Shown piece by piece: positions 1 to 31,867 of a stretch of 31,867 nucleotides of DNA. The DNA is from a virus (taxonomy: Duplodnaviria > Caudoviricetes). The notes under the pieces were generated by a model. It had not been told where the DNA came from. It ran no database searches and saw only the letters and a list, made by a program, of their open reading frames with translations. A program made the translations under genes and the position numbers. The first letter of the stretch is position 1. The number at the start of each line of letters is the position of its first letter. The stretch is from the IMG/VR virus record IMGVR_UViG_3300042914_001395, positions 1 to 31,867 of that record, one strand, 5' to 3'.

Positions 1-58
1 TTATATAACGTGCAAAACACAGTAAATGGGATAGGTATATGGGACCCAATGTCAATTT

Positions 59-93
59 GGGGGGTGGGGTAGTAGTGGGGTTTGGGGTTAGGG
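59..93 (+). other. G-rich tract matching a G-quadruplex pattern
   Basis: GGGGGG-T-GGGG-TAGTAGT-GGGG-TTT-GGGG-TTA-GGG: four runs of at least 4 G with 1-7 nt loops, plus a fifth G3 run. Confidence 0.5.
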
Positions 94-133
94 AATCCCT
101 ATCAGATGCCGATTATTGATAGAAATAAATGTG

Positions 134-163
134 TTGAACTAGTAGACTACAATGTGTTCTAAT
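134..163 (+). promoter_or_regulatory. sigma70-type early promoter P1
   Basis: TTGAAC(134-139)-18 nt-TCTAAT(158-163) with TG extension. The 26-bp block 143-168 is identical to 1394-1419. A 5' hairpin (169-192) and an RBS follow. Confidence 0.7.
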
Positions 164-209
164 GTAGTACACCAAGCAATAGTGCTGGGTGTTTTCAAGG
201 GGAATTGAA

Positions 210-353
210 ATGAGAACTATGAACATATGGGATTTAAAAGACGACCTGCGCCGATATGGTTTTTGGTATTGCGTGTGGGTAGGTAATAGTCTGTGGGACA
301 TCTTTGTGGCTTCAAGGATGAATCGTCACATCAATGTTTTAAAGGGGAACTAA
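210..353 (+). CDS. small early protein, 47 aa (MRTMNIWDLKDD...), not in ORF track
   Basis: AAGGGGAA RBS at 197-204, ATG 210, stop abuts the next gene. Confidence 0.65.
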   Translation: MRTMNIWDLKDDLRRYGFWYCVWVGNSLWDIFVASRMNRHINVLKGN

Positions 354-354
354 T

Positions 355-636
355 ATGAACTCAGAAATTCGCGTATGGCCCAGCGGAGTAATGTACTCAG
401 GTACTGATGCCGTCTCAATGTACCGGGCAATCACAGTGAAGGTAGCAATCGAAACCTACGCTAGAACTAAGATGCGCATGACCCGCAACGCAACGCCTAC
501 CGTACTGTTAGGGATCGCTGGAGAGTACACCGGCAAAAAATATAAACGCGGGCAATATGATCAGGCCGCGCAGGACCTAAACATATGGATTGAAACCATG
601 CGGGCCGCAATGCCCGTCACAGTGGAAGGGGAATAA
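355..636 (+). CDS. hypothetical early phage protein, 93 aa
   Basis: AAGGGGAA RBS at 342-349, tight packing. Confidence 0.8.
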   Translation: MNSEIRVWPSGVMYSGTDAVSMYRAITVKVAIETYARTKMRMTRNATPTVLLGIAGEYTGKKYKRGQYDQAAQDLNIWIETMRAAMPVTVEGE

Positions 637-637
637 C

Positions 638-934
638 ATGAAGAAAGTATTTGATTTTATTTCGGACCCCGGGCACGGCTGGGTGAAAGTGCCCAAGACT
701 ATGCTAACCGATTTATGTATATCGGAAACAATATCGCACTATTCCTATATGCGCGGAACATATGCGTATCTCGAGGAAGACTGCGATGCATCTCTGTTTC
801 ACCTGTCATACGAAAAGTGTTTTGGTTATCCACCGAAATATCGGGAGCGCAATGCCCGCGAGAAACAATCCCGCATTCGCGGGTATGCAATCTACGACCC
901 AAAGAATCTTTGGAATCCACAATTCGACAAATAA
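638..934 (+). CDS. conserved phage hypothetical protein (DPGHGW...YLEEDCD), 98 aa
   Basis: RBS 626-633 and ATG 638 (track start 590 overlaps the previous gene). Motifs are typical of a common phage early family. Confidence 0.8.
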   Translation: MKKVFDFISDPGHGWVKVPKTMLTDLCISETISHYSYMRGTYAYLEEDCDASLFHLSYEKCFGYPPKYRERNAREKQSRIRGYAIYDPKNLWNPQFDK

Positions 935-944
935 GGGGAATACT

Positions 945-1175
945 ATGAGCAATTACAACGGCTGGACAAATTACGCTACTTGGCGCGTTAACTTGGAATT
1001 TTTTGATGACGGCGCGGCAGAGTATTACACCACTCCGGACGAATGCCGCGACTATGTGCAGTCGGTCATAGAAGAACAATCGGAAGGTGTTGCGTTAGAT
1101 TACGCGATGGCTTTTATCTCGGAAGTAAATTGGCACGAGATAACAGAGAATCACAAAGAAGACACCACCACCTAA
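945..1175 (+). CDS. conserved phage hypothetical protein (YNGWTNYxTW motif), 76 aa
   Basis: RBS 933-940 and ATG 945, in frame with track ORF 762..1175. Acidic, with a recognisable N-terminal motif. Confidence 0.8.
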   Translation: MSNYNGWTNYATWRVNLEFFDDGAAEYYTTPDECRDYVQSVIEEQSEGVALDYAMAFISEVNWHEITENHKEDTTT

Positions 1176-1187
1176 GATTTTCCCCTG

Positions 1188-1221
1188 AACCCCGCAGAAC
1201 ATCGCGGGGTTTTTTATTTTT
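1188..1221 (+). terminator. intrinsic terminator of early unit 1
   Basis: AACCCCGC-8 nt loop-GCGGGGTT followed by a T-run. Confidence 0.85.
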
Positions 1222-1234
1222 CCAAAAATTTTTT

Positions 1235-1349
1235 TGATGATAGTTTTTTACTGCCTACGGGGAGCGCAGTCGGGGAGCGGGTTTATTGGGAAAATTTCCC
1301 CATGATGATAGTTTTTTAATGCCTACGGGGAGCGCAGTCGGGGAGCGGG
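1235..1349 (+). repeat. two direct 47-bp repeats (1235-1281, 1303-1349)
   Basis: TGATGATAGTTTTTTA(C/A)TGCCTACGGGGAGCGCAGTCGGGGAGCGGG, one mismatch between copies. Confidence 0.95.
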
Positions 1350-1385
1350 CGCGGGGAATTCCCCAAAAAATTTTTTAAAAATATA

Positions 1386-1414
1386 TTGAACTTTAGACTA
1401 CAATGTGTTCTAAT
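1386..1414 (+). promoter_or_regulatory. sigma70-type early promoter P2 (copy of P1)
   Basis: TTGAAC(1386-1391)-17 nt-TCTAAT(1409-1414) with TG extension and an upstream A/T tract. Confidence 0.75.
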
Positions 1415-1444
1415 GTAGTGTAGTTAAACTTTAAGGGGAACTAA

Positions 1445-2083
1445 ATGCAATTTAAGACACTCGATGCCGCACTGAGATATGTCGGCGGAATTTCCACCAC
1501 ATCAAAAATGCCCTGCCCGTCCTACGGGCTGTCGGCCCACCAGTGCATCACTGGCGCGCGGTTGGCAGAAATCGAAGGGTCCACCTGTTCAGACTGTTAT
1601 GCCCTGAAGGGTTTTTATGGCGACTGGAATAAAAATCTCCACCATGCTCACGCGCAGCGGGCCGCGTCGCTTTACCAGCCATTATGGGTTGACGCGATGG
1701 TTTTTATTATTACCCGGAAAAAATTAGATTATTTCCGCTGGCACGATAGCGGGGATATTCAGTCCTTTCAGCACCTTTTGAATATTGTGTCAGTTGCGGA
1801 AAAGTGCCCGGGTACAAAGTTTTGGATGCCTACCCGGGAAAAGAAATTTATTTTTCAGTATACCGAGACATTCGGGGATTTTCCGAAAAACCTAATTGTC
1901 CGGGTATCCGCGACCATGATGGACACTCCAGCCAGCCCGGAATTTAAAAATACCAGCACTGTCCACCGGGACAAAAAACCTATCGGGTTCACATGCCTAT
2001 CGTCCAAGCAAGAAGGGAAATGCTTGGATTGTCGGGAATGCTGGAATCCAAAACGTAAAAATGTATCTTATGCCTACCACTGA
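1445..2083 (+). CDS. Gp88-like phage protein (Cys-rich, possibly metal/Fe-S binding)
   Basis: TSKMPC, CxxCYAxKG, YFRWHDSGD, FWxPTRE and C-terminal CxDCRxCW motifs match the 'gene product 88' family. Confidence 0.8.
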   Translation: MQFKTLDAALRYVGGISTTSKMPCPSYGLSAHQCITGARLAEIEGSTCSDCYALKGFYGDWNKNLHHAHAQRAASLYQPLWVDAMVFIITRKKLDYFRWHDSGDIQSFQHLLNIVSVAEKCPGTKFWMPTREKKFIFQYTETFGDFPKNLIVRVSATMMDTPASPEFKNTSTVHRDKKPIGFTCLSSKQEGKCLDCRECWNPKRKNVSYAYH

Positions 2084-2096
2084 AAGGGGAACCACC

Positions 2097-2321
2097 ATGT
2101 CACGACCGATCCACGAAATAGCCTACGAAATCCGCAGGGTTTGGAAAAACCCTTATTTCGGCGCAGTGCCCTACCTTGACGCTATGTGCGGCTTGTCCAG
2201 TATCAGCGACAAATGCGGGTTCGATGATGCCCGCTCAATAATCCTTTACTTTCTCAGTAATGCCCGGGGTTTTAAGGGTGATGATGCGAAACGAATAAAG
2301 GCCGAATTGAAGGCCCTATAG
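2097..2321 (+). CDS. conserved phage hypothetical protein, 74 aa
   Basis: RBS 2084-2091, ATG 2097. RPIxEIAxEI..W..PYFGAVPYLxAM...YFLSNA motif. Confidence 0.8.
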   Translation: MSRPIHEIAYEIRRVWKNPYFGAVPYLDAMCGLSSISDKCGFDDARSIILYFLSNARGFKGDDAKRIKAELKAL

Positions 2322-2339
2322 ATTTTCCCCCGCAGTACT

Positions 2340-2367
2340 GGCCCGGGTATCCCCCGGGCCTTTTTTT
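2340..2367 (+). terminator. intrinsic terminator of early unit 2
   Basis: GGCCCGGG-TATCC-CCCGGGCC followed by T7. Confidence 0.9.
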
Positions 2368-2392
2368 ACCCTCTCCCGCCCGCGTGCGGGCT

Positions 2393-2511
2393 TGATGATA
2401 GTTTTTTATCGCCTACGGGGAGTGCCCGGGGAGTCGCAGTCGGGGAGGCAAATCCTAGCCTTTTGGGCGGGATCTTGCCCTTGATGATAGTTTTTTACTG
2501 CCTACGGGGAG
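2393..2511 (+). repeat. third and fourth copies of the TGATGATAG...CCTACGGGGAG repeat (30-bp core at 2393-2422 and 2482-2511)
   Basis: Core TGATGATAGTTTTTTANNGCCTACGGGGAG conserved. Copy 3 continues with ...CGCAGTCGGGGAG to 2447. Confidence 0.95.
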
Positions 2512-2533
2512 GGTCCGGGAATTCCCGGAAAAC

Positions 2534-2872
2534 ATAAAGTTCCTAATGTTCCATAAAGTTCTGAACAATGTAAAGTCGCTGGAACTTTACGCAGAGCCAG
2601 CACTGGCGCGGGTCGGCAGGGGATTATTGATATATATAGTTACTTAGTTACTTAATAATAATAATAATAAACAGCAAAATTCTATTTTCTCTGTACTACG
2701 TTGTATTTCTATGTACTGTTTTTTTGTGGTTTTTCTCTCTTTTTCGCTCTCTACGCTAGAAATCCCGGAACGAAGTAACTTTATCCCAAAAATCCCTCGC
2801 AAACCCGCGCCCACATTGGCTCTCATAAAGTTCCAGCCCTCCAGAACTTTATAGCCCACCAAGTAACTTTAC
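2534..2872. repeat. long imperfect inverted repeat flanking an AT-rich core; candidate replication origin
   Basis: 2578-2629 matches the reverse complement of 2787-2837 at about 40 of 52 positions. Repeated TAAAGTT/AACTTTA and AGTTACTT/AAGTAACT motifs on both arms. The core has (TAA)6 and a T-rich tract, and there is no credible ORF. Confidence 0.7.
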
Positions 2873-2992
2873 CCCCCATTTCAGAACAATGCAGATGACA
2901 TCGTATATCGCCTGTAGTACAATACACTACGTAGTCACACAGGAACTTTCTACAACATCCAGTGTCACACGTCGCATGTCTTTCGTATTTTC

Positions 2993-3021
2993 TTGACATA
3001 CTTTGAAATACAAACTACAAT
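2993..3021 (+). promoter_or_regulatory. sigma70 promoter P3
   Basis: TTGACA-17 nt-TACAAT. Confidence 0.85.
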
Positions 3022-3062
3022 ACAACACGCTACATTTACTTACATTTGAAGGAACACAAAGC

Positions 3063-3275
3063 ATGACAAAGAACCTCGTTGTAACTCTACGTTTACCTAC
3101 AGAAACTTACGCTGAAATACAACGTATTTCGAAATCAGAGGACATCCCCATGTCTTTTGTAATCAGGCGTGCTCTAAAGAAGGGCCTTGCATTCGGATCC
3201 ACTACACAAACAGCCAAAGCAGTCACCCCTGCCGACGCTAGCAAGACCGAAGAGATCAGTGAGTCGTGGGAGTGA
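3063..3275 (+). CDS. ribbon-helix-helix (CopG/Arc-like) DNA-binding protein, 70 aa
   Basis: GAAGGA RBS and ATG 3063. VVTLRLP beta strand, then a helix and a 'SFVIRRAL' helix, the RHH pattern. Confidence 0.8.
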   Translation: MTKNLVVTLRLPTETYAEIQRISKSEDIPMSFVIRRALKKGLAFGSTTQTAKAVTPADASKTEEISESWE

Positions 3276-3295
3276 GGGTTAGGGAAAACCCCTAC

Positions 3296-3324
3296 TTGAC
3301 AAAGCGAACACGATGTATTACAAT
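3296..3324 (+). promoter_or_regulatory. sigma70 promoter P4
   Basis: TTGACA-17 nt-TACAAT, followed by a 5' hairpin (3331-3355) and a GAGGAG RBS. Confidence 0.85.
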
Positions 3325-3377
3325 GTAGTCTGAGTAGGGTAATCTCACCCACTCAAAACCTACGAGGAGATGTGCAA

Positions 3378-3680
3378 ATGAGTAAAGAAAACCATAGCGA
3401 AGAGTTCCACTTTTTTGCATCCAGCGTCGCTGATTGGATAGTCACCACCGACACCCGGACCCTGCCGGACCTGATCGAGTTCATGGATAAAGCAGGGTAT
3501 CCGTACAGCCTTTGGATGGTTCCCGGCAACTGGGACAGCAACTACGAGATCAAGTGGTATGCGCCACAGGTCGAGGGGGCCAAGTTCCTAGGGCACTTCA
3601 AAGCACCCAAAGAGCGCAGAAAAGAGGCCAAACAGTGCGAGAAGGCCCAGGCTAAACTGAAGGTTTTAGAGGTCGCATAA
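3378..3680 (+). CDS. hypothetical phage protein, 100 aa
   Basis: RBS GAGGAG at 3364-3369. ATG 3378 is better spaced than GTG 3372. Confidence 0.8.
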   Translation: MSKENHSEEFHFFASSVADWIVTTDTRTLPDLIEFMDKAGYPYSLWMVPGNWDSNYEIKWYAPQVEGAKFLGHFKAPKERRKEAKQCEKAQAKLKVLEVA

Positions 3681-3682
3681 CC

Positions 3683-3712
3683 AAGAAAAAGAGGGGGACT
3701 TATCTCCCCCTC
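3683..3712 (-). terminator. GC hairpin with its T-tract on the minus strand (possibly bidirectional terminator)
   Basis: AAGAAAAA-GAGGGGGA-CTTATC-TCCCCCTC. Confidence 0.5.
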
Positions 3713-3777
3713 GACTTTACAAAATAAAGTTTTGAACTACAATGAAATCTAGCAGTCAGAAAAATAAAGGAGAGCGC

Positions 3778-3894
3778 ATGAGAGAGTTTGCAGAGTTTTT
3801 GCGGATGTTAAACGACGCACTGGGGCTGATAGCGATAGCGTTTTGCGTCTATTTCTTGGCCTGTATTGTGATGGGAAGGGGGGAGGACAAATGA
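3778..3894 (+). CDS. small membrane protein, 38 aa (not in track)
   Basis: AAGGAGAG RBS, hydrophobic ALGLIAIAFCVYFLACIVM, ATGA overlap with the next gene. Confidence 0.65.
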   Translation: MREFAEFLRMLNDALGLIAIAFCVYFLACIVMGRGEDK

Positions 3895-4079
3895 TGGTGG
3901 AGAACGCGCTAGAAATAATGAAGTTGTGCGAGGAGAACTTAAATTTAGGGGAGGGCGAGGCCGCCCAAAGCATGGCGATGGCGGCGGCTATGTTAGCCGG
4001 GAATGATCACAATGTTTTGGGGTTAATAAAAATGATGTTGGAAACCTACGAGGTAATAAAAGAGGGGGATGACAAATGA
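3891..4079 (+). CDS. hypothetical protein, 62 aa
   Basis: GGAGG RBS, ATGA coupling at both ends. Confidence 0.75.
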   Translation: MMVENALEIMKLCEENLNLGEGEAAQSMAMAAAMLAGNDHNVLGLIKMMLETYEVIKEGDDK

Positions 4080-4261
4080 AGACGTTTCAGATATTCCGCA
4101 CTGTTTCCTACGAGTATTTTATTGAGGCCGAGACCGAGGCAGAGGCAATTATGAAAATGGACAAGGGGTATGTAAAACCGACAGACGAGACGGAATTATC
4201 CATGAACATAGCCGACACCCATGACGGGGTTGACTGGGAAAACGAAAAGGTGAACGTATGA
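4076..4261 (+). CDS. hypothetical protein (IEAETEAEA motif), 61 aa
   Basis: ATGA coupling, common small phage motif. Confidence 0.75.
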   Translation: MKTFQIFRTVSYEYFIEAETEAEAIMKMDKGYVKPTDETELSMNIADTHDGVDWENEKVNV

Positions 4262-4461
4262 GAGTTCTAGTTTATGTTGAATGCGGGTCGTTAGACGATC
4301 TAGACGGAACCCTTGGGTTGGGTGTAGACGAGGGCACAATCGAAAAATATGCGGCCTTAACAGTAGACGGTTCTCCAATTGTCTACGAGATCGGGCAAGA
4401 CTCCGCTCCCGAAAGTCTTTCGGGTATGGCAATTCGATGCGCCGGGATAACAGAAGAATAG
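4258..4461 (+). CDS. hypothetical acidic protein, 67 aa
   Basis: ATGA coupling. Confidence 0.7.
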   Translation: MRVLVYVECGSLDDLDGTLGLGVDEGTIEKYAALTVDGSPIVYEIGQDSAPESLSGMAIRCAGITEE

Positions 4462-4471
4462 GGGGCCAATA

Positions 4472-4663
4472 ATGAACACGCTAGGCCGCACCAATAAATT
4501 GACTGACCAAAACCTAATGGACTACGCATGGCGGCTGGGCTACCAACTAAGCCCGGAGGACTGCGACGAGATCAGGATAACCGCGTACTCAGGTGAGACC
4601 GTGGCCCACGCAGTGAAGGACTTTCTGTCTGCATATGAGGTCCCGGGGAGGTGGTACGTATGA
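4472..4663 (+). CDS. hypothetical protein, 63 aa
   Basis: AGGGGG RBS, tight packing. Confidence 0.7.
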   Translation: MNTLGRTNKLTDQNLMDYAWRLGYQLSPEDCDEIRITAYSGETVAHAVKDFLSAYEVPGRWYV

Positions 4664-4839
4664 GCGATGGATTTTGTTCAGAGTGCCGCAAGCCCTGCGT
4701 CAAAGTTAGCCGGGACTATGGCATAGGATCCTACGAATACTGGGGAGCCACCGGGGTCCACCACAATTGGCAGACCGTATCGGAGTGTTGCGAAGAGGAT
4801 GTACTGGAAGAAATCGAAGACGAGGAGAACGAAGAATGA
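4660..4839 (+). CDS. small Cys-rich putative zinc-ribbon protein, 59 aa
   Basis: CSECxxxC...SECC, ATGA coupling, GGAGG RBS. Confidence 0.75.
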   Translation: MSDGFCSECRKPCVKVSRDYGIGSYEYWGATGVHHNWQTVSECCEEDVLEEIEDEENEE

Positions 4840-5198
4840 AAGCATACTTAATTGACCCATTTGCCCGGACCATCACAGAGGTCGAGTACAACGGGGACTA
4901 CAACGAGATCTACAAACTAATAGACTGCGATGTATTCGCCTGTGTGGATATTGACTACGAGGGCAACACGGTCTTTATCGATGACGAGGGGCTGATCACT
5001 GGCAAGGAGCAGGAGTTTTTCAACATCACGCACGAGGAGCAGGGGGCATCCCAGCCACTGGCGGGTAGGGGGCTGGTGCTTGGGACCAACGAGGAAGGGG
5101 AGTCAGTTGCGCCCAGCCTGACCATCGAGGAACTCCGCAAGCGGGTGAAGTTTATCCCGCTACCACTACTACAGCAGTTTATTCACGAGGGGATGTAA
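4836..5198 (+). CDS. DUF3846-like phage protein, 120 aa
   Basis: MKAYLIDP...FIDDEGL...PLAGRGLVLG..EEGES pattern. ATG 4836 with GAGGAG RBS. Confidence 0.75.
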   Translation: MKAYLIDPFARTITEVEYNGDYNEIYKLIDCDVFACVDIDYEGNTVFIDDEGLITGKEQEFFNITHEEQGASQPLAGRGLVLGTNEEGESVAPSLTIEELRKRVKFIPLPLLQQFIHEGM

Positions 5199-5348
5199 AT
5201 GGATAAAGAAATCGAAGACGAAGTCGAGGTGCATGGGATCTGCTCCGAGTGCAAGGAGCACTGCTCGGGCATGCTGGTCGAAGAAGAGGACACGTACTCC
5301 GAATGTTGCGGCGCGGAAGTTTATAACTACGAAAGGGGAGAAGGATGA
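5199..5348 (+). CDS. small Cys-rich protein, 49 aa, paralogous to 4660..4839 (not in track)
   Basis: MDKEIEDEVEVHGICSECKEHC...YSECCGAEV. Fills the gap exactly. Confidence 0.75.
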   Translation: MDKEIEDEVEVHGICSECKEHCSGMLVEEEDTYSECCGAEVYNYERGEG

Positions 5349-5530
5349 GGATCGTCTACATTATCGCCCGGGACAACAAAGAGGAGATCACCATACCCAG
5401 TAAGGAGAGCGTGTACTACTCACCATACCCGGCGTTCCTCTCCCGACAGGCGGCGCAGAAGTACATCGAGGCACTGGGGTTCGACGAGAGCCATAACCTA
5501 GTTATTGCCGAATTATTTTTAGGGGAGTGA
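5345..5530 (+). CDS. hypothetical protein, 61 aa
   Basis: ATGA coupling, RBS. Confidence 0.7.
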   Translation: MRIVYIIARDNKEEITIPSKESVYYSPYPAFLSRQAAQKYIEALGFDESHNLVIAELFLGE

Positions 5531-5531
5531 T

Positions 5532-5789
5532 ATGAACTTTGATACAAGAGTGGAAGTGTGGTTCGGCGAGATGGATGAGGGGACATTTAAGTACGCTGGG
5601 TCGGACCCGGAGGACACGATGATCATCCACGTTATCCATGAGAGAAGGCACTTTGAGTTTGGTGATACCTTGATGGACCAAATCCAAGAGTACATGGACA
5701 GGAACGGACACCTCGATTTTGTGATCCCAACGCAGTACAGGGGGCGCATAGTATTCTCAAACTACTTCTTTAAGCGGATGGTTCCGTGA
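5532..5789 (+). CDS. hypothetical protein, 85 aa
   Basis: AGGGGAGTG RBS, packing. Confidence 0.75.
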   Translation: MNFDTRVEVWFGEMDEGTFKYAGSDPEDTMIIHVIHERRHFEFGDTLMDQIQEYMDRNGHLDFVIPTQYRGRIVFSNYFFKRMVP

Positions 5790-6004
5790 ACAAACCCGTT
5801 GAAAACACATACCTGAAGTTGCTAAATCGGCTCGAAGATATGCTCCAAGACGAAGAGATAGACAACATCATCCCGGCACTGACTACTCTCTTGGCACAGG
5901 CTGGGTGGCTGTCTACGAGGGACAAGAAAGTCTTTGTGGCCTACGTGGTCAACGCGATAGATCGGACCTATGAAGTTATGGAAAAGAAAAGGAAGAACCA
6001 ATGA
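5786..6004 (+). CDS. hypothetical protein, 72 aa
   Basis: GTGA coupling. Confidence 0.7.
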   Translation: MNKPVENTYLKLLNRLEDMLQDEEIDNIIPALTTLLAQAGWLSTRDKKVFVAYVVNAIDRTYEVMEKKRKNQ

Positions 6005-6135
6005 TAAACAAAACGAACTGGTGGTATGAGTCAGGGCAAGCCGCCGAAGCGGCGCAAGAATTAGTATGGTTTGTCGTGATTGTTTTTGTTGGTGTTGGTG
6101 TAATCCTATGGTTAAATGATCGCAAAAATAAATAG
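6001..6135 (+). CDS. small single-TM membrane protein, 44 aa (not in track)
   Basis: ATGA coupling, LVWFVVIVFVGVGVILWL followed by a basic tail. Confidence 0.7.
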   Translation: MINKTNWWYESGQAAEAAQELVWFVVIVFVGVGVILWLNDRKNK

Positions 6136-6144
6136 GAGAGTGAG

Positions 6145-6621
6145 ATGAAATCTTTTGATCAAGACTTAGCATGGCTGGAATATCGCGATGTCTTAGAAAA
6201 TGGTGGAGGTAACTGCCCCTGTTGTCAGAGGTGGGGCAAGATCAATGGCTATCAAATCACCAGCACACAGGTGCGGGGCATGATTTGGATGTTCCAAAAT
6301 TTTTTCGAAGACGAGTGGGTTGACTTAGGCAAAGCACCGAAGTGGGTGTTGAGATCAAAGTCGATGGCTACCCTGCACCACTGGGGTCTACTCGAAACAA
6401 AGAAAAATGCGGACAAAAAGGTACGGGGTTCTGGTCTATGGCGGTTGACCCCGTTAGGCCGGGACTTTATACACCGCCATATCACACTGCCGAAGTATGC
6501 GTTTGTATTTAATAACCGGCTGGAGAAGTATTCCGAAGAACAGGTGGATGTTGTTCAAGCATTGGGTAAAAAGTTTTCATATGAAGAGTTAATGAATACA
6601 ACATACGAAGCCACAAAATAG
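6145..6621 (+). CDS. putative DNA-binding protein (CPCC knuckle plus winged-helix-like WRLTPLG), 158 aa
   Basis: AGGAGAGTG RBS, motif pattern. Confidence 0.7.
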   Translation: MKSFDQDLAWLEYRDVLENGGGNCPCCQRWGKINGYQITSTQVRGMIWMFQNFFEDEWVDLGKAPKWVLRSKSMATLHHWGLLETKKNADKKVRGSGLWRLTPLGRDFIHRHITLPKYAFVFNNRLEKYSEEQVDVVQALGKKFSYEELMNTTYEATK

Positions 6622-6630
6622 GAGAGTGAA

Positions 6631-6849
6631 ATGGCAAAAGTTAAATTAGGTACTTTAATTTATGACACCTCCAAAGAAGAAGGTGTTGTAGATATTAATT
6701 GGGGAGAACTACCTGAAGATGTTATGGGGCTAGATATTCTTAGCGATTGGTCTGCTCAGTTAACAAGGCACTACCACAAAGAAGTTACTAAAGTTTTTAA
6801 GCACGAAATTAAAACGGGTGAACTTATTAAATTTTGGAGTGCTGATTGA
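6631..6849 (+). CDS. hypothetical protein, 72 aa
   Basis: AGGAGAGTG RBS. Confidence 0.75.
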   Translation: MAKVKLGTLIYDTSKEEGVVDINWGELPEDVMGLDILSDWSAQLTRHYHKEVTKVFKHEIKTGELIKFWSAD

Positions 6850-7436
6850 TGAGCGACTATCAATATACAAAGGATTGGTTTGGTTGGGCACCCCGTGTGT
6901 GGGAGCAGTTAATACCCCATCTACCCGCACGTAAAAACTTTTTAGAGATCGGAGCGTTTGAAGGTCGGTCTGCTGTATGGACCATCGAGAACATGATGGA
7001 GGATGGTGGGGAGATCTACTGCATCGACACATGGGAGGGTGGTGCTGAACACACGCCTGAAGATATGGCAGGGACAGAAGAGCGGTTCAAACACAACGTA
7101 GGTCTGGTCATGGATAACTTCGTTGACCGCCATGTACTGCCAATCAAGAGTACATCTGTGAAAGCATTGGGTGGCTTGATCGCTCAGAAGAAACAGTTTG
7201 ATTTCATCTACATTGACGGATCGCACCTAGCCAAAGATGTTTTAACAGACGCCTGTATGTCTTGGCCTTTGTTAAAGAAGGGTGGGTTCATGGTGTTTGA
7301 TGATTATCTTTGGAAGCCACAAGGTTTTATTTTATTGCAACGCCCAAAGATTGCGGTAGATACGTTTGTAAATATGTTTGAGGATGAACTAATAATTGCC
7401 CATACCGGGTATCAACTTATCGTGAGGAAAGCATGA
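6849..7436 (+). CDS. class I SAM-dependent methyltransferase (Methyltransf_24-like)
   Basis: LEIGAFEGRS, YCIDTW, FDFIYIDGSH and LKKGGFMVFDDY motifs. Confidence 0.9.
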   Translation: MSDYQYTKDWFGWAPRVWEQLIPHLPARKNFLEIGAFEGRSAVWTIENMMEDGGEIYCIDTWEGGAEHTPEDMAGTEERFKHNVGLVMDNFVDRHVLPIKSTSVKALGGLIAQKKQFDFIYIDGSHLAKDVLTDACMSWPLLKKGGFMVFDDYLWKPQGFILLQRPKIAVDTFVNMFEDELIIAHTGYQLIVRKA

Positions 7437-8221
7437 CTGATTGGACTGAAACACCACTTCAACAAGAACAAAAACAAGATCGCCCATCATTAATGATTGC
7501 CACGCCTATGTACGGCGGGATGTGTACAGGCAACTATGTATCGGGTTTGCTTGGGACTATAAACAAAATGAAATCGGTGGGTGTGCCCGTTTACTGGGCG
7601 CAGATTACTAACGAGAGTCTTATTACCCGTGCTCGCAACGAGTTAGCCCGTCTGTTCTTGGAGAAAGGTTTTGATTACCTGATGTTTATCGACGCTGACA
7701 TTTCTTTTGATGGGCAGGCTGTGGCTACTCTGATGGCGGCTAACCGTGACATCTGCGTGGGTATATACCCCAAGAAAGAGGTTGACTGGAAACAGGTTGG
7801 TAAAGCGGCAAAGATGGGTAAAGAAAGTTTACAGGACTACGGCGGTGCATTTGTAATGAATATGATTAATGGTGTAGAAAAGGTAGAGACAGATGAGGAT
7901 GGGGTGTTAGAGGTACGCCACGGCGGTACAGGGTTCATGCTAATCAAGCGCGGTGTGTTTGAGGGCCTGATGCCGCACGTACCAACTTACCGAACGTCAA
8001 CTCACAGAGTCGATGGTGAATACATTAAGCCCTTAACCCATGAGTTCTTTGCTACGAGTATTGATGAGACAGGTGCGTTGCTATCTGAGGATTATCATTT
8101 CTGTGATCTGTGGCGTAAACACGGAGGCAAAATCTACGCTAACCCATTCATTAAATTAGAACACGTTGGTACGTATGTTTATGGCGGGGACTTACTTAAA
8201 TCGGGGGGCAATCTAAAATGA
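7433..8221 (+). CDS. GT-A fold glycosyltransferase-like protein
   Basis: IATPMYGG, ESLITRARN, FIDAD (DxD), GTGFMLIKR and LSEDYxFC motifs. Confidence 0.85.
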   Translation: MTDWTETPLQQEQKQDRPSLMIATPMYGGMCTGNYVSGLLGTINKMKSVGVPVYWAQITNESLITRARNELARLFLEKGFDYLMFIDADISFDGQAVATLMAANRDICVGIYPKKEVDWKQVGKAAKMGKESLQDYGGAFVMNMINGVEKVETDEDGVLEVRHGGTGFMLIKRGVFEGLMPHVPTYRTSTHRVDGEYIKPLTHEFFATSIDETGALLSEDYHFCDLWRKHGGKIYANPFIKLEHVGTYVYGGDLLKSGGNLK

Positions 8222-8946
8222 CTACAGTAACGTGGTCTGTTTTTAGTAATGAAAATACGCCTTGGGTTCCGTTGGCTTTTTTTGATCCTGTTCCCGTATA
8301 TTTGGAATTAGTTGGCTCAAGAAATTTTATTGCTGAAGACGCAAATAATTTTTTTAAGTGCCCCGCTTTAATTGGGTATTTTAAAAATACTTTTGTTATT
8401 AAATCACCAACTGACATACATTTAACATTTGATTCAGAAAAAAATTGGATTGGTACAAAAAACTTTGATCAAAATTTTTACGACTCTTTTGTTGAAAACC
8501 GATGTAGCGTTAGAGCGGATTCTTCAACGCCTATACTAATGAGTCTAAAACTATACTATTATTTTTATTCTGAAACTTCATGTTTAGTTGAAATGTTAGA
8601 TCCAACCATGCACTGCCAGCCATGCGTTGAGAATATGCGTGTAATTCCGGGTTCATTTGACATTTCAAAATGGTTTAGGTTTTTACAACCTGTTTTTGAA
8701 GTTATCGACCCCAGTAAACCGTTAATTATAAAACGAGGCGACCCACTTTATTATGTTCGTTTAGTACCTAAAGATGATAGTAAAGTTGATTTAGTTTATA
8801 AAGAATTTAACAGAGAAATGTTCAACGAAACTAATAAGTGTATGAGTTTAAAATTTGGCCTTAAAAATTTACCTCTAAAAACATTATATGAATTAGGGAA
8901 ACGCATCAATAAAAATGTTTTTAAATCAGGAGGCAATCTAAAATGA
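8218..8946 (+). CDS. AT-rich conserved phage hypothetical protein, 242 aa (possibly dUTPase-like beta fold)
   Basis: KCPA...NTFVIKSP, PGSFDISKWFR and IKRGDPL motifs. Roughly 30% GC in sampled lines. Confidence 0.75.
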   Translation: MTTVTWSVFSNENTPWVPLAFFDPVPVYLELVGSRNFIAEDANNFFKCPALIGYFKNTFVIKSPTDIHLTFDSEKNWIGTKNFDQNFYDSFVENRCSVRADSSTPILMSLKLYYYFYSETSCLVEMLDPTMHCQPCVENMRVIPGSFDISKWFRFLQPVFEVIDPSKPLIIKRGDPLYYVRLVPKDDSKVDLVYKEFNREMFNETNKCMSLKFGLKNLPLKTLYELGKRINKNVFKSGGNLK

Positions 8947-9269
8947 AAAAACTAATTGTGGGTCTGCTGTTTGTCCCATGCATGGCGAGTGCCGAGTTTA
9001 TGAGCGGCAACAGCCTTCATAGCAAAATGACTGGAGATTTTGGTGACAAGATGCAAGCCTTGGGTTTTATTCAAGGGGTGTTTGACGTGTACGTCAGCGT
9101 CACGTTCTGTTCGCCTGATAATGTGACCGCCGGGCAGGTGTCCGACATGGTCAAGAGATATTTGGATAACAACCCCTCCACCCGTCACAAAACCGCAGAG
9201 TCTCTTATTAACCAAGCCCTGAAACAGGCATGGCCCTGCGCTAACAATCGTGGTGGCACTAGGCTATGA
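8943..9269 (+). CDS. Rap1a/Tai-family immunity protein with signal peptide
   Basis: Signal peptide (ASA), SGNxL...GFIQGVxD...FCxPxxVTxGQ..V.RYLxxNP..RH..A..L...AL..AWPC. Confidence 0.85.
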   Translation: MKKLIVGLLFVPCMASAEFMSGNSLHSKMTGDFGDKMQALGFIQGVFDVYVSVTFCSPDNVTAGQVSDMVKRYLDNNPSTRHKTAESLINQALKQAWPCANNRGGTRL

Positions 9270-9445
9270 GCGACCGTGAATATGAGTTTTTCTGCCCAAG
9301 GTGTGGGCATTGTTGCCAACAGCGTGAATGGATTGGGCTGACGGATGAGGAAATAGAAAACCTGTGGGAAATGGCACAGGCGTGGAACGCCCCAAAACAT
9401 TTTTATATTTTGATTGCGGCTAAACTAAAAGAGAAGAACGCATGA
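9266..9445 (+). CDS. small phage protein, 59 aa (CPRCG plus REWIGLTDEEI...AKLKEKN; not in track)
   Basis: ATGA coupling at both ends, motif common in small phage accessory genes. Confidence 0.8.
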   Translation: MSDREYEFFCPRCGHCCQQREWIGLTDEEIENLWEMAQAWNAPKHFYILIAAKLKEKNA

Positions 9446-10074
9446 GTTACATTGTTTCCTCCTTGCCTCCCATAAAATGCTTTGTCCGCAAAGAGTTTCT
9501 TTACAATTTCCACAAGGGTCACGGAGAATTAGAGCCTGCCGTTTGGGTAAGCCTTAAAGCCCTGCGGGGTCAGGTGTTCCGCATCGAGTCCTTACTGCCT
9601 GCGTATGGTGCTCTGTACGACAAACTCCCAATCCATGCTTATGTGTGGAAGGAAGGCCATAGTGATTTGCCGATAGACACTTTGCAATTGTGGGACTGCA
9701 TGGGCTATAGATTCACGATCGTTGAAAAGATTGGGTTGCGTAATCTAGGCGTGAAGTTTCTCGGCAAGAATAAAGAGTGGTACTTTGGTACATATATGTT
9801 TACCGTGGATTTTTGTGCAGACGGAATGGATGTGGATACTGGATTTACTGAGCAGGCCGAGGAGCATAAAAGTTTTAACTGGATCAGGTTAGAGTCGGGT
9901 CAGTTTGCCTGTCAACCCAATAACAGATGTCTTTGGTACGATCAGTCGCTTATACCTGCTGAGACAAAGTTCCCTGATTTCCAAGCCGCTCAAACTTTTT
10001 GGACAGTAGATGGCACACGCAAATGGTCTGCGGGTGATGATTGGTTTTATGACATAAAGGAGAAGAACACATGA
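9442..10074 (+). CDS. conserved phage hypothetical protein, 210 aa
   Basis: LPIHAY, LQLWDC and EHKSFN..L..GQFACQPNNR motifs. Confidence 0.85.
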   Translation: MSYIVSSLPPIKCFVRKEFLYNFHKGHGELEPAVWVSLKALRGQVFRIESLLPAYGALYDKLPIHAYVWKEGHSDLPIDTLQLWDCMGYRFTIVEKIGLRNLGVKFLGKNKEWYFGTYMFTVDFCADGMDVDTGFTEQAEEHKSFNWIRLESGQFACQPNNRCLWYDQSLIPAETKFPDFQAAQTFWTVDGTRKWSAGDDWFYDIKEKNT

Positions 10075-10385
10075 AAAAAGTAACTAAGAAAACTACAAAA
10101 ACTACAAAGTCCCCGCCGATGGCTTTAGTCAAGATAGAGGAGTTAGATAAACTGCTTAAGGGTGTACGGCAAGTAAGCAATGACCTTGATGAGTTGTCAT
10201 ACAGATTTGATGAGGTCGGTCAGTTGATGGATTCAATAAACTATGATTTCGATTTCAATGACGAAAAGGGATCTTGCTTCTTCTATCTATCTGAACGGCT
10301 ATACAAAGAAAACAAAGTACAAATGGAAGAGATACTGCAACGGCTGAATAAGTTGTTATTTGAAGCAAGAGGAATAAGAGGGTAG
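10071..10385 (+). CDS. hypothetical coiled-coil protein, 104 aa
   Basis: AAGGAG RBS, ATGA coupling. Confidence 0.75.
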   Translation: MKKVTKKTTKTTKSPPMALVKIEELDKLLKGVRQVSNDLDELSYRFDEVGQLMDSINYDFDFNDEKGSCFFYLSERLYKENKVQMEEILQRLNKLLFEARGIRG

Positions 10386-10418
10386 TAAACAAAAATTTTA
10401 ATCAAAGGAGAAGTAACC

Positions 10419-11402
10419 ATGAAAAACCTAGCAGTCTTAGTTTTATCTTTAATCATCAGTGGTTCAGCATTTGCTTGGAAGCCAACTAAAAACATAACAA
10501 TGGTTGTGCCATTCCCTCCGGGTAGTGGTAATGACCTGATCGCACGGTCTGTATCTGAGTCGGTATCTCGAACTACTGGGGTCACTATTGTTATAGAGAA
10601 CAAAGCGGGTGCGGGTGGTACGGTGGGTATGATGCACCTAAACACGTTGCCGAATGATGGGCATAGCGTATCGCTTGCCTCGATGGGTGGCATTACGGCT
10701 ATGGACTACACGCTACCTAACTTTCATCAAAACCCCCCTTATGACATAGGATCTTTTTCGTATGCGCTCAAGGCAGGGTTCTCGCCCGTGGTTATTATTG
10801 CCAATGCAGATGACCCAGTTAGTACGCCAAAACAATTGATCGATGTGTTAACCAAAGAGAAGGTCGATGTCGGGCACTCCGGTGGTGGGGGTAGGCTTGG
10901 TTTAGAGTCTGCGTTAATTGCGATTGGAGCCAACAAGAATGCAGGGTTAAACAGGGTAGAGCATCGTGGCCCTGCTCAGACTGCCATAGATGTTGCGGGT
11001 AAACACGTTAGGTTTGGTGCGTTGCCGTTAGCCGTTGCCGTTACGTTCAAAGATGCTAACAAGATAAAGATCATTACGCATACGGCTAGAGATCCAATCA
11101 AGACGCTACCGAACGTGCAACCGTTTAGCACAGTCGTGCCGGGATTTAATGCCACGGTGGATTGGGGTGTGGTGCTACCCAAGAGTACCCCTAACGAAGT
11201 GCTAGATTGGTACGCCAAAGAATTTGGTAAGGCTTTAGACGATGAAAAGGTAAAGGCTTTCTTTGGTTCAAACTTTTTCTTTGTATCAGACCCCGCTCTC
11301 AGGACACCCAAAGCGTTTGCATCATGGGTAACGGAGCAGAGAAAGAAGAACACACCTGTGGTCAATGAAGTTGTTCGACTAATCAAGGTAGAGACTAAGT
11401 GA
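10419..11402 (+). CDS. tctC: Bug/TctC-family tripartite tricarboxylate transporter periplasmic substrate-binding protein
   Basis: Signal peptide, WxPxKxITMVVPFPPGSGxDxxAR, IENKAGAGGTVG, PNDGHS, D(V)AGxHV and PKSTPxEV hallmarks. Confidence 0.9.
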   Translation: MKNLAVLVLSLIISGSAFAWKPTKNITMVVPFPPGSGNDLIARSVSESVSRTTGVTIVIENKAGAGGTVGMMHLNTLPNDGHSVSLASMGGITAMDYTLPNFHQNPPYDIGSFSYALKAGFSPVVIIANADDPVSTPKQLIDVLTKEKVDVGHSGGGGRLGLESALIAIGANKNAGLNRVEHRGPAQTAIDVAGKHVRFGALPLAVAVTFKDANKIKIITHTARDPIKTLPNVQPFSTVVPGFNATVDWGVVLPKSTPNEVLDWYAKEFGKALDDEKVKAFFGSNFFFVSDPALRTPKAFASWVTEQRKKNTPVVNEVVRLIKVETK

Positions 11403-12226
11403 AATACCATATCACCGCTGACAATAGGATTGAATGTACTTTAGATTACTCATTGAAGGGTAAAACTAAATCGTTCAAAGAGGAAGTAGCAGATCACTTT
11501 AAACATATTGTGGAAGGCCACGATCAAGTCTACCTGTTGTTTAGCGGTGGTATGGATAGTCGTTTCCTAGCCCTTCTTTTAATGGAACTAGGGGTAGACT
11601 TCACCGCCATAACTTATGCGTTTAGTTCTAATTATGACGATTATGATTCTCGAGCAAGTAAAGATTTTTCTAAACGACACGGCTTTAAACACGAACTTTT
11701 TAATCTTGAATTAAAAGAGTTTAGGTCTTGTATTGAATATCACTATGAAAAAGGATTGTGTTTCCCCGCTTTAAATACATATTACATACTTACTACTTTG
11801 CGACGGTACAATCAACCTAATTGTGTGTTCTTAACTGGTGCGGCTTCAGAATTTATTATTCAAAATAAAAAAATTAATCTTAGTTGGTTCTTACCTGTTT
11901 ACCAAACTGTCTACCCAAACATTCATAACTTTACAACTGATAGGATATTGTTTTCTTATCTTGACGAGCCAATAATAAAAGACAATTGGCAAGATTTATC
12001 TTTGGGTAGATTTTATTTAAGAAACAAAGTTTATGGGAGTATTTACTCAGATAAACTAAAAAGCCTTAAGAAAAAAGGGCCGGATCATCAACACATGGTG
12101 GATTTATTTATAGAAATGACTACTAAAAAATACAACGAAGAAGAATTTTTTAAACGAGTAATCGCCGGAAATTTTACACTTGACTTGGAAGAGTACTATA
12201 ACGGAGGCGTAAACAATGGCAGTTGA
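11399..12226 (+). CDS. PP-loop (adenine nucleotide alpha hydrolase / asparagine synthase C-terminal-like) protein
   Basis: LLFSGGMDS PP-loop, later VFLTG. AT-rich, GTGA-coupled to the Bug gene. Confidence 0.75.
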   Translation: MKYHITADNRIECTLDYSLKGKTKSFKEEVADHFKHIVEGHDQVYLLFSGGMDSRFLALLLMELGVDFTAITYAFSSNYDDYDSRASKDFSKRHGFKHELFNLELKEFRSCIEYHYEKGLCFPALNTYYILTTLRRYNQPNCVFLTGAASEFIIQNKKINLSWFLPVYQTVYPNIHNFTTDRILFSYLDEPIIKDNWQDLSLGRFYLRNKVYGSIYSDKLKSLKKKGPDHQHMVDLFIEMTTKKYNEEEFFKRVIAGNFTLDLEEYYNGGVNNGS

Positions 12227-12422
12227 GATGACTGATTTTGAGCAGGGGGTGTGGGACTATCTAATGTCTCACCCAAAAACCCCGGTTCAGGCAAATAAAA
12301 TCGCAAAGGAGTGGATCGTTAGTAAGACTAGGGTATATCGGGTGTTAGAAAGGTTTGTTGAGAATGGGATCGCGGATGTAGTTCGCATCGGATCCAAGAA
12401 ATTTTATAGGGTGAAAGAATGA
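12216..12422 (+). CDS. winged helix-turn-helix protein, 68 aa
   Basis: GGAGG RBS, 'ANKIAKEWIVSKTRVYRVLERFVENG...KKFYRV' pattern. Confidence 0.8.
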   Translation: MAVEMTDFEQGVWDYLMSHPKTPVQANKIAKEWIVSKTRVYRVLERFVENGIADVVRIGSKKFYRVKE

Positions 12423-12559
12423 CTCCTGAAGAATACAAAGCCGAGATCGAGCGCCTAAAGAAAGAAGTTGAACATTGGAAACAGGCGTACCATAGAGTCA
12501 AGACTGAGAATGAAAAGTTATCGCTTGACTTAGGGATAAAGAATAAGGATTTTATATGA
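12419..12559 (+). CDS. small coiled-coil protein, 46 aa (not in track)
   Basis: ATGA coupling at both ends, AEIERLKKEVEHWK. Confidence 0.7.
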   Translation: MTPEEYKAEIERLKKEVEHWKQAYHRVKTENEKLSLDLGIKNKDFI

Positions 12560-12762
12560 ACAAAGTTACGCAGTGGATGGTGGATCAGTTAGTTGCACCT
12601 GAGCATCAGTATCTTGATGCCGATGACCCCCCATTAGATTCTTTACGTATGGCATGGCCTTTTAAAACCGATGAAGAAAGGAGGGAGATACGAAAGTGGA
12701 TGCGTAAGCAGGATAAAGCAAGAAAGATTCAGTTTTCAAGTTTTGAAGAAGCCCCATTTTAG
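12556..12762 (+). CDS. hypothetical protein, 68 aa
   Basis: ATGA coupling, C-terminal EEAPF. Confidence 0.75.
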   Translation: MNKVTQWMVDQLVAPEHQYLDADDPPLDSLRMAWPFKTDEERREIRKWMRKQDKARKIQFSSFEEAPF

Positions 12763-12771
12763 GAGAACATT

Positions 12772-12957
12772 ATGCAAGGATTTCAATTGAAATTAGATTT
12801 TGGCGAAGGAGTAGAATGCCAAGAAGAATATGAACGGTTCTTAGAAATTAACAACCTCGAAGATAATAACTCGACTTGGGCTATGTTTTGTGAGTGTTGG
12901 AAATCTTTGCTTCGTGCTGAAGCCATGCTAGAAAAACGGAATCAGCCAGTTCAATGA
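12772..12957 (+). CDS. hypothetical protein, 61 aa
   Basis: AGGAG RBS. Confidence 0.7.
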   Translation: MQGFQLKLDFGEGVECQEEYERFLEINNLEDNNSTWAMFCECWKSLLRAEAMLEKRNQPVQ

Positions 12958-13247
12958 CACCCGAAGCAAAGGTTAAAAAGAAAGTTACCGCGATACTTAA
13001 AGAGCACGGTGCTTTTTACTTTACGCCCGTAACTGGAGGCTTTGGTCATTCGGGTATCCCGGATATCGTGGCTTGCTTTAACGGTAAGTTCATTGGTATC
13101 GAGTGCAAAGCAGGAGACAAGAAACCCACTGCCTTGCAGAATAAAGTCTTGGAAGATATACGAAGCGCAAGGGGATTTGCGTTAGTAGTGAACGAAAGTA
13201 ATTTGCAGGACGTAGTTGATGTTATTAATTTTATAAAAGGAGAGTAA
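12954..13247 (+). CDS. VRR-NUC domain nuclease (Holliday junction resolvase-like)
   Basis: PEAKVK...GIPDI...FIGIECKA...PTALQ motif. Confidence 0.9.
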   Translation: MTPEAKVKKKVTAILKEHGAFYFTPVTGGFGHSGIPDIVACFNGKFIGIECKAGDKKPTALQNKVLEDIRSARGFALVVNESNLQDVVDVINFIKGE

Positions 13248-13249
13248 CC

Positions 13250-13591
13250 ATGAGTTGGCAAAAAGTTGATGATAAAGAGTTGTTGTTAGCAATTGACGAA
13301 ACAGAAGTAGAAGTTCCCCCTGAAGTTGTAGAGGCGATAGCCAAACCACGCCGTGGTCGCCCAAAGAAGAATGATGATAGTTCTTCTCATGATCCTGTAA
13401 ACAGCCCGCACCATTACACGGCAGGAGGGGTCGAAACAATTGATTTTATCGAAGCCAAAAAACTTAATTTTCATCTTGGAAATGTGGTTAAGTATGTCTC
13501 TCGCGCAGGGATGAAGGGGCAATACGTACAGGACCTTGAGAAAGCCGCATGGTACCTAGCCCGGGAGATTGAACGCGCCAAGGGGGAATAA
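13250..13591 (+). CDS. DUF3310 (SaV / T7 gp1.7-like) protein with an N-terminal AT-hook-like motif
   Basis: DPVNSPxHY..GG.ETIDFIE...GNVVKYVSRAGxK...DLEKAAWYL, plus KPRRGRPKK. Confidence 0.9.
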   Translation: MSWQKVDDKELLLAIDETEVEVPPEVVEAIAKPRRGRPKKNDDSSSHDPVNSPHHYTAGGVETIDFIEAKKLNFHLGNVVKYVSRAGMKGQYVQDLEKAAWYLAREIERAKGE

Positions 13592-13653
13592 TGATATATC
13601 TCCTCCAACTTATTTTTCTACTTGTCTGCGTATGGGCATGGGCGTCACGATGA
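13591..13653 (+). CDS. 20-aa hydrophobic micropeptide MIYLLQLIFLLVCVWAWASR (not in track)
   Basis: AAGGGGG RBS, TAATG overlap upstream and ATGA overlap with the polymerase start. Confidence 0.55.
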   Translation: MIYLLQLIFLLVCVWAWASR

Positions 13654-15470
13654 AAATTCTTACGCTTGATTTTGAAACCTATTACGACAAACAATTTAGC
13701 CTGTCGAAGATAACCACGGAAGAGTACGTCCGCGATGACCGGTTTGAAGTTATTGGCGTAGCCGTCAAGGAGAATGGTGGTGATACAGAATGGTTCAGCG
13801 GGACCTTTGAAGGGACGAAGGATTTCCTTAATCGGTATGACTGGGGTACTAGTTTTGCAGTTGCCCATAACGCTATGTTTGATGCTTCTATTCTTACTTG
13901 GCGGTTTGGCATCCGTCCTATGGCTTGGCTTGATACACTTAGTATGGCTCGTGCTGTTCATGGCACTGAAGTTGGCGGTTCGCTCGCTGCTTTGGTTAAA
14001 CACCACGGCCTCGGTGAAAAAGGCACAGAGGTTGGTGAGGCTATTGGAAAAAGACGGGGTGACTTCTCGCCTAGTGATCTGGATCGCTATGGGGCTTACT
14101 GTTGCAACGATGTGGACCTTACTTACGACCTTTTTAATGTCTTAAGCAAAAAGTTTAGTCGGGTAGAATTTAAACTGGTGGACATCACCATACGGATGTT
14201 CTCAGACCCGGTTCTACGGCTAGACTTACCACTGCTCGAGCAACATCTTGAAGAGGTTAAAGCCCGTAAAGATAAGTTGTTACGGGCCGTACAGGAAGAC
14301 CGCGAGGCTCTTATGAGTAACCAGAAGTTTGCTGAGTTACTAAAAAGATGCGGAGTGGTACCACCCACAAAGATAAGCCCAACGACAGGTAAAGAGACGC
14401 TGGCCCTCGCCAAAAGCGATGCGGCGTTTACTGCGCTGGCTGAACACCCAGATGAGCGGGTGCAAGCGTTGGTTGCGGCGAGGCTTGGAAACAAGAGCAC
14501 GTTGGAGGAGACCCGGACTGAGCGGTTTATCAATATCGCCAAGCGCGGCTCGATGCCCGTGCCCTTGCAGTATTACGCGGCTCACACAGGCCGCTGGGGT
14601 GGCACAGATAAGATTAACCTTCAGAACCTACCGAGCCGGGGGGCTAACGCAGGCAAACTTAAGTTAGCGATTCTCCCACCCAAGGGCTACGTGCTGATCG
14701 ACTCAGACTCAGCGCAGATCGAGGCCCGGGTGCTGGCTTGGTTGGCTAATCAATGTGATTTAACAGAAGCATTTGCAAAGGGTGAAGATGTATACAAAAT
14801 CATGGCGTCGGCTATTTATTCGAAGGCAAGCACCGAAATTACGAAGGAAGAGCGTTTTGTTGGTAAAACAACGATCCTTGGTTCTGGCTACGGAATGGGT
14901 GCAAAAAAATTCCAAGCGCAACTTAAAGGCTTTGGTGTGGAGATTTCGGAACAAGAGGCTTCGCACATTATTGCTGTCTACCGTGGGACCTATTCATTGA
15001 TCCCGGAGTTATGGCGCCAAGGCCAAGCCGCGATTGAGGCGATGGCTAGCAATCAGTCTGTGCCGTTTGGTAATGGGGCGGTGGTAGTCCACGGCAGGGA
15101 CGGGATCCTTATGCCTAACTCGATGTTCCAGCGGTACCCCAATCTACGAAAGGTATTAGATGAGCAGGGCAAGGAGCAGTACGTGTACGACGCCCGCCGG
15201 GGGGTCAATAAAATTTATGGTGGAAAGTTAGTGGAAAACATCTGTCAGGGTTTAGCCCGATGTATCATAGGGGAGCAGATGATTAAAATCGCCAAGCGGT
15301 ACAAGGTGGTTCTAACCGTCCACGATGCTGTGGCCTGCATTGCCCCGGAATCAGAGGTAGAAGAGGCTACTAAGTATGTTGAAGAATGCATGCGCTGGGT
15401 GCCCGACTGGGCTACTGGCTTGCCATTAAATTGTGAAGTTGGTTATGGAGAGAGTTATGGTAAATGTTAA
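13650..15470 (+). CDS. polA: family A DNA polymerase with 3'-5' exonuclease domain, 606 aa
   Basis: ExoI LDFET, AHNAxFD, HTGRW, NLQN, motif A DSAQIEAR, motif B RxxxKxxxLGxxYG, motif C VHD. Confidence 0.95.
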   Translation: MKILTLDFETYYDKQFSLSKITTEEYVRDDRFEVIGVAVKENGGDTEWFSGTFEGTKDFLNRYDWGTSFAVAHNAMFDASILTWRFGIRPMAWLDTLSMARAVHGTEVGGSLAALVKHHGLGEKGTEVGEAIGKRRGDFSPSDLDRYGAYCCNDVDLTYDLFNVLSKKFSRVEFKLVDITIRMFSDPVLRLDLPLLEQHLEEVKARKDKLLRAVQEDREALMSNQKFAELLKRCGVVPPTKISPTTGKETLALAKSDAAFTALAEHPDERVQALVAARLGNKSTLEETRTERFINIAKRGSMPVPLQYYAAHTGRWGGTDKINLQNLPSRGANAGKLKLAILPPKGYVLIDSDSAQIEARVLAWLANQCDLTEAFAKGEDVYKIMASAIYSKASTEITKEERFVGKTTILGSGYGMGAKKFQAQLKGFGVEISEQEASHIIAVYRGTYSLIPELWRQGQAAIEAMASNQSVPFGNGAVVVHGRDGILMPNSMFQRYPNLRKVLDEQGKEQYVYDARRGVNKIYGGKLVENICQGLARCIIGEQMIKIAKRYKVVLTVHDAVACIAPESEVEEATKYVEECMRWVPDWATGLPLNCEVGYGESYGKC

Positions 15471-15696
15471 AGGTATAGAGGCGTATAACAGTATAGCGTC
15501 ATTACAGAACACTACGATGAAAATAGATACTTCGTTAAATTACACGGCGCATGAAATAAAAGTAAAAGAGTTATTGAAAGAAGTTCATATACATTTATTA
15601 GGGCAAGACTTTGTAGCAGCGACATCCACGATTGACCAAGCAATTGTTGAACTACGGTTAATGAGAACGGCTATAAAAAGCCATATAAAAGAATGA
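15457..15696 (+). CDS. hypothetical protein, about 79 aa
   Basis: GGAGAG RBS before ATG 15457, ATGA coupling downstream. Start uncertain. Confidence 0.65.
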   Translation: MVNVKGIEAYNSIASLQNTTMKIDTSLNYTAHEIKVKELLKEVHIHLLGQDFVAATSTIDQAIVELRLMRTAIKSHIKE

Positions 15697-16373
15697 AGAT
15701 TCCTACGTGGTCTTACTCCTCCATTTCACTCTTTGATCAGTGTCCAAAGAAGTACTACCACCTGAAGGTGGTCAAGGACATTAAAGAACCGGAGTCTCAG
15801 GCCATGTTGTATGGCAAAGATCTGCATCTTGCTGCTGAGGAATTTGTGCGGGACAGCAAAGAGATGCCGGAAAAGTATGCTTTCATGGTGCCCTTGCTCG
15901 AGAAACTAAAGGCCCTCCCGGGAGAAAAGTACTGTGAGTATCAGATGGGGGTAAAGCGTTCCCCGGCGGGCTACCACATGACAAACTTTTTTGACCCTGA
16001 AGCCTACTACCGCGGGATCGCTGACTTACTTGTTATCAATAAAAAAGAAAACGAAGCACGGCTGGTAGACTACAAAACCGGTAAAAGCGCACAGTATGCA
16101 GACATGAAGCAATTGAAACTGCTGGCGGCGGCAACCTTTGTGCACTTCCCCTACATAAAAAAGATCAAGGCCGGACTGCTGTTTGTTATCGCTAAAGACT
16201 TTGTTACGGAAGAGTACGAGATTACAAAGCGGGACGAATATTTCGCGGAATTTGACCCGATTGTTGAGCGACTAGGGGTGGCTATTGAATCGGGGGTATG
16301 GAACCCCAAGCGCAATTTTACTTGCAAGAATTGGTGCGCAGTACTAAACTGTGTGCATAATGGAAGGGGATAG
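15693..16373 (+). CDS. PD-(D/E)XK exonuclease, Cas4/AddB-like
   Basis: WSYS...QCPKKY, G..LH, GIADL...VDYKTGK, Q motif, C-terminal CxxxC..C. Confidence 0.9.
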   Translation: MKIPTWSYSSISLFDQCPKKYYHLKVVKDIKEPESQAMLYGKDLHLAAEEFVRDSKEMPEKYAFMVPLLEKLKALPGEKYCEYQMGVKRSPAGYHMTNFFDPEAYYRGIADLLVINKKENEARLVDYKTGKSAQYADMKQLKLLAAATFVHFPYIKKIKAGLLFVIAKDFVTEEYEITKRDEYFAEFDPIVERLGVAIESGVWNPKRNFTCKNWCAVLNCVHNGRG

Positions 16374-16374
16374 C

Positions 16375-16653
16375 ATGGCTAGGGATTACAAGCGTGAATA
16401 CGCTACATATCAAGGCACTGATGACCAGAAAAAGAAGCGTGCGCTACGCAACAAGGCACGCAGGCAGGCTATCCGTGATGGTAAGGCTAGCAAGGGGGAT
16501 GGCACGGACGTGCATCACGTTACGGCTATTTCTAAAGGCGGCGCTAATGGCAGGACCAAAGTGGTTCCGGCCTCTGAAAATCGCTCCTTTGACCGGGATT
16601 CAAAACGTGCATTGATCTCTGAGATCAGTTCGCGGGAACGTAAAAAGAAGTAG
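16375..16653 (+). CDS. HNH endonuclease-like protein, 92 aa
   Basis: RDYKREY...RNKARR...DVHH...SKGGxN...SENRS. AAGGGG RBS before ATG 16375. Confidence 0.8.
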   Translation: MARDYKREYATYQGTDDQKKKRALRNKARRQAIRDGKASKGDGTDVHHVTAISKGGANGRTKVVPASENRSFDRDSKRALISEISSRERKKK

Positions 16654-16725
16654 TTGTAATTTGTTGTAGTTTTGTTTTATCCGAAAGCGGACACCGCTTT
16701 TGGAGGCTTGGCTATCGGAGAGTGC

Positions 16726-18273
16726 GTGAAAATATTAGAAAACAAAGCGCTTTTATTAAAAGTAAAAGACGCTGAACGGATTACCAAAGTTATCCCTAAG
16801 AGCAGGGTAATGGCGGCGCATCCAGATCATTACGAAGTGCTTGTGCATTGGGGGTTGGAAGAATCCCGGGTGCTAAAAAACCTGAACATTAAAAATGTTC
16901 CGTCGCCTATTCTGGGTAACTACAAATGGAACGGTCTGTACAAACCGTTTGATCATCAGAAAACAACTTCGGCATTTCTAACTCTGCACAAGCGGGGCTT
17001 TTGCTTCAACGAGCAGGGGACCGGCAAAACAGGTTCCGTCATCTGGGCCGCAGACTATTTGATGACGCTTGGATTTATCAAGCGAGTCTTGGTTATCTGC
17101 CCGCTATCAATCATGGAGTCGGCATGGCGTGCAGACCTTTTTAAGTTTGCCATGCACCGATCAGTGGATGTGGCCTACGGCAACCGAGACAAAAGAAAAA
17201 CAATTATCGAGGGTTCAGCAGAATTTGTAGTCATTAACTTTGATGGTGTTGAAATTGTTGCTGACGATATTAGTAAAGCAAAGTTTGACTTGATTGTTGT
17301 GGACGAGGCCAACGCCTACAAGAACCCGCAGACCAAGCGCTGGAAGGTTCTAAACCGTCTGGTTACGCCTGAAACATGGCTGTGGATGTTGACGGGTACC
17401 CCCGCATCCCAATCGCCGCTCGATGCCTATGGGCTGGCAAAGTTGGTTTCTCCTGACCGTGTGCCGAAGTACATGACGCTCTTCCGGGATATGGTCCTCT
17501 ACAAAGTTAGCCAGTTCCGATGGATAGCAAAGCCCAACGCTGACACGGTAGTACACAACGCTCTACAGCCTGCCATCCGGTTCACCAAGGAGCAGTGCCT
17601 AGACCTACCAGAGATGACCTACGTCACCCGGGACATACCGCTTACCCCTCAGCAAACTAAGTACTACGAGATTATGCGCAAGGAAATGCTGGTCAGCGCC
17701 GCGGGGGAGCAGATAACTACAATCAATGCCGCAGCCAATCTCAATAAATTGCTTCAATTGTCAGGGGGCGCAGTCTATTCGGATACTGGCGAGGTAGTCC
17801 AGTTTGACGCAGGGACTCGGATGTCCGTGCTGGAGGAAGTAATCGACGAGGCGTCTCACAAAGTCTTAGTGTTTGTACCGTTTCGCCACGCTATCGAAAT
17901 CATCACGGAGCACCTGAAAAAGCGCTATGCCGTGGATACTATTCACGGAGGGGTATCAGCCGGGAAGCGCACCCAGATCTTTGAAAAATTCCAAAAAGAA
18001 AAAGATCCTCGCGTGTTAATTATTCAGCCGCAAGCCGCCAGCCACGGGGTAACCCTACATGCCGCAGACACCATTGTGTACTGGAGTCCTGTTATGTCAG
18101 TGGAGACTTACCTACAAGCAAACGCCCGGGTCCATCGTGCGGGCCAGAAAAACGCGACAACGGTAATCCACCTGCAAGGTAGCCCAGTAGAACGCAAACT
18201 TTACAAAATGTTGCAGGACAAGGTAGACGTACATTTAAAAATTACAGATATGTATACGGAACTTTTATCTTAA
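16726..18273 (+). CDS. SNF2-family (SF2) helicase
   Basis: EQGTGKT, VVDEA, LTGTP, HGVTL and QANARVHRAGQ motifs. GGAGAGTGC RBS before GTG 16726. Confidence 0.95.
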   Translation: MKILENKALLLKVKDAERITKVIPKSRVMAAHPDHYEVLVHWGLEESRVLKNLNIKNVPSPILGNYKWNGLYKPFDHQKTTSAFLTLHKRGFCFNEQGTGKTGSVIWAADYLMTLGFIKRVLVICPLSIMESAWRADLFKFAMHRSVDVAYGNRDKRKTIIEGSAEFVVINFDGVEIVADDISKAKFDLIVVDEANAYKNPQTKRWKVLNRLVTPETWLWMLTGTPASQSPLDAYGLAKLVSPDRVPKYMTLFRDMVLYKVSQFRWIAKPNADTVVHNALQPAIRFTKEQCLDLPEMTYVTRDIPLTPQQTKYYEIMRKEMLVSAAGEQITTINAAANLNKLLQLSGGAVYSDTGEVVQFDAGTRMSVLEEVIDEASHKVLVFVPFRHAIEIITEHLKKRYAVDTIHGGVSAGKRTQIFEKFQKEKDPRVLIIQPQAASHGVTLHAADTIVYWSPVMSVETYLQANARVHRAGQKNATTVIHLQGSPVERKLYKMLQDKVDVHLKITDMYTELLS

Positions 18274-18282
18274 AAAAGACTC

Positions 18283-18310
18283 TTGACAATGTAAAGAGCA
18301 GTGTTATAAT
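18283..18310 (+). promoter_or_regulatory. sigma70 promoter for the SSB/primase operon
   Basis: TTGACA-16 nt-TATAAT with a TG extended -10. Confidence 0.85.
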
Positions 18311-18332
18311 TAAGAAAAAACAGGAGAGTGTT

Positions 18333-18761
18333 ATGAATCAAGAAAGTATGTCTATTCAGGATTGCCTGAAAAAGGCAAGCACTGAGCAGTTAGTAAAATC
18401 CTACATCAAAATTCGCGATGCCATCGAAGTATTGGAGCGCGAGCACAAAGAAGCAATTAAGCAACGTGCTGAAAAACAAAGCATGATTGAAGAAGAACTT
18501 CTTGCTCGATGCAACGATGCTGGTGGCAATATCACGATCCCAACTGTAGGGCGTGTTACCCGTCGTATTATGAAGCGTTACTGGACCTCTAATTGGCCTG
18601 CGCTTTACCAAATCATCAAGGAGAACGATGCGTTTCATTTGTTGCATCAACGCATTACAAACAATGCAATGGATCAGTTCCTTGAGGAAAACCCAGATCT
18701 CATGCCAGCCGGTTTGAATCTGGATAGCAAGCAAACCGTTGTTGTAACTCGAATGTCTTAA
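18333..18761 (+). CDS. conserved phage replication-module protein (N-terminal coiled coil), 142 aa
   Basis: YIKIRD...W..LY..IKEN...LL.QRI...FLEENP..PxGL, located upstream of the SSB-like gene. Confidence 0.8.
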   Translation: MNQESMSIQDCLKKASTEQLVKSYIKIRDAIEVLEREHKEAIKQRAEKQSMIEEELLARCNDAGGNITIPTVGRVTRRIMKRYWTSNWPALYQIIKENDAFHLLHQRITNNAMDQFLEENPDLMPAGLNLDSKQTVVVTRMS

Positions 18762-18779
18762 TTTTTAAGGAGAGTAGTC

Positions 18780-19664
18780 ATGTCAGATTTAGAACTTTTT
18801 AAAGGTGGTATACCGGCTCACTTGCAAAAGAAAGAGTTGGACGAAGCAACCAGATCACTTATGGGTGTGCAAAGCAGTGTTGGTACAACAGCAGGCAAAC
18901 GTATCTCAATCAAGGCGGGTGTATTCCGCATGATTGTGGACGGCGAAGAAGTTGCGCAGAACCAAGACCGTGCAATGAATGTCATCATTGTTTCAGCGGC
19001 GCCCAAAGACTCGCGCACGTTTTATGCTGAGAAGTTTGTAGAGGGTCAGAAAATATCTGCCCCAGACTGCTGGTCTAATAACGGGGACTACCCGGATGCA
19101 AAGGCCAAGAACCCTCAGTCCAAGCGTTGCGTGGATTGCCCTCAGAATCAGGCAGGGTCTGCACCCAATGGTAAGCGTGCTTGCCGGTACAGCCGTCGTG
19201 TTGCGGTGTCCTTAGAGAATGATTTGAATGGTGATGTGTATCAACTAACCATCCCAGCAAACTCTTTGTGGAACGCAGACAATGGCAAACTAGGTATTAA
19301 ACCTTATGCCGAACTGTTGGGTAGTCATAACCTAAACGTAACAGACGTGGTCACTGAGATCCGTTTTGATACTACTAGTTCTTCTCCCAAACTGGGGTTC
19401 AAGGCTATCCGTCCTTTGACTGAAGAAGAGATCGCTAAAGTACAAGAACTTAGCAAAACTTCTGAGGCTCAAAAGGCTATTGGTCATACCCCTGCCGCGC
19501 TTGATGGCGCCGCGCAGCCTGCCGCTTTACCAGCCGCCGAACCCAAATCGGAGCCTAAAGCAGCAAAGCCTGCCGAGCCTATCAAAGAACCCGTGAAGCG
19601 TGAGAAAAAAGACGCTGCACCTAAAGAAGATGTAGGCGAACTTCTCGACGACTGGGCCAACTAA
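18780..19664 (+). CDS. putative single-stranded DNA-binding protein
   Basis: RISIK.G.F, PDCWS, CxxCP.N..GS...AC, Pro/Ala/Lys linker and acidic-aromatic C-terminus (LLDDWAN). Function inferred from context. Confidence 0.65.
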   Translation: MSDLELFKGGIPAHLQKKELDEATRSLMGVQSSVGTTAGKRISIKAGVFRMIVDGEEVAQNQDRAMNVIIVSAAPKDSRTFYAEKFVEGQKISAPDCWSNNGDYPDAKAKNPQSKRCVDCPQNQAGSAPNGKRACRYSRRVAVSLENDLNGDVYQLTIPANSLWNADNGKLGIKPYAELLGSHNLNVTDVVTEIRFDTTSSSPKLGFKAIRPLTEEEIAKVQELSKTSEAQKAIGHTPAALDGAAQPAALPAAEPKSEPKAAKPAEPIKEPVKREKKDAAPKEDVGELLDDWAN

Positions 19665-19690
19665 AAGGGGTGGGGCATCAGCCCCTTTTA
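19662..19690 (+). terminator. hairpin / probable terminator after the SSB-like gene
   Basis: TAAAAGGGG...CCCCTTTTA inverted repeat. Confidence 0.6.
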
Positions 19691-19693
19691 AAA

Positions 19694-19921
19694 ATGATTG
19701 GATACACAGTTGCTCTTGTAAGAGCGGTTCGACGTGCGCCAAAGCATAAGATCGGTGTTCAACTGGGGCTAGCCTGTATTGAGGCTGGTGTCCCAGTGAC
19801 ACAGATTGCTAAGGAATTTCGTGTAACCCGGCCTACGATTTATGCGTGGTTCACGGGTAAAGCAAATCCTAATTGGCGGCAAGAAGAAGCCATTGCTAAA
19901 TACATAAATAAGTTGGCGTAA
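19694..19921 (+). CDS. Cro/XRE-like HTH protein, 75 aa
   Basis: VTQIAKEFRVTRPTIYAWFTGK..P. Confidence 0.85.
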   Translation: MIGYTVALVRAVRRAPKHKIGVQLGLACIEAGVPVTQIAKEFRVTRPTIYAWFTGKANPNWRQEEAIAKYINKLA

Positions 19922-19953
19922 GCCATTCTTAACAAATTTTTTATTGAGAGCGT

Positions 19954-22767
19954 ATGACCTCAAGGAATCTTTTTCTCTCCGCAGTCTTGCCTACAGACGG
20001 CCTGTACTGTGTGGTAGGGTTAAAAAGGGGAACTCCACGGCAGACATTTGTAAGTTCGCTGGAAGAAGTTGATGAGTTAGCAAACACTTTGGTAGAACAG
20101 CAGTTCGATGTCTACTTTGGTTGCGCTAAATTTGAGACTGACGAAGGACGAACAGCAAAGAATGCTAAATGGTTTAAAGCATTTTGGCTTGATTTAGATT
20201 GTGGTGAGGGGAAAGAGTACGAAGGACAAGCACAGGCACTGACTGCTTTAAAACAGTTTTGCCAAACAGTAGGGCTACCAAAACCAACGCTGATTAATTC
20301 GGGTCGAGGGATACATGCATACTGGCCTCTAGTTGAGACGGTGTCGTATAACGAGTGGAAACCCGTTGCCGAAGCGTTTAAAAAACTATGTGCTGAGAAA
20401 GACCTTCACGCTGATCCTTCTGTAACTTCGGATGCCGCACGCATTCTGCGCATACCCGACACACTTAACTTCAAGAACCAAGAAGCACCCTATAAAGTTG
20501 TAGCCATGTCGTTGTCCGAGCCGCTGGAGTTCGGCGTGTTCAAAGACAAGGTCGGGTTTAACTTTATGGCTACCCTAACCCCGAACAACAAAAAAGCACT
20601 CGATGACACTACCCGGGCGTTAATAGGTAATCGTATATCGAAGTTCCACAACATAATGTTGAAAGCGAAAAATGGGAAAGGTTGCCAACAACTTAGTTAT
20701 ATTTACAAAAACCAAGACTCTGTCAAAGAACCCTTGTGGAGATCTGGCCTTTCTATCGCTCAGTTTTGTCAAGATAGGGAGACAGCAATACACCGTCTAT
20801 CGAGTAAACACCCAAACTACTCCGCTTCCGAAACTGAAGACAAGGCTTCCTCGATCCCCGGGCCACATCGCTGTGAGACATTTGAAACAAATAACCCTAA
20901 TGGGTGCGAAGGGTGCCCACACAAAGGCAAGATCTCTTCCCCAATTCAATTGGGTACCGAGATCGCAGAGGCAACTGCTGAAGATAATATTGTTGTTATT
21001 AAAAACGAAACTATTGGCACCGAAGTTACAGTGGAGATCCCGCCATACCCCTTTCCTTATTTCAGGGGGAAAAAGGGGGGAGTCTATAAACGTGGGATGC
21101 CTAACTCAGACTCTGAAGAAGACGGCGAAGACGTATTGATCTACGAACACGATTTCTATGTTGTTAAGCGATTAATTGATCCCCGTGATGGTGAGATGGT
21201 TTGGATGCGGTTGCACATGCCTAGAGATGGTATCCGAGAGTTTTCAGTTCCACTTACCAGCGTGGGGGCAAAAGACAAACTACGAGAAATAATTGCTGCC
21301 AAAGGCGTGGCGGCTTTAGGTAAACAAATGGACAACATCATGGCTTACATAACAAAGTGGGTTAAAGAACTACAAACAATGACAACGGCGGAACTTTCTC
21401 GGGTTCAGTTTGGGTGGACAGCAGAAAACACATTCATCATCGGAGACCGGGAAATTAAAGCGGGCGAAATAATATACAGCCCACCCTCGAGCGATACTAT
21501 TAATCTAGTCCCTGCTTATACAAAGGGCGGCACGCTGGAGAATTGGAGAAAGATTGCGAACTGGTATAACCGTCCAAACATGGAGGCCCGGGCGTTTAAT
21601 TTATTTGCAGGGTTTGGAACCCCACTGCTTAAGTTCACAAACCTGAAAGGCGTGCAGATCCACCTAACCGATGACGGGTCGGGTACTGGCAAGACCTCGA
21701 TTGAGATGGCTATCAACTCTATTTTTGGGCATCCAGAAAAGACCATGCTGTACGAACAGGATAAGTTTCTGGCTAAGATGCACCGCATGGGTACGGTTCA
21801 AAACATGCCTGTCTGTATTGATGAGATAACAAATACTGCCCCGGAAGAAATAAGTAACCTTGCATACATATCAACGCAGGGTCGAGGCCGTAATCGAATG
21901 ATGACCCAGAGTAACTCCGAGCGTATTAACAATACGACTTGGGCTTTGATTCTCTGGACCTCGGGAAACAAGTCTGTGCATGACGTGCTCTACAGTATGA
22001 AGACCTTTCCAGAAGGCGAGTTGATGCGGGTAGTTGAGATCAATATCCCCAGAGACTTAACAGCCACTAAAGAAGAGTCGGACGAGTGGTACAACAGCAT
22101 GTTCGAGAATTACGGTCTGGCGGGGGAAGCCTACATGAAATATGTGGTGGCTCACCAAGAATACATCCGGGACAAGATCAAAGAAATCCAAGCCAAGTTT
22201 GACGAGGATGCTGGTCTGACTCAACGGGAGCGTTTTTACTCTGCCTTGGCGGCGGTGGCTATAGTGGGCGGCATGATTTCCAAAAAGTTAGAACTGCACG
22301 ATATTGAAATCAAGCGGGTCTATCAGTGGGCGGTCAAGCATTTCTCTGGGGCTAGAAGTTCGGTCAAACCTAATTCCCTAGTTCCTTTGGATCAACTTGG
22401 CCTATATCTCAACGAGCACAATCAAAACCTGCTGGTCATTAATAGCGAGATTGATAGCCGCACGAGCATGGAGCAAGCACCCATCCAGACCCCGTACCGC
22501 GAACTGCTAACCCGTTACGAGCCAGATACTCGGCTACTTTTTATCAATACCAAGCACTTCCGGGATTGGTGTACCCAAAACCAAGTTTCCTATAGGACCA
22601 TATCTGCCAGCCTAGAGAAAGATGGCGTGGCGCAATTGGGAGTAAAAAAGCGTCTGGCTCGGGGCACAAAACTCAATACGCCCGCGGTCAACACAATGGT
22701 CATTGATACCCGCAAGATAGAGGGGTTCGACATGCAGGAGTACATCCCAAATGGAAATCTTGAATGA
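19954..22767 (+). CDS. primase-helicase: AEP/RepB-like primase, Cys cluster, DUF927 and P-loop ATPase
   Basis: WLDLD, SGRGIHAYW, RILRIPxTxN, C...CxxCP, QFGW, GSGTGKT and IDE motifs. Confidence 0.9.
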   Translation: MTSRNLFLSAVLPTDGLYCVVGLKRGTPRQTFVSSLEEVDELANTLVEQQFDVYFGCAKFETDEGRTAKNAKWFKAFWLDLDCGEGKEYEGQAQALTALKQFCQTVGLPKPTLINSGRGIHAYWPLVETVSYNEWKPVAEAFKKLCAEKDLHADPSVTSDAARILRIPDTLNFKNQEAPYKVVAMSLSEPLEFGVFKDKVGFNFMATLTPNNKKALDDTTRALIGNRISKFHNIMLKAKNGKGCQQLSYIYKNQDSVKEPLWRSGLSIAQFCQDRETAIHRLSSKHPNYSASETEDKASSIPGPHRCETFETNNPNGCEGCPHKGKISSPIQLGTEIAEATAEDNIVVIKNETIGTEVTVEIPPYPFPYFRGKKGGVYKRGMPNSDSEEDGEDVLIYEHDFYVVKRLIDPRDGEMVWMRLHMPRDGIREFSVPLTSVGAKDKLREIIAAKGVAALGKQMDNIMAYITKWVKELQTMTTAELSRVQFGWTAENTFIIGDREIKAGEIIYSPPSSDTINLVPAYTKGGTLENWRKIANWYNRPNMEARAFNLFAGFGTPLLKFTNLKGVQIHLTDDGSGTGKTSIEMAINSIFGHPEKTMLYEQDKFLAKMHRMGTVQNMPVCIDEITNTAPEEISNLAYISTQGRGRNRMMTQSNSERINNTTWALILWTSGNKSVHDVLYSMKTFPEGELMRVVEINIPRDLTATKEESDEWYNSMFENYGLAGEAYMKYVVAHQEYIRDKIKEIQAKFDEDAGLTQRERFYSALAAVAIVGGMISKKLELHDIEIKRVYQWAVKHFSGARSSVKPNSLVPLDQLGLYLNEHNQNLLVINSEIDSRTSMEQAPIQTPYRELLTRYEPDTRLLFINTKHFRDWCTQNQVSYRTISASLEKDGVAQLGVKKRLARGTKLNTPAVNTMVIDTRKIEGFDMQEYIPNGNLE

Positions 22768-22954
22768 GGGGGTCCCGGTCTATATTGAATGGCATCTTTT
22801 GGCCCCGGGGGCATCTTTCTTTATTCCGGCGATTCAAACCACCCAACTGGCCCGGGCAGTCCGTAAAAGAGCCGCGGAGCGGGGGATTACCTTAACTCAC
22901 AGGGTCTGCATAGACAACGGCATGTATGGGGTCAGATTCTGGAGGGTTCCCTAA
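22751..22954 (+). CDS. small conserved phage protein, 67 aa
   Basis: AGGAG RBS, W..L.PGxSFFIP...GVRFWR motif. Confidence 0.8.
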   Translation: MEILNEGVPVYIEWHLLAPGASFFIPAIQTTQLARAVRKRAAERGITLTHRVCIDNGMYGVRFWRVP

Positions 22955-22981
22955 TCAAGAATCCTGTGGTAGATTCCGGAG

Positions 22982-23060
22982 CGGTGTATGGCTATTTATA
23001 GTCATGGCACTCTCCTCGTAGTACTTTACGCCCTCTGATCCCCTTGGAGGGCGTTTTTTT
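22982..23060 (+). ncRNA. candidate small RNA (or structured 3' UTR) carrying an anti-RBS seed
   Basis: Extended -10-like TG-G-TAGATT (22967-22975), 5' hairpin 22984-23010, seed CACTCTCCTCGTAG, intrinsic terminator. The 5' end is estimated. Confidence 0.5.
23028..23060 (+). terminator. intrinsic terminator at the convergence of the early/middle and late arms
   Basis: ACGCCCTCTGA-TCCCC-TTGGAGGGCGT followed by a T-run. Confidence 0.9.
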
Positions 23061-23062
23061 CT

Positions 23063-26000
23063 CTAGCGACTAATACCTGCGGCCTCCATGACCCGATAAC
23101 CTTGACGGGCAACCTGATCATATATCTTCTGCAACCGGTTAATTTTTTCGCGGCGCTCTTCGGGATCACCTTCGTAGTCCCGTTTAAGTATGTTGATTTG
23201 CGAGCGGATCTGAGCCATCTGATCTTGGATGCGCCGCAACGATGGGGCAACCGACATGAGTTTAATATTTTCCTCATCGCTGATGAATTCTTTTAATTCC
23301 TCAACGCGGCCCTCTTTCTTCATACGGTTAACCGCGTTAACAGCCTCTTGAGAATTCTTTATCAGATCGTAGAAATCGGTAGCCGGTTTACTGGTATTTG
23401 GGTCAGTCAAGAAGGCTTTAAAGAAACCTTGGTTCTCTAGGTTCTTAGCAGGAGGTTCTTTGCCGGTGGCTGTGGTAATCACATTGCTTGCCATGCCTGT
23501 GGAGAATGAGCCAAGTTCCGCAAAGTAACCTTGGATAAGGTGGTCAATCTTAGCGGGAGACAACCCTATTTCGGATAACCCAAGACGGCTTAGACTCTTA
23601 GCAAACTCACCCGCATTTGGACCTCTCATCTCTACGGGTAAACCCTGATCACTCATACCTTCGATTGCGCGGCCTGTAAACAGCGAATGGTTAAATATGG
23701 ACTCCAGTGCTGGCTTAAAAGCCTGCGGAATTAGCACTGCTTCTCCCGGGAGACTTCTACGCAGACTGCGGAAATAAGAACCTAAAACTTCTTTGCCCGT
23801 GCTGGTATCTGCCATGTAGCGGACAGCCCCTTCGGGAATGGTCTTAAATAAGAAACCAACCTCAAACGGGATTGGGATTTTAATAAATGAGCCAGCACTA
23901 CCAATAGGGCTTGGCAGTAGCCAGTTATCGTCTTTTACGTTGTCAGGCAGTTTCTTATAGTCCTCATCGTCCTGCATGAGCATTGCATAAACCGCAGAAA
24001 ACACGACCATCATGGCAGCACGTTTTTTAAATAAATCTTGCGCAATTTTCTTTTCGGCAGGATTAAGACCGTATCCCGTAGCCGTGCGGTATAGAGTATC
24101 TAAACTTGTAATAGCCGCCGAGAAGAACGGAATTGAATGACGCAAAACATTCAGCATTTGGGAGTTACCCCGAACCGCAAAGTTAATAGACTCCCGCGCC
24201 TTATGAACCGCATAGTTGATGGCGTCTTTCTCAGACATGCCTTGCTTAAGTGCATACGCTTTTTCGTTTTTAAAAATTGCTACGCGGGTGGCAGCGTCAG
24301 AGGCTTCGTGCATCCGCATAATTTTGTGGATGGCCTTATCCAACATAGTTGGTGATAGTTTTTCTGTACCTACCTGTTTTAAAAAATCTTGAGCAGATGG
24401 AACATTAAGCGCCGATGCCCCAACTAAATTAGCCATTGGGTCAATTTGACCGATCACCCCACGCTCTGCAAGTATCCGGGCCTCCTCCGAATTATCTCTA
24501 AGAACCTGTATGTACTCTTTTGCCGCGTGGAACGGGGTAACAATCTGATTTAAGTTACCAGCGATACTTGCGTGGATTGGGTCACGTATAAGTTGGCGTA
24601 TCCAGTAGATTGGGTTAATCAACGCACCAGCCCGTAGGACTTGGGTGGTTGCCGAGATGCCTTTCATCAGCGGACCCAACTCGTAGTTCATCATTTGAAA
24701 CGCCACTAAATCATTTGGGTTATCTAAGATGACATGGACTACCCCGTGCTTATCCGCGTTCGGGTTGGTTGGGTCTCTGTATTTTAGATTAATATCGGGG
24801 TTGCTTGGGTTTGTGGCAATTTTCGCCGCGTCAATGCCCATGCTCATTAACTGCTGCACCGCTACCCGTCGTGTTTGGTTTTGATAAGCCGCCGCAATCT
24901 GCGAAGCATAGTGCTTATCCATGTTCTCCCAAATGTTGCGTTGCAACTCACTGCCTTCAAGATGCTCAATTAACCGAACAGTTTTAGTGCCAGTGCTTTT
25001 GCCGGTGTAGGTTTCTTGTTCACTTGGGAGCAAATCCACCCGGGAGGCGTAGAGCGGCACGTAGAAGTTACGTTTGCGCAGGCGGTCTGCCTCTTCTTTT
25101 GAAAGCAAGCCGGTGTTTTCCCACAGGTCCAGAAGGCTACGGTTGATGTTGCGCCAGATATCCAAAATTTCTTGGACTTCAGGTACGGCGTCTAACTGTT
25201 GCTCGGCCCAGTCTATATGCGCCTGTGTAACTTGCTTCTCACGGTTTAACGTCAAGTCTTTCAGGTACATCTTACGGATGGCCTTAGCCTCATTTACCAG
25301 TTTCATGATGTCAGTCAGGGACGCACCTGCCGCCTTGTACTGCTTGGCTAGGGCTATCTTTTGCTTTGCCTCTAGCATCTTTCCAGCGGCTATACGGCGA
25401 CGCTCGGCATCAACTTGTTGGATTTCACGACCCCGCAAAATACGAGAGATTTCAGCCACATACCCACGGCCTGAAAATCCGGTGCCCTTGACAATATCGT
25501 TGTCGTCTAACTTATCAGCAAGAATCTGGGAGCGAGCCATATTATTGGCATCGCGCTGAATAACGATTGACCCATCGCTGTTAACTACTGGGATCCCCGT
25601 CTGCAAACCTACCTTAATAAGGTTGATGACTTGATTAAACGAACGAATCAGCATATCCGCACGCAACTGACCGTTCTGGAATACCGGCAAAGAACTCAAT
25701 GTCTTAGATAACCCAGTCCCCGAATCTACGGCAGCGATACGAAACTTCGTCCACCAGTCTCCATTAAAAGCGTCTGTAATGTTCTTAGCCGCATCTTTGA
25801 CCTTTTGGGATGTCGTGGGTGACGGCTGTAACTTTGTCGTAGTTGGCAGAGTGTACTTTTGACCAAGCCCGGGTACGGACGGTCCCGGTGCAGGCGTAGG
25901 TGCCGGGGCTGTTGGAGTTGCGGTTACCCCCGGAGCGATAGCGGAGAAGATGTCCTCTTCTGCTGGTACAGAGGGAGCAGCGCCTTCTTCTACTTGTATA

Positions 26001-28870
26001 CCCACTGGCCTACCAGCACGCGGCATCGGGGTTACAGGAGTCTGGGAAGTAACTAGTTGTTCGGTAAGACTAAGGATCTCAGCAAGTGCGGTTTGTGCTC
26101 TGGGTGATAGACCGATCAAACGGCGGATCATTTCTACAAACGAATTAAATGCGCTCTTGCCTTTATATTGAATGCCTTCAAGCACACGCCGGAAGTCTGC
26201 GTTAGTCATTGACCACGACACCATCTCGTCGGCTTTGTGAACGGTTCTACCATAATGTTTAGAACCAAATGCATTTGTACCCGTTAGAAATTTCAGTTCG
26301 TAAGGTTTGATAGTCCCATCACGACGCTTACGCTGTAGTTCTTTTTTAACATGACTACGTAGGTCTTCAATTTCTTTTACGATCCGACCTTCATTTGTAT
26401 TAGGGTTTACCTGCCCATACCGGATCAACGCAATAGTTACCGTATGAAGTAACTCATGCATAACAACTTCATAGGTTGCGCCAAAAGGACGCCCGGAGCC
26501 GGTACCCGAAATTACCAACTCCATTAGATTACCTTTGGGGTATACGTGGCCCGCAGCGCGATTACTTAACTGCAATGCTCGGGACATCGAGGGGCTAGTA
26601 GAAAGCGTAAACGTAAATTTGTAGCCACGCTTTTTCATACGGTCTACCGCGTCTTTGACTCCTCTCATCATTTCCCGCATAGCAGGAGGGCCGTTATTTA
26701 GCGCGTAGTTAAGCAGTCCATCGTAGTCAAGACCTTTGATCTCGTTTTCGATAGATACATCGGTAATTTTTTTCTCTTCTTCAAATACTTTTTCAATCTG
26801 CTCTGGTGTTTGTGTGGACTCACCAACTAGACGCTCGTTATACAGATTTACGATGTCTTGGAAGTTGACCGCGCTACCATGACCCCGATTAACAAAGCCT
26901 AACCATGCGTTCTTTTCTTCCGCATTTAGATCGCCAAACGCAGGGTGATCGTCATTTTTGTGGCGGTTCCAAGCAGCCTCTGGGTCCATCGGTGCGGCGG
27001 GCGGTGCGGTAACTGGAGGCGCCGGGGGTGCTCCTTCTTCAAATAGGCCAGCCTGCTCGGCACCTTGGAACTGTCGGCTCCTAATACCAGTGTCGATGTC
27101 CATACCCGTCATGCGTTTGTAGACGGTCTCAAGCAATTCTTTCTGGGCTTCGCTAAGGGCTTTCATGCCAGCCGGTAGACGTGCGGTGCGGTCAGCCTCA
27201 AACAACTGCTCCATCGCTTGGACAGGATCTTCGTTAGTTTTTAGAAACTCGGCTAGCCTGTCATTCAGCGCTTTAGTTGACGCAGGGTTATTGCCCTTCA
27301 GAATCTTAGAAGCACTAGGATCTTGTTTAGCCTCTTTGACGGTGCTCTCTACAGTGCCCGGGAGATCGATGGCTTCGGGTGCCGTTGGGGTAGGCAAAGG
27401 GGTTGGCGCAGGCTGCTCGGTGGGGGCTTTACCCGGGAACAACTCTTGCTGTCCCGTAAGTGGCATCTCCAACTGTTCTCCCTCAAGTTCTGGGGGTGCA
27501 GGCGGGGCGGGGGGTTGTTCTTCGTAGCCAACAACTTTGCCCTCTTTATCCAAAATAGGACGCAGATTTTCTGTGGCTTCGGGCAATCTACCTTTTGGTA
27601 TAACACCAGCCAAGTCTCTCGCGGGAGCAAACCCCGGACCTTCGGGAGTAGCCACGCCCTCTAGTTCTAACTCCGATACCGCAGGCTCTCCATAAGTGGT
27701 AGGAGACACAGGACGGCCCGTAGGTGGTGTGCCGGGAGGTGGCCCCGGGGGTAATCCTTGTGGTTGAGGTGGTTTAGCACCTTCGGTTTTACCAAATAAA
27801 ATATCGGTAGCCATTTGCACGCCACCACCGCCAATCGCACCGCGCAGGCCAGAGTCTATAAATTTGACTAGGTTTTCAGGTGTAAAGATTTCTTTGTTTT
27901 CATCAACAAAATTCACCGCCGCGGCATTGGTTATTTCTTGCGCAGCCTCGGTAAGGCCCTCAGTTAAAGCCCCCTTGCCAAGTCCTTTGGCACCACGCAA
28001 GTACCAAGCGCCCACTAGTTCTTCGTTGGTAATCCCTTTTCCCCGGGCGGCTCGTATCAGGCTAACTGGGGTTGCGGCATCTAACAGGGCGTTAAAGGAA
28101 CCCGCACCAATTGCCGGTAATAGAGATTCCTGCCCGGTCTCAGAGTAAATAGTCTGAAAAGCAGCGGGAATATTAAGCGCTGCCGAGCCTATATAGGCAC
28201 TGCCGACATCTGCCGCTAACTGGTTACGGAACAAGGCTTTTTCTGCCGCCGTTTTACCAAGTGCCGCAGCACGCTGTCCGGCAATACCAGATACAAATTC
28301 TTCGGCTGCTCCGGGTGCTCCACGCACGGCGGCTTCTTTGGCCTCTTCCAAGGCTTTGCGTTTAGCAATTTCTCCCGCCGCTTGGCTAGACTTTGCCACA
28401 GCCCCCCTAGTAAGGAGGGATCCAAAACCCCCAGTAAAAATACCGGGAAGTAAAGACGCAACGGACTCGCCAAATGCTTCTTTTGCGTAATTAAGGGCTT
28501 GTATCGGGTCTTCTATTTGTTTGTAAGTTTCAAACTCAGCAGGGAAACGCTTTGCAATTTCTTCCTGTGTTTGGATTGCTTCTTCGTACTGACGTTTTTT
28601 ATAGTTTTCAATAGATGGCTGAAAACTTTCGGGAGCAATTTTTTCAAGTGCGGTTGCACCCATAATGGGTATAAAGTCTGCAATCAAAGACCCTACATTT
28701 TTACCGCCTCGTTTTACAGCACTCATAAAGGTGCCGTAATTTTCCACTGCCGTTTTAAATTCTTTAGGACTAAACCCTTCTGTATCTAAATAGCCATCGA
28801 TATGGTAAGAGGGCGCACCCTGATCGACCATCTTTTGGACATTGTCCCTAATTCTTGCAAAGTCGGACAT
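23063..28870 (-). CDS. large internal virion/ejection (polyvalent) protein with HExxH motif and C-terminal LPD38-like domain, 1935 aa
   Basis: Ala/Gly-rich N-terminus, Pro-rich linkers, VMHELLH...DE, C-terminal DYxxLP..VKDxNW...IKIPIPFEVG.LFK.IPE. Confidence 0.85.
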   Translation of the reverse strand: MSDFARIRDNVQKMVDQGAPSYHIDGYLDTEGFSPKEFKTAVENYGTFMSAVKRGGKNVGSLIADFIPIMGATALEKIAPESFQPSIENYKKRQYEEAIQTQEEIAKRFPAEFETYKQIEDPIQALNYAKEAFGESVASLLPGIFTGGFGSLLTRGAVAKSSQAAGEIAKRKALEEAKEAAVRGAPGAAEEFVSGIAGQRAAALGKTAAEKALFRNQLAADVGSAYIGSAALNIPAAFQTIYSETGQESLLPAIGAGSFNALLDAATPVSLIRAARGKGITNEELVGAWYLRGAKGLGKGALTEGLTEAAQEITNAAAVNFVDENKEIFTPENLVKFIDSGLRGAIGGGGVQMATDILFGKTEGAKPPQPQGLPPGPPPGTPPTGRPVSPTTYGEPAVSELELEGVATPEGPGFAPARDLAGVIPKGRLPEATENLRPILDKEGKVVGYEEQPPAPPAPPELEGEQLEMPLTGQQELFPGKAPTEQPAPTPLPTPTAPEAIDLPGTVESTVKEAKQDPSASKILKGNNPASTKALNDRLAEFLKTNEDPVQAMEQLFEADRTARLPAGMKALSEAQKELLETVYKRMTGMDIDTGIRSRQFQGAEQAGLFEEGAPPAPPVTAPPAAPMDPEAAWNRHKNDDHPAFGDLNAEEKNAWLGFVNRGHGSAVNFQDIVNLYNERLVGESTQTPEQIEKVFEEEKKITDVSIENEIKGLDYDGLLNYALNNGPPAMREMMRGVKDAVDRMKKRGYKFTFTLSTSPSMSRALQLSNRAAGHVYPKGNLMELVISGTGSGRPFGATYEVVMHELLHTVTIALIRYGQVNPNTNEGRIVKEIEDLRSHVKKELQRKRRDGTIKPYELKFLTGTNAFGSKHYGRTVHKADEMVSWSMTNADFRRVLEGIQYKGKSAFNSFVEMIRRLIGLSPRAQTALAEILSLTEQLVTSQTPVTPMPRAGRPVGIQVEEGAAPSVPAEEDIFSAIAPGVTATPTAPAPTPAPGPSVPGLGQKYTLPTTTKLQPSPTTSQKVKDAAKNITDAFNGDWWTKFRIAAVDSGTGLSKTLSSLPVFQNGQLRADMLIRSFNQVINLIKVGLQTGIPVVNSDGSIVIQRDANNMARSQILADKLDDNDIVKGTGFSGRGYVAEISRILRGREIQQVDAERRRIAAGKMLEAKQKIALAKQYKAAGASLTDIMKLVNEAKAIRKMYLKDLTLNREKQVTQAHIDWAEQQLDAVPEVQEILDIWRNINRSLLDLWENTGLLSKEEADRLRKRNFYVPLYASRVDLLPSEQETYTGKSTGTKTVRLIEHLEGSELQRNIWENMDKHYASQIAAAYQNQTRRVAVQQLMSMGIDAAKIATNPSNPDINLKYRDPTNPNADKHGVVHVILDNPNDLVAFQMMNYELGPLMKGISATTQVLRAGALINPIYWIRQLIRDPIHASIAGNLNQIVTPFHAAKEYIQVLRDNSEEARILAERGVIGQIDPMANLVGASALNVPSAQDFLKQVGTEKLSPTMLDKAIHKIMRMHEASDAATRVAIFKNEKAYALKQGMSEKDAINYAVHKARESINFAVRGNSQMLNVLRHSIPFFSAAITSLDTLYRTATGYGLNPAEKKIAQDLFKKRAAMMVVFSAVYAMLMQDDEDYKKLPDNVKDDNWLLPSPIGSAGSFIKIPIPFEVGFLFKTIPEGAVRYMADTSTGKEVLGSYFRSLRRSLPGEAVLIPQAFKPALESIFNHSLFTGRAIEGMSDQGLPVEMRGPNAGEFAKSLSRLGLSEIGLSPAKIDHLIQGYFAELGSFSTGMASNVITTATGKEPPAKNLENQGFFKAFLTDPNTSKPATDFYDLIKNSQEAVNAVNRMKKEGRVEELKEFISDEENIKLMSVAPSLRRIQDQMAQIRSQINILKRDYEGDPEERREKINRLQKIYDQVARQGYRVMEAAGISR

Positions 28871-28879
28871 GGTTGACCT

Positions 28880-30379
28880 TTATTGTTTTTTGGGTGTTAC
28901 GCCATACATTTTGCCATAATCGACAGCGGCGGAGGACATAGGTCCGGGAGCGTATGCCTCACCATAAATCTTCTTATACATGGATTGATAGGCAGGGTCT
29001 CTAGATAATAGCGCATCGGCTTCACGTTCGAGAGTAGCCAACTGATTCTGGTCCATAGCAGTGATATCTAGTTTGCGGGCTTGCACAATATTATTCATAG
29101 CCGTGCGGCGGGCATTCTGCATCATGTTGAGATACCTTTGCTCTTGTCTTCCACCCTCTATCTCACGACGAAGCCCTGCTTGCTCTGATACTTGACGTTC
29201 TTTTATAGCCAAATCTCTAGCGTCTTTTTCAAGTTCAAGCGCCAACTTCACATTACCACGAGCGCGGGCATCAGCGGCTTGGTCTAGTTTGGCTTCACTG
29301 TCAAGAATACCTTTTTCACCTTCACGGATCTGGGACATTGCTTTGCTATACTGCTCAATTGCAGGGGTGGCACCAGCAAGATTTTGTAGGGCGTATTGAG
29401 ATTTACCCCCAGCAATACCAAGCCCTGCTTGTACTAAACCAAGAGCACCAGCCTTGTCCAGATCCTTGTTAAGTTTTTCTTTGTACTTTTCTAAAGCCTC
29501 ACGAGTCTTGGCATCCGGTTCGTCAGAAACGCCAAACTCTTTATAAATGTCCTTAACTTTTTTAGCGTAGTCAGTCATGGCTTTATCAGCGGCTTTGACA
29601 TTAACGCCTTCGGTTGACTCATTTTTTGGTACGGCTAATGTTTTTCTAGCATCTGCGATGTTAGCGGCGGATTGCGCTGGCGTTAGCCCCGGAGCAGAAC
29701 GAAGTGCCATTTCTGCTGGATCCATTTTACGTAAATCAGCGCCCGTCATCGGACCTTCTGTAGCGGTTTGCTTTTCAGACTTCTCAGGCTTACTGACCTT
29801 TTCGCTTCCGGCTAATTGACGCAGTTCGTTAACATCCATTCTAGTTAAACGGCCCATAATATCTTTAGCCCGCCGACGTTCTTCATCCGTTTGCGACATA
29901 AATAAACCGGGTAGGCTAGAAGCAGAACCATACTTGCCTCTAAGTTCATCTTGAAGTTTTAAAATTTCTAATTCTTCTGCTGTTTTATTTCTAAAATTGC
30001 TTCCGAAATCTGATGCAAATCTACCAAACGGCGTAGTTGGGCCTCCTTCTTCAAATGCCACAATTCCACCACCTGCGTACTCAGCGTTATCTAAGTTAGG
30101 GGTAGGAAGTGCCTCTAAGCCACCTTCCATCGGAGCCTGAGCAATCGCACCCAGACCAGCCGGAGCCGCTTGTGCGGGAGCCATAATATCTTGGGCTACT
30201 GTGCTTTGTGGGGCTTGCTCTTGCATCGCAGCGCCACGCATACGATCAATAAACATACCAGCCATGACGGCTACCGTTGGGTTAAGTAACCCCATCTGAG
30301 CGGCTTGACCTATTTTTTGCTTATCCCCACCATACTTTGCTGCTACCTTCTCAGGCGACATCATATCCATTTCGTTCAT
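28880..30379 (-). CDS. putative internal virion/ejection protein, 499 aa
   Basis: Helical, Ala/Gln-rich, with YAGGGIVAF and L.QAGLGIAGGKS.YAL.N motifs. Located between the pilot-like and large ejection genes. Confidence 0.75.
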   Translation of the reverse strand: MNEMDMMSPEKVAAKYGGDKQKIGQAAQMGLLNPTVAVMAGMFIDRMRGAAMQEQAPQSTVAQDIMAPAQAAPAGLGAIAQAPMEGGLEALPTPNLDNAEYAGGGIVAFEEGGPTTPFGRFASDFGSNFRNKTAEELEILKLQDELRGKYGSASSLPGLFMSQTDEERRRAKDIMGRLTRMDVNELRQLAGSEKVSKPEKSEKQTATEGPMTGADLRKMDPAEMALRSAPGLTPAQSAANIADARKTLAVPKNESTEGVNVKAADKAMTDYAKKVKDIYKEFGVSDEPDAKTREALEKYKEKLNKDLDKAGALGLVQAGLGIAGGKSQYALQNLAGATPAIEQYSKAMSQIREGEKGILDSEAKLDQAADARARGNVKLALELEKDARDLAIKERQVSEQAGLRREIEGGRQEQRYLNMMQNARRTAMNNIVQARKLDITAMDQNQLATLEREADALLSRDPAYQSMYKKIYGEAYAPGPMSSAAVDYGKMYGVTPKKQ

Positions 30380-30386
30380 TCTTGCC

Positions 30387-31295
30387 TCACTTCAGAAGGT
30401 TATATACGCCAAGCCCAGCCAATCCCAAACCACCGACCTGTGACGCTACGGATGGGGGTGCCTCGTAAACAGTCTTACCTCCAGTAGCCGCAAGGTTTGC
30501 GCTACCACGGAGGATGTCAGACATAAAGCCAAGTTGCTTATACGGATACTGTTGTTGCTGTAAGAAGTCCTGATACTGGAGGTCAAGGGCTTTCTGCTGC
30601 TCGGCCTGACCCATTGCACCAAAGGCTTCTTGTGCTTTAGCCAAGTCAATACCTGTTTGTTGCTGTCCAATACCCAGTTGACCCAATGTAGCACCGGCTT
30701 GAGTAGCGGCTTGAGCACCCTGTAGCCCAGCCTGAGTGCCAAACTGCATACCACGCATAGCATCTTCGTAAGCCTTTTGAGATCCCACAGCCTGAATGTT
30801 TGCCAGATTTTGTTGTAGGTTGCGCTCACGTTCAGTACCAGCAAGAAGTTGACGTGCGCCTCCATACGTACCCTGACGAGCCGCGCCCAAGTTCTGAGCC
30901 AACTGCCCTTTCTGGGCATCACGGATGGCTTCTTGTTTTTGCAGTTCAACCACGTTCTGCATATAAGGAGACATAAAGGCTTGCTGCGCCATTGGGTCAG
31001 TAGCCATCTGCATATACTGTTGACCAGCACCGAGAGCACCAAGACCACCCGCAGCGGCTAACCCAGTACCGGCAGCAAATTGACCGGGTTGCTGCATAGC
31101 AGCCACGTTTTGCCGAACGGCTTGCTGTTCTGGAGTAGCGGTAGCCATACGCTGTCCACCGTAGGCTTGATACGGACTTTCAGTAATAGCCTCGGCTTTA
31201 CCAAGCATCTTCTCCGCATACGGTTGAGCGTACTCAGGTATTGTCGTTTGCGTCGTACTGGTTGGTTGCGGTGCTGGTGATGATGAAGAACACAT
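30387..31295 (-). CDS. putative DNA-transfer/pilot (ejection) protein, 302 aa
   Basis: MCSSSS...T.QTTIPEYAQPY, YQAYGGQR.A, MSPYMQNVV, Gln/Gly/Ala-rich with a hydrophobic Gly-rich C-terminus. Confidence 0.75.
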   Translation of the reverse strand: MCSSSSPAPQPTSTTQTTIPEYAQPYAEKMLGKAEAITESPYQAYGGQRMATATPEQQAVRQNVAAMQQPGQFAAGTGLAAAGGLGALGAGQQYMQMATDPMAQQAFMSPYMQNVVELQKQEAIRDAQKGQLAQNLGAARQGTYGGARQLLAGTERERNLQQNLANIQAVGSQKAYEDAMRGMQFGTQAGLQGAQAATQAGATLGQLGIGQQQTGIDLAKAQEAFGAMGQAEQQKALDLQYQDFLQQQQYPYKQLGFMSDILRGSANLAATGGKTVYEAPPSVASQVGGLGLAGLGVYNLLK

Positions 31296-31305
31296 AATTT
31301 ATACC

Positions 31306-31767
31306 TCAAAATTTGTAGATCATTTGGGTAGCAACTTCGGTAAATCCCATTCTCTTCCAAAGTTTTGCTACACGTAGATCAGTCATTGCTGAAACCAAAA
31401 CCCGTTTAACTCCACGGCTACGCAATTCTTCAAGAATGATGCGAACCATCTTTTTCCCTACTCCGTTGCGATGCTCTTTTAAAACAAAAATAGTATCTTC
31501 TTGGGCTATCAGGTCTTGGTTATGCATATCGCTTGTTACGTAAACATTGCTATATCCAACCGCTTTACCTTCTAACCGTAAAACAAAAGTTAATAACCAC
31601 CCACCATCGCCAGCCCTTATGTACTCGTCAAGTCTTGGGTTATACGGGGGGTAATGCACTCCCTGCCCTGCTAACCGCTCAACCATTTCTGAGTAATGCT
31701 GCCTGTATAAAGGCTCTAATTCTGAATATGTTTCTTTAAATCTTGCTAGTGTTATCTCGTAATTCAT
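31306..31767 (-). CDS. GNAT-family acyltransferase
   Basis: IFVLKEHRNGVGKKM acyl-CoA motif and LWKRMGF. Confidence 0.9.
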   Translation of the reverse strand: MNYEITLARFKETYSELEPLYRQHYSEMVERLAGQGVHYPPYNPRLDEYIRAGDGGWLLTFVLRLEGKAVGYSNVYVTSDMHNQDLIAQEDTIFVLKEHRNGVGKKMVRIILEELRSRGVKRVLVSAMTDLRVAKLWKRMGFTEVATQMIYKF

Positions 31768-31867
31768 GCAGGCATGTATCTTCGTGCGTTGACTTCAGGG
31801 GCTTGTCTTGTGCGTCCTGTCCTTGCTTTTCTAATTTTGTCCATCATCGCATACAACTTCTTAGCCC
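31764..31867 (-). CDS. partial (C-terminal) virion-associated protein ...AKKLYAMMDKIRKARTGRTRQAPEVNARRYMPA
   Basis: Open frame running off the window edge, ATGA-coupled to the GNAT gene. Confidence 0.7.
   Translation of the reverse strand, partial: AKKLYAMMDKIRKARTGRTRQAPEVNARRYMPA

What the first reader, a model, noticed from the sequence alone, without database searches (positions are those of the whole stretch)
22960..23060. Candidate phage sRNA complementary to the phage's own private RBS dialect (AGGAGAGTG)
Seen: the ~105-bp gap after the last plus-strand gene holds an extended -10-like element (TG-G-TAGATT), a 5' hairpin (22984-23010), a stretch TCATGGCACTCTCCTCGTAG (23002-23021) and a strong terminator, an sRNA-like layout. 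That stretch is the reverse complement of an RBS plus start codon (CTACGAGGAGAGTGCCATGA). It pairs with many RBSs in this genome: an 11-nt perfect match to CTACGAGGAGA at 3360-3370 (then GTGC after a 1-nt bulge); 9-nt perfect AGGAGAGTG at 6134-6142, 6620-6628 and 18322-18330 (15 contiguous pairs through the AUG with two G-U at 18322); GGAGAGTGC at 16717-16725; AGGAGAGT at 13238 and 18768; and weaker matches at 3768 and 5521. The AGTG extension is not needed for 16S anti-SD pairing, so something else seems to conserve it. Inference: one trans-acting RNA, made as an sRNA or released from the 3' end of the replication transcript, shuts off translation of early/middle genes as a class. This would be an RBS-barcode-based early-to-late switch. 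I know of no description of this for such phages but cannot check the literature.
Basis: partly seen in the sequence, partly recalled or inferred. Interest (0 to 1): 0.85.

Follow-up and report, generated by a model that had tools for sequence, protein, structure and literature searches.

The report
Phage RNA mirrors its replication-gene starts
A family of uncultured phages keeps a predicted 80-base RNA gene whose middle is the mirror image of the ribosome-binding starts of several of the phage's own DNA-replication genes and changes in step with them, so one small RNA likely turns those genes down, although no transcript has been seen.

Summary
The layout (extended -10, 5' hairpin, anti-RBS stretch, terminator) recurs in 51 of 57 family loci, in 31 sequence types, and in 30 of 36 loci from a second collection.

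Each genome's RNA fits its own plus-strand start regions better than relatives' RNAs do (p=5e-5; sister-pair swaps p=0.005), but not its late genes (p 0.10-0.86). The fit is strongest for three conserved genes: Gam/Gp157-like, SSB-like and SNF2 helicase. Matches cover SD-spacer-start codon, up to 18 nt, and follow an ATG-to-GTG change. The minus-strand micro-ORF is not conserved.

Limits: only a subset is matched (8 of 45 plus-strand starts here). Primase and the six earliest genes are not matched. A G-U asymmetry test was negative. There is no RNA evidence, and timing is unknown, so 'early-to-late switch' remains inferred.

Verdict: a likely trans-acting translational repressor of replication and recombination genes in an apparently integrase-free phage. 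It works like P1 c4 RNA or T4 RegA/RegB but belongs to neither. This scan has noted similar RNAs on other genomes.

The parts
22965..22975 (+). extended -10 promoter-like element (TGTG-N-TANNNT) without a TTGACA-like -35
   Evidence: best -35 match at most 4 of 6 in all 31 types; stays with the RNA when a gene is inserted upstream in L008
22981..23061 (+). predicted small RNA, about 80 nt (5' end inferred from -10 spacing)
   Evidence: no transcript observed
22983..23011 (+). 5' hairpin
   Evidence: in one clade of relatives, compensatory changes and plus-strand G-U pairs
23002..23021 (+). seed complementary to SD-spacer-start codon; 3' half unpaired, 5' half in the hairpin
23028..23061 (+). 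intrinsic terminator with a U tail on the + strand only
   Evidence: no A-run before the stem in any of 31 types
22751..22954 (+). 67-aa conserved gene of unknown function, last gene of the primase operon; used as the anchor for relatives
23063..28870 (-). last late gene (1935-aa virion protein, LPD38 domain), converging on the RNA
18283..18310 (+). sigma70-consensus promoter (TTGACA-16-TATAAT) in front of the two main target genes
   Evidence: a TTGAC-like -35 is visible upstream of most orthologues
18322..18336 (+). predicted main target: start of the 142-aa Gam/Gp157/Pam3-gp33-like gene (18333-18761)
18768..18782 (+). predicted target: start of the 294-aa OB-fold, gp3/gp32-like SSB gene (18780-19664)
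16717..16728 (+). predicted target: start of the SNF2 helicase gene (GTG 16726-18273)
3360..3380 (+). predicted target: start of an unknown gene at 3378; best match in this genome (11 nt)
4820..4838 (+). predicted target: start of the DUF3846 gene at 4836 (9 nt)
6134..6147 (+). predicted target: start of the gene at 6145 (9 nt)
6620..6633 (+). predicted target: start of the gene at 6631 (9 nt)
13238..13252 (+). predicted target: start of the DUF3310 gene at 13250 (8 nt); no co-variation across this gene's family

Best explanation
The gap holds a conserved promoter-hairpin-seed-terminator unit whose seed is complementary to, and co-varies with, the start regions of a subset of the phage's own replication and recombination genes; it likely makes an 80-nt RNA that would pair over SD, spacer and start codon and block 30S loading. 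Shown from sequence: the layout, its conservation, the strand, the genome-specific complementarity, and the absence of such a fit on late genes. Inferred: transcription by host sigma70 polymerase from the extended -10 (or release from the primase-operon 3' end); pairing that starts from the unpaired CU-rich half of the seed; possible help from Hfq (suggested only by the U tail); repression rather than activation, which follows from established knowledge of SD occlusion. Least certain step: the RNA would build up with time and template copy number and cap SSB-like, Gam-like and helicase synthesis as replication proceeds, easing the move to late proteins, the role ascribed to RegB in T4.
For: Layout in 51 of 57 loci, 31 types and 30 of 36 further loci. 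In each of 8 carrier records a genome-wide scan found it once, at this junction. Hairpins: 8 of 15 pairs have two-sided changes, and G-U pairs work only on the + strand. Own RNA versus relatives' RNAs on plus-strand starts: median rank 3-4 of 31, p = 5e-5, 28 genomes; late starts p 0.10-0.86. Longest match, own versus others: Gam-like 8.6 vs 6.0 nt, SSB-like 8.0 vs 6.3, helicase 7.4 vs 5.5 (each p = 1e-4); polymerase 6.4 vs 5.4 (p = 6e-4); resolvase p = 0.008. Sister swaps for the Gam-like and SSB-like genes: 10 pairs favour own, 1 the swap, 3 tie (p = 0.003). The effect persists in positions -7..+6 alone; it is absent upstream, and essentially absent in the sense orientation (one weak p = 0.037, 0.3 nt). 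New types from a second collection repeat it (p 0.005-0.033). In L124 and L129 the Gam-like gene starts with GTG and the seed reads CAC within 17-18 perfect pairs.
Against: No transcript has been observed. The G-U asymmetry test was negative: 100 G-U-type versus 105 A-C-type transitions in own pairs, the same ratio as in cross pairs. Primase (31 genomes) and three other conserved plus-strand genes show no co-variation, and 'other conserved genes' in sister swaps reach only p 0.06-0.12. Two coding-sequence control windows of the SSB-like gene also showed a small own-genome excess (0.4-0.5 nt, p 0.015 and 0.0015). One clade (L015, L016, L033, L034, L039) and L011 lack the element at this junction, so it appears dispensable. 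Some late genes of L019 and L060 match 8-10 nt. The promoter pattern was tuned after viewing the loci. Types share ancestry, so permutation p-values are too small; the sister swaps are the fairer test.
Confidence: 0.7

Rival explanations
1. Same RNA and same pairing, but the main role is exclusion: RNA accumulated in an infected or carrier cell would silence the replication genes of a superinfecting phage with the same RBS spelling, and seed and RBS diverge together like immunity types.
For: Seeds and target starts diverge quickly and together. c4 RNA underlies P1/P7 heteroimmunity (PMC12197685). The RNA's promoter is of host sigma70 type.
Against: No tyrosine integrase or serine recombinase in 5 of 5 records searched, 3 of them at least 90% complete, so a stable lysogen is not indicated. 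This reading needs the same self-repression as the main one.
Confidence: 0.1
2. The RNA is a general anti-SD poison aimed at host mRNAs (host shut-off), and the fit to phage starts reflects a shared host RBS style.
For: Weak resemblance to Rfam RF02278, the Betaproteobacteria toxic sRNA family (18.8 bits vs a cut-off of 50), whose members are toxic in E. coli (PMC4603805 passage). The CUCC core must match many host SDs.
Against: Late genes are read by the same host ribosomes yet show no own-genome fit. The fit extends into gene-specific spacer and start codon and follows a GTG start. The host is unknown, so host starts were not scored.
Confidence: 0.08
3. The working element is the sense copy: either a DNA site bound by a phage protein, or late-mRNA read-through on the minus strand carrying an RBS look-alike that titrates a translational repressor or the plus-strand RNA.
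For: The G-U asymmetry test was negative. The terminator is not bidirectional, so late mRNA may run through. Starts of the Gam-like and SSB-like genes resemble each other within a genome (6.8 vs 5.8 nt).
Against: Promoter, U tail and hairpin G-U pairs all point to a plus-strand RNA. The promoter moved with the element in L008. Opposite the AUG, the seed complement reads ATG 12 times, the G-U-compatible ACG or ATA 7 times and the incompatible GTG never, of 48 (weak, non-independent).
Confidence: 0.07
4. The stretch is only the RBS and start of a translated minus-strand micro-ORF (16 codons here).
For: SD plus ATG on the minus strand in the window and in 20 of 31 types.
Against: No start behind the SD in 11 of 31 types; the others give 3 to 91 codons with no common sequence. 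This rival does not explain the genome-specific match to other genes' starts.
Confidence: 0.02

Closest known systems
c4 antisense RNA of phages P1 and P7 (PMC12197685; parts 2 and 4 of 6 read)
   Same: A phage RNA that pairs around the ribosome-binding site of the phage's own mRNA and blocks translation, with phage-specific sequences.
   Different: c4 targets the antirepressor mRNA of a temperate phage. Here the predicted targets are several replication and recombination genes at separate loci, the records searched lack integrase, and there is no Rfam C4 match.
T4 RegA repressor and RegB SD-cutting RNase (PMC3014915; passages read)
   Same: One phage factor acting on many of the phage's own translation starts. 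RegA binds about 30 initiation regions; RegB cuts GGAG in early SDs and is proposed to ease the early-to-late transition.
   Different: Both are proteins. Here the specificity would be base pairing by an RNA whose seed and targets change together from genome to genome.
Betaproteobacteria toxic small RNAs, Rfam RF02278 (PMC4603805 passages; Rfam consensus)
   Same: Short RNA with a CU-rich anti-SD stretch and an intrinsic terminator; the TctC gene here hints at a betaproteobacterial host (inference).
   Different: Score 18.8 bits vs a cut-off of 50; those RNAs are chromosomal with unknown targets; this RNA has a 5' hairpin before the seed and a variable, target-tracking seed.
PAK_P3 sRNA1 and sRNA2 (PMC4933390; passages read)
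   Same: About 100-nt intergenic RNAs of a virulent phage, abundant late, proposed to silence translation in trans.
   Different: Their proposed targets were host tRNA loops and single phage genes; no match to a shared RBS and no co-variation is reported in the passages read.

Membership tests
C4 antisense RNA (P1/P7) | covariance-model match to the C4 family | tested here: not met
   no gathering-level Rfam hit in the window; C4 is absent from the 10 hits at E up to 10
C4 antisense RNA (P1/P7) | complementary to the RBS region of an own mRNA encoded elsewhere | tested here: met
   by sequence only:
C4 antisense RNA (P1/P7) | target is an antirepressor mRNA | tested here: not met
   the best conserved targets are Gam-like, SSB-like and SNF2 helicase genes
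C4 antisense RNA (P1/P7) | maintains prophage immunity | tested here: inconclusive
   no integrase or serine recombinase in 5 records; a plasmid-like or carrier state is not excluded
RF02278 Betaproteobacteria toxic sRNA | model score at or above the gathering cut-off of 50 bits | tested here: not met
   18.8 bits, E 0.11
RF02278 Betaproteobacteria toxic sRNA | short RNA with a CU-rich stretch and an intrinsic terminator | tested here: met
RF02278 Betaproteobacteria toxic sRNA | toxic when expressed in E. coli | not testable with these tools
   needs cloning
trans-acting base-pairing bacterial sRNA | own promoter and intrinsic terminator, no conserved ORF | tested here: met
   (predicted elements)
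trans-acting base-pairing bacterial sRNA | accessible seed co-conserved with its targets | tested here: met
   anti-SD 4-mer predicted unpaired in 36 of 40 types; co-variation
trans-acting base-pairing bacterial sRNA | discrete transcript detected | tested here: inconclusive
   no run on record as RNA; two contig-only runs, probably DNA
trans-acting base-pairing bacterial sRNA | Hfq or ProQ binding and repression of a target | not testable with these tools
   needs co-IP and reporters
T4 RegA/RegB | protein effector acting at initiation regions | tested here: not met
   the element has no conserved reading frame; functional analogy only

The most novel reading that the evidence does not exclude
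A lytic phage family uses the spacer between SD and start codon as a private barcode. One RNA reads it and, as it accumulates with genome copy number, switches off the replication and recombination regulon at the move to late expression: an RNA-only counterpart of T4 RegA/RegB whose address code is rewritten in each lineage and may also set which relatives can co-infect.
Probability: 0.35. Interest if true: 0.9.

Novelty: new variant of a known kind. Interest (0 to 1): 0.74.

Why it matters
Phage RNAs known to act on phage mRNAs mostly control single lysis-lysogeny or exclusion genes of temperate phages (review PMC12197685), and the multi-gene start-site control known from T4 uses proteins. 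An RNA that co-evolves with the starts of several replication genes would add a post-transcriptional layer to lytic development. It would also show that RBS spacers, usually treated as neutral, can carry a regulatory address. The 40 natural seed-target sets give ready-made cognate and non-cognate pairs for reporter tests without culturing the phage, and a possible source of orthogonal sRNA-RBS parts.

Tried and rejected
Expression: no RNA holder listed. The two listed runs are contig-only and probably DNA; they cover the region at 90-99% identity and say nothing on transcription.

G-U asymmetry as proof of RNA pairing: negative in flanks and in symmetric segments. Folding energy favours the + strand in only 25 of 40 types.

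Host: two genome-collection scans, with the SSB-like and TctC proteins, found no relative, so host starts could not be scored.

Cultured model: Pseudomonas phage Rollin, Rhizobium phage RHph_TM3_14A and Acinetobacter phage HHU4 share the Gam-like/SSB-like pair but show no such RNA at their junction or in the stretches fetched.

Relocated copy in non-carriers: none found in L039, L016, L034, L033 or L011, all incomplete.

Structure: the Gam-like model had no Foldseek match at E 0.001 or better and was not searched with the wider aligner, so its label rests on sub-threshold Pfam hits. The SSB-like model's best Z of 7.7 is middling. The 67-aa upstream protein matched only unnamed viral clusters.

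Rfam: nothing at gathering level. Short motifs of the RNA were not found in 3 of 6 held supplement files of PMC10690425; the other 3 and three oversize files could not be searched, so it may be catalogued there.

Rows dropped before counts: L003 (sequence jumps at the anchor gene), L010 and L059 (contig ends in the anchor gene).

Full report
Setting. The window is a whole 31.9-kb virus record, estimated 51% complete. Small early genes and a replication module lie on the + strand up to 22954: DNA polymerase, PD-(D/E)XK nuclease, Hjc-like resolvase, SNF2 helicase and a DUF927 primase. Virion genes lie on the - strand and end at 23063. A TctC gene hints at a betaproteobacterial host (inference). 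No integrase or serine recombinase was found in 5 of 5 related records, 3 of them at least 90% complete.

Observation. The gap holds TGTG-G-TAGATT (22965-22975), a hairpin (22983-23011), the seed (23002-23021) and a terminator (23028-23061). The + strand folds better than all 200 shuffles. Eight of 14 sites of 8 nt or more and 6 of 6 sites of 9 nt or more fall in start regions, which make up 3.9% of the DNA. Eight of 45 plus-strand starts match by 8 nt or more, against a mean of 0.8 when the AGGAG core is kept and its flanks are shuffled (p = 0.0013); 0 of 3 scored late starts match. AGGAGAGT is in 5 of 45 plus-strand starts here and in 0 of 505 in 30 related types, so the spelling is private to this lineage.

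Conservation. Using the 67-aa gene before the gap as anchor I fetched 59 loci, dropped 3 (L003, L010, L059) and examined 56 plus the window. A promoter-plus-terminator rule, whose promoter pattern I tuned after viewing the loci, found the unit in 50 of 57. L008 carries it behind an inserted gene with the promoter still attached, giving 51 of 57. The units form 31 types at under 85% identity. Six loci lack it at the junction: one long-branch clade and L011. A genome-wide scan found it once, at the junction, in each of 8 carriers and never in 5 non-carriers. A second collection gave 30 of 36 by a near-identical rule; by eye, 5 more have promoter, CU-rich stretch and hairpin without a U tail. In 14 sequences of one clade, 8 of 15 predicted pairs have two-sided changes, and two positions use G-U pairs that work only on the + strand. 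No type has an A-run before the terminator stem, none has a -35 better than 4 of 6, and the anti-SD core is predicted unpaired in 36 of 40 types.

Co-variation, the decisive test. I called genes with a simple script and scored every RNA against every genome's start regions (-20..+10), removing row and column means. On plus-strand genes the own RNA ranked a median 3-4 of 31 in 28 genomes (p = 5e-5 on four measures). On late genes there was no effect (12 and 20 genomes, p 0.10-0.86). Pooled, 76 of 550 own plus-strand starts match by 8 nt or more (cross pairs 5.8%), against 9 of 349 own late starts (cross 2.3%).

By gene, with starts corrected by homology, the longest match for own versus other RNAs was 8.6 vs 6.0 nt for the 18333 family (30 genomes), 8.0 vs 6.3 for 18780 (30) and 7.4 vs 5.5 for the helicase (25), each p = 1e-4. 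It was weaker for polymerase (15; p = 6e-4), resolvase (8; p = 0.008) and exonuclease (19; p 0.056, energy 0.003). It was absent for primase (31), the 16375 family (21), the anchor gene (17) and DUF3310 (11), and for two late families. Without the two main genes the effect remains but is small: 9.1% vs 4.1% of 482 starts, p = 3e-4.

Because types share ancestry, I swapped RNAs within 15 pairs taken from a primase tree (quick method). For the two main genes 10 pairs favoured own, 1 the swap and 3 tied (14 pairs, p = 0.003); all plus-strand genes gave p = 0.005; late genes p = 0.35 (11 pairs); other conserved plus-strand genes p 0.06-0.12. The signal persists in positions -7..+6 alone and is absent upstream. 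In the sense orientation it is essentially absent (one weak p = 0.037, 0.3 nt). Two coding windows of the 18780 family showed a small excess (0.4-0.5 nt). Six new types from the second collection repeat the result (p 0.005-0.033; three of them are close kin and one start is probably miscalled). In L124 and L129 the 18333 orthologue starts with GTG and the seed follows, with 17 and 18 perfect pairs. L018 has 16-nt matches to both main genes.

Targets. The 18333 family gives sub-threshold Pfam hits to Pam3 gp33-like, Mu Gam and Gp157-like families in 13-14 of 27 members; its model had no Foldseek match. The 18780 family gives weak Gp3-like hits in 3 of 25 members. Its model is closest to phiC31 gp3 (Z 7.7, rmsd 4.1, 154 aligned), BRCA2 OB folds and T4/RB69 gp32, and it has an acidic-aromatic tail, so it is likely an SSB. 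These two genes sit behind a consensus sigma70 promoter.

Results against. The G-U asymmetry test was negative (100 vs 105). Only the letters opposite AUG lean the expected way: ATG 12, ACG or ATA 7, GTG 0 of 48. No RNA data were available. The six earliest genes use AAGGGGAA and are not matched, and some late genes of L019 and L060 are matched. The target set is therefore a subset, not the class. The minus-strand micro-ORF is absent in 11 of 31 types and 3-91 codons long in the rest.

Mechanism. Most likely a plus-strand RNA of about 80 nt pairs over SD, spacer and start codon of these mRNAs and blocks initiation (0.7). The layout and the complementarity are shown; transcription, pairing and repression are inferred. 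Accumulation with time and copy number, acting as a cap or switch on replication proteins, is the least supported step. Rivals are exclusion of like-spelled superinfecting phages (0.1), host shut-off (0.08), a sense decoy or DNA site (0.07) and a micro-ORF (0.02).

Known systems. It works like P1/P7 c4 RNA in pairing mode (PMC12197685, parts 2 and 4 of 6 read) and like T4 RegA/RegB in scope (PMC3014915 passages), but fails membership of both and of RF02278 (PMC4603805 passages). PAK_P3 sRNAs are late-abundant with other proposed targets (PMC4933390 passages). I also saw passages of PMC10914365, PMC5737381 and PMC10690425 (3 of its 6 held supplements searched), and the abstract of bioRxiv 10.64898/2026.06.19.733364. 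Kimelman 2012 was not held. Nine searches (listings only, apart from the papers named) showed no description of a phage RNA co-evolving with its own replication-gene starts; subscription journals are not covered. This scan's unchecked notes describe similar RNAs on other genomes; none was a sequence look-alike of this locus.

Verdict. A real, family-wide candidate sRNA with good comparative support for its targets, but no expression data and no timing. New variant of a known kind; interest 0.74.

Noticed in passing
window 1176-1217 and 2322-2368: Both earliest operons, whose six genes all use an AAGGGGAA SD, end with stop codon, GATTTTCCCC, terminator: a possible second anti-RBS element for the genes the main RNA misses. 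The L056 genome has ATTCCCCT in the same place; the L005 genome does not.
   Followed up: partly
window about 1233, 1303, 2392, 2480: A repeated unit of about 30 nt beginning TGATGATAGTTTTT and ending CCTACGGGGAG in non-coding DNA; possibly origin or packaging repeats.
   Followed up: no
window about 143 and 1398: An identical 24-nt promoter-like unit (GACTACAATGTGTTCTAATGTAGT) before the two earliest operons.
   Followed up: no
window 10419-11402: Phage-borne TctC (tripartite tricarboxylate transporter receptor) gene, a host-type auxiliary gene; no close relative found in the genome collection.
   Followed up: partly
window 23022-23063, minus strand: The terminator has no A-run before its stem in any of 31 types, so the late mRNA has no visible intrinsic stop here and may read through as a perfect antisense of the RNA.
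   Followed up: partly
L120, L122, L125, L126, L131, just after the anchor gene: A variant with promoter, ACTCCCC stretch and long hairpin but no U tail.
   Followed up: no
L015, L016, L033, L034, L039 (anchor gene end): A long-branch clade without the RNA at the junction, where the converging genes abut or overlap; a natural loss for comparison.
   Followed up: partly
window 22751-22954: A conserved 67-aa protein ending in GxRFWR in every locus examined, directly before the RNA's promoter, with no known family; could be the promoter's regulator.
   Followed up: partly
L003:200-320: The sequence jumps from the end of the anchor gene into reverse-strand primase DNA; probably an assembly chimera.
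   Followed up: no
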